This document shows, piece by piece, positions 1 through 64,000 of a stretch of 64,000 nt of DNA. This DNA is from an uncultured delta proteobacterium. Its GTDB lineage: Bacteria; Desulfobacterota; Syntrophia; Syntrophales; UBA2192. Position numbers and translations under genes: made by a program. How positions within the stretch are numbered: position 1 is the stretch's first letter; every line of letters starts with the position of its first letter. The stretch lies in contig CAVPJD010000031.1 of assembly GCA_963705165.1 (NCBI GenBank), positions 100,872 to 164,871 of the forward strand. Reading direction: 5' to 3'. The notes under the pieces are model-generated. The model searched no databases, was not told the DNA's origin, and was given only the letters and a program-made list of their open reading frames with translations.

Positions 1-106
1 AGGGAACATTGACCGTTTCCTCGAGGGTATCCGGCATCTGAAGGAAACGGACGAACAGCAATACGGAGAGGTTCTCGAACGGTTGAGACGGGAATTATCA
101 ACCTGA
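1..106 (+). CDS. 3' end of an unidentified CDS (truncated by window edge)
   Basis: Open frame from base 2 (GNIDRFLEGIRHLKETDEQQYGEVLERLRRELST) to TGA at 104-106. Confidence 0.5.
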   Translation, partial: GNIDRFLEGIRHLKETDEQQYGEVLERLRRELST

Positions 107-153
107 GTATCGCGAGATGCGGGCCGGGTAACGGATCTGAGCGCAAGGAAGGA

Positions 154-477
154 ATGGACAACATCATGCAGAAAGAGACCAGCCCCTACACCTGTCACGT
201 GTTTGTCTGCACCAACGATCGCCACGGAGAGCGGAAATCCTGCGCCGACGGCGGCGGCAACGCGGCATTGAAAGATTACCTGAAAGATCAAGTCGAAAAG
301 CGGGGATGGAAGGGCCGCGTCCGCGTCTCGAGCGGGGGCTGCATGGGGCTCTGCGGAAAGGGGCCCAACGTGCTGATCTACCCGCAGAAGGCCTGGTTTG
401 CCGCGGCCTCGCCCGCCGACGGCGACCGGATCCTCGGGGAGATCGATGTGCTGCTCTCCACGCCGAAAGAAAATTGA
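154..477 (+). CDS. Thioredoxin-like [2Fe-2S] ferredoxin
   Basis: HVFVCTN...KSC...SGGCMGLCGKGPNVLIYP motif; AAGGAAGGA SD. Confidence 0.88.
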   Translation: MDNIMQKETSPYTCHVFVCTNDRHGERKSCADGGGNAALKDYLKDQVEKRGWKGRVRVSSGGCMGLCGKGPNVLIYPQKAWFAAASPADGDRILGEIDVLLSTPKEN

Positions 478-493
478 GACCCTTTTGAACCCC

Positions 494-556
494 GTCGTTC
501 CCGCGCAAGCAGGAACCCACGGATGAAGATGGATTCCGGGTCGTGCCCGGAATGAC
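494..556. repeat. REP/RPE-like double-hairpin intergenic palindrome
   Basis: GTCGTTCCCGCGCAAGCAGGAACCCA...TGGATTCCGGGTCGTGCCCGGAATGAC; pattern of widespread GTCATTCC...GGAATGAC palindromic elements. Confidence 0.65.
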
Positions 557-578
557 ACCTTTTTTCAGGAGGCAGTCG

Positions 579-1674
579 TTGAACCGCCGACAATTTTTGC
601 ACGTACTCGGGGCACTCCGCTCTCGCTCTCGGGTTTCCGGAAACCCTGGCATGGGCTGACACCGCCCGCGCGGACAGCCGGAAGAACGCACTCGAAGGGC
701 TTCGCATCATCGACGCTCATGCACACCCGGAGCGGTACCTGTCGGAGGGCCAGCGCCCCGAGAACTCCTCGACCGTGAAACTCATGACCGAGATGGGCAT
801 GGCGGCCAGCGTTTTTGCCGCCGTCGGCGACCGGGTCTTCCTCTCCGGCGGGAGCCTGCCCGGCACTGAATGCGACAACACGAAAATCCAGCTCGACCAC
901 TGGATCAACGGAATCGTCCGCACCGGCAAGTGTGAAGCTGGTTTTGAAGACCTCCGACATCCCGCAGGCCGCGGCGCCGGGAGGCATTCCGGGATGCATC
1001 CTCGCCATCGAGGGAGGAGATGCGCTGGAGGGCAACCCGGATCGCGTGAGTGAGTTCTACGCATACGGCGTGAGAATGATCACGCTCATCCACTTCAGCA
1101 ACAACAACACTCGGCGACTGCATGCAGGACTTCGGAAGCCCCGGCTTCAGGCCGCGCAACGGCGGTCTCACGGCGGCGGGGCGCAGGGTGATCGAGAGGA
1201 TGCAGGAGCTGGGCATGGTCGTCGACGCGGCCCACGCCGACTCGCGTACGCTCAGGCAGATTGCCGAACTCACCCGACGGCCCATCGTGGATTCCCACGG
1301 AAACCCCTGTGCGCTTGCCGATGCAGAACCGCTGCGGCCGCTTCCGCACATGGAAGGACATGGAGGCGGTGGCAAAGACGGGTGGTGTCGTCTGCACCTG
1401 GACGTGGGGGATGACCCAGGGCAAGACGAAGCGAGAGACCTTCCGCGACTGGGCCGCGGAGATCATGGAGATGAAAAAAAGGATCGGCATGGAGCACGTG
1501 GGACTGGGCACAGACGGCGGGGGCGGCATCCCGCGGTTCGTCAGCGGCTACCGGGACATCCGCGACCTGTCCCTGCTCGTCAGGGCCATGCAGGAGGCGG
1601 GCTTTACGCGCGAGGAGATCGCCGCCTACATGGGCGGCAACACGTACCGGGTGCTCAAGGCCTGCATCGGATGA
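579..1674 (+). CDS. Tat-exported membrane dipeptidase (peptidase M19, amidohydrolase fold); several frameshifts
   Basis: AGGAGG SD, TTG start MNRRQFL (Tat). Pieces in different frames give IIDAHAHP, LAIEGGDAL, GVRMITLIH, GLTAAGRRVIERMQELGMVVDAAH, PIVDSH and GMEHVGLGTDG. Confidence 0.8.
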
Positions 1675-1805
1675 CGATACAGCGGACGCAGGAAGACAAC
1701 GGTAACGAGTGCCGCGCCGGCACGTTCATCAAGCACAAACGCACCCGATCCGCACGACGAGTCGGTGAACAATAAGAAAACTACATTCATGAAGGAGGAA
1801 GGTAC

Positions 1806-2259
1806 ATGAAAAAGAAGCTTTCAACGATTCTCTTGCTGTCGCTGCGTTCTTCTGCTGGCGGGACAGATCGGTTACGCCGCCGACCGGATCGTCGTATCCA
1901 CGGACAAGGCGCCGAAGGCCATCGGCCCCTATTCCCAGGCCATCCGGTACGGGGACATGCTCTTCGTCTCGGGCATGATCCCCATCGACCCAAAAACCAA
2001 CGAGCTCTCCAAGGGGGACATCGAGGTCCAGGCGACGCTTGTTCTGGACAACATCAAGGCCGTCGTCGAGGCGGCGGGATTCAGCATGAAAAACGTCCTG
2101 AAGGCCGAGGTGTTCATGAAAGACCTGAAGGACTTCGGCAAGTACAACGCGATCTACGTGAAGTACTTCCCCCAGGACCCGCCTGCCCGCGTCACCGTGC
2201 AGGCCGCGGCCCTGCCCCGTGACGTGCTCATCGAGATTTCCGTGACCTGCGGAAAGTAG
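1806..2259 (+). CDS. RidA/YjgF family protein with N-terminal signal peptide; one frameshift near 1840
   Basis: APKAIGPYSQA, FVSGMIP, PPARVTV..LP..VLIEI; MKKKLSTIL...VLLLAGQIGYA|A leader after frame correction. Confidence 0.85.
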
Positions 2260-2265
2260 AAACAG

Positions 2266-2302
2266 AAGGGGTCAGGCGCTTTTAACGGCCTGACCCCTTT
2301 TT
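2266..2302. terminator. Bidirectional Rho-independent terminator
   Basis: AAGGGGTCAGG...CCTGACCCCTTTTT between convergent genes. Confidence 0.75.
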
Positions 2303-2347
2303 GTGTGCCTGTCGCAGATCCCCCTCAGTCGCAAAACCGAGCCCGGT

Positions 2348-3190
2348 TTAACCCTTCGGTTCCGCAGTTTCAACTGCCGGCGGCATGGCGGTTTCCTTAA
2401 CCTCCGCCGGTTTATCAGCCGGCGCCTCCGCGACGGATTCGGCCGGTGCCGGAACGTCCTCCGATCCTGCGGCCTCTTCGGTCGGGGTTGCCGAAGGCTC
2501 TGTCCTGTCCTCCGGTTCCGCGCCTTCGATTTCAGCAATCCAGAGCGGGTGGCGGTGCTCGGCGTAATCCAGGCGGACGGCACCGGTCAGGATCCCCCGC
2601 AGCATCGGCCGGTTCGGCTTCAGGACAATCGCCGCCATGTGGGCGAGAAAGGCGAGGGCGAAGAGGACGAACCCGATGTTGTGGACCCAGGTGGCCCAGA
2701 GGACAACCGCGTAGGACATGTCCGGGGCGTAAATGTTCTTGTACGTCTTCACGAGCCCCGAGACGATCAGCATGGTAATGATCGCGGCCATGCCGACGTA
2801 GGCCAGGCGCTGCTCCGGCAGGTACTTGTGAAAGGGCGGCTCCTTTCCCTTGCCGAAAAAGCTCTTCATCACTTCGATCGACGTCCGCAGGTCCCCCTTG
2901 CGGGGAAGCATCCCCCGGTCGCCCCGCAGCCCGTGATAGACGGCGTGGAACAGGGCGGCGGCGACAAAGACGATCGACGCCGCGTAGTGGACATTGAGCG
3001 AAACCATGTAATCGCCCGCCCAGGCGAGGCCCGGCACGGAGTTGATGTAGTAGCGGCTGCCCATGGGCAGCTGAAACATACCGGACAAGAGGAGCGCGAG
3101 ACCGGACAGGGCTACGGCCCAGTGCTCGGCGAGCTCGACGATGCTGTGACGGACCACGCTGTTTTCTTCTCGGACAATCCTGTCAGACAT
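2348..3190 (-). CDS. Di-heme cytochrome b membrane anchor (FdnI/PhsC-like) with acidic low-complexity tail
   Basis: RH...EHW, HY..., KY...QRLAY, H..GF...H, four TM helices, YAEHRHPLW; ATG 3190 overlaps the upstream stop. Confidence 0.85.
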   Translation of the reverse strand: MSDRIVREENSVVRHSIVELAEHWAVALSGLALLLSGMFQLPMGSRYYINSVPGLAWAGDYMVSLNVHYAASIVFVAAALFHAVYHGLRGDRGMLPRKGDLRTSIEVMKSFFGKGKEPPFHKYLPEQRLAYVGMAAIITMLIVSGLVKTYKNIYAPDMSYAVVLWATWVHNIGFVLFALAFLAHMAAIVLKPNRPMLRGILTGAVRLDYAEHRHPLWIAEIEGAEPEDRTEPSATPTEEAAGSEDVPAPAESVAEAPADKPAEVKETAMPPAVETAEPKG

Positions 3191-4199
3191 CCTTCTTCCC
3201 GCCCTCCGCCAGCTTCGACTTCCGCCCGGCGAGCCACTTGAGCGCCCCCGCCGCACCTGCGACGATCCCGATGGCGGGGGCTGCGAGCACGGCCTTTCCC
3301 AGGCTGTCCGTCCCGGCCATTTGTCTCTCGACACCGGGCTTCATGTCGGGCCTTCCGGGCTCCCTTTTCATGGCCTTGTTGATGCGGTCGAAGGACACCG
3401 GCGAGACGTAGAACGTCGAGGTGCCGCCGTTCTCGCTCTTTCCGTAAATGTGGCCGTTCATCTGCCGGGCCCGGTCTTCCGCCAGCGCAATGATTTCCTG
3501 GCGAGGCCCGATGAGCATCGCCTTCCTGGGGCATGCGTCGATGCAGCCCGGCTGCTTTCCCTGGCCAAGGCGCTCATTGCAGAGGTCGCACTTGTACATG
3601 ACGCCGTTTCCCATGTAATCCGGCAGGACATGGAGGTAAATGCCGACGCCTGACTGGCGCTGCGGGATCTCCCAGGGGCAGACCGTCTTGCACTTGGCTC
3701 CGCCGAAGCACAAGTCCTGGTCGATGACAACCGCCCCGTTTTCGTGTTTATGATTTGCCGAGAACGGGCAAATGGTCGCACAGGCGGGGTTGTCGCAGTG
3801 CATGCAGCGCCTCGGGACGAAAAGGGTTTTCGGTTCTCCGTCCTGTTCGACTTCAGCCCTTTGCACGTAAAGGTAATTGTACGGGGTGAGGCGGTTTGAC
3901 ACTTCCCGCTTCCGGGACCAGTCCTCGACCGTTTTTCTCGGCCAGGGCACCGGGATGGGGTCGGCAACGGGGGGGGTCGTGTCCCTGTTGATCGTTTTGC
4001 AGGCGGAGACACAGGCCGGGAGCGCCAAATCGGGACAGCCGTCGCAGAGGCTGAGATCGATGAGCGTCGCCAGTCGCCCGGTTTCCCCGGCCCGCACTTT
4101 TTCCGGCCATGCAAGGCACGACGCCGCAAACACACCTGCCGACGTCTTCAGAAAGGATCTGCGGCTTATCCCTGGAATGCTGTTCGATTTCTTCATCAT
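3183..4199 (-). CDS. Tat-exported 4Fe-4S dicluster electron-transfer subunit (PhsB/PsrB/HybA-like) with C-terminal anchor
   Basis: SRRSFLK Tat motif; CDGC-x7-CVSAC, CMHCDNPACATICP, CFGGAKCKTVCP, KCDLC...CIDACP. Confidence 0.88.
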   Translation of the reverse strand: MMKKSNSIPGISRRSFLKTSAGVFAASCLAWPEKVRAGETGRLATLIDLSLCDGCPDLALPACVSACKTINRDTTPPVADPIPVPWPRKTVEDWSRKREVSNRLTPYNYLYVQRAEVEQDGEPKTLFVPRRCMHCDNPACATICPFSANHKHENGAVVIDQDLCFGGAKCKTVCPWEIPQRQSGVGIYLHVLPDYMGNGVMYKCDLCNERLGQGKQPGCIDACPRKAMLIGPRQEIIALAEDRARQMNGHIYGKSENGGTSTFYVSPVSFDRINKAMKREPGRPDMKPGVERQMAGTDSLGKAVLAAPAIGIVAGAAGALKWLAGRKSKLAEGGKKDV

Positions 4200-4208
4200 T
4201 GTCCTTCT

Positions 4209-4466
4209 CTACGCCAGATCGATGTACCTTGTCAGGGCCGCCTGAAAATTTTCCCTGCCCTTCCCCGTGTCCGCTTCGGTCATGCACCGGGTCATGTTTG
4301 CCCGGATAATGGCGTTTCCCGTCTTCTTCATCGCCGATGTTACGGCAGAGACCTGTGTGAGGACGTCAACGCAAGGCGCCTGCATCTCGATCATCCGCTG
4401 GAGCCCCCGTACCTGCCCCTCTATGCGCCGGAGGCGCCCCAGGATCTTTCTTCTCTCTTCTTCCAT
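4209..4466 (-). CDS. CsoR/RcnR-family repressor with CstR-type fingerprint (C32, N57, C61)
   Basis: RLRRIEGQVRGLQRMI...PCVDVLTQVSAV...ANMTRC; the Cu-ligand His position is Asn. Confidence 0.88.
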   Translation of the reverse strand: MEEERRKILGRLRRIEGQVRGLQRMIEMQAPCVDVLTQVSAVTSAMKKTGNAIIRANMTRCMTEADTGKGRENFQAALTRYIDLA

Positions 4467-4469
4467 TAT

Positions 4470-4486
4470 ATACCCCCTGGGGGTAT
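4470..4486. promoter_or_regulatory. CsoR/CstR-family operator (autoregulatory)
   Basis: Perfect 17-bp palindrome ATACCCCC-T-GGGGGTAT with C/G tracts, 3 bp upstream of the repressor ATG. Confidence 0.85.
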
Positions 4487-4514
4487 TTATAATCCACCGC
4501 CGGCTCCATGTCAA
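4486..4514 (-). promoter_or_regulatory. sigma70 promoter of repressor-FeS-cytochrome b operon
   Basis: TTGACA(4514-4509)-17 nt-TATAAA(4491-4486). Confidence 0.8.
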
Positions 4515-4688
4515 ATGTTTTTTCCCGGCGGAGTCGAAGCCCTGCCGGAGAAGGAAAGTTATCGCGCACAGAGCAGGGCTTTTTGGCAAGGGACGCACCG
4601 AACATACTCGCGCCCAGGAATACTTGAGGAGCGGGATTCCCCCTCACTGTGCAACCCGGATCATCGTAAACTATGTACCCGGTTTGTA

Positions 4689-4724
4689 CCCACCCCAACC
4701 CTCTCCCTCGGCGGGGAGAGGGAG
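4689..4724. repeat. REP-like hairpin element
   Basis: CCCACCCCAACCCTCTCCC-TCGGCG-GGGAGAGGG, a widespread intergenic palindrome pattern. Confidence 0.6.
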
Positions 4725-5099
4725 ATCAGGGGTAGTGATTCTTCTGAGGCGCATGAGTCTCTGGCCATTACGGTTGTGGGGATTATGGCGTGCGGGGAAG
4801 GGTCGAAATCGTATCGGGTGAGTGAATCACAGGATGCCCCAAAAAGGCGTGGCCCCGCCGTATTCCAGCAGGGCCATCCATGTCGAAGCCCGGCAGCATA
4901 CCACCGGGAACGTTTCTGATGTGCCACTAACACGAAGTTACAAAAAAGGTCCATCAGACGGAGTCTGATTCTGCCATAGGACATTGTCTGATGGCAGCAA
5001 GCGGGGCTCGGCAAAAAAGCCTTGCGTAACCCTGCCCAAATAGTCCTTAATCAGACCGGGCGGCACCCGCCCCGAAAACCTTCCCTCATGCCGGACCCC

Positions 5100-5528
5100 A
5101 TGCGATACAGACTCGAACATTATCCCCTGACCGTCGCACAGGTCGTCACCTTGGTTGACATGGACGCCCACGGACACGTCAACAACGTGGTTTATTTCCG
5201 GTACATGGAGAATGCCCGCGTCGAGTATTACCGGCGCATCGGCAAGTACGAGTTCGAGGAGCGGACGGGGATCGCGCTCGTCGTCAAATCGACAAGCTGC
5301 CGCTACATTGCGTCCCTCGCCTGCCCCGACCGCATCGCCATCGGCGCGCGGGTTGCGGACATGAACGACGAGCAGATCCTCATGTAGTACATCATCGTCA
5401 ACGCCGGCACAAACCAGGTCGCCGCACTCGGCGAGGCGGCGATCGCGGCCCTGAAGTCCGGCGACAGGGTGCCCTTCCCGGAGGAATTGAAGGCAAGAAT
5501 CCGTGAGCTTCAGCCAGAAAGGACGTGA
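5100..5528 (+). CDS. Acyl-CoA thioesterase (4HBT/YbgC hotdog fold) interrupted by in-frame TAG at 5385-5387
   Basis: DMDAHGHVNNVVYFRYMENAR; the same frame continues after TAG as YIIVNAGTNQVAALGEA...PFPEELKARI to TGA 5526-5528. Confidence 0.8.
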
Positions 5529-5534
5529 CGGCCG

Positions 5535-6620
5535 ATGAGCAGCCTCTTCAGCATCGAACTGCTTCCCGCCCTCGACGGGGAGTGCCTGTGGATCGAGTAT
5601 GGCGACCCGCTGGCTCCGCGCCGGATTCTCATCGACGCGGGCCGGGCGGGCACCCACAAGGAAGTGCTTCGCCGCATCGAAGCAGCCGCAAGGCCTGTTC
5701 ACTTCGAGCTGATCGTCATCACCCACGTCGACCTGGACCACATCGGGGGTATCCTGAAGCTGCTCGCCATGAAGAAGCCGCCCCTCACCGCCGGGGATAT
5801 CTGGTTCAACGGGCGTCGCCACCTCGACGAGGGCACACCCGTGCCGCGCGGGCCCATTCAGGGCGAGGAGATGACCTCCATCCTCGAGAGGATCAAGCTG
5901 CCCTGGAACGAGGCCTTTCGCACCGGTGGAGCCGGGCAATCCCATGCGGTTGCAGTCCCCGCAGACGGCAAGCACCCGCAGAAGAAGCTGCCGGGTGGCA
6001 TGACCCTCACCGTCCTGTCGCCCTCCCGAGAAAAGCTTCAGCGGCTCATCCCCCTGTGGGACGAGGAGGTCCGAAAGTGGCGCGAACGGGGCGGAATGAA
6101 GTTCGAGGAGCAACCCCTCCGCGCAGGAGAACCCGCAAAGCGGCTCAACTTCGAATCGCTCGTCTCGGCCCCGTTCACCCCCGACGACTCGCCCTTCAAC
6201 GGCTCGAGCATCGCCATGCTAGCAGAGTTTGACGGCAGGCGGGCCCTCCTGGGCGCCGATGCGCACCCGGATCTGCTCCTGGAAGGCATCCGCGCAGCAA
6301 CCCCTGACCCCCGCGGGCGTCTGCGGCTGGACGCCTTCAAGATGCCCCATCACGGCAGCCGGCGAAACCTTAATCGGGAGATCGTCGAGGCCGTCGACTG
6401 CCCACGGTTTCTCGTCTCGACGGACGGCAGCCGCTTCGGTCACCCTGACCCCGAGGCTCTCGCCCGGGTCATCAAGTTCGGCGGCGAGAGGCCCGAGCTG
6501 ATCTTCAACTACCGCACGGAAAAAACCCTTGCCTGGAAGAAACCCGCCTGGATGAAGAAGTACGGCTACAGTGTCCGCTACCTCAATGCCCCGAAGGACC
6601 CCGGAAAAGTCATCCTGTAA
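5535..6620 (+). CDS. MBL-fold metallo-hydrolase (ComEC/Avs1a-like)
   Basis: LPALDGECLWI, ILIDAG, THVDLDHIGG, NGSSIA, LLGADAH, KMPHHGS, STDGSRFGHPD. Confidence 0.85.
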   Translation: MSSLFSIELLPALDGECLWIEYGDPLAPRRILIDAGRAGTHKEVLRRIEAAARPVHFELIVITHVDLDHIGGILKLLAMKKPPLTAGDIWFNGRRHLDEGTPVPRGPIQGEEMTSILERIKLPWNEAFRTGGAGQSHAVAVPADGKHPQKKLPGGMTLTVLSPSREKLQRLIPLWDEEVRKWRERGGMKFEEQPLRAGEPAKRLNFESLVSAPFTPDDSPFNGSSIAMLAEFDGRRALLGADAHPDLLLEGIRAATPDPRGRLRLDAFKMPHHGSRRNLNREIVEAVDCPRFLVSTDGSRFGHPDPEALARVIKFGGERPELIFNYRTEKTLAWKKPAWMKKYGYSVRYLNAPKDPGKVIL

Positions 6621-6741
6621 AATCCTTCTCCCGACACCCACACCCCAGGAAAGACATTCCCCTCACGGCACCGCTCCCAACGGCAGATGACGCGAATTTT
6701 GCATGGCATACCGGCAACATGATTCCTGGAGGTCTTCACAC

Positions 6742-7707
6742 ATGACAACGACTGGCCGTTTTGGAAAATTCGCTATCGTTTTCGCAATGGTCCTGCTTAT
6801 CGTTACGGGTATTGCCGGGCTCTCGCAGGGCACGGGGTATATCGTGGGACAGCACACGATGGCCCTGGAGGTGATCATGCCGAAGGATAATGCTGCCTTC
6901 AAGGTGGGCGAAAACGTTCACGTCACCGTCAGGTCCAGCGGTTTCTCCGGCCTGAAGGTTACCGTGAAGAACCAGGCGACGGGCGCAGAAGAAGAACTGA
7001 ACGCATCGTTGATGAAGAGTGAGGGGACTACCCCCTCGGCTCCAAGGATTTGGGAAGTCCTCTGGCCGACGGCCGGAAAGAAACCCGGCATGTACCTGTT
7101 CACGATGAAAGGCGCCTCAGGCAGCACGGTGACACCAACGACGAAAACCGTCACCATTTCGGTCATCCAGCCATCGGGACCGGCAAAGATCACATTCAAG
7201 GAGCCCGCCGGGGGCCGCCAGGTCAAGACCGGCGAGACGGTAACCGTCGCCGTCACGGCGACGGGCGTCCACAGAATGGAGTTCTCTGTCAGGGATCAGC
7301 AGACGGGAGTTGAAAAAATCCGGCCGTCGGCCCACTTGGCCGCTTCGGACGAGTTCAGGACCTCATGGTCCACCGAGGGGCAGCAGAAAGGCAACTACCA
7401 GATCATCGCCCGCGGACTCGGGGCCGACGGGAAGAAGCTGGCCGAGGAATCCGTCACCATGACCGTCACCGGCGGCGCCCCCGCCCTCAAGCCCCAGGCT
7501 GCCGCAACACCCGTTGTGGTGCCAAACGTTGTGGGCATGTCGGAGTACCGGGCAGTCGTCGCGCTGGACAAGGCAGGACTGAAGATCAACCCGGCAAAAT
7601 ATGTCTCCACTGCGAAACAGGACCTCTGGGGTGTCGTGGTGGAGCAGTCGGTCAAGGCCGGCACAAAGACGGGGGAGCCCGTCACGATCACCGTCGGCCG
7701 GAAATAG
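6742..7707 (+). CDS. Secreted/anchored protein with two Ig-like domains and a C-terminal PASTA domain
   Basis: N-terminal hydrophobic segment; two beta-rich W.T.G..G.Y repeats; VVPNVVGMS...A...L...GL. Confidence 0.75.
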   Translation: MTTTGRFGKFAIVFAMVLLIVTGIAGLSQGTGYIVGQHTMALEVIMPKDNAAFKVGENVHVTVRSSGFSGLKVTVKNQATGAEEELNASLMKSEGTTPSAPRIWEVLWPTAGKKPGMYLFTMKGASGSTVTPTTKTVTISVIQPSGPAKITFKEPAGGRQVKTGETVTVAVTATGVHRMEFSVRDQQTGVEKIRPSAHLAASDEFRTSWSTEGQQKGNYQIIARGLGADGKKLAEESVTMTVTGGAPALKPQAAATPVVVPNVVGMSEYRAVVALDKAGLKINPAKYVSTAKQDLWGVVVEQSVKAGTKTGEPVTITVGRK

Positions 7708-7715
7708 GAGGATTC

Positions 7716-8159
7716 ATGGACCTGAAACAGACGATCACGGAAATGGGAAAGGCCGTCCCGGGACAGTTCGAAACCCAGAAGGACGGGTCGGCCCGAATGG
7801 AGGCCGTCATTGCCGAGCGCAAGGCCTTCCTGTCGAAGAAGAAACTGACCTACATCTGCCGCTTCAAAGTCGACGAGCCTGCGAAAGAGGTGCGCTTCTT
7901 CGAGATGCTCAAGGAATCGGGCTTCGGCGTCACAAGCGGCGGGGGCGACGACGAAATGAGCACTGGCTTCGGCTTCAAGAAGGAAACCTACAATACCTTC
8001 GGCAAGGAGCGCAACGGCACCATCGAAGAGCAGTCAAAGCTGTTCGGAAAGGACTACTCCTACAAGTTCGACTTCGGGGCTTTCCGGGGGGCCGTGCGCA
8101 AAGCGGCCGAGGGCGCGGGATACCGCTTCGAGGTCAAGCTGATGGAGAAATCGGTGTAA
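7716..8159 (+). CDS. Conserved hypothetical protein
   Basis: AGGAGG SD, ATG 7716, coding-like codon usage, directly behind previous gene. Confidence 0.75.
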   Translation: MDLKQTITEMGKAVPGQFETQKDGSARMEAVIAERKAFLSKKKLTYICRFKVDEPAKEVRFFEMLKESGFGVTSGGGDDEMSTGFGFKKETYNTFGKERNGTIEEQSKLFGKDYSYKFDFGAFRGAVRKAAEGAGYRFEVKLMEKSV

Positions 8160-8192
8160 CCGGGGTCTCTTGGAGCAACGGCAGAAAAGAAT

Positions 8193-8232
8193 ACGGGGCA
8201 CCTCATTGACTGAGGGTGCCCCGTCTGTTTTT
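8193..8232. terminator. Rho-independent terminator
   Basis: ACGGGGCACC...GGTGCCCCGT followed by T-rich tract, between convergent genes. Confidence 0.7.
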
Positions 8233-8248
8233 GTGCTGAAAGCGCCGG

Positions 8249-11200
8249 CTACTGCAGGTTGCCGCTCGTGTCGTACTTCACGATGAAGCCGTCGTTGCCT
8301 CCGGCATTGCTCGCACCGTCGAGGCTGCCCGAGGTGTGTCCCGTCATGAAGGTGGTGCCGCTCGTATCGACGGCAACGGACCGCCCGTAATCCCCCGCCG
8401 TTGTCCCCAGCATGCTCGTCCACTGCCGGGTTCCAGACGTGTTGTACTTGAGCAGGATCAGGTCGTGGCTCCCAGCAGGCGTGAAACCGTCGAGCGCGGC
8501 ATTGGTGTTTCCGGAGATGTAGGCATTCCCGCTCGAATCGACGGTCAGCCCGGAGGCGACGTCGTTGCCCGCGGCGCCGTGGAAGACGGACCACTGCTTC
8601 GTGCCCGAGGAATTGAACTTCGCCAGGAAGATGTCCTCCGTCGTGCCGCTTCCGTCGCTGTTGGTCCCCCCGTCGAAATGGCCATAGGAATGGCCCGCCG
8701 CGTAAACGTTTTCGGACCCGTCGACGGCGACGCCGTAGCAGTAGTCGAACACGGTGGACCCGAGCATCCGCGTCCATTGCCTCGTCCCCGAGGAATTGTA
8801 CTTGGCGACGAAGATGTCCTGGATGCCGGCATTCGTCTCCCCGTCCAGGCTGCCCCGGCTCATGCCCGAGATATAGACGTTGCCGCTCGAGGCGACGGCC
8901 ACGGCGTAGGAGTAGGTCAGCGTCGCGTTCCCCAGCAGGCGCGTCCATTGAAGCGTCCCCGACGAGTTGTACTTGGCGAGGAAGGCGTCGGTGCCGCCGG
9001 AATTCGTCTCACCCCCCAGGTTTCCGTCCGTAAAGCCGGAGATAAAGACATTGCCGCTGGCGTCGACGGCGACGGACCAGGCGGAATCGCTCCCCGCCGT
9101 CCCCAGCAGGCGTGTCCACTGCCGGGTGCCGGACGAGTTGTACTTGATGAGCGCGGCGTCCGAGCCCCCTGCATTGGTCTCGCCGTCGAGGTTACCCGAG
9201 GTGTAGCCCGCGACGTAGATGTTGCCGCTGCCATCGACGGTGACGGCCCCCCATCCGGACTCGTCACCCACGGCGGTGCCCGAGAGACGCGTCCACTGCC
9301 GCGCCCCCGAGGCGTCGTACTTCGTGAGGAAGATGTCGTTTCCGCCGCTGTTGGTCTCCCCGTCGAGGGCTCCGGCCGTGTAACCAGCAACGTAAATGTT
9401 GCCGCTGGAATCAACGGCGACCCCGTGGCCACGATCTGTCGATGCGGTCCCGATGAGAACCGTGCCGCCCCAGGTTCCCGACTGCGTGGTGGCGTTCACG
9501 GCGGTGCACTGGGCCGAGACGTTCCCGGCCGCGTCGGCTGCCGCCACCCGGTACGCATAGGTGGTGCCCGCCGAAAGCCCCGTATCGGAGTAGCTCGTCC
9601 CCGCAGGAGACGCAATGAGGCTTCCGTCGCGGTAGACCCGGTAGCCCGCCACCGCCACGTTGTCCGTCGAGGCCGTCCAGGAAAGATCGATCCGCGACGT
9701 GGAGACCACCGTGGCCTGCAGGTTTGTGGGGACCGAGGGCGCCGTGGCATCGAGCGTCGAAACGGCAACGGCCCCGCACTGGGCCGATGCATTGCCAGCT
9801 GCGTCATAGGCCGCCACCGTGTAGCTGTAGCTCGTTACCTCGGAGAGGCCCGTGTCGGAGTAACTCGCCCCGGCCGTGGTGCCGACCTGGCTGCCGTTGC
9901 GGTAGACCCGGTAACCCGTCACGCCCACGTTGTCCGTCGAGGCCGTCCAGGTCAGGTTGATCTGGGAGGCGGAGGCCCCGGTCCCCTGGAGGTTCGAGGG
10001 GACGGAGGGCGCCGTGGCATCGGCCGTGGAGACGGCGACGGCCCCGCACTGGCTGGACACGTTGCCCGCGGCGTCGTAAGCGGCCACCCGGTAGCTGTAG
10101 CTCGTCGCCTCGGTGAGGCCTGTGTCGGAGTAGCTCGCCCCGGCCGTGGTGCCGACCTGGCTGCCGTTGCGGTAGACCCGGTAACCCGTCACGCCCACGT
10201 TGTCCGTCGAGGCCGTCCAGGTCAGGTTGATCTGCGAGGCGGAGGCTGCCGTCCCCTGGAGGTTTGCGGGCACCGACGGCACCGTGGCATCCAGCGTGGT
10301 GACGGCCACGGCCCCGCACTGGGAGGACTCGTTGCCCGAGGCATCGACAGCCGCCACGCGGTAGCTGTAGCTCGTGGCCTCGGAGAGCCCCGTGTCGTTG
10401 TAGCTCGTACCGGCGGGAGAGGCGACAAGGCTGCCGTTTCGGTAGACCCGGTAGCCTGTCACGGCCAGGTTGTCCGTCGAGGCGGTCCAGGTCAGGTTGA
10501 TCTGTGAGGTGGAGGCTGCCGTTCCCTGGAGGTTCGAGGGAACCGACGGGGTTGTTGCATCGGCGGTGTAGACGGCAACGCCACCGCAGAGGGAAGACAA
10601 ATTGCCCTCGTCGTCGTAGGCCGCGATCGTGTAGGTGTAGCTCGTGGCCTCCGAGAGTCCCGTGTCGGAATAGCCTGTCCCGGCCGTTGTCCCGACCTGG
10701 CTGCCGTTTCGGTAGACCCGGTAGCCCGTAACCCCGGCGTTGTCCGTCGAGGCTGTCCAGGTCAGATCGATCCGGGATGTAGAGGCGGCAGTCCCCTGGA
10801 GGTTCGAGGGAACCGACGGAGGGGTTGCGTCGACCGTTGTTGCGGAAAGAGGCGAGCTCTGGGAGGATTCGTTGCCCTCTGCGTCGTAGGCCGCCACCCG
10901 GTAAGTATAGGTGGTGTACTCGGAAAGCCCCGTGTCGGAGTAACTTGTGCCCGTGGTGGTTCCGATGACGGCGCCGTTGCGGTAGATCCGGTAGCCTGTT
11001 ACCCCCACGTTGTCGGTGGATGCCGTCCAGGCCAGATCGATCCGGGAAGTCGATACGGCTGTCCCCTGGAGGCTCCCGGGAGCCGAGGGGGCCGATCCGT
11101 CCGCCGTGGCGACAAAGAGTGTGGTGCTCTTGGCGGATTCATTCCCGATCCAGTCGAAGGCGGAGACCCGATACCCGTAGGAGGTTCCCGGAGTGAGGCC

Positions 11201-11446
11201 CGTGTCGGTATAAGACGTCAACGGGGTGCTTCCCACACGGGAGCCGTCGCGGTAGACCCTGTACCCCAGCATCACGAGATCATCCTGCGACTCCGTCCAG
11301 TTCAGCTGGACACTGTCCGAAGATACGGCGGCAGCCTGTACACCCGTGGGAACGGACGGCGGGTACTGGTCACTGGAGGATCCACAGCCGTACAGCGAAG
11401 ACAGGACTATCAGCAGTGCAGCTGCGCAACAGGCGCGATTCATCAT
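8249..11446 (-). CDS. Surface lipoprotein: 7 fibronectin type III repeats plus 7-bladed SBBP beta-propeller
   Basis: Lipobox LYGC; seven 90-aa PS.P..L....L.W.ASTDN....GYRVYR.G repeats; seven AVD.SGN.Y..G repeats. Confidence 0.9.
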   Translation of the reverse strand: MMNRACCAAALLIVLSSLYGCGSSSDQYPPSVPTGVQAAAVSSDSVQLNWTESQDDLVMLGYRVYRDGSRVGSTPLTSYTDTGLTPGTSYGYRVSAFDWIGNESAKSTTLFVATADGSAPSAPGSLQGTAVSTSRIDLAWTASTDNVGVTGYRIYRNGAVIGTTTGTSYSDTGLSEYTTYTYRVAAYDAEGNESSQSSPLSATTVDATPPSVPSNLQGTAASTSRIDLTWTASTDNAGVTGYRVYRNGSQVGTTAGTGYSDTGLSEATSYTYTIAAYDDEGNLSSLCGGVAVYTADATTPSVPSNLQGTAASTSQINLTWTASTDNLAVTGYRVYRNGSLVASPAGTSYNDTGLSEATSYSYRVAAVDASGNESSQCGAVAVTTLDATVPSVPANLQGTAASASQINLTWTASTDNVGVTGYRVYRNGSQVGTTAGASYSDTGLTEATSYSYRVAAYDAAGNVSSQCGAVAVSTADATAPSVPSNLQGTGASASQINLTWTASTDNVGVTGYRVYRNGSQVGTTAGASYSDTGLSEVTSYSYTVAAYDAAGNASAQCGAVAVSTLDATAPSVPTNLQATVVSTSRIDLSWTASTDNVAVAGYRVYRDGSLIASPAGTSYSDTGLSAGTTYAYRVAAADAAGNVSAQCTAVNATTQSGTWGGTVLIGTASTDRGHGVAVDSSGNIYVAGYTAGALDGETNSGGNDIFLTKYDASGARQWTRLSGTAVGDESGWGAVTVDGSGNIYVAGYTSGNLDGETNAGGSDAALIKYNSSGTRQWTRLLGTAGSDSAWSVAVDASGNVFISGFTDGNLGGETNSGGTDAFLAKYNSSGTLQWTRLLGNATLTYSYAVAVASSGNVYISGMSRGSLDGETNAGIQDIFVAKYNSSGTRQWTRMLGSTVFDYCYGVAVDGSENVYAAGHSYGHFDGGTNSDGSGTTEDIFLAKFNSSGTKQWSVFHGAAGNDVASGLTVDSSGNAYISGNTNAALDGFTPAGSHDLILLKYNTSGTRQWTSMLGTTAGDYGRSVAVDTSGTTFMTGHTSGSLDGASNAGGNDGFIVKYDTSGNLQ

Positions 11447-11958
11447 TCAGCAGCCTCCCCATAGGATGCGAGACGGGTTGCCCGGTGAAGATATTTATAA
11501 TTTCCAATGTTTTTAAGCACTTGTCACTCCCCTTGCCTGCCAGGATCGAAAACGGGCAAGGCGATCCCTTTCCTCTCTATTTATCGGCAGATTTGCGCCG
11601 AAATTGAGGCCTGATTAAACGGTGTGGTTGTCTGATTGAATCCGGGAAACGGCCCGAAACGGGTGGCGGATGAAAAAATATGCCGTTTCCGCTCCGGGCA
11701 GGGGGCCCGGTGCGGAAACGGCATTGTTTGCAAGCACCGTCCCGAGGGGGGTCAGTCGCAGGGGGTCCTGCTTCGGGGAGTCGGGCACGGCACCGATTTA
11801 TGTATACAAAATGCAGTATACAAAAGCAAGGACTTTCCCCTTCTGCCGGGTCCCGCCCGTTACTCGCATTTGGCTGTTTTTCAGCCCGGTAATCTGGTGT
11901 ATGATTAAAAGAAACGGACCGGACGGTGCCGGGTGAAAAAGAAGGAGGACGAAACAGC

Positions 11959-12564
11959 ATGCGGAGAATCAGTGGCTGGCTGCTCGCCAGCGGAATCATT
12001 GCCTGCCTTGCCGGTTCGGCATGGGCAGCCGACGAGGCCCTCACGAACGACACCCTCAAGACGATCTTCTCGCGGAAGAGCGTTCGCACATTCAAGAGCG
12101 AGCCCGTGCCGAAGGAAAAGCTCGAGGTGCTCATCAGGGCCGGCATGGCGGCACCTACGGCAGTGGACAAGAGGCCCTGGGAGTTCATCGTCGTGACGGA
12201 CCGGGCCGTCCTGAAACAGCTCGCCGACGACCTGCCCTTCGCCAAGATGGCCGACAAGGCGGCCGCTGCCATCATCGTCGGGGGTGATGTGCGAAAGCAG
12301 TGGGGCGGAATGGATTCGGACTACTGGATCATGGACTGCAGCGCTGCGACAGAGAATATTCTGCTTGCGGCGGAGTCGATGGGTCTGGGCGCCGTGTGGA
12401 CGGCCGTATACCCCGAAGAGAGTCGCATCCGAACCGTCCGGCAGATCCTGGGCATCCCTTCTCACATCGTGCCGCTGAACCTCATCCCCGTAGGGGTGCC
12501 CGCCGGCAGGGAAAAGCCGAAGGACAAGTACAACCCGGCACAGATCCACTGGAACAAGTGGTAG
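11959..12564 (+). CDS. Nitroreductase family protein with signal peptide
   Basis: IFSRKSVRTF, APTAVDKRPWEFIVV, DCSAATENILLAAESMGLGAVW; AWA|A cleavage site. Confidence 0.9.
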   Translation: MRRISGWLLASGIIACLAGSAWAADEALTNDTLKTIFSRKSVRTFKSEPVPKEKLEVLIRAGMAAPTAVDKRPWEFIVVTDRAVLKQLADDLPFAKMADKAAAAIIVGGDVRKQWGGMDSDYWIMDCSAATENILLAAESMGLGAVWTAVYPEESRIRTVRQILGIPSHIVPLNLIPVGVPAGREKPKDKYNPAQIHWNKW

Positions 12565-12642
12565 GGGGAGGCCTTCCGTTCTCGGATTGACATTTGAGAC
12601 CGAGGCAAATAACTTATCCGAAACCAAACCGGAGAAACCTGC

Positions 12643-12921
12643 ATGCTGACCTTGAGCCCCGAAGCCAAATCGTATGCCCTCGACAACGGCGGGACGATGT
12701 TTCTTGAATATATCATCGTTGGGGACTGTTGCGTCCCCTATCAACCCGAGCCCTCCGTCAGGATGGGCAAGCCTCACAACCCGGAGCGGTACCTTCAGGA
12801 AAAGATCGACGGGGTGACCGTCTTCGTCCCGCACTCTCTTCCCAAGGTTCCCCTGGTCGTCCAGCTGAGCACCTTCATGGGGTTCAAGCGGCTCGTCGTC
12901 GACGGCTGGCGGCACTGCTGA
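12643..12921 (+). CDS. CC/Se-motif family small protein (Cys-Cys form)
   Basis: EAKSY...GDCCVP..P.V..G.P...Y....DGVTVFV...L...GFKRL.V.G pattern. Confidence 0.7.
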   Translation: MLTLSPEAKSYALDNGGTMFLEYIIVGDCCVPYQPEPSVRMGKPHNPERYLQEKIDGVTVFVPHSLPKVPLVVQLSTFMGFKRLVVDGWRHC

Positions 12922-13053
12922 CCGACACATAAGGATCGAGGGCAGCCATCTGCCGCCCCAGCAGAGGATGTAAAAAAAGGGTCATCCACCAACCCCGCAG
13001 GGAGGCTGAACAGGGGATGGTGAATGACCCGGTTTGTACCTGTCAGGGCTTCG

Positions 13054-13659
13054 TCACTGAACCGGCTGGGCGGGGCTGACTTCCTTCAGAAGGCCATGTT
13101 TCACGAGCCCGCTGCCCGCACCTACCTGATCCATCCAGCAGGCGACGGACTCCTTGAGGAATGACTCGGTCGCCTCGAGGCAGTGTTTCATCGCCTCTTC
13201 GGATTCTTTCCGGTCCGATGTCAGCTTCTGCCCGTGAAGAAGGCTCATCATCCAGTTCATGCAGGCGGTATGCGCTTTGGAACCGTTTGCCCAGGAAGCT
13301 TTCCCGTACTGCCTGAACTCCTCCGAGAACCCGTTCCCCGAAAGCGCTACCGACATCCCGGCGACAAGCTTCTTGAGATCACTGGAATACGCATCCAATC
13401 CGGCTTGGTCCCCGAGCGTATTCAAGGGCAGCTTGCAAAGCGCAAGCATGTTTCCGCTGAGTCTTTTCAGAGACTCCTCAGGAACCTTCATCTCGAATGA
13501 TTCCCTGACTACGCCGAGAAAAGAATCGCTCGCCTCCTTGAACATCTGCTGCCTCCGATTCAGCTGCTCCAGATGCCCCTCCGACCATTTCGTGAACAGT
13601 TCAAACGGTTTTTGCTCCAATGACACTCCAGTGCTCATCATGCTACCTCTACTCATCAT
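13054..13659 (-). CDS. Hypothetical helical protein (phasin/PhaE-like composition)
   Basis: GGAGG SD, 201-aa amphipathic ORF, hairpin downstream at ~12975-13030. Confidence 0.6.
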   Translation of the reverse strand: MMSRGSMMSTGVSLEQKPFELFTKWSEGHLEQLNRRQQMFKEASDSFLGVVRESFEMKVPEESLKRLSGNMLALCKLPLNTLGDQAGLDAYSSDLKKLVAGMSVALSGNGFSEEFRQYGKASWANGSKAHTACMNWMMSLLHGQKLTSDRKESEEAMKHCLEATESFLKESVACWMDQVGAGSGLVKHGLLKEVSPAQPVQ

Positions 13660-14111
13660 GCTACCTCCATGAATCTTCTTCGATCATTCAGTTGAAGCTC
13701 CCGCGTGCTTCCCCGCAAGTAAAGTTCCAGAAGGGATTACGCTTCCGCAGGGGACGTGCTCCGGTAAGTTCGATGAAGAAAACCCGGTGTGTTTTGACAG
13801 GAGAATAGCCCACCTTATGGTGCAATGCAATATCAAATAAATTACAGGTTATTATCAGTTATTTACTGATTATTGACCGTACTTATATCCATTTTTGCAT
13901 TTATATTCTTTAGTTTTAAACGCATCGCACCATTGACAGGCATGGCAAAGAGGCCTTGCACGTTTTCGCATCCGCGAATGGCAGGACAGGAAAACGCGCT
14001 CCGGCAGACAGGGAAAAACGCAGGGAAAACGATGGATTGGGGAGAATTCAATGACAGGCTGCACTGATTCGCCTTTCGCCTTTAGATTCTGGCATTCGGC
14101 GAAGCGGCCTT

Positions 14112-14516
14112 CTAGAGATTGCGCACCTTATCCACGGCGGCCTGGACGACAAAGACACGGATATTGTTGCTCTTGTCATCGACGGGGTGGATGAAGAAGC
14201 CGGGACGGTTGGGCTCGTAGCCAAGAGTCGAACCGACAAGTTTCTCTTTGTCCTTGAAGAGGATCTCCATCTTCCGGCCCTGCGGCTTATCCCCGTCGCC
14301 GAACTGGCGGCGCTCATCATAGGCGGGGTTGCCGCCAAAGTCCTTGACGAAGAAGATCGCCTTGAGGTCCTTGACCAGTACCTGCTGGGTATCCTGGCCC
14401 GAGGATTTCTGCTGGGGCTGCAGGTGGAACCGGTCCTTGTTCGGAAAGAAATCCTGGGTGTACCCCTTGATCACCTTCCCGTCGGCATATCGGACGACCA
14501 CTTTCACCGCATCCAT
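14112..14516 (-). CDS. DUF6982-like protein with two internal repeats
   Basis: KVVVRYADGKVIKGYTQDFFP...LKAIFFVKDF.G...GFF..P.D...NN.RVFV. Confidence 0.8.
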   Translation of the reverse strand: MDAVKVVVRYADGKVIKGYTQDFFPNKDRFHLQPQQKSSGQDTQQVLVKDLKAIFFVKDFGGNPAYDERRQFGDGDKPQGRKMEILFKDKEKLVGSTLGYEPNRPGFFIHPVDDKSNNIRVFVVQAAVDKVRNL

Positions 14517-14781
14517 AAGCCCCCCAGATCTTCATGTCATGTGTTGGGCGACCAGCAAGTCGCCATTCGTCTTCTCTTAATCATCGAGCAAATTCCGCGC
14601 CACCTTGCGCTCTCGACTTCCTTCCGTCCCGAACCCGTCCGAATTTCCCCTCCCTGCACGCTACACGCTACACGCGACACGCTTTTTATTCTTGACACCC
14701 CTGCGCCCCTCCCCTATACTCCCGCCGGCTTTTTCGCTTCACGCGAAGCCTGTGTATTCGGGGAGAGAGTGCCGTCGTTTC

Positions 14782-15333
14782 ATGCAGAAGATCATGGTGA
14801 TTTCCGACACCCATGACGATCGCGACGCGATCCGGGGCGTCATGAGATATCTGAATACCTTCAAGGTGGACCGGATCATCCACCTCGGCGACTATTACGA
14901 CGACGCCGACATCCTGGAGCAGGCCGGCTATCCCCTCACACGGGTCCCGGGCACGTGGGACACCTCCTACTACCCCGACCCCGAGGTGAACAACCGCAAG
15001 TTCATCGAGGTCGCCGGCTGGCGGATCTTTCTCACGCACACGCCCGAGTCCCACTACAACGACCTGGCCGACGACATCAAACCGGAGACCATCATCGGCA
15101 GCGGAAAAGCCGACATCTTCCTCTTCGGTCACACCCATATTACCGAGATCCGCCGCCGCAACGGCACGGTCTGCATCAACCCCGGACACATGAGCAGCGA
15201 CGAAAGCCGCGGCTGCCCCTTGACCTTCGCCCTTCTGGAGATCGACCCCGAGCAGATGACGGTGAGCATCTTCCAACTGCCCGGACCCCACCCGCGAATC
15301 CGAAAATCCTACCGGAAGAGCGATCTGAGGTAG
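14782..15333 (+). CDS. YfcE-type metallophosphoesterase
   Basis: ISDTH, IHLGD, LTH, FGHTH, INPG. Confidence 0.88.
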   Translation: MQKIMVISDTHDDRDAIRGVMRYLNTFKVDRIIHLGDYYDDADILEQAGYPLTRVPGTWDTSYYPDPEVNNRKFIEVAGWRIFLTHTPESHYNDLADDIKPETIIGSGKADIFLFGHTHITEIRRRNGTVCINPGHMSSDESRGCPLTFALLEIDPEQMTVSIFQLPGPHPRIRKSYRKSDLR

Positions 15334-15336
15334 TCT

Positions 15337-16137
15337 TTACCGCACCGTCGCGCTCACACCCGCTCCAGGTACCATCCACCCCCACTTCGCAAAAATCCGC
15401 TCGCCTTCCTTCGACAGCAGGAAGTCAACGAACTTGCGCGCCAATGGGCCCTTCTTCCCTTTCTCGGTGAGGGCGATACCGCAGTCGCGGAAGATCACGT
15501 AATCGGGCCCCATGGAGACGAGATCGGCGATCGTGGGGTTGGCCACCTGCCAGATGTTCCAGATGAGCCAGGCGTCGATCTCGGGCTTTTCGACCCAGGC
15601 CTTCTTCCCCTCGGCACTGTTGGCTGCATAGGCTACGATGTTCTTCCGGAAAGCGCGCACCGTATCCATGCTTCCCTGTCTTCCTGCCACGTCCTCCCAG
15701 AGTCCCGCCTGACCCGCGCCCTGGACGACGAGCACCTTTGTGCCCGGCTTCAGGAGATCGGTGAAGTGCCGGATCCGTTTCGGGTTGCCGGGCCTCACCA
15801 GGATCGCCGAGGGCCTGAGGTAAAGCGGCGTTACCGTCGCGACATCGATGCGCCCCTCCATGGCAACGATGAAATCCGTCATCATGTACTCGGAGCCGCT
15901 ATAGATCATGTCGGCATCGGCTTTAGCCTTCGCGAGCCACTGGCCTGTCGGTCCCGCCGTGGCCTCAATAAGGATGCCATTGGCCTTGCCGAAGACCTCG
16001 GCGGCCTCCTTCATGGCCGGGGCCGGTCCGCCCGGTCCGTAGAGATAGAGAACGTCCCCGGCGGCCACTGCCGCGGGAACGGCCAGCAGGGCAAACAGTG
16101 CGATAACCGCCGCAAATCGACATCCGCTGCGCTTCAT
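15337..16137 (-). CDS. AcfC-like periplasmic substrate-binding protein
   Basis: Signal peptide; LYGPGGPAPAMKEAA, PLYLRPSAILVRPGNPK, DAWLIWNIW. Confidence 0.85.
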   Translation of the reverse strand: MKRSGCRFAAVIALFALLAVPAAVAAGDVLYLYGPGGPAPAMKEAAEVFGKANGILIEATAGPTGQWLAKAKADADMIYSGSEYMMTDFIVAMEGRIDVATVTPLYLRPSAILVRPGNPKRIRHFTDLLKPGTKVLVVQGAGQAGLWEDVAGRQGSMDTVRAFRKNIVAYAANSAEGKKAWVEKPEIDAWLIWNIWQVANPTIADLVSMGPDYVIFRDCGIALTEKGKKGPLARKFVDFLLSKEGERIFAKWGWMVPGAGVSATVR

Positions 16138-16162
16138 GTGCCTTTCTCCTTATGGTATGCGG

Positions 16163-17245
16163 TTAACGAAGAGGTTTCGTGAGCTTCCAGTCCTTGCGCC
16201 GCTCCTCGGGGTCGCGGGTGGGATCGTACAGGGTGTCGTTGGAGTAGATGTATTCGCCGCTCGAGTTCACCCAGCGCATCTTCCAGTCGCTCGTGTCGCG
16301 CTCCACCTTCCCCGTGAAGGGGTTCTTGTAGTCGTTCTTGCCCGTCAGCGTCAGATACTGATCCGTCTGGATCTCCTTGCGGGTGCGGTCGCGGTGGGCC
16401 ACGATCTCCCTGTCGATCCGGTTCATGTCCTCCAGGACCCTCCTAGCTGTGTCGGCCCGCTGGCCCTGGCCCTTCATTTCGCCCGCCACCCACTGGGGGT
16501 TGAACTGAACGGAGTTGGAGATGATATCAAGGATGGGTTTCCAGCTGTCCGCCTCGCCCGCCGGGGCGCGCATGAGAGTCGTGAAATCGTTGGACCAGGC
16601 CGCCATGGATGCGCGGGCATCGACGAGGACCGTGTAGAGAAGCTCCTTGTAACGCGCCCCGCCCTCGGCGTACTCGACGACGATGAAGCCTGCATGGAAG
16701 GTCATGGGTTTCACGCCCGCCTGGGCGAGCTGCGAGTTCAGGGGTGCCGCGGCACGGGTCACGGCCGAGGCCAGTTTCGGCAGCGGCTCCTTGCGGACGA
16801 CCTTCACGTCCCTTGCCCCGGGACGCACCTGTTTGAAGGTGTAGCTGAGGAAGCCCTCGACATTGGGCATGCGGACGACGGTCATCCCGTTGTAGTTCGC
16901 CCCCGGGCCGTGGGTGGGCGGCACGATGGGGCCGTCGGCATAGTTGATCTTGGGGAGGCGGCGGAGCATGACGGTGCCGCTGCGGTCGCTCTTGACGGCG
17001 ATGTCGCACTTGGCCTCGACGGAGTTGCCGGGGCCTCCGGCCCGCGAGGGATCAACCCGGAAGATCCCTCCTTCCACGAGCCAGCCCTTCGGCACAAGCA
17101 TCGTGAAGGCGTTCTCCTTCGGCTCGGCCACCCGCTGGAAAACAACCGTTGCGGGAATGCCTTTCGACGCATAAGCCAGGCATGCATTGAGTCCCGGGAA
17201 GATGAACGCCAACGAAATCAACAGCAGAGTGATTCTCCTCACCAT
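16163..17245 (-). CDS. Secreted hypothetical protein
   Basis: Signal peptide, 360-aa ORF with strong codon bias, AGGGGG SD. Confidence 0.75.
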   Translation of the reverse strand: MVRRITLLLISLAFIFPGLNACLAYASKGIPATVVFQRVAEPKENAFTMLVPKGWLVEGGIFRVDPSRAGGPGNSVEAKCDIAVKSDRSGTVMLRRLPKINYADGPIVPPTHGPGANYNGMTVVRMPNVEGFLSYTFKQVRPGARDVKVVRKEPLPKLASAVTRAAAPLNSQLAQAGVKPMTFHAGFIVVEYAEGGARYKELLYTVLVDARASMAAWSNDFTTLMRAPAGEADSWKPILDIISNSVQFNPQWVAGEMKGQGQRADTARRVLEDMNRIDREIVAHRDRTRKEIQTDQYLTLTGKNDYKNPFTGKVERDTSDWKMRWVNSSGEYIYSNDTLYDPTRDPEERRKDWKLTKPLR

Positions 17246-17461
17246 GAATATTTCCCCCTCGTCCGTGTCCGCTCATCCATAACCGCCTGCAATTCTTCCA
17301 CGCCCGTCCGTTCGCACTGCCGATTTTTTTACCACGATTGACCCTGGAAAACATCTCCCTTTTAATCATTGACATTCCCGCCGTTTTTCTTTAGCCATTT
17401 CCTATAGGAACCGCAACCCATCCCCAACGATCCGAAACAGACCTTCCCGCAGAACAAATCC

Positions 17462-18565
17462 ATGGAAGACGAATCGAGACGGCATTTTCTTAGGACCTGC
17501 CTTTGCCTTGCCATTGCAGGGTGCGGCTCTCCCATTTTCGCCCTCTGCCAGGGATGCGGTGACGACAAGCGCGCGATGGGACCGGTTCAGCCGGAGGCGT
17601 GCAGCCGCGAGCCAAAGCTGGCGGCCAATATCAGCACGGATTTCGAGCCGGCCTACCTGAGACTGCACCGAAGCGGCGAACTGAAAGGCCGTGGCGAGTC
17701 TCTGTGGGAGCGGATGAGGAAGTGCGATCTCTGCCCCCGTGAGTGCGGGGCAACTCGGCTGGACGGACAGAAGGGGTTTTGCGGCTCCGACGCTCAGCTC
17801 GCTGTCTCGTCCTATCACCCCCATTTCGGCGAGGAGGCGCCGCTGGTGGGCCGCGGGGGATCAGGTGCGGTCTTCCTGACGAACTGCTCGCTTCGCTGTG
17901 TTTTCTGCATCAACTGGGAGATCAGCCAGGGAGGCCACGGCACGGCCGTCAGCGTCGATGACCTGGCCGCCATGATGCTCGCCCTCCAGGCAAAGGGCTG
18001 CCACAACATCAACCTCGTCACCCCCACCCACTATTCGCCTCACATCCTATTTGCTGTAGACCGGGCAGCCGCCAAGGGGCTCCGCGTGCCGCTCGTCTGG
18101 AACACCTGCGGCTGGGAAAAGGCGGATATCCTGAGAGTACTCGACGGTGTGGTCGACATCTATCTTCCCGACTTCAAGTACGCCGACGGCCCCATGGCCG
18201 GGAAATACTCCTCGGGTGCAGCCGCCTACCCGGACGTCACGAAGGCCGCTCTCATCGAGATGAACCGGCAGGTGGGCGTGGCCAAACCCGCGAAAGACGG
18301 CCTGCTCTACAGGGGTGTGATCATCCGCCATCTCGTCATGCCGAACCGCGTGTCGGGGACGAAACAGGTCGTCGACTGGATCGCCGCAAACCTCCCCAAG
18401 GACACCTACGTCAATATCATGTCTCAGTACACCCCGACCTACCGGGCACACGACTACCCGGAGATTGAGCGGAGGATCACGAACCGGGAGTACGAGGAAG
18501 CCGTAAACTGGGCCCGCGCGGCGGGGCTCACCAACCTCGACATCCAGGGGCCGCGTTTCCTGTAG
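17462..18565 (+). CDS. Radical SAM protein, PflX-like, with Tat-like N-terminus
   Basis: CDLCPRECG, HFGEE.PL.G..GSG, CSLRCVFC, NINLVTPTH, DIYLPDFKY, RHLVMP. Confidence 0.9.
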   Translation: MEDESRRHFLRTCLCLAIAGCGSPIFALCQGCGDDKRAMGPVQPEACSREPKLAANISTDFEPAYLRLHRSGELKGRGESLWERMRKCDLCPRECGATRLDGQKGFCGSDAQLAVSSYHPHFGEEAPLVGRGGSGAVFLTNCSLRCVFCINWEISQGGHGTAVSVDDLAAMMLALQAKGCHNINLVTPTHYSPHILFAVDRAAAKGLRVPLVWNTCGWEKADILRVLDGVVDIYLPDFKYADGPMAGKYSSGAAAYPDVTKAALIEMNRQVGVAKPAKDGLLYRGVIIRHLVMPNRVSGTKQVVDWIAANLPKDTYVNIMSQYTPTYRAHDYPEIERRITNREYEEAVNWARAAGLTNLDIQGPRFL

Positions 18566-18638
18566 AAAAACAAGCGTCATCACAGAGAGCCGTCACTGTA
18601 TAAAACGAACAGCATCATCAAGCTGGAGGGATGAAGCC

Positions 18639-20540
18639 ATGAAGAAAAGTGCGCTTTTCCTCGTCTGTGCGGGACTGCTTTTCGTCTGGGGCTGCCCGGG
18701 GGCCGTCTTTCATTCGGAGCGGGACGGCCGCGCGCAGATTTACAAAACCGACGACAGCGGCATTCTCCAGGGCAACATTTCGAACAACCCCTATCAGGAT
18801 CGTTACCCCGACGTTTCGCCTGACACCTGGCAGGTCGTCTTCTCGTCGGAGCGGGCCGCTACCGGCGATTCGGGGATCTACACCATGGACCGTGACGGCG
18901 GCCCCGCGAGGACCCTGACGGCTGGACCCGGCCGCCGGAGCATGCCCCGCTGGGGGCAGAATGGTCTCATCGCGTTCACCGCCCTCCCCCACGGTCAAAA
19001 TCCTCACATCCGGACGATAAAAAGCGACGGGACGGACGAGCGCCAGCTGACCTTGCCGGGATCCATGGAGTCCGATGACGGGGGCCACGATTTCTTCTAC
19101 GCGGGGGATATGATCGTATTCTCCCGCAAGGACCTCTCAACGCAGAAGCACGACCTCTTCATCGCGAAATCCGACGGGACCGGCACACCCAAGAACATCA
19201 CGAGCTCACCCGCAACCGACGAGACCTTTCCTGCCGTCTCGCACGACGGCCGGCTTCTCGCCTGCCGTATTGCCTCAGCCGGTCAGGACCGTGACATGAT
19301 CCGGCTCTACAACGTCGGGACATGGGCGCCTGTCCGGGAAATCACGCTGCCGTCCCCCGCCGGTGCCGTCATCACGGGTCTCGGGTTCACGCAGGGGGAC
19401 GATCGCCTGTATGTCTCCGCCGAGGCCGCGGACGTCGCGGCCCCGGATGCGCGACAAAAGCAGGAGATCTTTCTCGTGAAGACCGACGGGACGGGGTTTG
19501 GCCGGCTGACGACGAACGACACTCTCGATACCTGGCCGGCAGCCATCGCGAAAAAGGACCAGTACGTGAAGCGGATCCCTGTCCTTTTCGTCCACGGGCA
19601 TACCAACGGGGCCGTGCCGACATGGCAGGAGCCGGGAATTTCCGGCACGACGTCCTTCAAGGCCGCCCTGGAGGCCAACCCCACGCTGCGCATCGATGCC
19701 TTCTACCTGGAGCTGCCCGTTCACGGAATCACCCATCCCGAGAATCTCGGCCGCAGCATTGCCGACGATGCGACCGACATCCAGGCCGCCATAGAAGGAG
19801 GGCTCGACTCGAGAGGACAGCCCGGATTGGGCATTCTCAAAAAACCGGAGTACCAGAACGGGAAGGTTGCCCTCGTCGGTTACAGCCAGGGAGCGATCAG
19901 CAGCCGGTACTACCTGAAAAACCTCATGGGCAACGGGCCGCTGGGGCGAATCACCGTGTCGGAGTTTATCGCGCTGGCCGCCCCCAACCACGGCGTTGCC
20001 GGGAAATACTGCAAGGGTGTATTCGGATACGAAACCGACCGATCGACGCGCGAGCTTTGCGAGGGACACCTGTCCATTGAAAATGACACTCAGAGCTGCG
20101 GCTCCTGCCCGGACATCGGGACTTTCGCGAACAACACGGGGGATGAGGCGATGTTTTTCAATAGCCTGAACGGTCATCCCGTCGGTGCAAACTGCAACGA
20201 GGCGGACATCGGCAGCCCGCAGTCAGAGACGCCTTCGAGCAGGCCGCCCCTGACGGACGGCGTGCTCTACGTCAACCTCTACGCCGCGGGCAATGCCGAC
20301 CAGGTCGTGGGCGGGCACACCCAGTCCGGGGACTGCTTCGGGAGGCGCCTGGCGAGAAATCATTCTTCCCACGCAAAGAACATGGAAATCACCGGCGTGC
20401 CGGGCAGCGGCGACTTCGGGGTACACAGCAATTTCCCCCACCACTGGCCAACGATCTGTGTCACGCTCAAGACGATCGTCAGCCACCAGGCCCCGGCCAA
20501 CCAGACCGAAGCCTGCCAGGGACTGACCCAGTCTCCGTGA
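18639..20540 (+). CDS. Lipoprotein: TolB/PD40 beta-propeller fused to alpha/beta-hydrolase
   Basis: Lipobox-like VWGC; P.VSPD / P..S.DG repeats; PVLFVHGH, GYSQG nucleophile elbow, APNHG. Confidence 0.8.
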   Translation: MKKSALFLVCAGLLFVWGCPGAVFHSERDGRAQIYKTDDSGILQGNISNNPYQDRYPDVSPDTWQVVFSSERAATGDSGIYTMDRDGGPARTLTAGPGRRSMPRWGQNGLIAFTALPHGQNPHIRTIKSDGTDERQLTLPGSMESDDGGHDFFYAGDMIVFSRKDLSTQKHDLFIAKSDGTGTPKNITSSPATDETFPAVSHDGRLLACRIASAGQDRDMIRLYNVGTWAPVREITLPSPAGAVITGLGFTQGDDRLYVSAEAADVAAPDARQKQEIFLVKTDGTGFGRLTTNDTLDTWPAAIAKKDQYVKRIPVLFVHGHTNGAVPTWQEPGISGTTSFKAALEANPTLRIDAFYLELPVHGITHPENLGRSIADDATDIQAAIEGGLDSRGQPGLGILKKPEYQNGKVALVGYSQGAISSRYYLKNLMGNGPLGRITVSEFIALAAPNHGVAGKYCKGVFGYETDRSTRELCEGHLSIENDTQSCGSCPDIGTFANNTGDEAMFFNSLNGHPVGANCNEADIGSPQSETPSSRPPLTDGVLYVNLYAAGNADQVVGGHTQSGDCFGRRLARNHSSHAKNMEITGVPGSGDFGVHSNFPHHWPTICVTLKTIVSHQAPANQTEACQGLTQSP

Positions 20541-20547
20541 AGCGAAT

Positions 20548-20579
20548 GAAAAAGGGGGCATCGTCCGATGCCCCCTTCT
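20548..20579. terminator. Bidirectional terminator
   Basis: AAAAAGGGGGCATCG-TC-CGATGCCCCCTT between convergent genes. Confidence 0.7.
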
Positions 20580-20613
20580 GTCCTGCCTGCCACTTTTGTT
20601 TTGAAACGCTCCG

Positions 20614-21309
20614 CTAGATCGCCAGGTAGCGGCTGCACTGAAACCCCTTGCCCAGCTCGCACCACACGCAGACGCCTGGCATTTTCTGGGCGTCGGCATT
20701 GAGCTGCGAGTCGCACTGGCCGCAGAGCCGCTCCTCGCCCTTCTTCATGAGTCCGCCGCAGGGGGTGACCGACATGGGGCAGAACATGATGCAGCCGTTG
20801 CAGTTCTTGCAGTAGTCCATGAGCCTCCCCGGGGGGTGGTCGACATGGCGGTCTTTGCCGCGGCCGATGAACCCCAGGGCATTGGCCTTCGCCCGCTCCT
20901 TGCAGATGCGCACACAGCGGCCGCAAAGCACGCAGTTTTCGTTGCGGAAGGGGTAGCGTACATCCTTCACCCCGCAGCGGACGGCGATGTCCTGGATGGC
21001 CTTGGAGTTGGGTGCCGAGGCCACGAGGAGCTCGGCGATGTTTTTGCGCATCTTCAGAATTTTATCCGTATTGCTCCGGATTACCATGCCCTCCTCGACC
21101 ATGAGCGTGCAGGAGGCCGTCACCTTGGAGCGGTTTCCCTTGACATGTTCCACGATGCAGAGACGGCAGGCGCCCATGTCGTGGATGCCCGGAATGTGGC
21201 AGAGGTGGGGGATGCAGACGCCGACATGAACCGCCGTGTCGAGAACGCTCGTCCCTTTTTCCGCCCTCACGGGGGCCCCGTCTAGCATTATATTTACGTA
21301 TTGCAGCAT
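20614..21309 (-). CDS. NuoG/HydA N-terminal-like Fe-S subunit without catalytic domain (BamI-like)
   Basis: IPHLCH...GACRLCIVE...ASC (2Fe-2S); CVLCGRCVRIC; CKNCNGCIMFCP; Cys-rich tail. Confidence 0.85.
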   Translation of the reverse strand: MLQYVNIMLDGAPVRAEKGTSVLDTAVHVGVCIPHLCHIPGIHDMGACRLCIVEHVKGNRSKVTASCTLMVEEGMVIRSNTDKILKMRKNIAELLVASAPNSKAIQDIAVRCGVKDVRYPFRNENCVLCGRCVRICKERAKANALGFIGRGKDRHVDHPPGRLMDYCKNCNGCIMFCPMSVTPCGGLMKKGEERLCGQCDSQLNADAQKMPGVCVWCELGKGFQCSRYLAI

Positions 21310-21320
21310 ATCTCACCTCG

Positions 21321-23174
21321 TTATTTAACCGTGATGGCGTCAAACTTACATTCGCTGATACAGATGCCGCACTTTTGACACAGCCCGGCATCGATGACGT
21401 GGACCTTCTTCTTCTCGCCTGTGATGGAGTCGTGCGGGCAGGCCTTCAGGCAGACGCCGCAGCCCGTGCACTTCTCCGCGTCGATGGCGTAGGTGATGAG
21501 GGCCTTGCAGACGCCGGCGGGGCACTGCCTGTTGTGAACGTGAGCTGCGTACTCGTCGGCAAAATACCGCAACGTCGAGAGCACGGGGTTAGGGGCCGAC
21601 TTCCCGAGCCCGCACAGCGACGCCTCTGCAACCGTCTCCGCCAGCTCCTGCAGCAGATCGAGTTGCTCGGGGCGGCCATGGCCCTCGGTGATGTCCGTGA
21701 CGATCTCGAGCATCCGGTCGATGCCCACGCGGCACGGGACGCATTTTCCGCAGGATTCGTCCCGGAGGAAGTTCAAGAAATAGCGCGCCACGTCGACCAT
21801 GCACGTCTTATCATCCATGACGACCATGCCGCCCGAGCCCATCATCGATCCGGCATCCCAGAGAGCGTCGAAGTCCACGGTAAGGTTGAACAGGCTCTCG
21901 GGCAGGCACCCGCCCGAGGGGCCGCCCGTCTGGACTGCTTTGATCTTGTTGCCGTTCTTGGGCCCGCCGCCGATGTCATACACGATGGTGCGCAGCGTCG
22001 TACCCATGGCCACCTCGACCAAACCCGTGTTCTTCACCTGGCCCGTGAGCGCCAGGATCTTCGTGCCCTTGCTGCTGTCGGTGCCGCGGGAGGCAAACCA
22101 CTTAGCTCCGTTGAGGATGATGGAGGGCACGTTGGCCCAGGTCTCCACGTTGTTGAGAACCGTGGGCCTGTTCCAGAGCCCTTCCTTCACGGTGTGGACA
22201 TCCTTTGCGCGGGGCTCGCCGACCTTGCCCTCGATGGAGGTCATAAGGGCGGTGGACTCGCCGCAGACAAAGGCGCCGCCGCCGCGGGCGACCTCGATAT
22301 CGAAGGAGAAGTTCGACCCGAGGATGTTCACGCCAAGAAGGCCATATTCCCGGGCCTGCTGAACGGCGATCCGGGCATTCTTGACAGCCAGGGGGTATTC
22401 GCGGCGCACGTAGATGTAGCCCTTGCCGGCCCCGACGGCCCGGGCCCCGATCATCATCCCTTCGATAACCTGGTGCGGATTGGCCTCGAGGAGGCAGCGG
22501 TCCATGTAGGCCCCGGGGTCGCCCTCGTCGGCGTTGCAGATGACATACTTCTCGTCGCCCGGCGCCTCGTGGGCTTCCTCCCACTTTCGCCCCGTGGGGA
22601 ACCCGGCGCCGCCGCGGCCGCGAAGGCCCGCCGCTTTCACTTCGGCGATGATCTCCTCGGGTTTTACCCCCGCGACCACTTTCGCAATCGCCTTGTAGCC
22701 GCCTGTGGCAATGTAGTCCTCGATGGAGAAGGGGTCGACAAACCGGTGCATCCGGATGAGCTGACGAGTCTGGGCCTTGTAAAACGGGATGTCGGACTCC
22801 TTCTGGATCCGCTTCCCTGAAACAGGGTCCGCATACAGAAGTTCTTCGATGATCTCGCCCTTCTGGGCCGTGCGGGAGACGATCTCGGCTGCATTCTTCG
22901 CCGCCACGTGGCAGTATAGGATGTTGCCCGGCTCAATGAGAATCACCGGCTCCTGCTCGCAGAAACCGAGACAGCCCGAAATCCGGAGGGCGACGTCCTG
23001 CAGGAGACCCTGCCTCGCCAGTTCCGCTCGAATGGCATCGACGAGGGCCGCAGAGCCGGAGGCCTGGCAGCATGTCCCGTTGGGAATGACCATTTCCAGC
23101 CGGGCCCTGTTTCTCTTTCCATCCACCTGGGTGCGAATGATCTCGAGATCCTTGGCGTGACTGACCCTAGGCAT
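21321..23174 (-). CDS. NuoF/HydB-type FMN/NAD-binding subunit (BamH-like)
   Basis: GLRGRGGAGFPTG.KW, CNADEGDPG, FVCGE, ESCGKCVPCR, N-terminal 2Fe-2S and C-terminal 2x4Fe-4S. Confidence 0.93.
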   Translation of the reverse strand: MPRVSHAKDLEIIRTQVDGKRNRARLEMVIPNGTCCQASGSAALVDAIRAELARQGLLQDVALRISGCLGFCEQEPVILIEPGNILYCHVAAKNAAEIVSRTAQKGEIIEELLYADPVSGKRIQKESDIPFYKAQTRQLIRMHRFVDPFSIEDYIATGGYKAIAKVVAGVKPEEIIAEVKAAGLRGRGGAGFPTGRKWEEAHEAPGDEKYVICNADEGDPGAYMDRCLLEANPHQVIEGMMIGARAVGAGKGYIYVRREYPLAVKNARIAVQQAREYGLLGVNILGSNFSFDIEVARGGGAFVCGESTALMTSIEGKVGEPRAKDVHTVKEGLWNRPTVLNNVETWANVPSIILNGAKWFASRGTDSSKGTKILALTGQVKNTGLVEVAMGTTLRTIVYDIGGGPKNGNKIKAVQTGGPSGGCLPESLFNLTVDFDALWDAGSMMGSGGMVVMDDKTCMVDVARYFLNFLRDESCGKCVPCRVGIDRMLEIVTDITEGHGRPEQLDLLQELAETVAEASLCGLGKSAPNPVLSTLRYFADEYAAHVHNRQCPAGVCKALITYAIDAEKCTGCGVCLKACPHDSITGEKKKVHVIDAGLCQKCGICISECKFDAITVK

Positions 23175-23646
23175 GTTTTTTCTCCTTCTTGACCCCGGCG
23201 GCCTTATCGATCTTCTTGCGAAGCTTGCCGGGCGTCATGTTTTTGCAATAGCTGTCGTTGTGGACAACGATGGGCCCGAGTGCACAGGCCCCTACGCAGT
23301 TGACGCACTCGACGGTGATCTGGCCATCGGCCGTCGTGTCGCCGGGCTCGATGCCAAGCTGCCCTCTCACCTGGTTGACCAGCAGATCGGAGCCTCTCAC
23401 ATGGCAGGCCGTACCGGTGCAGATGGTGATCACGTTCTTGCCGCGGGGTTTGAGCGTAAAGGCCTTGTAGAAGTGCGCCACGCGATATACGTCGATCAGG
23501 GGCACCCCCAGTTCCTTCGAAACCGTCTTCAGGGCATCCTCGGGCAGGTAACCTTCCTGATCCTGCAGATCCAGCATCACCTCGACGAGCATGTGCGGCT
23601 GGCTGCGCCGTCCTTCCAGGATGGAATCCAGTTTGGTCGCGGTCAT
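23167..23646 (-). CDS. NuoE/HydC-type 2Fe-2S subunit (BamG-like)
   Basis: ICTGTACHVRG, CVGACALGP; AAGGAGG SD before ATG 23646. Confidence 0.92.
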   Translation of the reverse strand: MTATKLDSILEGRRSQPHMLVEVMLDLQDQEGYLPEDALKTVSKELGVPLIDVYRVAHFYKAFTLKPRGKNVITICTGTACHVRGSDLLVNQVRGQLGIEPGDTTADGQITVECVNCVGACALGPIVVHNDSYCKNMTPGKLRKKIDKAAGVKKEKKHA

Positions 23647-23817
23647 GGTGACCTCCTTGATCGGGTTTTCCTTCTTGCCTTGTCGTCTATTAACTGTTAT
23701 GTTGTGATCGGTAAATGCGGGCATAATGCACACTAATTGCCTATTTTTTATGTGTAATAATGTAACCACTTCCTACCCATGAAATGCCCATCTTTTCTGA
23801 ACAGGGGAGGATGCACC

Positions 23818-24780
23818 ATGGCTCAAACCCGCTCGAAGCGACCCCTGGGCGAGGTGCCCGCGAATTTTAACCCCCGGGATTACCTCGCCAACCTCTGGAA
23901 AATCCCCTTCATCGAGGACAAGGAACCGGAAAAGATCGACATTGCGCTCCGGGAGCGCATCAAGGAACTGAACTGCCTCTACGGGATAGCGCGGCTCGCC
24001 GAGCGCCACCACGACTCGATGGACGACTTCCTGACGGCCCTCGTGGAGCTTCTGCCCCTGTCGTGGCAGTACCCCGAGATCACCTGCGCCCGGATCGTCC
24101 TCGAGGACAGGACCTACAGGAGCCGGGACTTCAAGCTGACGAAGTGGCGGCAGATATCGCCCGTTCTCGCACACAACCGGCCGGTGGGTGACGTGACGGT
24201 GTTTTACCTGGAGGAACGCCCTGCCGCAGACGAGGGGCCTTTCCTGAAGGAAGAGAGAATCCTGCTCGACGAGGTGGCCACGCGGATCGGCGCCATCGCC
24301 GTTCGCATCGCCGCGGAGAAGGAACTCCAGGAGATCAACAAGCAGCTTTCGCTGGAGCGGCTGGCCCTGCAGGAGGCCAACGCGGCCCTTCGCACCGTCC
24401 TGGCCAAGATTGAAGACGAAAAGAAGCAGATCTACCGCGACATGCAGGTCAACATCGAAAAGGTCATCATGCCGATCCTCCACGCCCTGTCCGTCGAGGT
24501 CCCGAAGGCCCAGCGCAAGTACGTGGAGATCCTGCGCAACAGCCTCGAGGAAACGACGTCGCCCTTCATCAGCAAGGTCGTGAACCACTACCACTCGCTC
24601 TCCCCCACGGAGATCAGCGTCTGCAGCATGATCCGCAACGGGATGCGCACCAAGGACATCGCGCACCTCCGGGGAGTGAGCGCGGCAACCGTCAACCGCC
24701 ATCGCGAGAACATCCGGAAGAAGCTGAGGATCACCAACGACCAGGTGAACCTGGCAACGTACCTGCAGTCGCTGACGTAA
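23818..24780 (+). CDS. LuxR-type C-terminal HTH regulator with GAF-like N-domain, divergent from nuoEFG-like operon
   Basis: LSPTE..VC.MI..G..TKDIA...VS.ATV..HRENIRKKL; LRERIKELNCLY N-domain. Confidence 0.85.
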   Translation: MAQTRSKRPLGEVPANFNPRDYLANLWKIPFIEDKEPEKIDIALRERIKELNCLYGIARLAERHHDSMDDFLTALVELLPLSWQYPEITCARIVLEDRTYRSRDFKLTKWRQISPVLAHNRPVGDVTVFYLEERPAADEGPFLKEERILLDEVATRIGAIAVRIAAEKELQEINKQLSLERLALQEANAALRTVLAKIEDEKKQIYRDMQVNIEKVIMPILHALSVEVPKAQRKYVEILRNSLEETTSPFISKVVNHYHSLSPTEISVCSMIRNGMRTKDIAHLRGVSAATVNRHRENIRKKLRITNDQVNLATYLQSLT

Positions 24781-24835
24781 CAAGAAGTGTCTAAGTGTTT
24801 GAGTGTCGAAGTGTCTGAGTGAAGAGAAGAAACGG

Positions 24836-25753
24836 ATGACGATACGGGCGCTGGAGCTTTTCTGCGGGATTGGCGGGTTTGCGGCTGCAACGGCGGGGAC
24901 GAAACTCCGCGTGGCGGGCGCCATCGACCAGAGCCCGGCCGCACTCGATGTCTACCGGCTGAATTTCCCCGGCCACGACGCCTGGCAACTCAACCTGGAG
25001 AATGTCAACGCCGACGAGCTGGCGGTATTCGGGGCCGATTTCTGGTGGCTCTCGCCGCCCTGCCAGCCTTACACGGTGAGGGGCGCCGGAAGGGATATCG
25101 AAGACCCCCGGGCACTGAGTTTTCTGAGGCTTCTGAAGGTCATCGCGGGGATACCAGAGGAAAAGCTCCCGACGCACCTTGCACTGGAAAATGTGGAAGG
25201 CTTTACCCGATCGGAGATGCGCAAGCGGCTCGTCGATCTTCTCTCGCGTCGGGGATTCCAGATTCAGGAGTGCATGCTCTGCCCGACGGGGCTGGGCGTG
25301 CCCATGCGGCGCCCGAGATTTTATCTCATGGCCTCCCGCGGGCGCCTTAGTCCCCCTGTCGTGATCGTCGATATGCCGCTTCGTCCGCTCGGCGATTACC
25401 TGGACGGAAGCGACATAAGCGACATCCCTGATGAGCTGCATGTCGGCGGAGACGTACTGGCGAAATTCGGCAAGGGGTTCCGCATCGTCGACCCGAAAGA
25501 CCCGCAGGCCTACACGACCTGTTTCACCTCGGGATACGGCCGATCGCTCATGCATGCGGGCTCATACCTGCAATGCGCGGGCGGGGTGAGACGTTTTGCG
25601 CCGGAGGAAATCGCGCGGCTGCTCCATTTCCCCGAGGGGTTTCGATTTCCCGACCGAATGACCCTGCGGAAGAAGTGGCACCTCGTGGGAAACAGCCTCT
25701 CCGTCGCCGCCGTTCGCAAAGTCCTTGAAGCGTTCCCCGGTCTTGTGGCATGA
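24836..25753 (+). CDS. Dnmt2/TRDMT1-like C5-cytosine methyltransferase
   Basis: ELFCGIGG, SPPCQPY, ENV.GF, RPRFY, Dnmt2-diagnostic CFT(SGY) motif, GNS. Confidence 0.85.
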   Translation: MTIRALELFCGIGGFAAATAGTKLRVAGAIDQSPAALDVYRLNFPGHDAWQLNLENVNADELAVFGADFWWLSPPCQPYTVRGAGRDIEDPRALSFLRLLKVIAGIPEEKLPTHLALENVEGFTRSEMRKRLVDLLSRRGFQIQECMLCPTGLGVPMRRPRFYLMASRGRLSPPVVIVDMPLRPLGDYLDGSDISDIPDELHVGGDVLAKFGKGFRIVDPKDPQAYTTCFTSGYGRSLMHAGSYLQCAGGVRRFAPEEIARLLHFPEGFRFPDRMTLRKKWHLVGNSLSVAAVRKVLEAFPGLVA

Positions 25754-25787
25754 GAGGAGAACAAGCCGAATGACAGAGGAGAAACCC

Positions 25788-26156
25788 ATGAGAAACATCG
25801 CCGTGTGGTTCGAGATCCCCGTGAAGGACATTGAACGGGCGAGGCTCTTCTACAGCAACATGCTGGGCTACGACCTGCCCGTGCAGGACCTGGGCGGGGT
25901 GCTGATGGCATTCTTCCCCATGGCGGGGCATGGAAACAGCGGCGCGCTGATCCATGGCGACGGCTACGAACCCTGCGCGCGGGGCACCGTGGTCTACCTC
26001 AACGCCGGGGAAGACTTGAACGAATCCCTCGAGCGCGTGGAGCCCGCGGGCGGCAAGATCGTCGTCCCGAAGTCGAAGATCACCGACGAGTACGGCCACT
26101 TCGCCCTCTTCCTCGACACCGAGGGAAACCTCGTGGGACTGCACTCGATGAAGTAA
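25788..26156 (+). CDS. VOC/glyoxalase family protein
   Basis: WFEIPV.D.ERA..FY, G.FALF.DTEGNLVGLH. Confidence 0.9.
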   Translation: MRNIAVWFEIPVKDIERARLFYSNMLGYDLPVQDLGGVLMAFFPMAGHGNSGALIHGDGYEPCARGTVVYLNAGEDLNESLERVEPAGGKIVVPKSKITDEYGHFALFLDTEGNLVGLHSMK

Positions 26157-26197
26157 AAAACAGGAAATAGTAACTGGTAATTGGTAATTTGCAAAAC

Positions 26198-26233
26198 AAA
26201 GAGGCCGCGGGGATGTCTTCCCGCGGCCTCTTC
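26198..26233. terminator. Bidirectional terminator
   Basis: AAGAGGCCGCGGG...CCCGCGGCCTCTT between convergent genes. Confidence 0.7.
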
Positions 26234-26278
26234 TGTATTGGCCCTCTGTGCCTTTAGCCTTTAGCCTTCAGCCTGCCC

Positions 26279-27973
26279 TTACGGGTTCATTTCGTACGTG
26301 TCCTTCAGCGCATACACGAAGTTGTTCAGCACCCTTTCGTAGCGCGCCTCGTCGACGGCGGGCTTGCGGATGATCTTCATGCACAGCTCCATCTGCTTCT
26401 CGGTGCTGCTCGGCTTGCTGTAGAGCTGCAGGGCGTACTTCGAGAAGTCGCGCACCATGAAGTCGAAAATCTGGTCGAGCAGGTCCTTGTCCACGTTGGT
26501 TATCTTCGCGTTCTCCAGGATGAGCTGCCCGTAGACCACACAGGTGAAGAGCTCGCCCAGGATGAGCAGGAAGTCGATGTCCTTCTGCTGCTCGGGGGTG
26601 GGTGTCGCCGTGGCCAGGAAGGTCTTGAAGAGCTTGATCTGCTCCTTGAAGATGGTCAGGTTGGGCAGGTCGTAGCCGTCGTAGGCCGGCTTGAAGTCGT
26701 GGAACTGGATCTTGCTCAGGCCCTTTGTGGCTCCCTGCTCCCAGAAGAAGGTGTCGTCGGCGATGTCGTTGCGTTTCGGGATCTCGGGGAACTTGCCGGG
26801 GTTGAAGAAGTAGTTGGCCATGAACTTGATGATGAGGGCCATGTTCACATGGGCCGTCCCCTCGAGCTTCGGCAGGGCCCGGATGTGCCGGGTGGCCATC
26901 TCGAAGTAGGTGTCCTTCTCGAAGCCCTTGGCGGCGATGACATCCCAGAGCAGGTTGATGACCTCCTCACCCTGCATGGTGACCTTCATCTTCACCATGG
27001 GGTTGTAGAGCAGGTAGCGACGGTCCTCGGCCGAGGCCGAGCGGAAGTAGTCGATGGCCCGCAGGGCGAAGAGCCGCATGGCGACCAGGCGCGTATAGGA
27101 ATCGACGAAGAGCTGCTTGACCTGGGAGAACTCGGTGACGGCCTTGCCGAAGAGGATGCGGTGCGAGGCGTGGTTGATGGCCTCGTAGAAGGAGTGGGTG
27201 CAGATCCCGATGGTGGCCCAGCCCAGGTTGAACTTGCCCACGTTGACCGTGTTGAGCGATGCGTCCCAGGCCTCCTGCCCCTTCTCGAGGATCTCCTCCT
27301 CCTTGATCGGGTAGTCGTGCAGGTTGTACTGGGCCACGTACATCTGGCTCGCCACGACGTTGCGCACGAGCTCGAATTTCTCATTGTGGGAGTCGACGGG
27401 AAAGAAGACGAACTCGCCCGTGCCGGCGATCTTTCCGAAGGTGGAGACGATCACGGCCTGGTTGGCGTTTCCGATGTAGTACTTGTCGCCCTCGGCAAGG
27501 TATGGGCCGCCGGTTTGCGGCTTGAGCATCATGTCCGTGGAGTAGATGTCGGCGCCGTGCTCCCGCTCGGAGAGGCCGAAGGCGAAGATCCTTCCGTACT
27601 GCAGGTGCTGGGCGGTCTTCTTCTTGATGTCCTCGTTTTTGCTCATCCAGACGGGGCCCAGGCCGAGAATGCTTACCTGCCAGGCATACCAGTACGACAG
27701 GCTGTAGAAGGCGAGGATTTCGTTCATCTCGCAGTTGCGCCACGTGTCCCAGCGGCAGTCGGCGTCGCCGTACTTCGAGGGCGTGAGCAGGGTCGCGAAA
27801 ATCTTGTTGTCCTTCAGGAACTGGATGAAATCATCGTACCAGACGCACCACTGATCATCCGCCTTGATGCGTTGTTTCCCCTTGCTCTCGAAGAAGTCGA
27901 TCGTCTTTTTCATGATCTCCTTCGATTTTTCGCAGGGATAGTCGCTTGCGTATTTTTTCGGATTGAACAGCAT
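26279..27973 (-). CDS. Acyl-CoA dehydrogenase
   Basis: AFGLSEREHGAD, KYYIGN, ALPKLEGTAHVN. Confidence 0.93.
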   Translation of the reverse strand: MLFNPKKYASDYPCEKSKEIMKKTIDFFESKGKQRIKADDQWCVWYDDFIQFLKDNKIFATLLTPSKYGDADCRWDTWRNCEMNEILAFYSLSYWYAWQVSILGLGPVWMSKNEDIKKKTAQHLQYGRIFAFGLSEREHGADIYSTDMMLKPQTGGPYLAEGDKYYIGNANQAVIVSTFGKIAGTGEFVFFPVDSHNEKFELVRNVVASQMYVAQYNLHDYPIKEEEILEKGQEAWDASLNTVNVGKFNLGWATIGICTHSFYEAINHASHRILFGKAVTEFSQVKQLFVDSYTRLVAMRLFALRAIDYFRSASAEDRRYLLYNPMVKMKVTMQGEEVINLLWDVIAAKGFEKDTYFEMATRHIRALPKLEGTAHVNMALIIKFMANYFFNPGKFPEIPKRNDIADDTFFWEQGATKGLSKIQFHDFKPAYDGYDLPNLTIFKEQIKLFKTFLATATPTPEQQKDIDFLLILGELFTCVVYGQLILENAKITNVDKDLLDQIFDFMVRDFSKYALQLYSKPSSTEKQMELCMKIIRKPAVDEARYERVLNNFVYALKDTYEMNP

Positions 27974-28042
27974 AAATTCCCCCTCCATTACGTCTCAAAC
28001 ATTTGATTTAAATTGATTATCCGCCGAAACGAGCCAACAGAA

Positions 28043-28059
28043 ACTGACCGCCGGTCAGT
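28043..28059. promoter_or_regulatory. Putative TetR-type operator upstream of acyl-CoA dehydrogenase
   Basis: Perfect palindrome ACTGACCG-C-CGGTCAGT about 70 bp upstream of the start. Confidence 0.55.
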
Positions 28060-28265
28060 GTTTTTTATCTTTCTACACTATTTTTCTGACCTTTGCAACG
28101 GCTACCTCATTGAGCGTTCCAAAGACCCGATGAAGTGCCACTCGAAAAAATCAAGCCGGCATGTGATCCGCCTTGAGTACCCGCTCTGACTTGTTGTAGT
28201 ATCATCGGACATCGAAAGATGAAAAGGGGAAAGGACATAAGCCAATACTGGGGAGGACATGTGAG

Positions 28266-28574
28266 ATGATCTACGTGATTGCAACGGTTGAATTGAATCA
28301 GGGCGGGAAAGAGAAATACCTGGCGGAGCTGAAGCGGGTCACGCCCCTGGTTCACAAGGAGAAGGGCTGCCTCGAGTACGTAGCCACGGTGGATGTGCCC
28401 ACGGGCATCCCCATCCAGGTGCCCCCCCGCGACAACGTCGTGACCCTCATCGAGAGATGGGAGAGCCTGGAGGCCCTGAAGGCCCACCTCACCCAACCCC
28501 ATTTCCTGGAGTACCGCGAGCGGGTCAAGGACGTGATGAAAAGCGTCTCGATCCAGGTTCTAAAACCCGCGTAA
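28266..28574 (+). CDS. Putative quinol monooxygenase (ABM domain)
   Basis: MIYVIATV, E.GCLEY, ERWESLEALKAHL..PH. Confidence 0.9.
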   Translation: MIYVIATVELNQGGKEKYLAELKRVTPLVHKEKGCLEYVATVDVPTGIPIQVPPRDNVVTLIERWESLEALKAHLTQPHFLEYRERVKDVMKSVSIQVLKPA

Positions 28575-28669
28575 AACAGGGTCAAGGGTAAAGGGTTCAG
28601 TGTACAGTGGAATTAATAGATCAGACTTATTCCCCACCCTATACCCTGGCCCCTATACCCTATACCCTG

Positions 28670-29317
28670 TTAGAAGTGGAAGTTGATTCCGAGAGTCACC
28701 GCCTGCGTCCGGTAGTCCACATCGATCAGGGAAAATCCCGGGTTTGTGCCGAAGTACCGGTAGGTCAGGTCGGCAGAGAGGTTCGGCGCCAGGTCGACAT
28801 TGACCCCGGCCAGGAATTGCCAGGCAAAACCCGTTGCTGTCTCCTCGGCCACATACACCACGCCGCCGATGGATTCCGTGTTTTGGATATACATGGATGA
28901 CGCCCCGATTCCGCCGCCGACGTAAGGGTGAATTCTCCCCTCGGGGTAGCGCAGGATCACATTGACCATGAAATTGTTCAGGTACACCTCTCCCGATTCC
29001 CTCACCCCGGAGACGACCTGGGGGGGAATGCTCTGCTCGAACATGTAATTCCACTCCAGCTCAAAAGCCAGTGCCCGTGCCTGGGGCAAGATGTAGCCCA
29101 TCTTGAGCCCCATCATCCCGCTTGAGTCGAGGGCCAGATCGGCCGATGTCCCCGTCACTTTCGAAGTCCAGGTCATGTCTTGGGGGGCGACATACCCGCC
29201 GAAAACCCCGAAATAAAGCGGGCTTGAAGGCCCGTAGGACTGGGCGTAACCTGCTCCTGTCAAAAAGATAACTGCTGCCAGCACGACCGGCAGCACAACC
29301 TTGAGCCGGTTTTTCAT
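28670..29317 (-). CDS. Outer-membrane 8-stranded beta-barrel (OmpA/OmpW-like)
   Basis: Signal peptide, PYVGGGIG, FAWQ..AG, C-terminal GINFHF. Confidence 0.88.
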   Translation of the reverse strand: MKNRLKVVLPVVLAAVIFLTGAGYAQSYGPSSPLYFGVFGGYVAPQDMTWTSKVTGTSADLALDSSGMMGLKMGYILPQARALAFELEWNYMFEQSIPPQVVSGVRESGEVYLNNFMVNVILRYPEGRIHPYVGGGIGASSMYIQNTESIGGVVYVAEETATGFAWQFLAGVNVDLAPNLSADLTYRYFGTNPGFSLIDVDYRTQAVTLGINFHF

Positions 29318-29476
29318 ATTTCTTCCCCTCCCGATAAATTCTCTTGCCGTTTATGCTTATATAACGAAGCACTACGGAAACGGTTTACAGGACGAGGGAA
29401 CAAAAACGGCCGTCGGGATCAATAAAGGCAGGGGAGGCGCCCTGCCTTTCTGCGTCGGGGGTACAAATCCAGGCAT

Positions 29477-30928
29477 CTATTTTTTCTTGCCGAACAGGGA
29501 CCCCAGGACGCCGCGCATGATCTGCCGGCCGAGCTGGCTCCCGATGGCGTGGGCCGCGCTTTTGGCCAGCGCCCCGACGAGTTCCCCCGCCTCAGACTTG
29601 GGCTCCTTCTTCCCGGGGGCGGCGGGAGCCTCGGCAGCGGCCTGCTCGGCCTTCGCCATCAGCTTCTCATAGGCCGACTCGCGATCGACGGTCTTCTCGT
29701 AGGTTCCGAAGATTACCGACCCCTTGACAATGCCCGCTATATCGGCGGGCTGAAGGGGTGTGAGGCTGCTGTGCGGGGGCACCACCCAGGCCCGCTCCAC
29801 CATGGCGGGAACGCCCTTCTCGTCCTGCATGGACACGAGGGCCTCGCCCACGCCGAGCTCCAGGATGGCCTTGGTCGTGTCGAGCTTGGGGTTTGCCCGG
29901 AAGGTCTCGGCGGCGGCTTTCACGGCCTTCTGGTCGCGCGGCGTGAAGGCCCGCAGGGCGTGCTGGACGCGGTTTCCGAGCTGACCCAGGACGGTGTCGG
30001 GGATATCGAGGGGGTTTTGCGTAATGAAGTAGACGCCGACCCCCTTGGAGCGGATAAGCCGAACGACTTGCTCGATCTTGTCCTCGAGGGCCTTCGGGAT
30101 GTCTTCGAAGAGCAGGTGCGCCTCGTCGAAGAAAAAGACGAGCTTGGGCTTCGGCAGATCACCCACTTCGGGGAGCTGCTCGAAGAGCTCCGACAGAAGC
30201 CAGAGCAGGAATGTGGCGTACACCTTTGGCGACTGCATGAGTTTGTCGGCCATGAGGATGTTGACGATCCCCCTGCCCTTCGTATCGGCCTGCATGAGAT
30301 CGTTGATGTCGAGGGCTGGCTCGCCGAAAAACTTCGCCCCGCCCTGCTCCTCAATCACGAGGAGGTTTCGTTGGATCGCCCCGACACTGGCCTTGGAGAT
30401 GTTTCCGTACTGGACCTTGATTTGGTTCGCGTTGTCGCCCACATATTGCGCCATGGACCGGAGGTCCTTGAGATCGAGGAGCAGCAGGCCGTTGTCGTCG
30501 GCGATCTTGAAGGCGATGTTGAGGACGCCGGCCTGGGTCTCGTTCAGGTTGAGGATGCGGGAGAGAAGAAGAGGCCCCATCTCGGAGACAGTCGTCCGGA
30601 TCGGGTGGCCCTTTTCGCCGAAGACATCCCAGAAGGCGACGGGATAGGACTCGTAGGCAAACCCCTCCATTTTCAGCTCCTTGACGCGTTCGGCAATCTT
30701 GGAACTGTCGCCCCCCGCTTTTGCAAGCCCCGAGAGATCGCCCTTCACGTCGGCCATGAAGACGGGCACGCCCATTGCGCTGAACTGCTCGGCGAGCACC
30801 CTCAGGGTGACCGTTTTCCCGGTGCCGGTGGCTCCGGCGATCAGGCCGTGCCGGTTGGCCATTTTCGGGTAGAGGTAAATCTCTTCCGTGCTTTTGGCAA
30901 CGAGGATGGGAGCGGGTTGCGTGGCCAT
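29477..30928 (-). CDS. HerA-like ATPase, YjgR/DUF853 family
   Basis: [34 protein letters not shown]. Confidence 0.92.
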
Positions 30929-31028
30929 AGATCCTCCATGGGTTCCATTACGGGTCGGGGATAAGTGAGATGGCGGCCTGACCTGCCGGTAAGGCCGCCA
31001 TCGTCTCAGGCAGGGTTAATCCGTTGCG

Positions 31029-31334
31029 TTACTTTTTCGCAGGTGCCGCTGCGGCGGGTTTCTTCTCGGCGGCCTTCTTGTCCTCCTTGACATCGATGCT
31101 CGCGGCGGTCATCGTGTACTCGATGGTGACCTTTGAGCCGACCTTCGGGTCGCCCTTGATCTTCGTGTCTTTCGTCGTGGCGATCTCCCACTTGTCCTTC
31201 CCCTTCTGGACCGTGATCACACCGTCCTTGTTCTCCAGCACGGGACCGGTGACCTGGTAGGTCTTGGGACCTGCGGCCATGGCGATGGATACGAACAGGA
31301 ACACGATGGCAAAGGCAATGATGATGCGCTTCAT
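31029..31334 (-). CDS. Small periplasmic OB-fold protein
   Basis: Signal peptide AMA|A; YQVTGPV...VG.KVTIEY. Confidence 0.75.
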   Translation of the reverse strand: MKRIIIAFAIVFLFVSIAMAAGPKTYQVTGPVLENKDGVITVQKGKDKWEIATTKDTKIKGDPKVGSKVTIEYTMTAASIDVKEDKKAAEKKPAAAAPAKK

Positions 31335-31966
31335 AAGAACCCTCCTTATGGTTTGATGTGCTGTTACTATAGAAGATGAAGGGGAAATGTCAAGAAGGTC
31401 CTTCCGGCCGCCGGTTCTTCCGCATGCCGCCTGGAAACGGTTTCCGCCGGCCTCGATGATACCCCTGGCATCCTCCGGTATGACAGCCGGAGCGGGTTTC
31501 AGCCGGGAAAACCGGCAGTATGGTTAAAAAATGGATTTCCTGATCTGAAGGGATTCTCGTTCACATCGGCGGTCCTGCGTACCCGGTTGAAATCAACAGG
31601 ACCATCAGGAACGCTGCGAGGAGCTGCCTGACAGGAAGGGATAGCGATGTGTTAGCGCTGAGCATGCAGGAATCACCCCCGTGTGGGTTGAGCGAAGGGA
31701 AGGTGGAGAAGAAAAGATAATCAACTATTTCATCGGCATGGGGCGAAAACCTTTAGGTAAAATCCGGGAGCTTGAACAAAATCCCAAGCTGTAATATGGT
31801 TGCGGCCGAGGTCCGGAGTATACAATGGGCGGTCCCGGCCTGGTGCTGCGCAAGCAGGTGGGCGACCCCTTTTCCCTGCCCGCCCTGAAACGGGACCTCG
31901 AGCTGCTGCTCGCACTTGCCGCATCGCTTAACGGCGAGCCGCTGCCCGGGAGAGAGGAGCGCTGAC

Positions 31967-32674
31967 ATGCCCCTGCACGTCGAACAATTCCGATACGGAC
32001 ACGACAACCTGGCATATCTCATCTTCGGCGGGACCGAGGCCATGGCCGTCGACGGGGGAGCCTGGCAGGAGATCCTGGAATTCGTGAGCAGAAACAGCCT
32101 GACGCTCCTCTACGTAGCCCACACCCATCGCCATCACGATCACATTGAGGGCAGCGAACATCTCCTCGAGAAGTCCGGGGCGCGACTTCTTGGCTTCCAT
32201 GAGCTTCAGGACGACTCCGTGATCACGCTTGACGGGGAACCCGTCCGTGTGTATCGTACGCCCGGCCATTCCATCGACTCGATCTGTTTTCATGCAGGGC
32301 GGTACCTGCTCTCGGGCGACACGCTTTTCAACGGGACGATCGGAAACTGTTTTTCGGGCAACCTCCGGGCCTTCTATGAATCCATCGCCCGGCTCATGGC
32401 CCTTCCGGAAGATACGGTCGTCTTCCCCGGCCATGACTACGTGGAGTTGGCCATCGCATTTGCACGGCACCTGGAGCCCGAAAACAGGGACCTGGATGCC
32501 TACATGAGCAACTATGAGCCAGGCTGCGTCCGTTCGCTGCTACGCGATGAGTTCAAGGTGAATCCCTACACGCGGCACAACGCCCCTGAAATCATCGAGA
32601 TTCTCAAGAAGAGGGGACTACCGGTCGATACCGAGTGGGTGAGGTGGCAGTCGCTCATGGCGATAGAAGAGTAA
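31967..32674 (+). CDS. Hydroxyacylglutathione hydrolase-like MBL protein
   Basis: DNLAYLI, THRHHDH, TPGH, GDTLF, PGHDY, E.KVNP. Confidence 0.88.
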   Translation: MPLHVEQFRYGHDNLAYLIFGGTEAMAVDGGAWQEILEFVSRNSLTLLYVAHTHRHHDHIEGSEHLLEKSGARLLGFHELQDDSVITLDGEPVRVYRTPGHSIDSICFHAGRYLLSGDTLFNGTIGNCFSGNLRAFYESIARLMALPEDTVVFPGHDYVELAIAFARHLEPENRDLDAYMSNYEPGCVRSLLRDEFKVNPYTRHNAPEIIEILKKRGLPVDTEWVRWQSLMAIEE

Positions 32675-32720
32675 GGCAGGGTCTCGGGTAGCGGGTCTAG
32701 GGTATAGGGTGAAGAGGAAG

Positions 32721-33566
32721 ATGAAAGAGACTTCACGACCATTGCGCCGAGCGACAGGGATGATATCCATCCTGGCCGTCGCATCTTTGCTGATCGCCCT
32801 GGCGACAGCGGCAACGGCAATTGCCGGGGGCTACGAGGCCATTGAAATCGTGCCGACCCGGCCTGGCGTGACGGTGCGGCTGCTGGTCGTCAAGGCGAAC
32901 TCCAAGCCCACAACCGCTCTGATCCTGTTTCCCGGAGCGGACGGCACGAAGCACTTCGGCGAGAAGGACGGCCGGTTCTGGGTCAGCAAGAATTTCCTCA
33001 TGCGCTCAACCAGGGATCTTGCCAGTGCCGGCTACATCGTCGTCGCGGTGGATGCCCCTTCTGACCAGGGCTACGGCATGTCGGATCAGTTCCGGACCTC
33101 TCTCCAGCATGCGAAGGATATCCGGAAGGTCATCGCCTACCTGAAGGAAAAACATCGTGTGGCGTCCTTTTACCTGGTGGGCACAAGCAAGGGAACCCTC
33201 TCGGCGGCGTACCTGGCGGCCGTGTTCGACGATCCATCGATCGGGGGCGTGATCCTCACAGCCGTCTATCCTCCCGCGGATATGGGCAGCATCGACTTCA
33301 CCGAGATCGATGACCCTGTTCTCATCGTCCACCACGTCTACGACCAGTGCCGCATCACCCCGTTTCAAGGGGCCATAGAGCTGAAACAACGCCTGACGGA
33401 AAGCCCGCAGGTTGATCTCGTCGGGGTGACCGGTGGGATTCCTTCAGCCTCCGGGCCCTGCGACGCCCTGAGCAATCATGGATTTTATGGAGTGGAGCCA
33501 TCCGTCATCCGCGTGATGACAGACTGGCTCGCCGGCAAGCCGGTACCGGAGAGGATCGGTAAATAA
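32721..33566 (+). CDS. Secreted alpha/beta hydrolase
   Basis: NFLMRS, VDAPSD, GTSKG elbow, D.C, HGFYG. Confidence 0.82.
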   Translation: MKETSRPLRRATGMISILAVASLLIALATAATAIAGGYEAIEIVPTRPGVTVRLLVVKANSKPTTALILFPGADGTKHFGEKDGRFWVSKNFLMRSTRDLASAGYIVVAVDAPSDQGYGMSDQFRTSLQHAKDIRKVIAYLKEKHRVASFYLVGTSKGTLSAAYLAAVFDDPSIGGVILTAVYPPADMGSIDFTEIDDPVLIVHHVYDQCRITPFQGAIELKQRLTESPQVDLVGVTGGIPSASGPCDALSNHGFYGVEPSVIRVMTDWLAGKPVPERIGK

Positions 33567-33723
33567 GTAATTGGTAACTGGGAATTGGGTATTGGGTATT
33601 TCGGGATTCGGGCATCCGGAATCCGGATTTTCTTCTTTCACTTCCTCTCTCTTCACTCAGACACTTAGACACTCAGGCACTTCAACACTTTTTACTCGTC
33701 CCTGCCCCCTCGTCCCTGGTCCC

Positions 33724-34635
33724 TTATCTTGGCGTTAGCTTGTAGGACTTCACCCTCATCACCGGGTGGTAGGACCTCTTCATGCGGGCCAGGTTGGGCA
33801 GGTTCATGTCGCTCTCCTTGTTGATGTAGCGATACCCGGCGAAGAGCTGTTTCGCACATTCGTTGTCCAGGAACTGGTAGAGCCCCTTTACATTCGAAAA
33901 GGCCTTCTCATAATTGAGAATGCCCATCTCGTCGTTGAGGCGAGAGGCGATCCCAAAGGCGTTTACGGTCCCGTCGACGCGGATGAGAATCCCTTTTAGA
34001 TCGAGGGCCTCGAGGTTCTCCAGGGAAGTGATCACGGCCCTGCGCTCGCAGGCCAGGTCGATATCCCCATCGATGTCGCAATCCCGCTGCCCGCACCACG
34101 CCTCGAGGAAAGACAGACACTCCGGGACGCTCTCCACCGCCACAGGCTCCACGTGAACCCTCACACCGTTGCCCATGAACTCCCGCTGGAACTGGTGGAT
34201 GAGGTTGCGCTTGCGGACGAAACGGTTTCCCTTCAGGCTCGCCAGATCCTCCGCAAGGTAGACGTAGTCCTCGAACTCCCCCTGATCCTTCATCGAGAAA
34301 AGCGCATCCAGGCGATCCCGGTAACGTTCAACGTAATCCTCGGGGATGCAGCAGTAGCCGCGAAAGCCGAGGTTAGTGGCAATGTCGTGGAGCTTTTCCG
34401 GCAGGACATCGCCAGAAAGGGACAGAGGCAGAATGAGGTGCCGTTCTTCCGGCCGGACGTCGGACTCGTTGGCAATCACGAGGAGATCCCCCTCCACGGC
34501 ATATCTCGCTTCGAAGACGCAGTTGCTCCAGGCAATGAGCGACGGCAGGGAATAGATGCTCAGGCGGCAGGGGATATTTGCGAAAAAAGGTTTCAGTGCC
34601 GGGTAATCGGCGATTTCAAGCTTTTTGAAATTCAT
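33724..34635 (-). CDS. DUF2156 (MprF C-terminal-like) protein
   Basis: DYVY..EDL..LKG.....KRN, EKA....KGLYQ, INKESD....L...K.SYHP. Confidence 0.88.
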   Translation of the reverse strand: MNFKKLEIADYPALKPFFANIPCRLSIYSLPSLIAWSNCVFEARYAVEGDLLVIANESDVRPEERHLILPLSLSGDVLPEKLHDIATNLGFRGYCCIPEDYVERYRDRLDALFSMKDQGEFEDYVYLAEDLASLKGNRFVRKRNLIHQFQREFMGNGVRVHVEPVAVESVPECLSFLEAWCGQRDCDIDGDIDLACERRAVITSLENLEALDLKGILIRVDGTVNAFGIASRLNDEMGILNYEKAFSNVKGLYQFLDNECAKQLFAGYRYINKESDMNLPNLARMKRSYHPVMRVKSYKLTPR

Positions 34636-35051
34636 GGTTTTTTCAGCATCAGGATCGACCCGGGCATGTCGGCGAAACCGATCCGGAGGTAGAAATCCCC
34701 CGTCCCGGCTTCGGCCACGAGCCCGATCCAGCCCAGCCCGTCACTCTGCAGCCGCCCGTCGAGTTCCTGCACCATCCTTGTGCCGATTCCCTTACCCCTG
34801 AACTCAGGGTGAACGGTAAGATCCTGTATGTAGGCATCGGACGCCCTGTCGCTGATCGCACGACCCATCCCGACGAGGCGCCCCTCACGGGAGGCGATGA
34901 CAAAGCAGTGGCTGCCGCGGATGATGGCCCTGGCCAATTCAGGGTCACGGTCCCCCGGCTCTCCCCACCAGCCCTGAAGCCGGTAGAGCTCGAGTACACC
35001 CTGTACCTGCGCCGGCGTGGGCTCCGTTATGAACGTATACGTGATCTGCAT
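34632..35051 (-). CDS. GNAT N-acetyltransferase
   Basis: GMGRAISD...AYIQD..VHPEFRGKGIG, FY..GF. Confidence 0.9.
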   Translation of the reverse strand: MQITYTFITEPTPAQVQGVLELYRLQGWWGEPGDRDPELARAIIRGSHCFVIASREGRLVGMGRAISDRASDAYIQDLTVHPEFRGKGIGTRMVQELDGRLQSDGLGWIGLVAEAGTGDFYLRIGFADMPGSILMLKKP

Positions 35052-35160
35052 TGTACCTGTACATAGTAAGAATGTAACCCCGCGATGTCAAGGCCGAAAC
35101 TGTAATATTAAATCCCCCTGTGCTCCCTTTTCTATCGGAAAACACAGGGGGATTCCCTCT

Positions 35161-35195
35161 TACCCTGTACCCTGTACCCTGTACCCTGTACCCTG
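35161..35195. repeat. Heptamer tandem repeat (TACCCTG)x5
   Basis: Five perfect copies immediately after the CoA-transferase stop. Confidence 0.9.
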
Positions 35196-35198
35196 CCC

Positions 35199-36407
35199 TC
35201 AGCCCACCGTCCCTTCCTTGCGCAGCTTCCCTATCTCATCGGCGCTCAAACCGAGGGCAGAAAGGATCTCGTCCGTGTGCTCGCCGTGGACCGGCGCAAA
35301 ACTTCTGAACTGGCCCGGCGTTTCCGATAGCTTCGGCAGAATCCCGACCTGCTTCACCTTGCCCAGTTTCGGGTGTTCCAGCTCGATGACCATCTTCCGG
35401 TGGATCACCTGGGGGTCGCTGAAGACCTCCCCGATATCGTATACCTTTCCGACGGGGATGTCCTGCGGCGACAGCAGGTCAAACCACTCGTCGCGGTTCT
35501 TCGTCATGAAGACCTGCTCCAGGCTGGACCGGATCGCATTGAGCTTTTCGTCAGGCGCCTGGAAGGTCATATCCATGGTCCATTTGGCCGGCATGAATTC
35601 CTCCTTGCCGATCGCCTTGCAGAGGTTGTCCCAGAAATGCGGCTCCAGGCAGCCGATGCTGAGGTATTTCCCGTCTTTTGTCCTGTAGACGCCATAGTGC
35701 GGGTAGGTCCCCATGGCCCACGACTCCCCGCGTTTCATCACCGTCCCGTCCATGAAAAACCGGTGGGTGAACCAGGTGATGAGATGGATGGCCCCCTCCA
35801 TGTAGGTGTGATCGATATACTGGCCCTTGTCGGACTTCCCCCTCGCCATGAGGGCCAGGAGGATCCCGACGGCCCCGTAGAGGGAGACGCCGGCGAAGTC
35901 TGCAATGATGTTGAGCGGGATGGACGGGGGCCCCTCTTTCGGGCCGATGAGACCCAGAACCCCTGCCAGAGAGATGTAATTGATGTCGTGACCCGAGAAC
36001 AGGCGGTAGGGCCCGTCCTGGCCGTAGCCCGAAAGCGAGCAGTACACGATGCGGGGGTTGATCCCGCTCACCGTCTTGTAATCGACGCCGAGCCTCTCCA
36101 CGACACCGGGCCGGTAACCCTCTATGACGACGTCGGCTTCCTTGGCCATCCGGTGAAAAATCCGGCGCCCCTCGTCGGACCGCAGATTCAGGCCGATGCA
36201 CTTCTTGTTGCGGTTGAGCGCAAAGTATGCGGCCTCGCGCTCCTTGTCCTTGCCGCCGGGCGAATAGCCCATGTCGCCCATGGGAAAGGCCTTGGCCGGT
36301 TCCACCTTGATGACCTCGGCACCGAAATCGGCCAGGATCATGGTGCACAGCGCGCCCGGAACATAATTGGACAGATCGAGAATCTTGATCCCCTCTAGTG
36401 CGAGCAT
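35199..36407 (-). CDS. CaiB/BaiF class III CoA-transferase
   Basis: LEGIKILDLS, LADFGAEVIKVE, NRNKK, SGYGQDGPY, GHDINY; AAGGAGGGAGG SD. Confidence 0.93.
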   Translation of the reverse strand: MLALEGIKILDLSNYVPGALCTMILADFGAEVIKVEPAKAFPMGDMGYSPGGKDKEREAAYFALNRNKKCIGLNLRSDEGRRIFHRMAKEADVVIEGYRPGVVERLGVDYKTVSGINPRIVYCSLSGYGQDGPYRLFSGHDINYISLAGVLGLIGPKEGPPSIPLNIIADFAGVSLYGAVGILLALMARGKSDKGQYIDHTYMEGAIHLITWFTHRFFMDGTVMKRGESWAMGTYPHYGVYRTKDGKYLSIGCLEPHFWDNLCKAIGKEEFMPAKWTMDMTFQAPDEKLNAIRSSLEQVFMTKNRDEWFDLLSPQDIPVGKVYDIGEVFSDPQVIHRKMVIELEHPKLGKVKQVGILPKLSETPGQFRSFAPVHGEHTDEILSALGLSADEIGKLRKEGTVG

Positions 36408-36444
36408 AACCTCCCTCCTTATAACAGTGTCGCGGTCCGGGCAC

Positions 36445-36476
36445 AAAAAAACCCCGTATCACCTCGGATAACGGGG
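36445..36476 (-). terminator. Rho-independent terminator 38 nt upstream of CoA-transferase start
   Basis: CCCCGTTATC-CGAGGT-GATACGGGG-TTTTTTT on minus strand. Confidence 0.8.
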
Positions 36477-36700
36477 AAACCCTGGTTCGCGCATATTCTT
36501 CACCCTCAGTGGAAGATAGACGTGACCACCGACGGCTTCCTGCCCGGCCCTGACAAACCGGGAAACAGGGAACCCTGACTGACCCTCTTTTCAGACCCGG
36601 CGCCTCTATAACACAGTTCAGCCCCCATCGCCACCGAAACCGTGCCGGCAGCGGGGGCCTGAAGCTAAAGACCGGATATCACAGGTAAAGCTAGTGGTTG
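36445..36700 (-). ncRNA. Candidate structured ncRNA or leader, family unassigned
   Basis: ORF-free; long-range closing stem plus ~80-nt internal hairpin and small hairpins whose G-U pairs work only on the minus strand; ends at terminator. Confidence 0.5.
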
Positions 36701-36812
36701 AAATTATTTCGGTTTTCTGATATGTGCACCATGCACAAAAAAATAGTTCTCTTTACGGACGGGCCAGTCGACATTCCCCATCGACGGTTGAGGAGAGAGG
36801 AAAGAGGACGAG

Positions 36813-37028
36813 ATGGAGTCCCGTGATCACACGGAGCGGGAAGTCTGCGGGCACTGCGGAAAGAGACTGTCGTTCATCAATTGCACCGGATGTGAGATAC
36901 CCCTCTGTCAGGAGTGTGCCTGTTTCGAACTGATCGGCTCCGGATGCGGCACCGTTATCCCGGCTTATTACTGCCTTCTCTGCGTCAAGGATGCCAGGAT
37001 AAACCCGAACGCGGTCTTTTACATCTAA
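36813..37028 (+). CDS. Small Cys-rich putative zinc-binding protein
   Basis: CGHC...CTGC...LCQEC...GC....YYCLLC; AGAGGA SD. Confidence 0.7.
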   Translation: MESRDHTEREVCGHCGKRLSFINCTGCEIPLCQECACFELIGSGCGTVIPAYYCLLCVKDARINPNAVFYI

Positions 37029-37168
37029 AAAAGCGCCCCGTTTATGCAGGGCGCCTCAACACCGGCCATGCAACGAGCTGATTGTGTGCCTGGCGAGAGG
37101 ATTTTCTTGCCCGGCAAACAGCTCCGTCGCATCCATTATGCTTTGTCTGTGTCACTCCCTCCGGTCGA

Positions 37169-37519
37169 TCATTCCGAATCGACGAAGAACTTCGTGATGA
37201 AGAACCCCAAGAGGATCAGCAGCACGGAGAGGTCCGCCCGGTCGAGAAGCCACAGAAGGAACTCCTTGACGACGACGACCTTGTTGAGAAAGCTGAAATA
37301 GCCGGCCGGGAGATTCTTCACCAGGGCAATGGACGGATACCTCGTCCACTCGTCGTGCCCGATCCAGCCGTAAAGCTGATATGCGAAAAGCAGGGTCCCG
37401 GAAAGAAAGATGAAGTTGGCCAGCCAGGACAGCAGGGACACCCTTTTTACTTTCGCTGCTGTGTTGGCAGGGTGGGAATACTGAAACCTCCACGCGGAAT
37501 GCCCATCGGACGGATCCAT
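37169..37519 (-). CDS. Small two-TM membrane protein downstream of c-di-GMP riboswitch
   Basis: AAGGAGG SD before ATG 37519; two hydrophobic helices; YQ.Y.W....W motif. Confidence 0.72.
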   Translation of the reverse strand: MDPSDGHSAWRFQYSHPANTAAKVKRVSLLSWLANFIFLSGTLLFAYQLYGWIGHDEWTRYPSIALVKNLPAGYFSFLNKVVVVKEFLLWLLDRADLSVLLILLGFFITKFFVDSE

Positions 37520-37583
37520 AGCAGACACCTCCTTTTTAGTATGGGGCGTGCGGGACAACCGTCCATGGAGATGCACCGCTCAC

Positions 37584-37670
37584 CCGGCAACCCCGCCGCC
37601 CTATCCGGATGCCCGGACGTAGGCCGGTGGCTTTGCGTCCCGCCCTTTCGGGCGGTTTGCCCTTTCCAGG
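37584..37670 (-). ncRNA. c-di-GMP-I (GEMM) riboswitch
   Basis: GGAAAGGGCAAACCGCCC-GAAA-GGGCGGGACGCAAAGCCACCGGCCTAC...GGCGGCGGGGTTGCCG matches GEMM consensus (GGCAAACC, GNRA loop, GACGCAAAGC). Confidence 0.93.
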
Positions 37671-37882
37671 TACAAGCCTCCGGTCCGCGCAGATCGCACA
37701 GCACGTGAAGGAATATGTTGTAAGGCAGCTCGGTCTGAAGGCTTCGTTATCTCTATCGGCTCACGCCGCCCTTTCCTTTAGCGATTTTTTCTTTCTCTGT
37801 CCCGCCCCATGCCGACGAAGCCATTCTGATCGCTCTCCGGAGCGCGATCGAACAGGGCTGAATTGGCGGCCTGCCGCCGTAT

Positions 37883-37899
37883 ATACGCCACGGGGGTAT
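37883..37899. promoter_or_regulatory. Second CsoR/CstR-type operator
   Basis: ATACGCCA-C-GGGGGTAT: right half identical to, left half 2 mismatches from, the 4470-4486 operator. Confidence 0.65.
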
Positions 37900-37923
37900 T
37901 CCCGGCCAACCGCGTAATATGGG

Positions 37924-37951
37924 TTGACAATTCTCAGGGTGCCGTTACAAT
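37924..37951 (+). promoter_or_regulatory. sigma70 promoter of cytochrome/rhodanese operon
   Basis: TTGACA-16 nt-TACAAT, 34 nt upstream of ATG 37985. Confidence 0.7.
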
Positions 37952-37984
37952 ATTTTGCACCGTCCAACCCTTCCATGAGGACCT

Positions 37985-39244
37985 ATGAAGGCTCGGCTCA
38001 CAATCCTGATCAGCCTGCTCATCGCTCCTCTCCTTCTATTCGTGTCTTCATCGAGCACTGCCAATAACCCCAGCAGCTGCGTCACCTGCCACACCGACGA
38101 GGCCATGCTGAAGAAAACCTGCAAACCCTTCGTGATTCCCGAGGGTGAGGGCGAGGGGTGAGCGGGGGCGCCTCCGCCGGTCAAGGCGGAAACCTACCAC
38201 CTGAGTTTCCTCGTCGACAAAAAGCTCGTCGAGACGGACAAGCACTTCGAGAAGGGCTGCGTCCAGTGCCACAAGGGAAACGACAAAGCAGGACGACAAG
38301 GATGCCGCCCACGAGGGGATGGTGAAGCGCCCCTCCGATGACCTGGCCCTCTGCGGGGAGTGCCACCAGGAGATCGCCGCGAACTACAAAAAATCTCTCC
38401 ACTACACGACGATCGGCCAGCGCAACCGGGTGGTCAAGAGGATGTCGAAGGAGGAGACGAAGGTCTTCGACGAAAAGGTCTTCGAAAAATCCTGCCGGTC
38501 CTGCCACGCCACCTGCGGCGACTGCCACGTGAAATCGCCATCCATCGGCGGGGTGAGCGTCGGCCTCATCAACAAGCACAAGTTCGTGCGGAAAGACGAG
38601 GGCAAGACCTGCGCCTTCTGCCATGGCGGCCGCGTCTACCCCGAGTACACAGGCGAGTACGGCGGCAACGCCGACGTCCACTACCAGAAGGGCATGATGT
38701 GCATGGACTGCCACACCATGGACGAGATCCACGGCGACGGCAGGGCCTACGCGCAAAAGGAGGAGGTCCGCGACCGGCCCGCGCTGCACCGACTGCCACG
38801 AGCCCGGCAGGGAGACGAAGCTGACGGCCCGAGTGGCCCACCTCAAGCACAGCGAGACGGCCAGCTGCTTACGCCTGTCACTCGGCGGGCGAGTACCGGC
38901 AGTGCTACGACTGCCATCTCGGCGGCGGCTCCGAGGCCAAGCCGGGCTTTTTCCTGGGGACGAGCCCGAGGAACCGCAAGGAGATCACAACGCTGCGCGT
39001 CATCCCCACGGTGCGTGAAAGCTTCAAACCCGCAGGAATCCAGCAGGCGAACTTCGACGCCCTGCCCAACTACTGGGACGCTCCGATCCACAACATCCGC
39101 AAGCGCACGGAGAGGACCCGAAACTGCGACACTTGCCACGAAGACAGGAAGGGCTTTCTCACCATGGAGACCCTCCTGAAGAACAGCTCCCGGACGAACC
39201 TGGAGCTGATCCATAAACCGAAACCCATACCCATCAGCAAATAA
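37985..39244 (+). CDS. Periplasmic 11-heme cytochrome c selenoprotein (Sec59, UGA 38159-38161); three apparent frameshifts (~38290, ~38782, ~38868)
   Basis: Signal peptide, CVTCH, EGEGEG-TGA-AGAPPP in frame to CVQCH; further CGECH, CRSCH, CGDCH, CAFCH, CMDCH, CTDCH, CYACH, CYDCH, CDTCH; SECIS-like hairpin after TGA. Confidence 0.82.
38173..38190 (+). promoter_or_regulatory. Bacterial SECIS element
   Basis: TCCGCC-GGTCAA-GGCGGA hairpin; G-initiated loop starts 18 nt after UGA. Confidence 0.75.
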
Positions 39245-39254
39245 GGAGGTTTTT

Positions 39255-40139
39255 ATGGTCAAAGCGAAAATGAAAGTCATGGTAGGCCTGCTGGCCGTTC
39301 TTCTGCTCCTGCCGGCCGCGGCATCGCGGGAGAGCCCTTCGTCACGACGGAGTGGCTCCAGGCCAATCTTTCCAAGGTAACGGTTCTCGATGTCCGCAAG
39401 GTGGAAGAATACAACGCCGGCCACATCCCCGGCGCCATCAACGTTTTCTATGGCGTTTGGGGCATTAAGAAGGGGGTGCTTCATCAACGAGCTGCCCGCC
39501 GACGACGATCTGAGGGACATCCTGTCGGCCAACGGCATCGAGCCCACCACGAAGGTTGTGGTGGTCTCGAAGAACGAGACCATGCCGTTTCGCACGGATG
39601 CGACACGGGTCGCCTGGACCCTGCGATACGCAGGCGTGGAGAACGTGGCCGTCCTGAGCGGAGGCATCGAGAAATGGGAAGCGGAAAAGAGGGCCCTTTC
39701 GAAGGACGCCGTGAAACCCAAGGCGAAGGCCTACAAGGGCAAGTTAAACAAGCAGTACACTGCGAACAAGGCCTACGTCACGGGCGCCATGGGCAAGGCT
39801 GTGCTCGTCGATGTCCGGCCGCCGGAATTCTACAAGGGCGAGAAGAAGTTGGACTTCGTCGCCAAGACGGGCCGCATCAAGGGCGCCGTGAACCTGCCGC
39901 CCGGAGCGCTGTACAATGCGGACGGCACCTACAAGAGCAAGGCGGAAATCGAGGCTATCGCCAAGCCCGTCGTGGGGGCCGATCTCAACAAGGAGATCAT
40001 CGTATATTGCGACACCGGAAAGGTCTGCACGAACTGGTGGCTGGCCCTCAACGACCTGCTGGGCTACAACAACGTGAAGGTCTATGACGGCTCCTCCATG
40101 GAATGGATGGCGGACCCCGCTGCGCCTTCAGAGCCCTGA
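39255..40139 (+). CDS. Secreted tandem-domain rhodanese/sulfurtransferase; frameshifts near 39325 and 39475
   Basis: AAGGAGG SD, signal peptide, LDVR..EEYNAGHIPGA, L.GG...W, DVRP..FY.G, GRI.GA, IVYCDTG active-site loop, VYDGS..EW. Confidence 0.88.
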
Positions 40140-40265
40140 GCCTGTAATGGATCTGTACTGATGTAATCCCGGCACCCCGCGGGGTGCCGGGATCTCACGA
40201 AAATGCGTTGCCGGAATTTGAACCGAAAATTTTCCGTCTTGCCGCCCTGAACTGCGGGGACTCTC

Positions 40266-42267
40266 ATGAGCCGGTTCAAGAAAGCCTGTGTCCTCCTTCT
40301 CCTGGCCCTGTTCGTGCCGCTCACGCTGGATGCCGCGCGCGCGCCGGACTGGAAGCACGAGGACATCTGGCTCAAGAACGAGCAGGGGCAGCGCATCACC
40401 CCCACGAGAAACAGCGCCGACGCCTATTCGCCCCACCGGACCTGCGGGACCTGCCACGGCTACATGACCATCACGTCGGGCACCCACTTCCAGCAGGGCT
40501 TCGACGAGATGAAGGACGGCTACGACCCGAAGCGCCCCTGGGTCCTCTCCCCCGGCAACTTCGGCAAGGGGGGAGACCCGGGTACATTCACCGAGCGGGT
40601 CGCCGCGAAAAAAAACACCAGTGCCCGCGACATGGGGCACTCCACCTACGACTGGATCGCCGCCGCGGCGGCAAGGGCCAGGTCATCGCCACGGCGTCCG
40701 GCTGGACCCACCCCGGCGGCGGGCCGATGGAGTTCGGCAGAAAAGCCGACGGCAGGCGCGACCTCTCGAAAAACCTCGTCCAGGGGGAGCCCCTGAAGCC
40801 CCTGCCTCTGGACGGGGACTACACCTCCCGCCACACCCCCGACGGGAAAAGCCGTTTCCGGGAGAGCGGTGTCGTGGAGGGGGACTGCCTGATGTGCCAC
40901 CTGAAGGGCTATCGCCTCGATCAGAGAAACCGGCAGCTCGGACTCCGCAACTACCGCTGGGCAGCCACGGCGGGCGCAGGGCTGGGCGAGATCCGGGGCT
41001 CCGTTTTCGCCTTCGACAACCCCGAGGCCGGGCCCGCCGTCGAGGGATACGACAGGGGGTCGTGGAACTTCTCGACCCGCCCCGCCGTCCGGTACGCATG
41101 GGATGACCGCAAACTCTTTACGCCCGAAGGGAAATTCAAGGGGAGCCGGCTGATCAACAAATCCGTCGAACCGGACAACTGCACCCAGTGTCACCGCCAG
41201 ATGGACGGCCAGAAGTCGGGAACCCTCTACCTGCCCGCGGGCGACCTTCACCTCAAGGCGGGGCTTCGCTGCACCGACTGCCACACCCTGGCGGGAAAGA
41301 CGCAGGCCGAACGCCTCCGGCACCGGATCGGCAAGGGGTGGTCGCCCACGGCCACCGCCCGCAACGACCTCGACGGGGCGGGAATGAAGACCTGCGCGAA
41401 CTGCCACCTCGAGGGCCAGTACAAGCCAACCCGGGCGGGCATGCCCAAGGAAGCCAAAAACCCCGAGAACATCCACCGCTCGCTCTTCCACAAGGCGACG
41501 TTCCATTTCTACCTGCTTCACTGCTCGGCCTGCCACGCCTCGGAAAGAAAGACCCGCAGCGTCTATCTCGTGGACTACAGCACGGGACAGCCGGCGTGGT
41601 ACTCGACGGACAAGGCCGCCCTCGTCACCCGACCCGACGACATGAAACAGATGGCGTCGGAGCTCTGGAAGCCCTGGATGGACCGACACGAACGCGCCAG
41701 GGGCGATGGCGAGCGTTATGTCCCGGCAGTGCCCAAGGTGACGCAGTGGTTCGGGGAGATGATCTCCGAGGGAATCGTAAGGCCCATCGGTCTCGAACAC
41801 GTGAGGAAAGCGGCTGCGGGCCAGAAAAAGCTCACGGTGGTCGAAGTCGCCACCCATAACGGCGAGAAGGTGAAGCAGCACCACGGTGGCCACCGAGCAG
41901 GACATGCTCCTCATGATCAAGGCCCTGAGCGACATGGGATTTAAAAACGTCGTCTTCGTAGCCGATCAGCTCTACGAACTGAAGAAGGACAAGATCCAGG
42001 GACGCCCCGTGCCGGCGCTGACGGGGGCCGTGATGTTCCCGATCTACCACGGCAACCTGCCCGTGTCGGCGAAAAAGACCCTGGGACAGAAGGGCAATAA
42101 AGACGGGTGCGCGGACTGCCATGCCGACAACTCGCCCTTCTTCACGAAGCTCAAGGTGCAGGGGCGTGGGGAAATTCCTCAAGGACAGTTACCCGACCCC
42201 GAAGGAGCCCATCGCGGAGCCGCAGATGGTGGACTGGGGACTGACGGGAGTGCCGGCCTCGGAGTAG
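40266..42267 (+). CDS. Periplasmic multiheme cytochrome c (7 CxxCH); frameshifts near 40665, 41880, 42165
   Basis: Signal peptide; CGTCH, CLMCH, CTQCH, CTDCH, CANCH, CSACH, CADCH across frames; ends WGLTGVPASE-TAG. Confidence 0.8.
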
Positions 42268-42339
42268 AAGACAGGGACCAGGGTCTAGGGTATAGGGTGA
42301 GAAAAGAGGGTCCAGGGTCAAGGGGACAGGGTATAGGGT

Positions 42340-43117
42340 ATGGAAAAGAGCGTGTGCTTCATGACTGTGCCAAATACTCTCTGATGCTCGGTGGATCATG
42401 CCTTACGGCATGTGATCCTCTCGTTGCGCTGGCGGCTTGCGGAAAGCCTGCGGAGGCCCCGCCGCCGTGGAAGGTTATCGACGCCTCGACGCTTCGCGCC
42501 ATGATGGCCTCCGACAAGGGACTTCCCGTGTACAACACGATGAGCGAGCTCGAATGCCTCGATCATCGGATTCCCGGTACCCGCTGCCTGGCCTGCGAGG
42601 ATGTCGAGAACAACCCATCCGTATTGCCTGCCGACAAAGGACCGTGACATCGTCTTTTACTGTGAGAGTGCGGGATGCTACCGGAGCTGCCGGGCTGCTG
42701 ATGCGGCCATAAAGGCTGGCTACAAACAGGTTTATATTCTGCAAGACGGGATCCCGGCCTGGAAGCAGGCGGGCTATGCCATGGAGACGATCGAGCGAAT
42801 CCCGCGTGGATCGATCCAGTCGGTGCGGGCCCAGTCGCTCAAGCAGATGCTCACGGAGCGCAAGGACATACTCCTTGTCGATGTCCGCTCGGAGAAGTCC
42901 TACAAGGAAGGCCACATCGAAGGGGCATTGAATATACCGCTGTACCGGTTCAGCAGCAGATACGCCGAGATCCCCCTGGACCGCACGGTGGTGCTCGTCG
43001 ACGACCGCGGGCTTCCGGACGTTCCTGGCGGGGAGCTACCTGGAGATGAAGGGCTACAGGGTCATGAGGCTCTTCGGCGGCATGCAGGGCTGGCAGGAAA
43101 TGAAGGCAGCGAAGTGA
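42340..43117 (+). CDS. Tandem rhodanese-domain lipoprotein; start uncertain, frameshifts near 42640 and 43012
   Basis: LAAC lipobox; HRIPG, IVFYCESAGCYRSC, GYKQVYILQDGIPAWKQAGY; second domain DVRS..SY..GHIEGA with DDRG (Cys-less) loop. Confidence 0.78.
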
Positions 43118-43151
43118 CGGGAAACTCTCCCGAACCAAACGGATGGAATCG

Positions 43152-45019
43152 ATGAAGATCGAGGCAGGACAGAGGCGAAAGGGACTCCGGGCAGGATCTT
43201 CTTCTGCTGGCGGTATTCGCCGTCCTCTGCCTGCCCCTTCCCGCCCCGGCGGCCCAGGACTGCCGGTTCTGTCACGACGAGCCGCTCTACCGCGTCGATT
43301 TCAACAAATCGATCCACGCCAACAACGGCTGCACGAGCTGCCACGTGGGGATCACGAACATCGAGAAGCACCGCGACGGCAAGGAGAAGCCCGCCCCCGT
43401 CGACTGCGGGAGCTGCCACCAGGAGATCGCGAAAGAATACCGGAACAACTTCCATTACATCCAGGAAGACTTCCGCTGCAGCGACTGTCACCGGAACATC
43501 CACTCGATCAGGCAGGACAAGAACAAAAACGTCAAGCTCGCCATCATCGAGAAGTGCACCGAGTGCCACGGCAACGCAGACTACACGGCCTCGGGCCACG
43601 GCGAGGCCGTCCTGAAGGGAAACCAGGACGCGGCGGCCTGCTCGGATTGCCACGGCCTTCACAACACCCGGGTGTTCCACACCTCACTGGAGCAATACCC
43701 CGCCGAGGCGCGCGAGTTCTACACCCAGAAATGCAAGCGCTGCCACGCCGACAGCGCCATGATGAAGCGAAACAACCTCTCGGATAAAATGGTCGCCTAT
43801 TACGAGGGCACCTACCACGGAAAGGTCCAGGAACTGGGCTACCCGGCTCCGGTGGCCGGCTGCGGCGACTGCCACACCAAGCACAACATCCTGCCGAAGG
43901 AGGACCCCCGTTCGAGCATCCACCCCGACAACCTCGAGAAGAACTGCGGACGCTGCCACACGGGCTTCCATACCCGCTTCCTGAGCTACCAGGCGCACCC
44001 CGATTACAAGGACCGGGCCAAATACCCTGCCCTGTACGTCACGTTCCTCCTCATGGGGGCGCTTCTCGTCGGGACGCTCGCTTTCTTCTGGGTCCACACC
44101 ATCCTCTGGTGGCGGAAGGTTTACTGGGAAAACGACCGCATGGAAAGAGAGGGGATCGTGCCGCGCTCGGCGGTCGCAACGGGCGAGGGCCTCCAGCAGG
44201 TGGAGCGTTTCTCCGTCAAGTACCGGATCATGCACGCGCTCCTGGTGATCTCCTTCTTCACGCTCGTGCTGACCGGGTTCCCCCTGAAATATGCCGGGAC
44301 GGAGTGGGCCGCAACGCTCACGCGCCTCTGGGGCGGCGCGCACATGGCAGGGCTCTTCCACCGCGGGGCGGCCTTCCTGCTGATCGTCGGGATGGCCTAT
44401 GTCAGCTTCGAATCCCTGCGTTTCCTCTTCCCCAAGGGCGAGGGCAAGAAGGGCTGGCTCAGCCGGCTGCTCGGCCCCGACTCGCTCTTCCCGAACCTGA
44501 AGGACCTCCAGGACTTCAACGGCAATGATCCGGTGGTTCTTCAACAAGGGCGAGCCGCCGAAATTCGACCGCTGGACCTACTGGGAAAAGTTCGACTTCC
44601 TGGCCGTCTTCTGGGGCATGTTCGCCATCGGCGGCTCCGGGATCCTGCTCTGGAAGCCCGAGTGGTCCTCTTACCTCGTGCCCGGCTGGGTCCTCAACAT
44701 CGCCGCCCTGGTGCACTCCGAGGAGGCGCTGCTGGCGGCCCTGTTCATCTTCACGATCCACTTTTTCAACACGCACTTCATCCCGAACAAGTTCCCCATG
44801 GACCGGCTCATCTTCACGGGGACCTACCGGCTCGAAGAGCTCAAGGAACAGCGGCCCCTGGAATACGAGCGCCTGGTGGCCGAGGGACGCCTGGAGTCCA
44901 TGAAGCGCGGGCACCCGAGCATCCCGCTGAAGCTCATCTCGGCCACTTTCGGCCTGGGAAGCCTGCTGCTGGGTCTTTTCCTGACCGTGGCCATCCTGTG
45001 GTCGATCCTGTTCGGGTAG
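43152..45019 (+). CDS. CbcL-like protein: nine-heme c domain fused to cytochrome b membrane domain; frameshifts near 43190 and 44520
   Basis: CRFCH, CTSCH, CGSCH, CSDCH, CTECH, CSDCH, CKRCH, CGDCH, CGRCH; ERF...RIMH, TGFPLKY, HR, FDRWTYWEKFDFLAVFWG, HSEEALLA..FIFTIHFFN. Confidence 0.85.
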
Positions 45020-45086
45020 GACGGGGATTTCCCTTCATGTTTCACGGACCTTACCCTCGATCGAGCTGACATCCGCATGAAAATGA

Positions 45087-45124
45087 AGGCAGAGTCTATG
45101 GGCTCTGCCTTTTTTGTTTTTTTC
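45087..45124 (+). terminator. Terminator of the cytochrome/rhodanese operon
   Basis: AGGCAGAG-TCTATGGG-CTCTGCCT followed by long T tract. Confidence 0.78.
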
Positions 45125-45201
45125 ATGCTATTAAAGATTTGCGTTTTCGACCAGATGACGGGACAGACCGAATAGACCAGATAGACTGAATCGACCAGCC
45201 C

Positions 45202-45675
45202 ATGGGCCTCATCAGCGACATCTTCGGCATCGGCAAGGACAGCGGCAGCCTCCTGCGGGATCTCGCTGAGATCCGCAAGAAAACGCGGGGGAACCGGAAC
45301 CGTCTGCTCTCGGAAATCGAGTTCAACGCCGCCCTCATCCTGGATCATTATCTCCAGAGGGGGGTTGACGAGACAAAGGTCATCGAAAAGCTGAAGCTCG
45401 AAAGCCTCGCCAGGCTGATCGACGAAGGCTTCGACTTCTAAAAAGTCCGTAAAGGCACGGTCGATGGAATCATGGTGAAGGATCTGCCGGTGCTCCGTCA
45501 TTACGCGGGGCTCGACCTGGAGGGGCTGCTGAAAAAGATCCGTTTCCACATCGAGCAGCTGAAGCTGCTCCCGGAACTCTACGACATCCGGACGACGGAC
45601 AAGGTGAACGTCCGTCTTCGTCTCGAAAACCTGGGCCGGCGCTACGTCCTGCTGGTCCGATTTCTGAAGACCTGA
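45202..45675 (+). CDS. Hypothetical protein split by in-frame TAA at 45439-45441 (nonsense mutation or error)
   Basis: ORFs 45202-45441 and 45472-45675 share a frame and read through as EGFDF*KVRKGTVDGIMVKDLP. Confidence 0.6.
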
Positions 45676-45694
45676 ACAAAGGAGGGAGGGACTC

Positions 45695-47242
45695 ATGAAC
45701 GGCGCGGAAGCTCTTTTGAAGACCATCGCGACGGCAGGGATCGACGTCTGTTTCGCCAACGGCGGCACAACGGAGATGCCCATGATCCTCGCCTTCGACT
45801 CCATCACCGCAATCAAGCCCATGCTCGGCCTGTTCGAGGGAGTCTGTTCGGGTGCTGCCGACGGCTACGGGCGAATGAAGGAAAAGCCGGCCCTGTGCCT
45901 TTTGCACCTGGGACCGGGACTGGCCAACGGGGTGGCCAACCTGCACAACGCAAAGCGGGCCCGCACGCCCCTGCTCAACGTCATCGGCGAGCACGCCTCC
46001 TGGCACATCGAGGCCAATGCCCCCCTGGCCATGGACATCGAGTGCCTCTGCAAGACCTTCTCCGGGTGGCAGCGCACGGTCCGATCCGTCGAGACCATCG
46101 CACGGGATGCTGCCGAGGCGATCGAGGCGACTTTGCGCGGGCAGATCGCAAGCCTCATCGTCCCCTGCGATCTCCAGTGGAAAGAGTACCGGGGAGACAT
46201 TCCCGCGGTAAAAAGCCCGGCCTGCGAGCGCCCTGACCGGAGCGTGATCGAGTCTGCCGCAAAGATGCTGAAGTCGGCGGAAAAGACAGCGCTCATCATG
46301 AACGGCCGCGCCCTGCGACGCCGCGGTCTCGAGGCAGCCGGCCGCATCCGGGCCGCCGTGGGCTGCGATCTCTTCTGCATCAACTTCCCCGCCTACGTAG
46401 ACCGGGGCGCCGGGACCGTGCCCGTAGCCCGCGTGCCCTACTTCCCGGAGCCGGCGGCGGCAGTGCTTGCACCCTACAAGGCCGTGGTGCTGGCGGGAAC
46501 GGATGAGCCCGTCAACTTTTTCGGCTACGAGGGACAGTGGAGCAACCCCGTTGCCGCCGATGTACCGAAGCTGCGGATCGATATCGATTCGCAGGATGCA
46601 GCGGAAACGCTCGAGGCCCTGGCCGACGAACTGGGCGCGCCCGGCAGGGACGCCCTCGGTAAAATTGTCGCGGGATACCAGGTCCCCGACGTCCCGTCGG
46701 GCAAACTCACCCCCGAGAAGGCCTGTCTTGCGCTTGCGGCCCTGCAGCCCGAGAATTCCATCATCGTCGACGAGGGCCTGACGGCGGGCATGTCGTACTT
46801 TACGCTGGGCGCAACCGTTGCCCCTCACAGCTACTTCATGATCACCGGAGGCGCTATCGGGCAGGGCATGCCATCGGCCACCGGGGCCTCCGTCGCCTGC
46901 CCCGACAGGCCCGTCATCAACCTGCAGGCCGACGGCAGCGCCATGTACACCGTCCAGTCCCTCTGGACACAGGCCCAGCAAGGCATGAACGTGACAACGC
47001 TGATCTGCTCGAACCGCAGCTACAACATCATCAACGTGGAGTTGCAGCGCGCTGGGATCACGAACCCGGGTCCCAGGGCCCGTTCCTTTACGGACCTGGG
47101 GAACCCCCCGATCGACTGGCCAAGCCTGAGCAAAGGGATGGGCGTGCCCGGCGTCGCCGTCGACACGGCAGAGGACCTGGCCCGGGAGCTCAAGAAGGCC
47201 CTCCGGGAACCCGGCCCGCACCTCATCGAGATGATCCTGTAA
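45695..47242 (+). CDS. TPP-dependent acetolactate-synthase-like protein
   Basis: MNGAE.L, GLFEGV..GAADGYGRM, LLHLGPGLANG, ADGSAMYT...N TPP motif. Confidence 0.9.
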   Translation: MNGAEALLKTIATAGIDVCFANGGTTEMPMILAFDSITAIKPMLGLFEGVCSGAADGYGRMKEKPALCLLHLGPGLANGVANLHNAKRARTPLLNVIGEHASWHIEANAPLAMDIECLCKTFSGWQRTVRSVETIARDAAEAIEATLRGQIASLIVPCDLQWKEYRGDIPAVKSPACERPDRSVIESAAKMLKSAEKTALIMNGRALRRRGLEAAGRIRAAVGCDLFCINFPAYVDRGAGTVPVARVPYFPEPAAAVLAPYKAVVLAGTDEPVNFFGYEGQWSNPVAADVPKLRIDIDSQDAAETLEALADELGAPGRDALGKIVAGYQVPDVPSGKLTPEKACLALAALQPENSIIVDEGLTAGMSYFTLGATVAPHSYFMITGGAIGQGMPSATGASVACPDRPVINLQADGSAMYTVQSLWTQAQQGMNVTTLICSNRSYNIINVELQRAGITNPGPRARSFTDLGNPPIDWPSLSKGMGVPGVAVDTAEDLARELKKALREPGPHLIEMIL

Positions 47243-47255
47243 TCCAAAGACAAGA

Positions 47256-47432
47256 AAATCCCCCTTCGATCCCCCAGGGCAGCTTCGCTGCAGTAAATGG
47301 TTGACTGGGTAAATGGTTGATTAGGGAAGAGCAGACGGTATGTCCCTGTACTTCCTACTCCACCTTATCGACCAGTAAACGAATCACCAGTTACTGCTGC
47401 GCAGCAGCTCATTGGGGGAAAAAGGGGGATTT
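47256..47432. repeat. ~175-bp imperfect inverted repeat between convergent genes
   Basis: Left arm AAATCCCCCTT...GCAGCTTCGCTGCAGTAAATGGT pairs with right arm ACCAGTTACTGCTGCGCAGCAGC...AAGGGGGATTT over ~75 bp. Confidence 0.75.
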
Positions 47433-47510
47433 GTTTTTTCCATGCTCCGCTCGACGATTTCCCTGTCGTTCAGGGCCTGCATCCCTCCGACGCCTCCCGC
47501 AGAGGCCTTG

Positions 47511-48878
47511 CTACCAGCCAAGAATTCCGAAGAACAGCAGGCATGCGACGGCCCCGACGATAGCCATGGAAAGTCCCCACATGAGCAGTTTTCTGAAGAG
47601 CTTCGACTTGTCCTCGTGCTCGCCGGCGCAGGCGATGCACAGGGCGCCCAGCGTCGACAGGGGTGAGGTGTCGACAAGGTGGGAGCCGATGTTGATGGAT
47701 GAGATCATGGCGATCACGTCCGCTCCGGGCACTTCCTTGGCGAGACCGGGCACGAGGGGCAGGAACATGGGCATCACGACGCCCGAGGAACTCGAGTAGG
47801 CCGAGATGATACCGGTCCAGAGTCCGAGCCAGAAGTTGACGCTCGTGGGACCGGAGATGGCGCCGATCATCCTGACCATCGCGTTGAGGCCGCCCGAGCG
47901 GTCCATGACCTCAACCAGTACGGTCACCCCGCAGACCATCATGATGACGCCCCAGGGCACGACCTTGATTGCGGCCTTGCTGTCGCCGGCATTGAGGAGC
48001 ATGAGGATACCGGCCAGGATGAAAGCGACGGAACCGACGTTGGCGATCAGGGCCATGACTTCCTTGGGCAGGAGCCCCTTCACGGCAGGAAGGGCCGGGG
48101 CGATGACCAGGACGATCAGGAAAACGATGGCGGTGATGGTGTACCACTGCTTCAGTGTGAAGGGTTCGGGCTTGGGGGCCAGTTCGTCAATGTTGATTGC
48201 ATGGCCGCGCTGCATGTTGATCCAGGCCCAGCCACCCATCAGCAGAAAACCGCCGATGTTGATGATGCCCTGGCAATAGGTGGAGTTGAAGTGGATCTTC
48301 CAGGCAAGGCCGTCGAGGGTCCATGCCTCCTGGATGGCGGGCAGTTGAGGAGCGATTTTGGCGATGATGCCGTTCGAGATGATCCCCGTGGGGGCAAAGG
48401 GCGAAAAGGCAGCCCCGTTGGCCGCCCCGACGACCAGCAGCGTCATCAGGAAGGCCGGCATGCCGACGCGGGTCGCGATGGCCATGGCGATCGGGGCCAT
48501 GAGAGCCGTGGCGGCGATATTCCCCGGACCGATCGTGGTGAGGACGGATACGAGAATGTAAATAATGAGGGGGAGCCATGCCGTCTTTCCGCCGCAGGCG
48601 CGGATCGAGTAGGACGAGACCTTTTCCATGGTCCCGTTGGTCGTGGCCAGGGCGAAAAGGAAGGTGACCCCCACCAGGATCATGAAGAGGCCCAGGGGGA
48701 ACGTGTTCATCACCTTGGCGCCGTTCATGCCGACCCAGATCCCTCCCACGATGATGCCGAAGGCAATGCTGAGAAACCCGACGTTGAGATCCTCGTTGAC
48801 GCAGCTGATGATCACGACGATGGCCAGCGCCAGAATGGACATCCATGCCGCCAATGAAATTTCAGCCAATATTTCCAT
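47511..48878 (-). CDS. SLC13/CitMHS-like dicarboxylate permease
   Basis: ~12 TM helices; NGT, SPFAPTG, SSSSGVV.P, SPLSTLGAL. Confidence 0.88.
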   Translation of the reverse strand: MEILAEISLAAWMSILALAIVVIISCVNEDLNVGFLSIAFGIIVGGIWVGMNGAKVMNTFPLGLFMILVGVTFLFALATTNGTMEKVSSYSIRACGGKTAWLPLIIYILVSVLTTIGPGNIAATALMAPIAMAIATRVGMPAFLMTLLVVGAANGAAFSPFAPTGIISNGIIAKIAPQLPAIQEAWTLDGLAWKIHFNSTYCQGIINIGGFLLMGGWAWINMQRGHAINIDELAPKPEPFTLKQWYTITAIVFLIVLVIAPALPAVKGLLPKEVMALIANVGSVAFILAGILMLLNAGDSKAAIKVVPWGVIMMVCGVTVLVEVMDRSGGLNAMVRMIGAISGPTSVNFWLGLWTGIISAYSSSSGVVMPMFLPLVPGLAKEVPGADVIAMISSINIGSHLVDTSPLSTLGALCIACAGEHEDKSKLFRKLLMWGLSMAIVGAVACLLFFGILGW

Positions 48879-48936
48879 GGTTGGTTTCCCTCCTTCGAAC
48901 AGTCACAATCGTGCGTAATGCGTTCGCAATCTGCGT

Positions 48937-49395
48937 TCACGGCAGATAGGCCCCGCAGCAGACAATCAGGCTCCCCTCTTTCTGACAGTAGGTGATCTTG
49001 GCCTCCTCCTGACGGGTCATCGGATTCATGTAGGTATAGTCGACCCATCCCGAACCCCGGCTGGTGGAGAGATCCACGATTTCCTTCCTGAAAAGCTTTC
49101 CCTTGCTGTCGGGCTCGCCATAGAGATTCCGGCCGATCAGTTTCGGGTTCGGGTGGCCCCTCATGACGCCCTTCAGGTCGTAGGCAAACACGTACAGATC
49201 ACGCCACTGGAACTTTCCGTTGGGTTTGTCGAATTCCTGAAGGGACTTCTCCTCGCCATTGGCCTTGAGATAGGCAACGGCCTGCGCCACCATGTTCTTC
49301 GCTTCCATGGGCGTGCCGACGCCGTATCCCTGGGCACGCGCCGAACCCGCTGCAAAGAGGAGCAGTAAGACGGATATGAAAATCTTCTTCATCAT
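48937..49395 (-). CDS. Stand-alone periplasmic single Cache domain protein
   Basis: Signal peptide; DLYVFAYD..G....HP.P.L.G, D..GK.F, GWVDY...NP. Confidence 0.88.
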   Translation of the reverse strand: MMKKIFISVLLLLFAAGSARAQGYGVGTPMEAKNMVAQAVAYLKANGEEKSLQEFDKPNGKFQWRDLYVFAYDLKGVMRGHPNPKLIGRNLYGEPDSKGKLFRKEIVDLSTSRGSGWVDYTYMNPMTRQEEAKITYCQKEGSLIVCCGAYLP

Positions 49396-49520
49396 GACCC
49401 TCGTGCCTCCTTCTTTCCGTATGGCCTATCGTACATTCGACCCAGCCCGAACCGACCGCACCAGTCCTTTTGCACTTTCGGCCGACGTGCTGGACCATGG
49501 CACATTGACAAGGATCGCTT

Positions 49521-49781
49521 CTAGAAATGATCGTACGTGAGGATAGGCAAATCCCCCTCGGGCAAAATCACATCCTCCTCATCACGGAGATATTTGAAGG
49601 AGAGATTCACCCTGACCCTGAATATCATCTTTCCTTTCGCCACGACGAGATCCTGCTTCACGACATCGGCGATCCTCATCTCTTCGAGGGATCTCGAGGC
49701 CTCCGCCACGACGTTCCGCGCGGCCTCCTCCCAGGAGTTGGGACTCGTTCCCACCAGCTCAACGAATCTATAGACGGACAT
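49521..49781 (-). CDS. Dodecin family protein with C-terminal extension
   Basis: VY..VELVGTSP.SWEEAA...A...L. Confidence 0.88.
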   Translation of the reverse strand: MSVYRFVELVGTSPNSWEEAARNVVAEASRSLEEMRIADVVKQDLVVAKGKMIFRVRVNLSFKYLRDEEDVILPEGDLPILTYDHF

Positions 49782-49811
49782 ACGCTCTCCTCCTTTCATC
49801 CCTCGATTCGG

Positions 49812-50024
49812 CTATGTTTCACTCTCGGCGAGATACTTGAATGAAAGATTCAGCTTCACCCTGAAGATGACTTTCCCCTTCGCGACGACGAGATCCTGAT
49901 TCACGACCTCGGCGATCCTCATCTCATCCAGGGATCTCCCTGCCTCTGCCACGACGTTCCGCGCGGCCTCCTCCCAGGATGTGGGACTCGTTCCCACCAG
50001 CTCGACGAATTTGTAAATGGACAT
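49812..50024 (-). CDS. Dodecin family protein
   Basis: IYKFVELVGTSPTSWEEAA; tandem paralog of neighbour. Confidence 0.9.
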   Translation of the reverse strand: MSIYKFVELVGTSPTSWEEAARNVVAEAGRSLDEMRIAEVVNQDLVVAKGKVIFRVKLNLSFKYLAESET

Positions 50025-50327
50025 AACCTTTCCTCCTTTCATGAAGCGGTTTCAGTCGGGTCAGTCGCGCAACAAAGGCGCCTGTGCGCCTTAACGGCTG
50101 GAGAACATGCCGGAAAATCGAAAGGCCTAAAGTTATCGATGCGTTACAGAAAGAAATCCAGCTTGAAGGGGTTTATTCAAGAAAGACAAGTCAACGCGAC
50201 CGTGCCCGGTGTCATCGCATTGAGTCATGGGAGATGGAGCGTGGATGGGCCGGGCCAAATTATTCTTACGCCTTTCGAAGACGAAAAGCAAGGGGCCTGC
50301 CTGTCACATGCTGAGTTTCTTCATTGC

Positions 50328-50450
50328 AGGCTGGTTAGAAATGTTCAGATGCAAGGCGTGCGAGGCCGAGGAGTGAGGCGTACATTGGGCGTACGCCGCA
50401 GCGACGCAGGCCGAAACACAACGCCGCAGATGGACGTTTATAACCAGTCT
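50328..50450. repeat. ~123-bp palindromic-end repeat element (MITE/REP-like), copy 1
   Basis: 20-bp terminal inverted arms AGGCTGGTTAGAAATGTTCA / TGGACGTTTATAACCAGTCT; core shared with copy 2. Confidence 0.78.
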
Positions 50451-50461
50451 CTCTTTTCTTG

Positions 50462-50586
50462 AGGGCGGGTCAAACATGCCCAGATGCTAGGCGCCCGACC
50501 GCCCGAGGAGCGAGGCGTACTTGGTCGGTACGTTGAGCGACGAGAACGGAGGGCAACAACGCAGATGGGTATGTTTCACCCGCCCT
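50462..50586. repeat. ~125-bp palindromic-end repeat element (MITE/REP-like), copy 2
   Basis: 21-bp arms AGGGCGGGTCAAACATGCCCA / TGGGTATGTTTCACCCGCCCT; core CAGATGC.AGGCG...GAGGAG.GAGGCGTAC...GTACG...GCGACG...CAAC..CGCAGATGG. Confidence 0.78.
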
Positions 50587-51570
50587 TCACATGCTGAGCT
50601 CGACGATGTCCCTGTCCTTGAGCACATGCGTCCTCTCCACGCGCATCCCGTCGAACTTGGCCGAGCCCCAGACGCGGGCGTACTTGAGCTTTGTCACGAA
50701 GTCCTTGTGAACCTTCTCCGCCACATCCATCACCGAGGATCCCACAGGGACCGTGTAGGGCATGGACAGGTCGGGATCCTTTCCCGGCGGCTTGGAGTAG
50801 ACGCGGATGATCCTTGCGAGTTTGAAGAGTTCCTGCTTCAGATCTTCCAGGCCGTCTTTCTTGAGACAGGAAAGGGCCACCACGGGATAACGGTTCCCAT
50901 ATGCATGCTTGAGCTTTTCGAAGTTTTCGGCGGCCCCGGTCTGGTCCTTTTTGTTGGCCGCCACCAGTGCCCGCTTCACCAGGACGCGGGGCTCTCCCTC
51001 TTTCGCACGCTCCGTCCGGATGTTCCACTTCCCGAGTTGATCCAGGATGAGTTCCAGTTGGATGTCTGCGTCCTCGGTGAGATCGATCACGATGAGCAGG
51101 CTGTCAGCGACTCTCATGATCCCGGACACCCAGCCATCGGTTGTCTCATTGGGTATGGGGGGAAGATCGACGAGCTGAAACTGGATGTCCTCGTAAGGCA
51201 TCATGCCGGGGCACGGCAGTAACGTGGAGAGCGGATAATCGGCGATGACGGGGGTGGCCTTGGTAAGGTTGGCTACGATGGAGGACTTGCCCGAGTTGGC
51301 AAAGCCGGTGAGCGCAATCTGCGCGGCGCCTTCCCGGGGGATGTTGAAAAGGCTGTCGCGGCCTCCGCCTTTCTTTTTGCGCTGCTCGAGGGCTTCCTTG
51401 TTGTGCTGGGAGAGCCGTCGGCGCAAGTCGGCCCGCAGGTGATCGGTGCCCTTGTGCTTGGGCACCGTGGCCATCAGGTCCTCCAGGGCGGCGATCTTCT
51501 CGGCAACCGTGGAAGCCTGCTTGTATCTCTTCTCTGCCGCGAAATAGTCGGGCGGAAGGTTGGCCGGCAT
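50587..51570 (-). CDS. DRG-like OBG-family GTPase with TGS domain
   Basis: PKHKGTDH, GFANSGKSS, ADYP.ST, DLPP, NKKD, RVYSK.PG...A.VWG...DIVEL. Confidence 0.88.
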   Translation of the reverse strand: MPANLPPDYFAAEKRYKQASTVAEKIAALEDLMATVPKHKGTDHLRADLRRRLSQHNKEALEQRKKKGGGRDSLFNIPREGAAQIALTGFANSGKSSIVANLTKATPVIADYPLSTLLPCPGMMPYEDIQFQLVDLPPIPNETTDGWVSGIMRVADSLLIVIDLTEDADIQLELILDQLGKWNIRTERAKEGEPRVLVKRALVAANKKDQTGAAENFEKLKHAYGNRYPVVALSCLKKDGLEDLKQELFKLARIIRVYSKPPGKDPDLSMPYTVPVGSSVMDVAEKVHKDFVTKLKYARVWGSAKFDGMRVERTHVLKDRDIVELSM

Positions 51571-51690
51571 TGGTCGATCTTCTCCCGAATGTCGGTCTGG
51601 CTTTTGGTGTGCCCATTCTAGGGCGGCCCATCGGACAAATCAAGCGAAAGAACGATGCCGCATCTAAAGTTCCAGGATGTAAGGAAGCGC

Positions 51691-52299
51691 CTACTCTTCT
51701 TCTTCCGCAACGGTCTGCGGCAGTTTCTTCAGATCGTAATTTTCGGCAGCCTTGATCCCCGCCCGCAGGGCCTTGAGGTTGATCTCCTCCGTGCCGGGCG
51801 GCACCCGGGAGATCACGGCCTCCTCGAGGCTCTCCTGGGAGACGTCTTTGCTGAGAAAGCCCAGGGCTCCCAGGGCCACCATGTTGGCCACCAGGTCCGT
51901 GCCGAATTCATCCCTCGCGATCTGCGTGAAGGGGATGGAAACGGTCTTTGCCGTGGGCACCTTGCTCACCAGCGTGCTGTCCACAATGAGAAGCCCCGTC
52001 GGCTTGAGATCCCCGAAATAGGTATTGACGGAGGCCTGGTTCATGGCCAGCAGGAAATCCGGCCTCGAGACCTTGGGATAGTCGATGGGTGCGTCGCTGA
52101 TGACGACCTCCGCCTTGCAGGTCCCTCCCCTCGCCTCGGGCCCGTAGCTCTGGGTCTGGCTCACCTGCTTGCCTTCATGGACACCGGCCGCCTCGGCGAG
52201 CACGATGGCCGCCATGATGATCCCCTGCCCCCCGGAACCGGCCAGGCGGATTTCGTGGCGCGTTGCCTTTTCCACAATCTTCTCCGGCATCTGCGTCAT
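51691..52299 (-). CDS. korC: 2-oxoacid:ferredoxin oxidoreductase gamma subunit
   Basis: EIRLAGSGGQG, QSYGPEARGG, NMVALG. Confidence 0.88.
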   Translation of the reverse strand: MTQMPEKIVEKATRHEIRLAGSGGQGIIMAAIVLAEAAGVHEGKQVSQTQSYGPEARGGTCKAEVVISDAPIDYPKVSRPDFLLAMNQASVNTYFGDLKPTGLLIVDSTLVSKVPTAKTVSIPFTQIARDEFGTDLVANMVALGALGFLSKDVSQESLEEAVISRVPPGTEEINLKALRAGIKAAENYDLKKLPQTVAEEEE

Positions 52300-53162
52300 C
52301 CTTCGCACCGTGCAGGGGGCTTCGGCTCGGCACTGATCCCCCTTGCCCGCTCGCGGACCTTTTCGTATTCTTCGTTGTACGAGGTTCTTTCGGAATCGGC
52401 CAGGACGCCGATGATGAACTTCCCCTGCAGCTCTTCGGGTTTCATCTTCGATGTGGCGTGCATCCTCACGGCGTTTTCCTTGAACCACTCGAGCATCTTC
52501 ACGGGGCTTGCCATCTTGTTTCTGCGGCCGAACTGGGTGTGGCAGTTGGAGAGCACCTCCACGGAGCTGAAGCCTTTCTTGCGGATGGCGCTCTCGATCA
52601 GCTGGTCGAGCAGGGCCGCATGGTACACGGTGCCCCGGGCGACGTAGGAGGCCTCCGCCGCAACGGCAAGGGCCGAGATGTCGAAGGCGTGCTCCACCAT
52701 CCCGTAGGGCGTCGTCGTCGTCGTCGAACCATAAGGCGTCGTGGGGGAATACTGGCCGCCCGTCATGCCGTAGATCTGGTTGTTCACGATGATGGCCGTC
52801 ATGTCCACGTTGCGGCGGGCGGAGTGGATGTAGTGGTTGCCGCCGATGGCCGTGGCGTCGCCGTCTCCCATGATGACGATGACCGTGAGGTCCTCGCGGG
52901 AGAGCTTGAGCCCTGTGGCGAAGGTGAGGGCCCGGCCATGGGGTGTGTGAAGCGTGTTGAAGTCGGCGTAGGTCGTCATTCTCCCCGCGCAGCCGATGCC
53001 GGAGACGAGGGCCACTTTGTTCTTGTCGAGGCCGAGACGGTCGATGGCGCGGATGAGCGATCCCAGGACGATGCCGTTGCCGCAGCCCGGACACCAGATG
53101 TGGGGAAACTTCTTGTCGTGCCGGAGGTACTTGTGTACGAGCCCGGTCATGCCCTCTGCCAT
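52296..53162 (-). CDS. korB: 2-oxoacid:ferredoxin oxidoreductase beta subunit
   Basis: WCPGCGNG, SGIGC, HGRA, GDGD, YGMTGGQYSPT. Confidence 0.92.
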   Translation of the reverse strand: MAEGMTGLVHKYLRHDKKFPHIWCPGCGNGIVLGSLIRAIDRLGLDKNKVALVSGIGCAGRMTTYADFNTLHTPHGRALTFATGLKLSREDLTVIVIMGDGDATAIGGNHYIHSARRNVDMTAIIVNNQIYGMTGGQYSPTTPYGSTTTTTPYGMVEHAFDISALAVAAEASYVARGTVYHAALLDQLIESAIRKKGFSSVEVLSNCHTQFGRRNKMASPVKMLEWFKENAVRMHATSKMKPEELQGKFIIGVLADSERTSYNEEYEKVRERARGISAEPKPPARCEG

Positions 53163-53175
53163 AGGTTGCTTCCTC

Positions 53176-54327
53176 TCAGTAGTACATCTTGATCAGACAG
53201 TCGCTGATCTCACGCGGGGTGATAAGGCGGCCGTCGACGCGGTTCAGGGTCTCCACGCGGGAGCTGTTCAGGTGCACGCGCTTGACCTCCCGGCTGATCT
53301 GCCCCATGTTCATCTCCGGGACGAGGACGGCCCGGCACTGTTGCAGGACCTTCTCCACGTAACGCCGGGGAAAGGGGAAGAGGGTGACGAGCTGCAGAAG
53401 ACCCGCCTTCACCCCGTGCTCCCGGGCCTCTATGACGGCCCGTCGGGACGAGCGGGCTACGGAACCGTAGGCGATCACGGCAATCTCGGCGTCCTCCATC
53501 ATGAAGGTCTCCACCCGCTGGATCTCGTGGAACCCCTGGGTGATCTTCCGGAAGAGCCTGCGCATCAGCACGTTGATCTCGTCGGAGCGCTGGGTGGGAA
53601 AACCCCTTTCGTCGTGCGTCAGTCCCGTCACGTGGTGGCGGTAACCGTCGCCGAAGGCGGCCATGGGGGGAACCCCCGTTCCCGTGTCCTCGTAGGGGAG
53701 ATACCACTCGGGCGGCACCGTCGGTTTTACGCGGTCGAAGACCTCGATCTCGTCGGGTGACGGCGGAACGAAGGTCTCCCGGGTGTGGGCAACGATTTCG
53801 TCGGAGAGGATGATGACGGGCACGCGGTATTTCTCGGCGAGGTTGAAGGCGAACACGGTGATCTCAAAGCAGTCGCGGACCGAAGAGACGGCCAGCACGA
53901 TGATGGGGTGATCGCCGTGAGTCCCCCAGCGGGCCTGCATCACATCGCCCTGGGAGGCCAGGGTGGGAAGCCCCGTGCTGGGCCCGCCCCGCATAACGTT
54001 CACGACGACGCAGGGGGTCTCGGCCATGCAGGCATAGCCGAGGTTCTCCTGCACCAGGGAAAAGCCGGGGCCGCTGGTGGCCGTCATGGCCTTCATGCCG
54101 GCCAGCGATGCCCCGATGACGGCCCCCATGCTGGCGATCTCGTCCTCCATCTGGATGAAGCTGCCGCCCACGGCCGGGAGCTTGAGAGCCATGTGCTCGG
54201 CAATCTCAGAGGCAGGGGTTATCGGGTAGCCGGCAAAGAACCTGCAGCCCGCGGCGAGCGCCCCTTCGGCAAGGGCCTCGTTTCCCTGGAGAAGCAGCAC
54301 CTTTCTGTCGTTCTTCCGTGCATTCAT
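53176..54327 (-). CDS. korA: 2-oxoacid:ferredoxin oxidoreductase alpha subunit
   Basis: GNEA, GYPITPASE, QMEDE, TSGPG, RGGPSTG.PT. Confidence 0.93.
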   Translation of the reverse strand: MNARKNDRKVLLLQGNEALAEGALAAGCRFFAGYPITPASEIAEHMALKLPAVGGSFIQMEDEIASMGAVIGASLAGMKAMTATSGPGFSLVQENLGYACMAETPCVVVNVMRGGPSTGLPTLASQGDVMQARWGTHGDHPIIVLAVSSVRDCFEITVFAFNLAEKYRVPVIILSDEIVAHTRETFVPPSPDEIEVFDRVKPTVPPEWYLPYEDTGTGVPPMAAFGDGYRHHVTGLTHDERGFPTQRSDEINVLMRRLFRKITQGFHEIQRVETFMMEDAEIAVIAYGSVARSSRRAVIEAREHGVKAGLLQLVTLFPFPRRYVEKVLQQCRAVLVPEMNMGQISREVKRVHLNSSRVETLNRVDGRLITPREISDCLIKMYY

Positions 54328-54626
54328 GACGATTTCCCCCCCGGTGCGGCATCCCGTTCCTGCACCGAGATTGCGAGATCAGGGCAGTGCATTTCGCAGA
54401 ACCGGCACCCGATGCACTCCTCGGGCTTGTCCACGTGCACGCCTTTGTCGTCGCAGCGATAGACCTGCTTCGGGCAGAAGGCCACGCAGATCCCGCATTT
54501 CTTGCACCAGGCCTGGATAATGAAGGGCCGGTAGCTCTTCTTCGGCTTTTCGGGCTTCCGGGCATCGCCCGCGCCGCCCGTCTCCTTGGAATCGGGTTTC
54601 GTTTTCGTAACCGGTGCTTTACCCAT
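54324..54626 (-). CDS. korD: 2-oxoacid:ferredoxin oxidoreductase delta (2x4Fe-4S) subunit
   Basis: WCKKCGICVAFCP, CIGCRFCEMHCPD. Confidence 0.88.
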   Translation of the reverse strand: MGKAPVTKTKPDSKETGGAGDARKPEKPKKSYRPFIIQAWCKKCGICVAFCPKQVYRCDDKGVHVDKPEECIGCRFCEMHCPDLAISVQERDAAPGGKSS

Positions 54627-54802
54627 GTCGGATCCTGTCTTCAGGCAGTTGGCTCCATTTGCGGAATCTCGGCTCATATCATGTCATTGGCGCTGCGACA
54701 AGCTTTTTTCGCACCCCTTTCGTACAGCCCGGGTAACGGCTCCGTACCCTAAAATCCCGTTGACCGGCTCCGGCGGGTCCGCTATACGTGGGGACGACAG
54801 GT

Positions 54803-55267
54803 ATGGACGAAAAAACCGTTATCATCGTTGTTGTGGCCCTTTTCATCGGCTTTATGGTCTTTTTCATCAGCCGGTCGGGGGATAACTACGGCATGCTCAA
54901 GCCCAGTGAAGCCGTCACGGCAGCCTTCGAGTCGCACCGCCCGGCGGCCGATCTCGATTACTGGTTCAGCGGACCGGAATCGCAGCCCATCGCAATCATC
55001 GCGGTGGAGAGAAGGTTCCGTTTCGACTCGGCTGATCACTGGGTGAGGGTAAACGAGGGGGAGGAACCATTGAAGAAACTGATCACGGGTATGCAGTCAA
55101 GGGCCCTGCAGTTGAATCGGAACCTCCGTGGCTTCGAGATGGTCGACCAGCGCGGCGAGCGCATCGGCGAGTGGTATTCCGCAGTGGGGATCCAGGCGGT
55201 GATCAAGAGAACGGGCATCGACAGCGTCGAGATCTGGCCGCCGTCACCGGCCAAGGTAGAGCCATAA
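54803..55267 (+). CDS. Membrane-anchored hypothetical protein
   Basis: N-terminal TM; Y.FSGP...P.AI, G..IG.WYS. Confidence 0.72.
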   Translation: MDEKTVIIVVVALFIGFMVFFISRSGDNYGMLKPSEAVTAAFESHRPAADLDYWFSGPESQPIAIIAVERRFRFDSADHWVRVNEGEEPLKKLITGMQSRALQLNRNLRGFEMVDQRGERIGEWYSAVGIQAVIKRTGIDSVEIWPPSPAKVEP

Positions 55268-55425
55268 TAAAGTGCCTGAGTGTCTGAGTGTTTAAGTGAT
55301 TGAGTGAAGATAAAGAATTTGCCTCCGGATCACGGTCTTAAGCGTTGTGCATTATCTCTTCACTCAGACACCGAGACACCGAGACACTCAGACACTTCTT
55401 TCACTGCCGCGCAGCGGCTCGTAAC

Positions 55426-55953
55426 TTACAGGCCTTTTTTCTCGAAGAACCAGAAGAGCCCCAGGAATCCTGCCGTGATGACCGCGATGACGGGCCAGGG
55501 CCCCACGCCCAGGGCCGTGGGAATCGTGATCTTGCCGTAATTGCCCCAGGTCAGGATTGTCGCCTTCACCAGCGGGTAGGCCTCCGCAAAGAAAGCCGCC
55601 CCCACGAGCATCCCCACCAGACCGAACAGCGCGTCCCAGCGACCCTCGGCAAGGGCACCCACGGCCGTCCCCGGGCAGTATCCCACGACGGCCCAGCCGA
55701 TGCCGTAAAGAATCCCTCCGATGATGTTGCCCCCGATGATCGTTTCCTTGATACTGAACTTGATGAGGCCGAACTCGAAGAGGCCGTAGAGCCCGATCAT
55801 GGCGACGAGGATTGCCGAGAGCATGAACTTCATGATCGTCATGTCGAGAAAACGCAGGGCGCCCACCTGCTTGTCGTAGCGGAGCACCTGCCCCTTCTGG
55901 AGGAGGAATCCGAAGATCACGCCGGTGATGAGGCCGGAAAGAAGCTCGTTCAT
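55426..55953 (-). CDS. YeeE/YedE sulfur-compound transporter half (second subunit)
   Basis: G.IFGFLLQ, D....K....AI, GG.L.G.G....GYCPGT. Confidence 0.9.
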   Translation of the reverse strand: MNELLSGLITGVIFGFLLQKGQVLRYDKQVGALRFLDMTIMKFMLSAILVAMIGLYGLFEFGLIKFSIKETIIGGNIIGGILYGIGWAVVGYCPGTAVGALAEGRWDALFGLVGMLVGAAFFAEAYPLVKATILTWGNYGKITIPTALGVGPWPVIAVITAGFLGLFWFFEKKGL

Positions 55954-56474
55954 CTTCTGTCACCTCCATAGAGGATTCGCGCCATGACGGCGCCGGCACC
56001 GAAGAAACAGACCAGGGCGATGTAACCGCTGACCGCTATTTGAGCCAGACCGCTCAAACCGTGGCCACTCGGTCAGCCGTCGGCCATGCGGGCCCCGAAC
56101 ATGAGCACGATGCCCCCGAGGAAGGCCGCAACCCAGCGCTTGGCCTTCGAAGACCCGAACCGGGACTCCCACATGGGCGGCACCGGGGTCAACTTGAAGT
56201 CTTTCGTAAATGCCGCCGCCGCCAGGGCCCCGAAGAAAATCCCGACGACGAACATCCACTGCCACTCGATCTTTATTTTTTCCTTCTTGTAGTACTCCTG
56301 CCCCGCCGCGTGCTCCGGCGCGATGGCCTGCTCGATCATCCCCGCCGTGCGGACGAAGGTCGTCGAGGCGCCGAAATACTTGCCCGTCAGGAATACCGAT
56401 GCCACCAGCAGCAAGCCCACCAGCCCGCCGGCGATGTAAGGGGACCAGCCCTTCCGCGTCATGACCTTCATCAA
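55950..56474 (-). CDS. YeeE/YedE transporter half, selenoprotein (UGA 56075-56073)
   Basis: W.PYIAG...FGARMADG-TGA-PSGHGLSG: UGA at the conserved GAR.A.GC.SGH Cys; read-through adds 40 codons and stops in an ATGA overlap with the partner gene. Confidence 0.9.
56039..56058 (-). promoter_or_regulatory. Bacterial SECIS element
   Basis: TTTGAGC-GGTCTG-GCTCAAA perfect 7-bp stem; loop starts 22 nt after UGA. Confidence 0.82.
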
Positions 56475-56570
56475 CTCCTCCTTCGATCATCCTGCGATCG
56501 TTGTGACTCTTGCGCCCTGCAGCGTAGCGGTGTGGATGGTGTCAGGTTGCAGGTGTCAGGTGACAGGAAA

Positions 56571-56619
56571 TTACCTGTTACCTGTTACCTGTTACCTGTT
56601 ACCTGTTACCTGTTACCTG
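56571..56619. repeat. Heptamer tandem repeat (TTACCTG)x7
   Basis: Seven perfect copies, preceded by degenerate inverted CAGGTNN copies at 56539-56567. Confidence 0.92.
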
Positions 56620-56627
56620 TTACCCAA

Positions 56628-57617
56628 TTATCCGCCCACCCGCAACACGATTTTGCCGAAATGCCGGTCCTCCTCCATCATCCGGTGGGCCGCCTGCACC
56701 TCCCCGAGGGGAAAAACCTTTTCGATGAGGGGAACGATGGTCCGGTCGGCAAACTTCGGCAAAGCCCGGCGGGTGAACTCAGCGACGATCTCGGCCTTCT
56801 CGGAGACGGGTCGGGAGCGGAGCACGGAGCCGATAATACGCTGGCGCTTCACCATCATGAGAGCCAGGTTCAGCTCTGCCTTGATCCCGCTCGTCACCCC
56901 GATGAGGACGAGCCTGCCTGCATAGGCCAGCGAGTTCATGTTCGGCTCCAGGTATTTCGCCCCGATGTGATCCAGGATGACATCGACGCCTTTCTTTCCG
57001 GTGAAATTCTTCACGGCCTCGGAGAAATCGGGCGTCTCCTTGTAGTTGATGACCCGGTCAACGCCGAGGGCTTTCACCCTGTCCAGCTTTTCGGGGGATG
57101 CCGTGACGATGAGTTTCGTCTTGGGCACAAGGGCCTTGCAGAGCTGCACTGCCGCCGTGTTGACTCCGCCGCCCCCGCCGTGAAGGAGCGCGATCTGACC
57201 GTCGGCCAGCTCCCCGAGGATGAAGACGTTCAAAAATGCCGTGATATAGGACTCACAGACGCAGGCAGCCTCCTCGAAACTCATGCTGTCGGGGATGCGC
57301 ATGGGGTGGTTCGCATAGGCCACGGCATACTCGGCATAGCCGCCTCCCCCCACGAGGGACATGACGCGCTCACCCTTTTTCCATCCGTTCACTCCGGGGC
57401 CGAGATCCTCGATAACACCCGCCACTTCGAGCCCCAGGATGTCTGATTCCCCCGGGGGCGGAGGGTATTTGCCGCCGCGCTGGACCAGGTCGGGCCGGTT
57501 GATGGAGGTGGCCATGACACGGATAAGCACCTGGCCCGCTGCCGGTTGTGGCTTCGGAACCTCCCCCATCTTCAGGACATCGACTCCTCCAAACCCTTCC
57601 ATCAGGACCGCTTTCAT
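56628..57617 (-). CDS. NAD(P)H-quinone oxidoreductase (zeta-crystallin/PIG3 type)
   Basis: NRPD..QR.G.YPPP.G, LGLEVAG, GGGYAEY, HGGGGGV, H.GKIVL. Confidence 0.92.
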   Translation of the reverse strand: MKAVLMEGFGGVDVLKMGEVPKPQPAAGQVLIRVMATSINRPDLVQRGGKYPPPPGESDILGLEVAGVIEDLGPGVNGWKKGERVMSLVGGGGYAEYAVAYANHPMRIPDSMSFEEAACVCESYITAFLNVFILGELADGQIALLHGGGGGVNTAAVQLCKALVPKTKLIVTASPEKLDRVKALGVDRVINYKETPDFSEAVKNFTGKKGVDVILDHIGAKYLEPNMNSLAYAGRLVLIGVTSGIKAELNLALMMVKRQRIIGSVLRSRPVSEKAEIVAEFTRRALPKFADRTIVPLIEKVFPLGEVQAAHRMMEEDRHFGKIVLRVGG

Positions 57618-57858
57618 GAATGCCTCCAGGCGAGTCAGGGTTGCCGGGGTTTGCACGCCCCCAGTAAAAAAGCAGGCCCGCGCGGCCTTGCTTACGTTAA
57701 AAGATACTCGCGCCGGCGGGCGGAGTCAACGGGATTGTGCGACCCAGGAAAAGGAAAGAAAGCTACCCTGGATTGCGGCTTCCTGTATTGACGGAAGCAT
57801 CCGCATGTTCTAAGCTGTCTTCACGTTCAAGCAAAGCGAATTGCTGTCGAATACGGAT

Positions 57859-58773
57859 ATGGACGAAATCATTCAGGCACCCCCGTCTTCCCGTCTCCAC
57901 ATGGTGGATCTCCCATTGCCGATGACCGGCTTTCGGCATTTTGTCACCAGCTGGCTTTATTCCGATCATGATGCGACGGTGATCGTGGACCCCGGCCCTG
58001 CATCGGCGATCCCCGCCCTCATCTCCGCCCTGGAACAACGGGGTGTAAAAACTCTCGACCTCGTTCTCCTGACTCACATCCATCTGGACCACAGCGGCGG
58101 CGTGGGGCACCTGCTCCGCCGCTATCCGGGGGCGAGGGTCATCTGCCATCCCAGGGGAGCGCCCCACATGATCGACCCCTCAAAGGTCTGGAGCGTCTCC
58201 CTGAGGAATCTGGGCGAGATTGCCGAAATGTACGGAAAGCCCGACCCGGCCCCGGCAGACCGCATCGGCTTCGAGGAGACGATCCGGATCGGCGGTCTGA
58301 TCATCGAGAGCATCGAGACGCCGGGGCATGCGCCTCATCAGCTTGCCTTCCGGATGGACGGAGCGCTTTTTACAGGGGAGGCGGCAGGCATCTTTTTCCC
58401 CCTCGCCGACACGTTCTATCTCCGGGTCGGCTGCCCCCCGGGCGGCTTCGATTACCCGGCATACCGCCGGTCCCTTGAACGGCTGCGGACCTCAACTGCC
58501 TCGGTGCTTTGCTTTTCGCATTACGGCTACTCGAGGGATGTGCGCAGGGTCTTCGACCTTGCCTTCGGTCAGCTCGACCTGTGGATCTCCGTTGCGTCGA
58601 AACATGCGGTGGAAAAAGAGGGGGTCTTCGAAGAGAAGGTCATTGCGGAACTGCTCGGAAAAGACCCGGCTCTTGCGTGCTTTGAGTCCCTGCCCGAGGA
58701 TGTGAAGTCCAGGGAGCGCTGGCACCTGCGTCACAGCGTTGCCGGTTTCAGGCCCTATCTCGCACAGAAATAG
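57859..58773 (+). CDS. MBL-fold metallo-hydrolase
   Basis: VDPGP, THIHLDHSGG, TPGHAPH, FSHYG. Confidence 0.9.
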   Translation: MDEIIQAPPSSRLHMVDLPLPMTGFRHFVTSWLYSDHDATVIVDPGPASAIPALISALEQRGVKTLDLVLLTHIHLDHSGGVGHLLRRYPGARVICHPRGAPHMIDPSKVWSVSLRNLGEIAEMYGKPDPAPADRIGFEETIRIGGLIIESIETPGHAPHQLAFRMDGALFTGEAAGIFFPLADTFYLRVGCPPGGFDYPAYRRSLERLRTSTASVLCFSHYGYSRDVRRVFDLAFGQLDLWISVASKHAVEKEGVFEEKVIAELLGKDPALACFESLPEDVKSRERWHLRHSVAGFRPYLAQK

Positions 58774-58797
58774 CCGCAGGAAAGGGATCGCCGTCCA

Positions 58798-59202
58798 TCA
58801 CAGCTCATCGATTTCGGCAAGAAGCTCCTCTCCGGGGTGAGTCGGTATTGAAAAATACCACCAGTTCTTTTTGGCCGTCCATCCTTCCTGCCGGGCCGTC
58901 TCGTCGCCCCAGAGACACCTGCCCGCCGGCCGGACGAGCGTCCGCATTTTCGCGTCCGCCTGCCTTATTCGCTTGAAGCAGGTCTTTTTAACCTCTGCCG
59001 GAACAACGACAAGGGTCTCTTCGAGGAGCTGCCGGCCGTCCATGTCGTTCAGATAGTCGTCAAGCCCCAGGCTGTAGCCCTCCTCGACGGACCGGACGAC
59101 CTCTTCCCAGCTCTCCGCAAGCCCCCGCAGCCCCCCCCTGACCACATGCTCCGGACAGCCGCGCTTGCGCAGAAACTCCCCGACGGGATCTTTTTCTTTC
59201 AT
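58798..59202 (-). CDS. Hypothetical protein
   Basis: GAGAGG SD; W...V..VE.GY....DDYLND.DGR, WWY..IP. Confidence 0.72.
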   Translation of the reverse strand: MKEKDPVGEFLRKRGCPEHVVRGGLRGLAESWEEVVRSVEEGYSLGLDDYLNDMDGRQLLEETLVVVPAEVKKTCFKRIRQADAKMRTLVRPAGRCLWGDETARQEGWTAKKNWWYFSIPTHPGEELLAEIDEL

Positions 59203-59292
59203 GTCAAACCTCTCGAGAAGAGCATTAGAGTCCGTTGGCAGGTTTTCCCTCTTTCGCCTACACCCTACACCCGAGTCCCTACACCCTGCTCA

Positions 59293-59748
59293 TCAATGTT
59301 TTCGCCGGAGCTGGCGCTCGTAGTAGGCCTCCCCGTCCGTCGGCCTGAAGTACGTGCGAATGACGCCGTCGCGGTTGAAGGCGAGGAAATCCCTCGTCTC
59401 GCGATCATACCGGCTCACCACTCCGTCGGGCCGGACGGACTCGAGAATCGCTCCTCCTGCCGGCCGGTCGCGAAGCTCCTGGGCTTTTCTCAGGTACTTC
59501 TCCATCGTGACCGCCCCGAACTCTCGGCCGTGCTTCTTGTAGTGATCGACAAGCTTTTGCCGGCTGGCGAACCCGATGTCCGGGCGCTTGACGTGCGAAG
59601 GGGCAGCGCTCCCCTCAAGGGCAGCCTTCCCTTTCTGGACTTCTGCCGGAGGGGCCTGAGGGGATCCGCAAGCAAGGACAAGAAACACCAGGACAACAAG
59701 CGCCCACGCCCAGGGTCGTTTCAACCGGCCCAAGATTCTTCTGCCCAT
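59293..59748 (-). CDS. Putative lipoprotein with RNase-toxin-like (BECR-type) domain
   Basis: VLAC lipobox; L..HY.KHG.EFG....YL..A...RYD......DGVIRTYFRP. Confidence 0.65.
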   Translation of the reverse strand: MGRRILGRLKRPWAWALVVLVFLVLACGSPQAPPAEVQKGKAALEGSAAPSHVKRPDIGFASRQKLVDHYKKHGREFGAVTMEKYLRKAQELRDRPAGGAILESVRPDGVVSRYDRETRDFLAFNRDGVIRTYFRPTDGEAYYERQLRRKH

Positions 59749-59985
59749 GGCTCAGCCCTCATCCCGTTTTTTCGCTGAAGAAATTTAACACAGATACCCG
59801 GTGCCGGGCGAATGATTTTTCAGGGACGACCTTCGTGCCGGTTCGAATTCTCCAACTCCTAAATTTCCAGTTGCAACCCCTCTCGCATACGCGCTATAAA
59901 ATATCGGTCATGGCAATTAAAATTCCTCGCACCAAGATGCCAGGAATTTAGAAACTTAAGGAATGGGTTTATCTGTTATTATGCT

Positions 59986-60017
59986 CGCTTACCCCGCAGC
60001 AAGCTGCGGGGTAAGCG
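59986..60017. repeat. Perfect 32-bp palindrome (IS200/IS605-end or REP-like hairpin)
   Basis: CGCTTACCCCGCAGC-AA-GCTGCGGGGTAAGCG. Confidence 0.75.
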
Positions 60018-60069
60018 CGTGCAATCGTTTTCAACAAACCGGAAGCAACAGCCATCACGGGAGGCGAAA

Positions 60070-60372
60070 ATGAAACGGTTTACCTTATCGGCCCTGAGCG
60101 GCCTGATGATCGCGATGTATGTTCTCGCGCCCGGCGTTTCGCCGGCACAGCAGAAGGGCCCATCCGATGACATGATCAAAGGGGCTTATCGGCAAGTTCT
60201 TGCGGAGGCCGACAAGAACCGCGACGGGAAGCTGAGCATGAGCGAGTGCCTGGCGGTCTGGAAGGACAAGAATACGGCCGAGAAAAACTGCAGGTACTGG
60301 GATGCAAACAGCGACGGGGTCATCACGGAGGACGAGTACGTCCAGCAGGTCCGGAAGATCATGCAAAAATAA
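60070..60372 (+). CDS. Secreted EF-hand protein
   Basis: DKNRDGKLSMSE and DANSDGVITEDE loops; signal peptide. Confidence 0.88.
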   Translation: MKRFTLSALSGLMIAMYVLAPGVSPAQQKGPSDDMIKGAYRQVLAEADKNRDGKLSMSECLAVWKDKNTAEKNCRYWDANSDGVITEDEYVQQVRKIMQK

Positions 60373-60444
60373 ACAGGGACGCAACCGTTCCGAGTGCGGT
60401 TACGAAAAGCCGGTGAAACACCTATTAAGGATCAAGGAGGATAC

Positions 60445-60915
60445 ATGCGCGGTTTGAAGACAACAGCACGGTTGGGTTCCATTTTCACAGTTCTGCTTGC
60501 AGCAGGGGTCATCCTCGCGGGCTGCGCCACGGGGTTCAACTATTCCTTCGACCCCGCAGCTGGCTACACGGGGCTGAAGAGTTACAGCTGGGTGACGACG
60601 GGGACCATGGGACAGACCAGTGACCTGGTCGTGAAAAACGTCCAGTATCAGGCCGATCAGGTCCTCGAGAAAAAGGGTTTCCGGAAGACCACCGAGAGCC
60701 CGGACATGCTGGTCTCGGTCAACTACGAAAACGAGATCGGCATCAACCAGTACGGCTACCAGCTCCGGATGCTGACGCTCGGCATTCAAAAGGCCGACGG
60801 CAAGCAGCTGATCTGGCGGGGAACCGCAACGGGCACGATCAATGCCGATGCGTCTTCTGGCGATCTGAAAAACGCCGTAGAGGGGATCCTGAAAAACTTT
60901 CCGCCGACGAAATAA
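60445..60915 (+). CDS. DUF4136 lipoprotein
   Basis: LAGC lipobox; KSYSW, L..KGF, LIWRG.A, IL..FPP. Confidence 0.85.
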   Translation: MRGLKTTARLGSIFTVLLAAGVILAGCATGFNYSFDPAAGYTGLKSYSWVTTGTMGQTSDLVVKNVQYQADQVLEKKGFRKTTESPDMLVSVNYENEIGINQYGYQLRMLTLGIQKADGKQLIWRGTATGTINADASSGDLKNAVEGILKNFPPTK

Positions 60916-61080
60916 GAGATAGGGGCCAGGGTTCAGGGTATAGGGTCCAGGGAAGGAAAAAGAATATTGCAGACGAACAGCGTAAGCGTCTGAGCCACGT
61001 GGTCAGTGAACAAGAACGAAAAGCGCCGCAGGCCTTCGCTTGCGGCGTCTTTTTATTATCCGGTCGCCCTGGCCGTTGCG

Positions 61081-61485
61081 TCAGAACAGATGTACCTGGA
61101 ATCCAAGCTTGGCGAGCTTCTTCGCAACGAGTGCCTTGTCAAAGGGCTTGACGACGTAGTCGTTGCAGCCCGCCTGGATGCTCGTCATCAAGGTGTCCTT
61201 GTCGGATCGGGCCGTCACCATGACGACCTTCACCCTCTTGCTCTCGGGAACGTTTTTTTCACGCTCCATCCCGCGGATCCGGTTCAGGACCTCCAGACCG
61301 TCCATCTCCGGCATCTGAACATCCAGGGAGATCAGGTCATAGGGGGTCCAGCCGTTCCAGGCGCCTACGAACTTCTCCACGGCATCGGCCCCGTTTTCGA
61401 CGGCCTCGCACTCGCCGAAATGGCCCATGATCATCTTCATCTTTTCCCTGCTGACCATTTCATCGTCCACAACCAGGATTTTCAT
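61081..61485 (-). CDS. Single-domain response regulator (CheY-like)
   Basis: ILVVDD, LDVQMPEMDG, VT, KPF. Confidence 0.93.
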   Translation of the reverse strand: MKILVVDDEMVSREKMKMIMGHFGECEAVENGADAVEKFVGAWNGWTPYDLISLDVQMPEMDGLEVLNRIRGMEREKNVPESKRVKVVMVTARSDKDTLMTSIQAGCNDYVVKPFDKALVAKKLAKLGFQVHLF

Positions 61486-61514
61486 TCTTCACTCCTCTGT
61501 CTCGACGCACAGTT

Positions 61515-64000
61515 TCAGGGTTTGTGAACAAACTCGTCCAGGCGCCTGTATGCCCTCTCCAGTTTCATCAGCCCTTCGGGGGCCGCGCCGAGCGAGCCCG
61601 ATTTGGCCGTTATCTCAAGCTCGGCCGCAGCCGACGACAACTCCGCAGCCGCTAGGTTCGCTGCACCGCCCTTGATGGCATGAGCCTCGCGCCTGAGGAT
61701 CTCCGCATCGGCCCGGTCCAACGCTTCGCGGATGGTGCCGAGCTGGGCCCGCACATTCTCGAGGAACTTCTCCAGAAGCCCCGTCAGGAACTCCCGGTTT
61801 CCTTCGAACTCCTCCAGGGCCCTTGCGAAGTCCATGGGCTCCGCAGGAGCCTGATGAGGCGCCGATGCCTCTGAAGGCGGCAGCGCGCCGCCGGCTTGCG
61901 CGTGCCCGCTGTCGACCCAGTGATCCACCTTGCCGAGCAGATCCTTCCGGAACACGGGCTTGATCAGGTAGTCATCCATACCCGCCTTGAGGCACGCATC
62001 GATGTACTCTCTGACGGCGTGCGCAGTCAAGGCAACAATGGGGATGCGGTTCGCGCTGCCCCGGCTTTTCTCGAGATCACGGATGATCTTCGTGGCTTCA
62101 ATGCCGTCCATGACGGGCATCTGGATGTCCATGAAAATGATATCGTGATTCCCGCTTTCGAAGGCATCGATCGCCTCCTGCCCGTTGCCTGCCAGCGAGA
62201 CGCAGTGGCCTCCAGCCTCGAGATGCCTCCGGGCGACTTCCAGGTTGATGGCATAATCATCGACCAGAAGAATCCGGCGGCCCTGCCCGGATTCCCGCCC
62301 GTGCAGCCCGGTTGCGGGACTGCGGGCATCGTCCTCTTTTCCTTTTACCGCAACCCTCTCCAGGCTCTTCTTCATCTTCGCGGTGAACCAGAACGTGCTC
62401 CCCTCGCCGGGCTCGCTCACCACCCCGATATCGCCGCTCATCATCTTCACGATCTCTCTTGCGATGGCAACCCCGAGGCCAGTTCCGCCGTATTGCCGGG
62501 TCGTCGAGCCGTCGGCCTGCTCGAAGGCTTCGAAAATCTTCTGTTGCCGGTCGAGGGGGATCCCGATCCCCGTGTCGCTCACGGAGAACTGAATCACCAC
62601 CCCGTCGCCCAAGTCGCGCACGAGCTCGCCCGAGACCGACACCTCCCCCTTCGGGGTGAATTTGAGAGCGTTGCCGACGAGATTGACGAGCACCTGGCGC
62701 AGCCGCACGGCATCGCCGAACAACCCTGTCGGGACATCCGGGGCGAGGAAGGTCATAAAGTCTAGTCCCTGTTGTTTGGCCCGCAGGGCAAAACCGTCCG
62801 TGACAGAGCGAACGAGGTCCGCGAGGTCAAAGGGGGCCTCCTCCAGCACCATCTTTCCCGCCTCGATCTTGGCCAGATCGAGGATGTCGTTGATGAGACC
62901 GGAGAGATTGCGGGCTTCGCCGTAGATGGTTTCGAGCAGCCCCTTGAAGTTTTCATCGGGATTCTGCCCCAGGCAAAGCTCCGTCATCCCGATGATCCCG
63001 TTCAGGGGGGTGCGGATCTCGTGGCTCATCCTGGCAAGGAACTCGCTCTTGGCGCGGCTGGCGATCTCGGCGGCCTCCTTGTCCTTTATCAGAGACTCCG
63101 CCCGCTTTCGCTGCGTGATATCCCGAGTCACCGCCTGGATGCCGACGATCAGGCCATCGCTCTCGACGGCTATGCTCACCTGCGTTTCGCCCCAGAACGT
63201 GCTGCCGTCCTTCCGGACGTGCTCCAATTCCAGCACCTCCGAAAACCCCTTGCCGGTGAGAGTCCTCTGCTTGATGAGATCCTTGATGACTTTATAGAGG
63301 TCGAGGACGTTTTTAGCGGAGTCGGGGGTCAGCATCTTCTCAAAACGAATCCCCTTGGCCTCCTCCGGGGAATATCCATACATCGTCAGCATGGACGGGC
63401 TGACATAGGTCAGGTTCATCTTCAGGTCCATGGTCCAGATGAGATCGCTCATATTGTCAGCCATGAGGCGGTAGCGCTTTTCACTGCGGCGCAGGGCCCT
63501 CTCGGCCTCCTTGCGTGCGGTGATGTCGATGAAGCTCTCCAGGAGGCACTCACGGCCGTCCACTCGCAGAGGGACGACGGTCTTGATAATGGAGCGCCGG
63601 GAGCCGTCTGCCGTGAGCATGATCCGCTCCGAATTGTCGACGATCTGCCCCAGGTCCGTCACCGGGCATCGACCTGCGTGAGTCGGACAGACGAATTCGT
63701 GGCAGGGCTGACCGATGATACGCTCCTGCGGCAGGCCGATCATGCGGGCTGCGGCCGGGTTGACCTCCTGGATGATGTGCGTCTCCCGGTCAATGATCAA
63801 GAGCCCCGCGTGAACGCTGTCGAACACGGCGTTCAGGCGCCCTTCGCCTTCTTCGGCACGCTTGCGGTCCGTGATGTCCCGGACGAACACAAGGGCCCCG
63901 TCGTGTCCTTCATAGTGGATGGGAACGGGGGCCACGGACACATGCACGGCAGTGCCATCGAGCTTCAGATAGATTTGGTCGTGCGCGGGAATATGCTTTT
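61515..64000 (-). CDS. Hybrid sensor histidine kinase (PAS domains-HisKA-HATPase-REC-Hpt), 5'-truncated
   Basis: SHEIRTPLN, NALKFT, DTGIG, GGTGLG, MDIQMP, AHAIKG; frame open to window end. Confidence 0.93.
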   Translation of the reverse strand, partial: KHIPAHDQIYLKLDGTAVHVSVAPVPIHYEGHDGALVFVRDITDRKRAEEGEGRLNAVFDSVHAGLLIIDRETHIIQEVNPAAARMIGLPQERIIGQPCHEFVCPTHAGRCPVTDLGQIVDNSERIMLTADGSRRSIIKTVVPLRVDGRECLLESFIDITARKEAERALRRSEKRYRLMADNMSDLIWTMDLKMNLTYVSPSMLTMYGYSPEEAKGIRFEKMLTPDSAKNVLDLYKVIKDLIKQRTLTGKGFSEVLELEHVRKDGSTFWGETQVSIAVESDGLIVGIQAVTRDITQRKRAESLIKDKEAAEIASRAKSEFLARMSHEIRTPLNGIIGMTELCLGQNPDENFKGLLETIYGEARNLSGLINDILDLAKIEAGKMVLEEAPFDLADLVRSVTDGFALRAKQQGLDFMTFLAPDVPTGLFGDAVRLRQVLVNLVGNALKFTPKGEVSVSGELVRDLGDGVVIQFSVSDTGIGIPLDRQQKIFEAFEQADGSTTRQYGGTGLGVAIAREIVKMMSGDIGVVSEPGEGSTFWFTAKMKKSLERVAVKGKEDDARSPATGLHGRESGQGRRILLVDDYAINLEVARRHLEAGGHCVSLAGNGQEAIDAFESGNHDIIFMDIQMPVMDGIEATKIIRDLEKSRGSANRIPIVALTAHAVREYIDACLKAGMDDYLIKPVFRKDLLGKVDHWVDSGHAQAGGALPPSEASAPHQAPAEPMDFARALEEFEGNREFLTGLLEKFLENVRAQLGTIREALDRADAEILRREAHAIKGGAANLAAAELSSAAAELEITAKSGSLGAAPEGLMKLERAYRRLDEFVHKP

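Follow-up and report, generated by a model that had tools for sequence, protein, structure and literature searches.

Within a 64-kb stretch of Syntrophales DNA (hereafter the window), we identified a CsoR-family protein that we interpret as a putative dithiol-based repressor controlling its own operon and one other, both respiratory, with sulfane sulfur as its likeliest inducer, a reading that we hold at a probability of roughly 0.6. The two-operon regulon is well supported and the inducer is probably sulfane sulfur. The sequence features, the retention of both operators, the joint loss of regulator and second site and the alternating gene neighbourhood are observed; DNA binding, repression (especially at the second operator), inducer identity and the substrate of the cytochromes are what we infer.

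In the proposed regulation, sensing would proceed through a Cys32-Cys61' thiol pair rather than a metal site. The reduced regulator would occupy a palindrome over its own -10 element and transcription start, keeping off an operon that joins the regulator gene to genes for a cytochrome b and a HybA-like FeS protein of the periplasm. It would also occupy a second operator, weaker in appearance, next to the promoter of a cluster lying 33 kb distant. The products of that cluster are a selenocytochrome with 11 haems, two rhodaneses of the periplasm, another multihaem cytochrome and a cytochrome c/b fusion. Because one regulator would bind both operators, the two transcription units would constitute one regulon. 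Persulfide or polysulfide would crosslink or persulfidate both cysteines and release the protein from DNA, and this release would activate a sulfur-handling, quinone-linked electron chain in the periplasm.

Family placement of the regulator

The regulator gene (4209..4466, minus strand) encodes an 85-aa protein that matches PF02583 with an E-value of 1.7e-24 (86.5 bits, cut-off 22.8), placing it in the CsoR/RcnR superfamily, and a genome-wide profile search found it to be the sole PF02583 gene above the cut-off in the source genome. The initial annotation had described C32 and C61 with Asn57 where Cu sensors carry His, and this was borne out by the translation and by alignment to solved structures, in which the counterpart of N57 is N55 of S. 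pneumoniae CstR (7MQ1), likewise an Asn at the Cu-ligand His position. Across 121 close homologues, the counterparts of C32 and C61 are invariant (121/121), and Pro, which in the regulator is Pro31 directly before the first Cys, occupies the site of the Cu sensors' nearly invariant Tyr35 in 115. Position 57, the Y position of the family motif, is Asn in 86, His in 18, Tyr in 13 and Arg in 4, such that the CstR-type fingerprint originally proposed stands as regards the x-C-x-C motif (two Cys, Y not His) and the equivalence of N57 with SpCstR N55, and falls short in that Asn57 varies across the subfamily. The His-bearing members include a protein identical to one that a source names as Syntrophus aciditrophicus, and such members could still bind Cu(I).

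The part of the CsoR-family study of Fakhoury et al. (2021; PMC8643695) used here describes Cu sensors by C-H-C ligands with a second-shell Tyr (Tyr35) and Glu, RcnR and InrS by H-C-H-H or H-C-H-C with an N-terminal His, and FrmR by Pro2 with P-C-H-x. With M-E-E-E at its N-terminus, where His is absent, and Asn at Y, the regulator carries none of the RcnR, InrS or FrmR motifs, and it scores 32-41 bits with the NCBIfam RcnR and FrmR models, whose cut-offs are 133-138. It does share its fold family and x-C-x-C thiol pair with the CstR proteins of S. aureus, E. faecalis, S. pneumoniae/S. mitis and Streptomyces. Unlike CstR, it belongs to a subfamily with a variable 'wedge' residue (N, H, Y or R) and to a Gram-negative strict anaerobe, and its close relatives sit elsewhere in the family network. 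There, the same part of PMC8643695 assigns CstR to clusters 3, 4 and 10, and its network table places S. aciditrophicus SYN_00719 and Syntrophaceae PtaB.Bin038 proteins in cluster 95 (14 sequences), small and unstudied, so that on this point the proposed CstR placement did not hold. Relatives from these two organisms share 63% and 77% identity with the regulator, and we equated the cluster-95 proteins with them by organism and length, not by sequence.

A CsoR-family phylogeny, suggested by the initial annotation as a check, agreed with a separate subfamily: in a quick search, the subfamily separated from all 74 Y-C..H..C proteins among the matches listed (SH-aLRT 91), a result we take as supportive only, the tree comprising 99 short proteins with many unresolved forks and long branches (including a Deinococcus row). 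The closest outside relative among the matches listed is a D-C..Y..C protein that adjoins an MBL-rhodanese fusion (CstB-like).

Like the Cu(I)-CsoR proteins of M. tuberculosis, B. subtilis, Geobacillus (4M1P) and Streptomyces (4ADZ), the regulator has the PF02583 domain, both Cys, the operator type and putative autoregulation. Its relatives are labelled 'copper-sensing transcriptional repressor CsoR' in public annotations, and its top matches among solved structures are Cu-CsoRs (55 bits, slightly above CstR at 48.6 bits). Together with C-H-C in 18 of the 121 subfamily members and with operators of this type at many Cu-CsoR loci (among the matches listed), these features would suit an ordinary Cu(I)-sensing CsoR, with the operator likeness at 37883 having no regulatory meaning. 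We regard this as highly unlikely given that N57 replaces the His ligand and P31 the second-shell Tyr, that the His position drifts across N, H, Y and R, and that copA and copZ are absent both from the 64-kb window and from beside the regulator at 34 examined orthologous loci; the retention of the second operator with the regulator and its decay without it (below) argue in the same direction. Searches of the 64-kb window found no CopA/HMA motif (DKTGT or HMA), and the source genome's CPC-type ATPase gene is on other contigs, with no operator-like sites (<=4 mismatches) listed near it. Among the matches listed for a control set, 74 of 78 non-Syntrophales CsoR loci are Y-C..H..C, and 54 of those 74 have CopA/HMA motifs nearby.

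Two operators and their conservation

Operator 1 is a perfect 17-bp palindrome, ATACCCCCTGGGGGTAT (4470..4486), 3 nt 5' of the regulator ATG (4464-4466). Abutting it is a likely sigma-70 promoter for the regulator operon (4487..4514, minus strand), found by eye as TTGACA (4514-4509), a 16-nt spacer and TATAAA (4492-4487), so that the expected transcription start and a G-run (a possible Shine-Dalgarno sequence) fall inside the palindrome. The original claim of an operator over the gene's own start and Shine-Dalgarno sequence thus holds at the sequence level with this promoter assignment; a promoter scanner called no promoter at operator 1 because the -10 element has a terminal A. TTGACA together with an operator 1-type site is conserved upstream of the regulator in 17 of 18 non-self orthologous regions, and the site itself recurs at 18 further regulator loci, once as a 16-bp variant. 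The 6+6 outer bases of operator 1 match exactly the cst operator core of S. mitis printed in the part of PMC8643695 used here, ATACCCTTATGGGGTAT. As at CstR loci, this is a GC-rich pseudo-palindromic operator overlapping the promoter (17 bp, ATACCC-N5-GGGTAT), and rhodanese genes belong to the regulon; the operator type is not diagnostic of CstR, as Cu-CsoR loci among the matches listed have the same type.

Operator 2, ATACGCCACGGGGGTAT (37883..37899), has a perfect right half and a conserved C-to-G change in the left half. The selenocytochrome-cluster promoter follows at 37924..37951 (plus strand; TTGACA-16-TACAAT), matching 11 of 12 consensus positions and conserved in the genus alignment, with 24 nt between the end of the operator and TTGACA. 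The near-copy upstream of the selenocytochrome/rhodanese promoter that the initial annotation had pointed out was therefore upheld by both sequence and conservation. Unlike the arrangement at CstR loci, this second, distant operator lies upstream of the -35 element; its centre is near -69, and it overlaps neither -35, -10 nor the start. This is not a classical repressor position, and the regulator could act there differently or weakly.

To evaluate how often such sites arise, we scanned the 2.71-Mb genome. The degenerate pattern proposed at the outset returned 2 sites, both already known, with 0 matches expected in shuffles; we dropped it as a significance test, the pattern having been fitted to both sites after the fact, and used mismatch scans instead. 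The perfect palindrome with <=3 mismatches occurs at 5 sites genome-wide, corresponding to ~0.09 extra sites expected per 64 kb, and the sequence of operator 2 by itself is thus weak evidence. By comparison across genomes, operator 2 is not a chance match, and the weight of that judgement lies in its conservation: in 8 genomes of the genus (G000, G011, G008, G005, G009, G006, G004, G015) it forms a conserved island 24-25 nt from the -35 element, within a spacer that cannot otherwise be aligned. The site is degraded in G014 and G017 (3 mismatches each) and absent in G016, and profile searches found no PF02583 gene in these three genomes, with G009, which has one, as positive control. A HybA-like query also had no match in the same three, in a search without its own positive control. 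One further genome, G002, has the regulator and a degraded operator 2 (2 mismatches). The comparison indicates that operator 2 co-evolves with the regulator, being decayed or gone in 3 genomes without it, in a set of related genomes that are not independent observations.

The site might alternatively be conserved for another regulator or for the divergent c-di-GMP riboswitch gene, with the regulator controlling its own operon only. Its position upstream of -35 rather than over the promoter would fit such a use, as would the c-di-GMP-I riboswitch in the divergent spacer that contains it. In two complete genomes of another genus (G091, G077), moreover, no operator-like sequence (<=4 mismatches) occurs within 400 nt 5' of the selenocytochrome gene, so that the two-operator wiring is demonstrated only within one genus; in complete genomes of other genera (G238, G087) the DNA 5' of that gene is coding. 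This alternative is nevertheless quite improbable. Both outer half-site ends of operator 1 are present in operator 2, its decay matches exactly the genomes that lost the regulator, and in G008 it remains at the cytochrome promoter though the riboswitch block is 3.3 kb distant. The regulator gene also physically adjoins these target genes in 7 genomes. Candidate sites of the ATACGC type in G039 and G041 were rejected, the regulon genes not being adjacent.

Respiratory genes downstream of the operators

Beginning 9 nt beyond the regulator stop codon is a gene for a HybA/HmcB/FdnH-like 4x[4Fe-4S] protein, Tat-exported and anchored at its C-terminus (3183..4199, minus strand; Pfam Fer4_11, TAT_signal), whose best NCBIfam models are HmcB (3e-40) and HybA (5e-37), both under their cut-offs. 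The next gene encodes a cytochrome b membrane subunit of the FdnI/Ni-hydrogenase cytochrome b family (2348..3334, minus strand; PF01292, E 1.8e-16), with a formate dehydrogenase gamma model at 7e-13, under cut-off. Its frame is open to 3334, and translation probably begins at the ATG at 3190, which overlaps the stop codon of the gene before it; alignments of distant orthologues begin only at residues 33-51.

The regulator has a match in 63 other genomes of the order, with loci examinable in 34, and every one of these (34/34) adjoins one of two modules. In 27 of the 34, the regulator is followed by the HybA-like FeS and cytochrome b genes as in the window, the FeS gene being syntenic throughout these 27; a protein identical to the one named for Syntrophus aciditrophicus heads an equivalent operon. 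In the other 7 (G001, G012, G028, G153, G087, G181, G162), it adjoins selenocytochrome and/or rhodanese genes. Since the commonest partners, the FeS protein and cytochrome b, have no sulfur-specific signature and the two invariant Cys are the sole conserved sensing residues, the regulator could be a general thiol-oxidation switch (for disulfide stress, oxygen-derived oxidants or quinones) that adjusts electron-transport modules without being specific for sulfur; characterised CstRs show slower reactions with H2O2, GSSG and tetrathionate as well (PMC8643695, Table 2, in the part used here). We rate this as the foremost of the alternatives and still as rather unlikely, as the rhodanese/selenocytochrome adjacency recurs in 7 genomes and the closest outside relative among the matches listed has a CstB-like neighbour.

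The distant cluster begins with a multihaem cytochrome c gene (37985..39241, plus strand) with an in-frame TGA at 38159-38161, a putative Sec codon. It is frameshifted three times in the assembly, at 38288, 38776 and 38871, by indels that are absent from other, independent contigs, and an intact orthologue has 418 aa with 11 CxxCH motifs. The selenocytochrome that the initial annotation described is present as a putative Sec-type cytochrome gene, with the qualification that it and the genes downstream are broken in the assembly by single-base indels. Our Sec reading is based on retention of the TGA in 14 of 14 genus orthologues and on near-invariant bases downstream of it. A SECIS fold search gave a 6-bp hairpin 14 nt 3' of the TGA that is not better than shuffles (z -0.49), and a SelB search of the source genome (an 84%-complete assembly) gave GTPase-domain matches only, under cut-off.

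The genes that follow, all on the plus strand, encode an exported two-domain rhodanese (Rhd1; 39258..40139; PF00581; an intact orthologue exists), a second large multihaem cytochrome c (40266..42267; intact orthologue of 669 aa), a lipoprotein-type two-domain rhodanese (Rhd2; 42340..43117, start approximate) and a fusion of a multihaem cytochrome c, with cytochrome c7/c3 domains, to a cytochrome b membrane domain (43143..45069). Against NCBIfam, Rhd1 matches 3-mercaptopyruvate sulfurtransferase (1e-27) and ExtH (7e-21), both under cut-off. The intact orthologue of the fusion has a formate dehydrogenase gamma-type cytochrome b region, and the fusion presumably resembles Geobacter CbcL. Contigs from an RNA library (run X17) overlap parts of the cluster; being contigs, they are not informative on transcription, its start or its level.

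Sulfurtransferases within the regulon are a CstR trait, represented here by the two rhodanese genes 3' of operator 2; no persulfide dioxygenase, SQR or TauE is among the annotated window genes. Whereas CstR targets cytoplasmic detoxification enzymes (CstA, CstB, SQR, CoA-persulfide reductase), the predicted targets here are periplasmic and membrane respiratory proteins. The earlier expectation of respiratory targets was confirmed to this extent: the genes are for electron-transfer proteins of respiration and rhodaneses of the periplasm, and do not make up a detoxification operon of the cst type.

With a selenoprotein cytochrome and rhodaneses among its targets, the regulator might instead sense selenium or tellurium oxyanions through its dithiol, on which selenite would form a Cys-S-Se-S-Cys bridge and whose regulon would serve selenite and tellurite reduction. 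Selenotrisulfides on S. aureus CstR are reportedly described in a 2013 Metallomics paper. Sulfidic anoxic habitats, however, hold far more sulfane sulfur than selenite. In the parts of the two Geobacter studies used here, the extHIJKLMNOPQS cluster, which contains a rhodanese and is thematically similar, is linked to selenite and tellurite reduction (PMC5877670), and its pentahaem selenocytochrome MccSep (ExtKL) also reduces selenite, although it prefers polysulfide about sevenfold (PMC13510729). That preference, and the association with rhodaneses, a hallmark of sulfur-type cst operons (PMC8643695, in the part used here), lead us to consider a selenium or tellurium sensor unlikely and to retain sulfane sulfur as the probable inducer.

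MccSep acts as a polysulfide reductase without which S0 respiration fails, and this lends the sulfane-sulfur reading some chemical plausibility. The Geobacter ext cluster and the window genes both combine a multihaem cytochrome containing Sec, and other multihaem cytochromes, with a rhodanese, a cytochrome b and an FeS protein. The genes of the two sets are not orthologues, with NCBIfam Ext models far under their cut-offs. The window selenocytochrome has 11 haems and Sec at about residue 59-60, near the N-terminus, as against 5 haems and U325 in MccSep; the window FeS protein is HybA-type and the Geobacter one Rieske; and no porin gene was seen in the window cluster. We rejected a sequence relationship of the selenocytochrome to MccSep, as a comparison with solved structures returned nothing under E 0.07, and the polysulfide analogy is thus one of theme only. 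The ext cluster is reported as Fur-regulated in the part of PMC5877670 used here, whereas the window cluster has a putative CsoR-family operator; term searches of PMC5877670 and PMC13510729 found no mention of a CsoR-type regulator.

A proposed link between sulfur sensing and electron transport in Syntrophales

Known CsoR-family persulfide sensors come from Gram-positive hosts, where they switch on cytoplasmic sulfide-detoxification genes. Regulons that extend past detoxification into energy metabolism are found with SqrR/BigR, the sulfane-sulfur-responsive dithiol repressors of the ArsR family in Rhodobacter and relatives, which differ from the regulator in protein fold and in operators. In strictly anaerobic syntrophs, an architecture equivalent to the CsoR-family sensors apparently is wired to membrane and periplasmic electron transport, and the regulon would link sulfur sensing to respiration, beyond detoxification. 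Our literature searches found no description of such a regulator in Syntrophales or Desulfobacterota, and the 2021 family network represents its clade only by a small cluster that is unstudied. The Geobacter multihaem selenocytochrome polysulfide reductase was described in 2026 in a paper whose text does not mention regulation (PMC13510729).

Placing the otherwise unannotated FeS/cytochrome b pair and a new multihaem selenocytochrome in a concrete regulon hints at a physiological cue to which both might respond. Since the protein named for S. aciditrophicus heads a regulator-FeS-cytochrome b operon, the first half of the model is amenable to study in culture. More tentatively, and as a possibility we think less likely than not, Syntrophales may possess an unrecognised Mo-free polysulfide/S0 respiration chain, for which a new CsoR-family dithiol-sensor clade would be the sulfane-sulfur on-switch. 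The HybA-type FeS/cytochrome b pair and the c/b fusion, as quinone-linked modules, would then feed the 11-haem selenocytochrome, served by the periplasmic rhodaneses. If this is true, 'obligate' syntrophs could exchange interspecies electron transfer for sulfur respiration once polysulfide becomes available.

Regulator, operator 1 and sensor type

Translation of the regulator gene (window positions 4209–4466, minus strand) gives 85 residues with C32, N57 and C61, and the product is matched by the CsoR/RcnR family profile PF02583 (E 1.7e-24), bearing out the initial annotation of a CsoR-family protein with these residues, while the NCBIfam models RicR, FrmR and RcnR scored far under their curated cut-offs. 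A perfect 17-bp palindrome, ATACCCCCTGGGGGTAT (operator 1, 4470–4486), lies 3 nt 5' of the regulator ATG and is directly abutted by the TATAAA (4492–4487) of a minus-strand promoter whose TTGACA (4514–4509) stands across a 16-nt spacer. Because promoter and palindrome abut, the transcription start and a G-run (possible Shine-Dalgarno) are expected inside operator 1, in agreement with the earlier claim that the operator covers both; the palindrome is present, and the placement of start and Shine-Dalgarno was read by eye and from conservation. A consensus promoter scanner did not call this promoter since its -10 ends in A, so it is likewise assigned by eye and conservation. Nine bases after the regulator stop begins a Tat-exported four-cluster ferredoxin gene of HybA/HmcB/FdnH type (3183–4199), followed by a cytochrome b gene of FdnI/hydrogenase type (2348 to about 3190); no catalytic subunit gene comes after the cytochrome b, the next gene being on the opposite strand.

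We evaluated sensor type across the 121 closest homologues, window protein included, revealing both cysteines in all 121, proline before the first cysteine in 115, and N (86), H (18), Y (13) or R (4) at the Cu-ligand His position. In Fakhoury et al. 2021 (PMC8643695), CstRs, the persulfide-sensing members, are defined by an x-C-x-C motif, N55 of S. pneumoniae CstR stands in for the Cu-ligand His, Tyr35 and Glu81 hardly vary among true Cu sensors, and ATACCCTTATGGGGTAT is given as the S. mitis cst operator core. In the alignment, N57 of the window protein falls on this N55. The proposed CstR type holds for the motif and the asparagine, but the His position is variable, similarity is slightly higher to solved Cu-CsoRs (55 bits) than to the S. 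pneumoniae protein (48.6 bits), and the relatives from S. aciditrophicus and PtaB.Bin038 fall in a separate 14-sequence cluster (cluster 95) of the published network, left undiscussed in that paper's main text.

Among 78 non-Syntrophales CsoR-family control loci, 74 encode Y-C..H..C proteins, and 54 of these 74 loci contain a CopA/HMA motif; many such Cu-type loci have the same operator type, so the operator is not discriminating. The 64-kb window has no CopA/HMA motif, and the genome's CPC-type ATPase is on other contigs. That P1B ATPase motif occurs in two identical stretches, on contigs C4 and C34, a sign that some contigs of this assembly may be duplicated or redundant. The phylogeny proposed as a check did part the subfamily from all 74 Cu-type proteins (SH-aLRT 91), albeit in a quick tree of poor resolution. 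The closest outside relative in the control set is a Deinococcus protein (D-C..Y..C) beside a metallo-beta-lactamase–rhodanese fusion of CstB architecture. In the Deinococcus lacus record (L106, 2051–4246), a D-C..Y..C CsoR-family gene is divergent from such a fusion and the locus carries a TACCCCTGGGGGTA site, which looks like a cst-type arrangement.

Operator 2 and the cytochrome–rhodanese cluster

The predicted near copy, ATACGCCACGGGGGTAT (operator 2, 37883–37899), was found just 5' of the selenocytochrome/rhodanese promoter, its end 24 nt from a near-consensus TTGACA-16-TACAAT (37924–37951). The multihaem cytochrome c gene behind this promoter begins at 37985 and contains a TGA in frame (38159–38161). 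The same spacer holds a c-di-GMP-I riboswitch (RF01051, 37583–37671, minus strand; 81 bits vs a gathering score of 35) serving a small, divergently transcribed membrane-protein gene (start at 37520, minus), and a conserved block at ~37720–37800 may be its promoter. The suggested genome-wide scan returned only the two sites in the 2.71-Mb genome, but with a degenerate pattern that had been fitted to these very sites; allowing ≤3 mismatches to the perfect palindrome gives five sites across the genome, or ~0.09 extra expected per 64 kb, which makes the sequence match alone weak. The assembly scanned is 84% complete and has one PF02583 gene over cut-off.

Cluster content was taken from an intact orthologue in a five-contig genome, revealing five proteins: a cytochrome of 418 aa that has 11 CxxCH motifs and a single TGA (U60; window 37985–39241, locus L072 651–1907), an exported two-domain rhodanese, a 669-aa multihaem cytochrome, a lipoprotein-type two-domain rhodanese and, ending the cluster, a 624-aa multihaem cytochrome c–cytochrome b domain fusion (window 43143–45069, L072 5775–7649). 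The fusion, which may resemble Geobacter CbcL, may be a quinol-oxidising entry point. NCBIfam models ExtH, ExtM, ExtN and ExtO (Geobacter selenite/tellurite operon) gave matches far under cut-offs only. The selenocytochrome TGA, near the N-terminus within G-E-G-U-A-G-A-P-P-P, is kept in 14/14 genus orthologues, with almost invariant bases 3' of it; four complete genomes from outside the genus keep it too. A hairpin 3' of the TGA folded no better than shuffles, and a SelB search of the 84%-complete genome gave GTPase-domain matches below cut-off only. The protein had no sequence match among solved structures and, with 11 haems, is no sequence relative of the pentahaem Geobacter selenocytochrome MccSep.

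The window copies of the cluster genes are frameshifted, and eleven single-base differences separate them from contigs of three other studies' runs (38288, 38776, 38871, 39323, 39480, 41877, 42158, 42414, 42635, 43012 and 44518). The frame breaks coincide with indels absent from those contigs and are therefore most likely assembly errors. Near 815–1674, a gene for a membrane dipeptidase (M19) is likewise split across frames.

Conservation within the genus and order

The regulator is present in 11 of 17 other genus genomes. Among the matches listed at ≤1 mismatch to ATACCCCNNNGGGGTAT, G000, G009 and G006 have two sites each, G005 (two regulator copies) has three, and G008 has the two plus a further pair on different contigs; again among matches listed, the site-2 variant ATACGCCA.. 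in each of the five genomes shares a contig with a regulator gene 24–37 kb away. G005 carries two nearly identical regulator–FeS–cytochrome b operons (contigs C21 and C22; L006 and L021), which could be duplication, strain mixture or contamination.

Aligning the spacer 5' of the cytochrome gene (n=12 genomes) revealed an unalignable stretch, an island GATACGCCAC(C/G)GGGGTAT, 24–25 variable bases, and then conserved -35 and -10 elements. Eight genomes with the regulator keep the island intact (G000, G011, G008, G005, G009, G006, G004, G015), and in G002 it has 2 mismatches. Three genomes have the cytochrome cluster without a PF02583 gene (positive control G009 matched), and of these G014 and G017 show 3 mismatches in the island and G016 lacks it; a HybA-like query, searched without internal positive control, found no match in these three. 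Although G008 has its riboswitch block 3.3 kb away, the site there still lies beside the cytochrome promoter. G001 and G012 have the regulator gene and its own operator immediately 5' of the cytochrome gene, and no HybA-like gene was found in them. Since the genus genomes are related and hence non-independent, we take this as a consistent pattern rather than a statistic.

Across the order, 64 of 251 sampled Syntrophales genomes (20/70 genera) have a relative, and close relatives' records name Syntrophaceae, Syntrophales or Syntrophobacterales bacteria. At the loci inspected in 34 genomes besides the window's own, FeS and cytochrome b genes lie 3' of the regulator in 27, and rhodanese and/or selenocytochrome genes lie beside it in seven, including G001 and G012. 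Arrangements include regulator–rhodanese–rhodanese convergent with a selenocytochrome homologue (G028), a rhodanese 3' of the regulator (G153, G087) or divergent from it with the operator between (G181), and regulator–selenocytochrome–rhodanese (G162). In all of these genomes the same operator type lies 5' of the regulator, once as a 16-bp variant. One genome encodes a regulator identical to a protein that a source assigns to Syntrophus aciditrophicus, with operator, regulator, FeS protein and cytochrome b in the locus. Two complete genomes of its genus (G091, G077) have no operator-like sequence ≤400 nt 5' of the selenocytochrome gene, which counts against generality; in two other complete genomes the DNA 5' of this gene is coding.

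Proposed regulation

We propose that the tetramer, when reduced, would bind operator 1, thereby shutting off its own operon, as well as operator 2, and would leave the DNA once its Cys pair is modified. Operator 2 is centred near -69, a position from which it might disturb contacts upstream of the promoter or act otherwise. Sulfane sulfur appears the likeliest trigger, given the motif, the recurrent rhodanese neighbours and the recent finding that Geobacter needs for S0 respiration a polysulfide reductase that is a multihaem selenocytochrome, encoded in a cluster with a rhodanese (PMC13510729; PMC5877670). Our literature search returned no regulator of CsoR type linked with sulfur respiration or with Syntrophales/Desulfobacterota, and the MccSep paper (PMC13510729) has no word starting ‘regulat’ in its text. 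We class this as a distinct CsoR-family clade with putative CstR-like chemistry and two predicted operators wired to respiratory genes.

Follow-up and report, generated by a model that had tools for sequence, protein, structure and literature searches.

The window, the whole 64,000-nucleotide stretch of DNA that was analysed, carries at positions 37985-45019 of its forward strand five genes (g1 to g5), all of whose products have export signals. The genes and their associated features are as follows.

37924-37951, forward strand: sigma-70-like promoter, TTGACA-16-TACAAT, with 11/12 consensus matches, 34 nt 5' of the g1 start
37985-39244, forward strand: g1, exported undecaheme c-type cytochrome and predicted selenoprotein, with a signal peptide, 11 CxxCH and Sec at residue 59
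38159-38161, forward strand: in-frame TGA, read as selenocysteine from its conservation across loci, motif GEGEG-U-AGAPPPV
38172-38191, forward strand: SECIS-like hairpin with a 6-7 bp stem, which begins 11 nt after the TGA, and the loop GGUCAA
39255-40139, forward strand: g2, secreted tandem rhodanese (Pfam Rhodanese, E 1e-23, two stretches), N-domain inactive, C-domain active with the loop YCDTGKVC
40266-42267, forward strand: g3, exported heptaheme cytochrome of 669 aa with 7 CxxCH, of no named family
about 42384-43117, forward strand: g4, rhodanese lipoprotein (Pfam Rhodanese, E 5e-21; lipobox LAAC|G)
43143-45019, forward strand: g5, 9-heme c domain joined to a FdnI/HydC-like cytochrome b membrane domain, with 9 CxxCH and about 6 hydrophobic segments
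45085-45122, forward strand: terminator-like intrinsic hairpin of 12 bp at 45085-45112, with a T-tract

This is a genuine five-gene operon for exported redox proteins. A preliminary description of the locus had proposed a single unit between promoter and terminator encoding an 11-heme cytochrome with UGA and SECIS, a secreted tandem rhodanese with a YCDTG loop, a 7-heme cytochrome, a rhodanese lipoprotein and a CbcL-like fusion of a 9-heme c domain with cytochrome b, and every one of these elements was found in its place. The same description held that no molybdopterin subunit is present, and neither such a subunit nor any further ORF lies between g1 and g5. The promoter is to be read as a consensus match, as two sites of this type were seen in 8.7 kb against 1.4 expected.

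As assembled in the window, the operon is interrupted by 12 uncompensated indels, namely ten insertions and one deletion of a single base each, plus a 10-nt gap: three 1-nt insertions in g1 (near 38290, 38781 and 38869), indels in g2 (near 39323 and 39480), and breaks in g3 (near 40666, 41877 and 42158), g4 (near 42636 and 43012) and g5 (near 43197 and 44520). The preliminary description ascribed this fragmentation to indel errors, and named a pseudogenised operon with real frameshifts as the case that would count against it. At 11/12 sites, the opposite indel occurs in Logan short-read contigs of four independent runs from other metagenomes (X1, X2, X4 and X17), some of which match the window at 99-100% identity apart from the indels; the twelfth site (40666) is absent among the matches listed, and an X4 contig that crosses it has 10 gap letters. 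All five genes are open in a genome of the same genus (G009), and no premature stops or other signs of decay appear once the frame is followed through the five genes. The 12 frameshifts are assembly errors, and the genes are intact in nature. That the source organism itself carries a decayed operon might be argued from the concentration of 12 frame-breaking indels within 7 kb, all outside homopolymers, in a window whose other long ORFs are unbroken (e.g., 8252-11446, 1065 aa), but this is highly improbable in view of the contigs, the undecayed frames, and the nature of the source genome (G000), a 35-contig MAG of 84% completeness in which a second selA copy is likewise split. More generally, heme-rich operons in long-read MAGs can take on the look of pseudogenes solely from local consensus errors.

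An intact g1 orthologue is found at L012:3651-4904, and across 81 sequences the 11 CxxCH motifs and nine further His residues are invariant. Sec is residue 59/60 of about 418, and lies in the motif G-U-A-G-x-P-P between heme motifs 1 and 2. The TGA is kept in 79/80 species-representative loci from Syntrophales, Syntrophorhabdia and Nitrospirota, and is CGA in the other. The g1 frame is continuous and conserved on either side of this codon, and tblastn alignments pass through it. Further, the part of g1 that lies 3' of the TGA has no signal peptide of its own, so that the ten heme motifs encoded there can reach the periplasm only via the signal peptide encoded 5' of the TGA, which is itself evidence of readthrough. 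Of 34 distant representatives with a residue in the Sec column, 12 have Cys in it or next to it, as do 13/27 in a separate comparison. Among the 120 closest database proteins, eight full-length ones carry R, W, S, Y, W, A, A or R in place of Sec, and none of these eight has Cys, indicating that close relatives can lose Sec without a Cys substitute. Most database entries for the family are fragments of about 346 aa that begin 3' of the UGA and bear names such as 'hypothetical' or 'cytochrome c3 family'. Judged by these patterns of sequence conservation, the g1 family are selenoproteins that public annotation truncates at the TGA. In the accessible part of a May 2026 review (PMC13188914), the cytochrome selenoproteins named are ExtKL, the GSU2204 family and the OTR family alone; the selenium-containing 11-heme cytochrome was not recognised before.

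Pairing in the hairpin 3' of the TGA is preserved in 84% of cells, compared with 28-54% when the partner is slid, and the G-U in its loop is invariant. A compensatory change from C-G to G-C is seen at one pair in four sequences; covariation amounts to little, since these bases also code for the conserved APPPV. No Rfam family matched the hairpin, and the z-score of its single-sequence fold is only -1.2. As for the machinery of Sec insertion, the source genome contains selA, selD (which itself has a TGA) and tRNA-Sec; selB was not found in this 84% complete assembly, where the best match is IF-2, and scores above the cut-off in 4/4 operon-carrying relatives.

The catalytic Cys of g2 is kept in all 65 homologues that cover its position. 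This gene lies immediately 3' of g1 in 55/75 loci and anywhere in the locus in 65/75; it is missing from about 10/75, some of which (L085, L096) lack a rhodanese altogether within 9 kb. In other lineages, cytochrome and tandem rhodanese are fused into a single protein, as in two of the ten long representatives tested (P0161 and P0185, the former with Tyr at the Sec position), and an Atlas cluster of 106 members has Rhodanese in 100%. Together, synteny and gene fusions support a functional tie between g1 and the rhodanese. The remaining genes are less constant, with g3, g4 and g5 occurring together in 28/51 loci. Of the conserved synteny that the preliminary description suggested searching for, only the g1-g2 pair is near-universal: the conserved core is the Sec-cytochrome with the tandem rhodanese, and the five-gene set is not invariant. 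For g3, searches of NCBIfam, Pfam and PDB returned nothing beyond heme motifs, and the Atlas generic multiheme clusters only. The lipoprotein g4 has two rhodanese domains, the first with FYCESAGCYRSC and the second without the Cys; in homologues covering these sites, C74 and C84 are kept in 29/29, and C109 in 21/29. Matches of g5 to b-type families fall below cut-offs (PF01292, E 0.002; TIGR01583, 38.9 bits).

In Geobacter sulfurreducens, the Sec multiheme cytochrome MccSep (ExtKL, GSU2937-2936) acts as polysulfide reductase and is required for respiration of S0 (PMC13510729; Sci Adv, August 2026; PDB 9wt8-9wtc). We put at about even the chance that the present operon encodes an analogous system, namely a menaquinol-linked, Sec-dependent reductase of sulfane sulfur, for which we infer the substrate, the way electrons run and what Sec does. 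The operon would then constitute a periplasmic electron-transport branch whose catalytic end is g1, paired with the secreted rhodanese g2. The CbcL-like g5 would oxidise menaquinol, and electrons would pass from it via the heptaheme g3 to the Sec-cytochrome, while g2, in soluble form, and g4, anchored to the membrane, would take up sulfane sulfur from polysulfide, S0 or thiosulfate in the form of a cysteine persulfide and offer it to g1. Attack by the selenolate may yield an Se-S intermediate, which the hemes would reduce with release of sulfide; this would be chemistry of the MccSep kind on a non-orthologous scaffold that presumably lacks the Cys-ligated heme of MccSep. The link to quinol is suggested by the CbcL architecture of g5 and by the co-occurrence of g3, g4 and g5. 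The operon does not depend on sulfite reduction, as dsrA was not found in the 100% complete G009. The initial proposal of a Psr-independent polysulfide or S0 reductase thus remains plausible, strengthened by the precedent of MccSep and by the rhodanese link seen in synteny and fusions; the identity of the substrate is the part that we infer. To our knowledge, Syntrophales are not known as sulfur reducers.

Rhodaneses also work in selenium, tellurium, arsenic and cyanide chemistry, and the operon could instead reduce or detoxify chalcogen oxyanions, with the rhodaneses handling selenium and the Sec-cytochrome taking selenite to Se(0) or selenide. The carrier organisms themselves use selenium, and the nearest NCBIfam families (ExtH, ExtN, ExtM, ExtO and ExtS) are named as 'selenite/tellurite reduction operon' proteins, but the matches to Ext families lie far under their cut-offs (42-75 bits vs 200). 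MccSep also reduces selenite, though with a Vmax/K0.5 sevenfold lower than for polysulfide, which proved to be its physiological substrate (PMC13510729). As a quinol-linked chain of 27 hemes also looks more like part of respiration than like trace-element metabolism, we consider a role in selenite or tellurite reduction distinctly unlikely.

Reduction of thiosulfate or tetrathionate is a further candidate, in which g2 would split thiosulfate into sulfite and a persulfide destined for g1, or Sec would take the role that Cys has in the active site of TsdA or OTR. It draws on the closest resemblance of g2, which is to thiosulfate/3-mercaptopyruvate sulfurtransferases (PRK11493, 96.7 bits), on a match of the cytochrome superfamily profile to octaheme tetrathionate reductase (1sp3, E 6e-13) that covers the heme region only, and on a Sec form of the OTR family listed in the accessible part of the review cited above (PMC13188914). 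However, dsrA was not found in G009 or G020, both 100% complete, nor in the source genome, which would leave the sulfite without a sink; MccSep is inactive on both substrates (PMC13510729), and the match to TIGR04315 is negligible (16.7 bits). Taken together, these points make thiosulfate or tetrathionate a rather improbable substrate.

Finally, the cytochromes might only carry electrons, as a general periplasmic or extracellular conduit (DIET or metal) in which Sec and the rhodaneses are accessory and non-catalytic. CbcL of Geobacter supplies extracellular acceptors, Pfam reports MtrC/MtrF-like domains, the Sec column holds W, Y, H, L or some other residue in many members of the superfamily, and multiheme cytochromes of Smithellaceae are discussed as DIET markers in the accessible part of PMC13685792. 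Against this, the operon contains neither an outer-membrane porin nor a surface cytochrome; the costly UGA and SECIS are retained in 79/80 species alongside homologues with Cys, a pattern that marks a catalytic residue; and electron transfer alone leaves synteny and fusion with an active rhodanese unexplained. A non-catalytic conduit is on this evidence decidedly improbable.

Returning to sulfane-sulfur reduction, a bolder form of this reading places Sec at one of the two hemes without a conserved distal His, either as its sixth ligand or directly beside it. This would make g1 the first natural Sec-heme catalytic centre and, with the rhodanese, would provide a hidden, Mo-independent sulfur respiration for 'obligately syntrophic' Syntrophales, Syntrophorhabdia and some Nitrospirota, evolved independently of MccSep; we offer it tentatively and think it unlikely.

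Whatever its substrate, g1 represents a selenoprotein family overlooked in public annotation. Should the proposed function be true, Se-dependent heme enzymes for reduction of S-S bonds arose at least twice, on different scaffolds, and the principal syntrophic degraders of fatty acids, aromatics and alkanes in sediments and digesters would possess a sulfur-linked electron sink. Such a sink would bear on their competition with methanogenic partners, on their ways around these partners, and on the cryptic sulfur cycle of freshwater sediments. The operon probably lets syntrophic sediment bacteria pass electrons to sulfur compounds.

Among characterised systems, MccSep is the closest parallel. Like g1, it is a multiheme c-type cytochrome of the periplasm, with a single Sec encoded by UGA and a SECIS-like hairpin 3' of that codon; both are clustered with a rhodanese (ExtH in Geobacter) and with further multiheme and b-type cytochromes, both occur in Desulfobacterota and Nitrospirota, and the same reduction of chalcogen bonds is plausible for g1. 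The expectation that ExtKL has fewer hemes and a more C-terminal Sec was borne out: MccSep has 5 hemes, with U325 in a D-G-U-P loop of a C-terminal Ig-like domain, and C239 as a heme ligand (PMC13510729). By contrast, g1 has 11 hemes, against five conserved CxxCH in the MccSep family, and its Sec lies in an N-terminal G-U-A-G loop. Nor does g1 have a conserved counterpart of the heme-ligating C239; outside the heme motifs, and the Sec position aside, no Cys is conserved at >=90% in the 81 sequences, and the MccSep mechanism is thus not directly transferable. The MccSep/ExtKL model NF040886 (cut-off 250 bits) gave no match to intact g1 at E <= 0.1, none in the source genome at E <= 0.01, and none above cut-off in five operon-carrying relatives; phmmer of g1 against 9wt8 gave no match at E <= 10, and the superfamily profile only 19.6 bits. 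Heme count, Sec site and the lack of an NF040886 match rule out membership of g1 in MccSep/ExtKL.

The nearest named relative of g1 is ExtN (NF040967; 42.2 bits vs a 200-bit cut-off, 25% identity over 236 aa), of which it is, on alignment, a distant relative. This decaheme protein of the Geobacter extHIJKLMNOPQS cluster is similar in length and collinear in heme motifs 2-9, but has 10 hemes, about 10 residues between its first two heme motifs, and no Sec-bearing loop. The rhodanese g2 likewise matches ExtH (NF040901) at 74.7 bits, below the 200-bit equivalog cut-off. CbcL (GSU0274) of Geobacter is an inner-membrane quinol oxidase that joins a periplasmic domain with nine c hemes to a six-helix di-heme b domain and feeds extracellular acceptors (PMC9129911). 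It is likened to g5 by architecture, namely a signal peptide, nine CxxCH in about 250 residues, and about six FdnI/HydC b-type membrane helices, whereas g5 is encoded beside its presumed periplasmic partners. The layout of a rhodanese carrier with a quinol-linked reductase recalls Sud/Psr of Wolinella, in which a periplasmic rhodanese-type sulfur carrier feeds a quinol-linked reductase, although the present operon has no molybdopterin subunit. TsdA and SoxAX, sulfur enzymes with His/Cys-ligated heme, offer a last parallel in chalcogen chemistry at a heme centre, as discussed for MccSep (PMC13510729); there a Cys ligates the heme, whereas in g1 it is Sec that may fill that part.

Read in six frames, the stretch from 37800 to 45200 holds five consecutive genes on the + strand (g1 to g5), the reading frames of which jump, between a promoter-like and a terminator-like site:

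37924-37951: promoter-like site, near-consensus
37985-39244, + strand: g1, a selenocysteine (Sec) 11-heme cytochrome, with a signal peptide, a first CxxCH motif, a TGA and ten further CxxCH motifs
39255-40139, + strand: g2, a secreted tandem rhodanese with active loop YCDTGKVC
40266-42267, + strand: g3, a heptaheme cytochrome (7 CxxCH motifs) with a signal peptide
about 42384-43117, + strand: g4, a lipoprotein (lipobox LAAC|G) with two rhodanese domains
43143-45019, + strand: g5, with 9 CxxCH motifs, then a hydrophobic FdnI-like domain
45085-45112: terminator-like hairpin, strong

The TGA of g1 lies at 38159-38161, after 58 codons, with the remaining CxxCH motifs spread over three frame segments, and the first rhodanese domain of g4 carries FYCESAGCYRSC. 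Pfam and NCBIfam profiles back the rhodanese assignments, and likewise that of cytochrome b, for which the matches fall below cut-offs; g1 and g3 match no family in either collection except generic heme domains. As the five genes and their flanking sites were found as stated in a preliminary description of this DNA, its counts, motifs and coordinates are correct by six-frame reading, family profiles and a promoter and terminator scan. Sequence comparison of g3 with the PDB returned spurious Taq polymerase matches only, and a g3 fragment met only generic multiheme clusters, and no model, in the Protein Atlas. A short ORF (36813-37028, +; 71 aa), rich in Cys and zinc-ribbon-like, lies just before the operon and is also present upstream in a congeneric genome, G009 (L012, 2516-2869).

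The window is contig C31 of G000, a 2.7-Mb metagenome-assembled genome of 35 contigs and 84% completeness. With a g1 protein fragment as query, orthologues were detected in 25 of the 41 genomes searched, G000 counted, and in 12 of the 17 other genomes of the genus, all with open frames of ~356-361 aa starting just after the TGA. The five genes are collinear and unbroken in G009 (5 contigs, 100% complete), and alignment of the window to this locus reveals 12 uncompensated indels inside genes (10 single-base insertions, one single-base deletion and one 10-nt gap), none of them in a homopolymer. Logan contigs from four of the 24 listed runs (three of DNA, one from an RNA library), compared over 37900-45100, have the opposite change at 11 of the 12 indel sites (38288, 38776, 38871, 39323, 39480, 41877, 42158, 42635, 43012, 43198 and 44518), often in two or three runs. 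Record 27 of run X4 shows no other letters and one gap against the window in 186 nt, and record 4 of run X1 three other letters and one gap in 570 nt; the twelfth site, 40666, is absent from the alignment rows printed, and an X4 contig over it has 10 gap letters. The runs holding the stretch are freshwater or sediment metagenomes. A true pseudogene in G000, which the jumping frames might suggest, thus fares worst among the alternatives, since the intact G009 genes and the opposite indels indicate that the frameshifts are errors rather than decay, and the attribution of the fragmentation to indel errors is borne out. Elsewhere in the window ORFs of 600-1065 aa are unbroken, and the errors are therefore locally dense, at 12 in 7 kb (37900-45100), most being single-base insertions. 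Contigs of the RNA run, X17, fall on 23 of 30 bins of the operon region, bins without cover being uninformative, and one (38016-38207) spans the TGA with no differences from the window; these contigs are not counted as evidence of expression, as DNA carry-over in the library is possible and contigs give no level.

A TGA occurs at the same place in 17 loci from three families of the order, within the strongly conserved motif GEGEG-*-AGAPPPVKAE. A scan of one genome per species yielded 248 loci encoding a g1 relative. The best 80, drawn from Syntrophaceae, Smithella, Syntrophus, Syntrophorhabdaceae and Nitrospirota MAGs, were examined: TGA is present in 79 and CGA in the other one. In keeping with the recoding proposed earlier, tblastn alignments continue in frame across the TGA. 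The portion of g1 3' of the TGA has its first Met beyond heme 2 and no signal peptide, so that its ten heme motifs could be matured only if read-through joins them to the signal peptide encoded upstream. In an alignment of distant homologues (30-38% identity), 13 of 27 sequences have Cys in the Sec column or beside it, as do, in a second alignment, 12 of the 34 representatives having a residue there; about a dozen more start right after this column, as truncated Sec forms would. On these comparative grounds we take the UGA of g1 to be a selenocysteine codon. Of the 120 closest database hits, the eight that are full length have R, W, S, Y, W, A, A or R, and never Cys, at the Sec position, and these residues appear as evidence against a simple Sec/Cys picture. 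One of the eight was checked at the DNA level, namely L045 (JBHGBI010000008.1), the sole non-TGA locus among the best 80 of 248, with CGA (Arg) at the Sec position near 9181. This locus lacks g2, retains g3-g5 and has a weakened downstream hairpin, a single case of joint loss.

Eleven nucleotides 3' of the TGA starts a SECIS-like hairpin with a stem of 6-7 bp and the loop GGUCAA. Over 77 distinct sequences, 84% of cells are paired, vs 28-54% with the partner slid, the loop G-U never varies, and one pair changes from C-G to U-G in 12 sequences and to G-C in four; covariation is slight because the same bases encode APPPV. It was this manually proposed hairpin that was tested, since RNAalifold had picked a weaker consensus structure, which was set aside. 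An Rfam scan of 37800-38500 gave hits at chance level only, and the single-sequence fold of the region (z-score -1.2) is uninformative alone. For decoding, G000 holds tRNA-Sec, selA, and selD with its own in-frame TGA (C15:24305-25234); selB was not found in this genome at 84% completeness, its best candidate being rejected as IF-2, and is above cut-off in four of four relatives carrying the operon. Two selA genes lie close together (C24:2181-3547 and 5882-7249), one intact and one in two overlapping frame pieces, the split copy probably being another assembly frameshift.

Gene order was counted over the same best 80 of 248 loci, 75 of which have room for g2 and 51 at least 6.5 kb downstream. 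Since g2 is present anywhere in the locus in 65 of 75 (directly 3' of g1 in 55), and g3, g4 and g5 are all present in just 28 of 51, the five-gene unit of the preliminary description holds for its first pair of genes and only in part for the remainder. Neighbours vary at loci without g3-g5, and some in Smithella carry Tat-exported flavoproteins and hexaheme cytochromes. At two such loci, L107 (6388-8550 and 11232-12797) and L085 (6892-8499 and 10622-12818), flavoproteins of ~520 aa with Tat signals and small hexaheme cytochromes flank g1(+g2); these resemble flavocytochrome reductases and might provide an alternative electron input. All 65 g2 homologues that cover the catalytic Cys retain it, and two of the 10 long representatives scanned, P0161 and P0185, join cytochrome and tandem rhodanese in one polypeptide. 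In P0161 (715 aa), a g1-like multiheme cytochrome fused at its C-terminal end to a tandem rhodanese, Tyr occupies the Sec column; P0185 (652 aa), of the same fusion type, begins just after this column, as if UGA-truncated. Rhodanese is present in all 106 members of an Atlas cluster, the model of which aligns to residues 63-418. Synteny, the kept catalytic Cys and natural fusions together argue for a core of Sec-cytochrome and active rhodanese, and hence for functional coupling of the g1 selenoprotein family to rhodanese; in the window's lineage this core is linked to g3 (heptaheme cytochrome), g4 (rhodanese lipoprotein) and g5 (CbcL-type protein).

Over 81 sequences, eleven CxxCH motifs and nine further His of g1 are invariant, which leaves two hemes without a conserved distal His; the candidate residues for the sites at these hemes, or for a substrate-open site, are Sec and M238, conserved at 99% and 95%. 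We favour, with roughly even confidence, a menaquinol-linked chain through g5, g3 and g1 that reduces rhodanese-borne sulfane sulfur to sulfide. In such a chain g5 would oxidize menaquinol and pass electrons via g3 to g1, the rhodaneses would carry sulfane sulfur as persulfide, the selenolate would attack it, and the hemes would reduce the Se-S intermediate, freeing sulfide. A rival reading, reduction of thiosulfate or tetrathionate, would share the rhodanese coupling. As dsrA, present in G016 and G027, went undetected in G000 and in the 100% complete genomes G009 and G020, the operon does not go with sulfite reduction, and this independence fits polysulfide or S0 better than thiosulfate. The dsrA match of G027 (C1:1906918-1908082) is split and contains an in-frame TAG, which might reflect either an error or gene breakage. 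Selenite or tellurite reduction, a second rival, would accord with MccSep of Geobacter, a polysulfide reductase required for S0 respiration, the selenite activity of which is lower (PMC13510729). A plain electron conduit, a further rival, accords less readily with the conserved Sec and with an active rhodanese tied to g1 by synteny and fusion.

The original observation is real and its anatomy right, by six-frame reading, profiles, the G009 locus and the 80 loci. The concept of a Sec-multiheme sulfur reductase has been known since MccSep (ExtKL, GSU2937-2936) was described in August 2026 (PMC13510729), and the g1 finding is thus not categorically new. Sequence search of the PDB with g1 alone returned nothing below E 0.07, and a superfamily profile aligned only to generic heme regions (GSU1996, OTR, MtrA, NrfB and others). 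Of 3350 candidates in a word-index protein search, 510 are relatives at E <= 0.001; a 50%-identity representative library yielded 672 at this threshold, 95 of them at E <= 1e-30. Where source names are given, most read 'hypothetical protein' or 'cytochrome c3 family protein', and two JGI entries are named sulfurtransferase. Literature searches turned up ExtKL/MccSep papers only, and g1 matches none of the cytochrome selenoproteins (ExtKL, the GSU2204 family and the OTR family) named in the available text of a May 2026 selenoproteome review (PMC13188914). As far as these searches go, the g1 family is a widespread and undescribed selenoprotein family.

In the periplasm MccSep forms a tetramer, each subunit of which binds five hemes; heme 2 is His/Cys-ligated through C239, and an essential Sec, U325, sits on a C-terminal Ig-like domain (PMC13510729). 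Membership of g1 in this family was rejected, given its 11 invariant heme motifs and lack of a match to NF040886, and the differences in heme count and Sec position given in the preliminary description hold; phmmer likewise gave no match between g1 and the MccSep chains. Whereas U325 is C-terminal, the Sec of g1 lies near the N-terminus, and in contrast to C239, g1 has no conserved Cys besides the heme motifs and Sec position. Among named proteins g1 is closest to ExtN, from the same Geobacter cluster, which scores 42 bits against a cut-off of 200 and shares 25% identity over 236 aa with hemes 2-9 collinear, but lacks the Sec loop; g2 resembles ExtH (74.7 bits, cut-off 200). In architecture g5 resembles CbcL, reported to pair nine c hemes with six helices carrying two b hemes (PMC9129911). 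Beside MccSep, what is new here would be a distinct, apparently undescribed Sec-cytochrome family coupled to rhodanese.

Follow-up and report, generated by a model that had tools for sequence, protein, structure and literature searches.

In Wolinella succinogenes, the periplasmic rhodanese-like protein Sud is a sulfur carrier that feeds PsrABC, a menaquinol-driven terminal reductase. The locus analysed here combines, similarly, a rhodanese-like carrier with what would be a quinol-fed reductase, and differs in that Psr is a molybdopterin enzyme whose catalytic subunit is not known to contain hemes c or selenocysteine (Sec). Sec occurs together with multiple hemes c in the Geobacter sulfurreducens selenoprotein MccSep (ExtKL; GSU2937-2936; NF040886), a cytochrome described as a polysulfide reductase in PMC13510729. 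Judging from the accessible part of a 2026 review (PMC13188914), Sec and CXXCH motifs coincide also in the octaheme tetrathionate reductase family (TIGR04315) and in the GSU2204 family (NF041027). The Geobacter extHIJKLMNOPQS cluster, which includes the 10-heme ExtN, the 12-heme ExtM and the rhodanese ExtH (NF040967, NF040943, NF040901), follows an operon logic similar to that of our locus. Finally, TsdA and SoxAX employ His/Cys-ligated hemes in sulfur chemistry (PMC13510729, accessible text) and may be analogous to this family with its single chalcogen residue, which is Sec or, in distant homologs, Cys; there is no sequence relation.

The window, a stretch of 64,000 nucleotides from a metagenome-assembled genome (MAG) of the Syntrophales, contains an operon that appears conceptually similar to MccSep and to the ext cluster of Geobacter while being unrelated to them in sequence. 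We consider it likely that positions 37985-39244 are one copy of a gene that encodes an exported eleven-heme cytochrome c of about 419 residues, in which the UGA of codon 59 encodes Sec, and that the product works in the periplasm, in partnership with a rhodanese, as a reductase of sulfur or selenium compounds (Table 1). Like MccSep, this would be a periplasmic c-type multiheme cytochrome in which a single Sec is encoded by UGA, with a SECIS-like hairpin after the codon; its operon, like the ext cluster in the accessible part of PMC5877670, includes a rhodanese-like protein, more multiheme cytochromes and a membrane cytochrome b; and it, too, is present in both Desulfobacterota and Nitrospirota. 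Unlike MccSep, as characterized in the accessible text of PMC13510729, it has 11 hemes rather than five; its Sec is residue 59, in the context EG-U-AG, whereas U325 of MccSep is located near the C-terminus, in a D-G-U-P context and an Ig-like domain; and in our alignments Cys is invariant only within the CXXCH motifs, whereas MccSep has a conserved His/Cys-ligated heme. ExtN, in turn, is nowhere called a selenoprotein in the accessible part of PMC5877670.

Profile searches separate the family from the named ones. NF040886 (cut-off 250 bits) was absent from the hmmscan matches of two intact relatives at E <= 0.01 and had no match anywhere in this genome, and neither TIGR04315 nor NF041027 matched the intact relatives at E <= 0.01. 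The only named models touched by the cytochrome and by the adjacent tandem rhodanese Rhd1 were those of Ext proteins, with 42-44 bits over residues 85-306 of the cytochrome (42.2 and 43.6 bits for ExtN, NF040967, in the two intact relatives, against a cut-off of 200) and 69 bits for Rhd1, all far lower than the curated Ext cut-offs of 200-800 bits. As a generic multiheme cytochrome c, an intact relative scores above gathering thresholds, with 49 bits for PF14522 (Cytochrome_C7), 41 for PF14537 (Cytochrom_c3_2) and 29.5 for PF09699 (Paired_CXXCH_1); the 163-residue piece of the window itself reaches 28 bits with PF14522. No fitting Pfam or NCBIfam family, MccSep/ExtKL included, was found above cut-off, in line with a preliminary description of this DNA that could name no selenoprotein family for the gene. 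The literature searched holds no description of it either, with the proviso that the supplementary homolog lists of PMC13510729 and the full table of PMC13188914, which lie beyond the accessible text, might name the family differently.

Relatives occur in 254 species-level genomes and form 138 clusters at 50% identity (E <= 1e-30). In 112 of the best 120 database matches the N-terminus, with the signal peptide and the first heme, is cut off, so that the family is invisible to gene callers. The earlier suggestion of an unannotated selenoprotein cytochrome is supported by the conservation of the UGA, by the hairpin and the constraint at the RNA level, by Cys in distant homologs and by the Sec machinery, and the gene appears to belong outside any named selenoprotein family. 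If so, a widespread selenoprotein family is being missed, and annotation pipelines need a model for it; this would be the second kind of multiheme selenoenzyme after MccSep, different in fold and in the position of Sec, and it would suggest that syntrophic Syntrophales, commonly viewed as fermenting partners of methanogens, respire sulfur or selenium.

Table 1. Features of the putative selenoprotein cytochrome gene and of the genes that follow it (window coordinates)
Feature	Position	Strand	Remarks
11-heme cytochrome c selenoprotein gene (putative), as assembled	37985..39244	+	~419 codons allowing for frame breaks; one in-frame TGA and three +1 breaks; intact relatives 412-420 aa
Probable Sec-type signal peptide MKARLTILISLLIAPLLLFVSSSSTA	37985..38062	+	judged by eye; N-terminal pattern same in relatives
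Heme motif 1, CVTCH	38078..38092	+	sole motif ahead of the Sec codon; invariant in alignments A1 and A2
TGA, codon 59, read as selenocysteine	38159..38161	+	conserved in relatives; context EGEGEG-TGA-AGAPPPV
SECIS-like hairpin	38172..38191	+	stem UCCGCC 38173-38178 / GGCGGA 38185-38190, loop GGUCAA 38179-38184
Heme motif 2, CVQCH	38258..38272	+	last motif of the starting frame ahead of the first break
Second-frame piece, 163 aa, heme motifs 3-7	38286..38774	+	CGECH 38352, CRSCH 38493, CGDCH 38514, CAFCH 38610, CMDCH 38700
First extra base (+1)	38288..38292	+	exact letter ambiguous; one letter fewer in contigs of 3 other metagenomes
Second extra base (+1)	38776..38781	+	CCC G vs CC G in relatives
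Third-frame piece with heme motif 8	38779..38871	+	CTDCH 38785-38799
C-terminal piece, first frame again, heme motifs 10 and 11	38864..39241	+	CYDCH 38903, CDTCH 39125
Third extra base (+1)	38869..38872	+	TT vs T in relatives; splits heme motif 9 (CYACH in relatives)
Periplasmic tandem rhodanese Rhd1	39255..40139	+	CDTGKVC as active-site loop; frame broken twice, near 39327 and 39483
Second multiheme cytochrome	40239..42264	+	in no named family; relatives have 678 aa; three frame changes in this copy
Second rhodanese-domain protein Rhd2	42420..43114	+	two frame changes
Multiheme cytochrome c fused to membrane cytochrome b (Ni_hydr_CYTB / FdhC-like)	43228..45013	+	one frame change

The cytochrome reading starts with ATG 37985 and terminates with TAA 39242-39244. 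Its N-terminus, a basic and hydrophobic segment that ends in SSSSTA, reads by eye as a signal peptide, and the other elements pointed out previously for this region, namely CVTCH, Cys46, the TGA at codon 59 and the continuation of the same frame to CVQCH, are all present. Beyond CVQCH, the preliminary description had assumed one frame through the 10-heme part, whereas the starting frame turns there into Arg-rich nonsense with further TGAs at codons 119 and 280; the three +1 breaks had gone unnoticed. Since the 11 CXXCH motifs (one before the TGA and ten after it) are spread over three frames, no single frame contains the heme-rich part, and the reading returns to the first frame because the three shifts sum to three.

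Bacterial SECIS elements are hairpins placed close to the UGA on its 3' side, with G and U in the apical loop. The conserved hairpin of this family has both features, a spacing of 11-12 nt and an invariant GU in the loop. The 6-bp stem with a GGUCAA loop that had been noted before is there, but it was misplaced: in the window the stem begins 11 nt after the UGA, not 18, and it is the loop that lies some 18 nt away. In relatives the stem comprises 6-7 bp, the seventh pair being C.A in the window copy, and the loop conforms to NGUNNN, with G22 and U23 invariant in 75/75 sequences. The hairpin cells of the alignment are paired in 84.6% of cases, as compared to 30-55% when the hairpin is slid along the alignment. 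Compensatory changes affect two stem pairs (five cells), and the covariation score was reached by none of 500 shuffles; this covariation is thin because most of the stem bases are fixed by the codons of PPPV..AE. As the energy of the single-sequence fold is no better than that of shuffles (z = -0.43), the support for the predicted hairpin is comparison with relatives, not energy. Within the gene, synonymous constraint, assessed for 54 non-redundant sequences in 187 sliding windows, peaks at the UGA site, which all of the eight most constrained windows overlap. The proline at +4 is encoded by CCT in 51/53 sequences, with a codon entropy of 0.23 bits versus at least 1.24 bits at nine other conserved Pro columns, and the one at +5 by CCG in 50/54. 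The sole locus with CGA in place of the TGA has a C.C mismatch in the stem.

A search for the Sec machinery, advised in the preliminary description, recovered most of it: selA (611 bits), a selD that is itself Sec-containing, with one in-frame TGA, and tRNA-Sec were found, but selB was not found in this MAG, which is 84% complete. The best TIGR00475 match, a selB candidate on C25, was rejected because it proved to be IF-2, and a search for a SelB-wing domain found none. Among the relatives, selB scores above cut-off in 38 of 41, and all 17 same-genus genomes have it. The MAG is also devoid of rpoB, gyrA and, apparently, EF-Tu, so that the missing selB may reflect mere incompleteness.

The expectation that homologs would have either TGA or Cys at the site, along with a conserved hairpin, held in large part: TGA is nearly universal, the hairpin is conserved and Cys occurs in distant forms, but several close relatives have other residues encoded by sense codons. 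Among 41 cluster representatives of distant 11-heme homologs, Cys is the commonest residue in the Sec column (9/41), and it lies within two columns in four more. In eight close family members the site is a sense codon, for R, W, S, Y, W, A, A and R, respectively, and thus in no case for Cys; the CGA-carrying genome, moreover, retains selA. Sec at position 59 can therefore, it seems, be lost without a replacement by Cys. The two close W variants (P0011 and P0033) are suspected to be TGA translated under a TGA=Trp table; the contig of P0011 itself was not recovered in the metagenome contig scan, where the best match showed 75% identity, and a database search for full-length sense-codon variants with residues 28-100 gave no matches. 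The proposed pairing of U59 with Cys46 did not survive the alignment: the latter column contains V, Y, F and other residues in A1, so that such a pair is not a family feature, and Cys46 was rejected as the partner of Sec.

An AlphaFold2 model built from a 71-sequence alignment has a mean pLDDT of 71.5, with values below 50 for residues 52-67, which form the Sec loop, and for residues 172-217; it gives no confident position of U59 and no readable distance from U59 to a heme site. Foldseek returned no match at E <= 0.001 from a PDB library that extends to April 2026 and may lack MccSep, and phmmer returned nothing from the PDB below E 0.07. The family alignments contain only nine invariant spare His for the 11 hemes. 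It is conceivable, although on balance we doubt it, that, of the two hemes without an invariant spare His, one has U59 as its sixth ligand, which would make a natural His/selenolate heme. Distant Cys-type homologs would then have His/Cys ligation, as in TsdA or SoxA, and U59 would leave the iron to take a persulfide or perselenide from the rhodanese. If real, this would be a second, independent combination of selenium and heme for chalcogen reduction, with one residue doing what takes two in MccSep.

The cytochrome gene is adjoined by the rhodanese gene in 66/81 loci. Some loci (L104, L108 and L112) are two-gene modules of just the cytochrome and the rhodanese, and natural fusions of the two proteins also exist (P0157 and P0178); from this adjacency and these fusions we infer a partnership between them. 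The fourth gene after that of the cytochrome encodes a cytochrome c/b fusion that is presumably CbcL-like and a quinol oxidase. Judging from gene context only, the module is probably a reductase of sulfur or selenium compounds. The cytochrome would act in the periplasm together with the co-transcribed tandem rhodanese. A persulfide, polysulfide or perselenide bound to the active-site Cys of the rhodanese would be delivered to U59, and its transfer to the selenolate would create an Se-S or Se-Se adduct. Electrons passing along the heme chain would then reduce this adduct; they may arrive from the quinol pool via the cytochrome b/c fusion encoded downstream and the other multiheme cytochrome of the operon. 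Sulfur or polysulfide may well be the substrate, a proposal we hold with slightly less than even confidence; selenium compounds seem an unlikely choice, and something else would account for the rest.

Several other readings of the locus have to be weighed against this scenario. That the UGA is a true stop, leaving two products or a dead gene, or that it is read through by some means other than Sec insertion, is highly improbable. Gene callers do stop there, which yields the truncated N-termini mentioned above, and selB is missing from this MAG; yet the codon is TGA in 79 of 80 loci from species-level genomes, the remaining one being CGA, and in all 76 metagenome loci that cover the site (the other four of 80 do not reach it), while TAA or TAG occurs in neither of these sets. 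The relatives' loci have TGA in 19/19 (17 intact, one cut by a contig end and one frameshifted), a set that overlaps in species with the 80 genomes. In TGA loci the context is always EG-TGA-AG-x-P-P-x-V, kept across Syntrophales and in part of the Nitrospirota, Syntrophorhabdaceae, Desulfuromonadales and Geobacteraceae. Also against a stop speak the RNA constraint downstream of the codon, the presence of selB in all congeners and the ordinary use of TGA as a terminator elsewhere, as it ends 11 of the 25 longest open reading frames of the window, the rhodanese gene and, in L017, L031 and L032, the same cytochrome gene. Furthermore, the relatives compared show no separate signal peptide for the 10-heme downstream part, as had been argued from the window. 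Taken together, these data indicate that translation has to continue through the UGA, with selenocysteine as the most likely residue. An RNA-library contig identical to the window over 38016-38207 spans the TGA; contigs of this kind cover the gene partially and show its presence in an RNA library, not expression. Granted Sec insertion, the UGA and SECIS near the 5' end could still be mainly a selenium-dependent translation gate for the operon, with a chemically idle side chain at residue 59. The early UGA in the first gene of the operon, the low-confidence Gly-rich loop in which the site resides and the R, W, S, Y or A of the close sense variants would suit such a gate, but distant homologs have Cys there more often than any other residue, and the retention of AG-x-PP-x-V in the sense variants argues for a role at the protein level, so that we regard a mere gate as improbable. 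A selenium substrate (selenite, elemental selenium, or else tellurite), with the rhodanese carrying perselenide, is a less remote yet still unlikely option. It is suggested by the weak similarity of the cytochrome to ExtN and ExtO, and of the rhodanese to ExtH, all of which belong to the selenite/tellurite operon of Geobacter, by the work on selenium-substituted rhodanese cited in the accessible part of PMC5877670 and by the activity of MccSep with selenite too (PMC13510729, accessible text); on the other hand, the Ext matches are far under the 200-bit cut-offs, MccSep prefers polysulfide according to the same text, and nothing in this sequence distinguishes sulfur from selenium.

The remaining question is whether the frame breaks are real. 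We think that the three single-base insertions in the cytochrome gene, along with some nine others spread over the four genes that follow it, are probably local assembly or consensus errors rather than decay. The competing possibility, that the operon as a whole (37.0-45.0 kb) decayed recently in this strain and is now a cluster of genuine pseudogenes, the family being a selenoprotein and this copy dead, is less likely, though weightier than those considered above. It draws on the concentration of the frame changes: 29 genes were compared with those of the relative G005, and four of the five that proved frameshifted lie within 37082-45010 (the selenoprotein gene went unscored in this count because an antisense reading frame was picked for it), whereas genes coding for 500-626 aa are intact in other parts of the window. 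Broken copies exist in other genomes as well (L024/L041, and a split match in G014). In contrast to what natural decay would produce, 10 of 11 isolated indels relative to G005 are insertions, in mixed sequence contexts, and the correctly framed pieces contain neither stop codons nor larger deletions. The dN/dS ratio of 0.155 points the same way, although recent decay would not register in this figure. All three extra bases are absent from contigs of three other metagenomes, which represent relatives of about 96% identity and not this strain, and at most 48% of the words in this stretch are contained in any one public sequencing run. As for controls for frameshifts, rpoB and gyrA were not found in the MAG, and a search for ileS gave weaker matches only, possibly to related synthetases, with intact frames of 858-885 aa. 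Until its reads have been checked, this MAG should be counted neither as lacking the cytochrome gene nor as having a pseudogene in its place. The 163-residue second-frame piece retains 87-94% identity to its counterparts in the 10 same-genus genomes with a full-length match (from the set G001-G017), and, in favour of an assembly error, a second copy of selA elsewhere in the genome is likewise split between two frames.

The cytochrome gene in the window belongs to a family of real, selenocysteine (Sec)-containing 11-heme cytochromes that is paired with a rhodanese and is undescribed as far as we could find in the literature. The preliminary description of a TGA-interrupted multiheme cytochrome c selenoprotein is supported in its main interpretation and confirmed in part as an observation. 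In particular, the start codon, a signal-peptide-like N-terminus (judged by eye), the CVTCH motif, the TGA at codon 59 (hereinafter U59, or the Sec site) and the in-frame CVQCH are all present as claimed. The single frame claimed to run through the 10-heme part is not: past CVQCH, its translation is Arg-rich nonsense with two further TGAs, and the real coding is spread over three frames. The pieces of the gene, located by translating three frames and by tblastn with an intact relative as query, carry 11 CXXCH motifs in total (all frames counted), and the third break cuts through heme motif 9, which is CYACH in the relatives. Since the +1 shifts caused by three single surplus bases within the gene sum to one codon, start and stop share one frame, and the breaks were hidden from the reader.

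Features of the cytochrome gene, in window positions
Feature	Position	Strand	Basis
ATG start	37985	+	sequence reading
Signal-peptide-like N-terminus	from 37985	+	by eye
CVTCH	38078	+	sequence reading
TGA codon 59 in EGEGEG-TGA-AGAPPPV	38159-38161	+	
CVQCH, same frame as ATG and TGA	38258	+	
TAA stop	39242	+	
First-frame piece	37985 to ~38290	+	three-frame translation and tblastn
Second-frame piece, hemes 3-7	38286-38774	+	three-frame translation and tblastn
Third-frame piece, heme 8	38779-38871	+	three-frame translation and tblastn
Piece back in first frame, hemes 10 and 11	38864-39241	+	three-frame translation and tblastn

The frame breaks are clustered, which argues against an error of assembly or consensus: 5 of 29 genes are frameshifted as compared to G005, a genome of the same genus, and four of these five lie in 37082-45010. 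The failure to find the exact strain in any sequencing run points the same way. Nevertheless, such an error is the probable cause, given that contigs of ~96% identity from three other metagenomes have one letter fewer at each of the three places, that the correctly framed pieces are free of stop codons, that comparison with the nearest intact locus gives a dN/dS of 0.155, and that insertions, in mixed contexts, make up 10 of the 11 isolated indels relative to G005. The window's copy carries cautionary frame breaks and otherwise tells nothing new on the family. Between 37082 and 45013, there are ~12 frame changes in 8 kb, nearly all of them single-base insertions (three in the cytochrome gene, two in the tandem rhodanese Rhd1, three in a second cytochrome, two in the second rhodanese-domain protein Rhd2 and one in a cytochrome b/c fusion), as against a single one in the 24 remaining genes of the G005 comparison. 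Further broken copies exist: the copy L024/L041 shifts frame a short way past the Sec site, and the cytochrome match at G014:C114:3112-3601, in another genome of the genus, is split across two frames.

The TGA itself is shared by the homologs, as the preliminary description had proposed to check. When 40 related genomes were searched in six frames, with the 163-aa middle piece as query, the gene turned up in 24 of them, in addition to the window's own genome, and nearly all returned loci showed a long open frame of 356-361 codons, as expected with a stop ~60 codons past the true start. When the DNA was read, all 19 relatives' loci had TGA in the context EG-TGA-AGAPPPV, in each case with the start codon, signal peptide and first CXXCH upstream of it; after trimming of over-long predicted starts, 17 of them are intact genes of 412-420 codons, the other two being truncated at a contig end and frameshifted (L024), respectively. 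When each species was represented by a single genome, the scan detected a relative in 254 genomes, and the best 80 loci have TGA at the site in 79 cases and CGA in one (L053), although the species overlap with those of the 40-genome search and kin are not independent. Among 80 metagenome-contig loci, TGA is found in all 76 that cover the site, the other four beginning downstream of it; neither TAA nor TAG occurs there in any of the 80 genome loci and 76 covering metagenome loci. By record titles, the named loci are mostly from Syntrophales, Syntrophaceae, Smithella and Syntrophus, with a few from Nitrospirota, Syntrophorhabdaceae, Desulfuromonadales and Geobacteraceae.

The evidence supports Sec, over a stop or an altered code, as the reading of this UGA. 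TGA is an ordinary stop here: among the 25 longest ORFs of the window, 11 terminate in TGA, and so do the neighbouring rhodanese gene and, in three relatives, the cytochrome gene itself. Among 54 sequences with pairwise identity below 85%, Pro+4 is CCT in 51/53 (codon entropy 0.23 bits) and Pro+5 is CCG in 50/54 (0.49 bits), as compared to a lowest value of 1.24 bits in nine other conserved Pro columns; out of 187 sliding windows, the 8 under the strongest constraint each overlap the Sec site. Judging from these codons, the RNA directly 3' of the UGA is constrained beyond the needs of the protein. A hairpin, CUCCGCC - NGUNNN - GGCGGAR, starts 10-11 nt past the UGA; in a set of 75 distinct sequences, paired cells make up 84.6%, versus 30-55% with a slid partner, compensatory changes affect two of seven pairs in five cells (C-G to G-C; G-C to U-A), and the covariation score was reached by none of 500 shuffles. 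The covariation support for the hairpin is modest because the stem overlies the PPPV..AE codons, and the single-sequence fold energy is unremarkable. The loop GU, invariant in the same 75 sequences, is part of a Val codon; since Cys-type distant homologs have L, M, I, S or R instead, it would fit that the RNA dictates this Val. In L053, the stem has a C.C mismatch, a single case.

As to the Sec machinery in the window's own genome (G000), selA, selD and tRNA-Sec were found. One selA copy is intact (611 bits); the two lie ~2.3 kb apart (C24:2181-3547 and C24:5882-7249), the match to the other being divided over two frames at model position ~245. The selD gene (C15:24305-25234) has its own in-frame TGA and thus probably encodes a selenoprotein itself. 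SelB was not found in G000, where the best match is IF-2 and a SelB-wing domain is lacking, though it is above cut-off in 17/17 other genomes of the genus and in 38/41 genomes overall. The completeness of G000 is 84% by marker count; rpoB and gyrA were not found in it, ileS was not above cut-off, and it lacks the ~180-bit selB-model matches, probably EF-Tu, that nearly all relatives give, so that it may be less complete than this estimate implies.

The preliminary description envisaged TGA or Cys at the site, and for Cys this proved correct in distant homologs but not in close ones. A profile search over 1.84 billion cluster representatives yielded 138 at E <= 1e-30; of the 41 with an N-terminal region, mostly with 10-11 CXXCH motifs, nine have Cys in the Sec column and four more within two columns, the surroundings being Gly-rich as around the Sec. 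A second Cys lies 1-3 residues upstream in five of these Cys-bearing representatives; the next commonest residues in the column are Trp (5) and Tyr (4). The N-terminus is missing from 112 of the 120 best database hits, as expected where a gene caller stops at TGA, and the eight full-length hits have R, W, S, Y, W, A, A and R, with Cys in none. For the W forms, the underlying codon might be a TGA to which a gene caller applied a Trp table. The R form is genuine DNA (CGA at L053:6181-6183, the sole sense codon among the 80 loci); the L053 genome has selA, and the locus lacks an adjacent rhodanese.

That the protein fits no nameable selenoprotein family held up. Pfam returned generic multiheme domains only, no NCBIfam model scored above cut-off (the best, ExtN and ExtO, reached 42-44 bits against 200), and NF040886, the MccSep/ExtKL model, matched neither the protein nor anything in G000. 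PDB sequences gave nothing below E 0.07, and the AlphaFold2 model (pLDDT 71.5; Sec loop <50) had no Foldseek match at E <= 0.001. MccSep contains five hemes, including a His/Cys heme, and bears U325 on an Ig-like domain at its C-terminus (PMC13510729); by contrast, the family considered here has 11 hemes, with Sec at residue 59, and lacks an invariant Cys beyond its heme motifs. A 2026 review of prokaryotic selenoproteins names ExtKL, the GSU2204 family and the octaheme tetrathionate reductase family (PMC13188914), none of whose models match the cytochrome. Full-text literature searches, which cover the main texts of papers, returned no paper describing an 11-heme selenoprotein.

In the intact relative L033, the cytochrome is followed by Rhd1 (a tandem rhodanese with a signal-peptide-like N-terminal stretch), a 678-aa multiheme cytochrome without any NCBIfam match (L033:8252-10288; window 40239-42264), Rhd2 and the b/c fusion. 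In the latter, a multiheme cytochrome c is joined with a Ni_hydr_CYTB / FdhC-type cytochrome b, the architecture of Geobacter CbcL. By tblastn over 80 loci and the window, many of which end too early to tell, Rhd1 is present in 66/81, the 678-aa cytochrome downstream of it in 49/81, Rhd2 in 41/81 and the b/c fusion in 39/81. Some loci, from Nitrospirota, Smithella and Geobacteraceae, have a unit of the cytochrome and Rhd1 only. Two database proteins, P0157 (715 aa) and P0178 (652 aa), naturally fuse the 11-heme cytochrome to a tandem rhodanese; the residue at the Sec site of P0157 is Tyr. The active-site loop CDTGKVC is kept in the window's Rhd1.

From this gene context, we infer that electrons would pass from quinol via the b/c fusion and periplasmic hemes to the active site, where the U59 selenolate would take sulfane sulfur (or selenium) off the rhodanese persulfide and the adduct on U59 would then be reduced. 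The alignments contain nine invariant spare histidines for eleven hemes, so that one or two hemes may be open or otherwise ligated, possibly by the Sec itself.

Elsewhere in the window, the overlapping stretches 9801-10187, 10069-10456, 10614-10996 and 10881-11628 all align to the same G005 segment, which suggests that 9801-11628 is a tandem repeat of ~270 nt or else a repetitive gene that has expanded.
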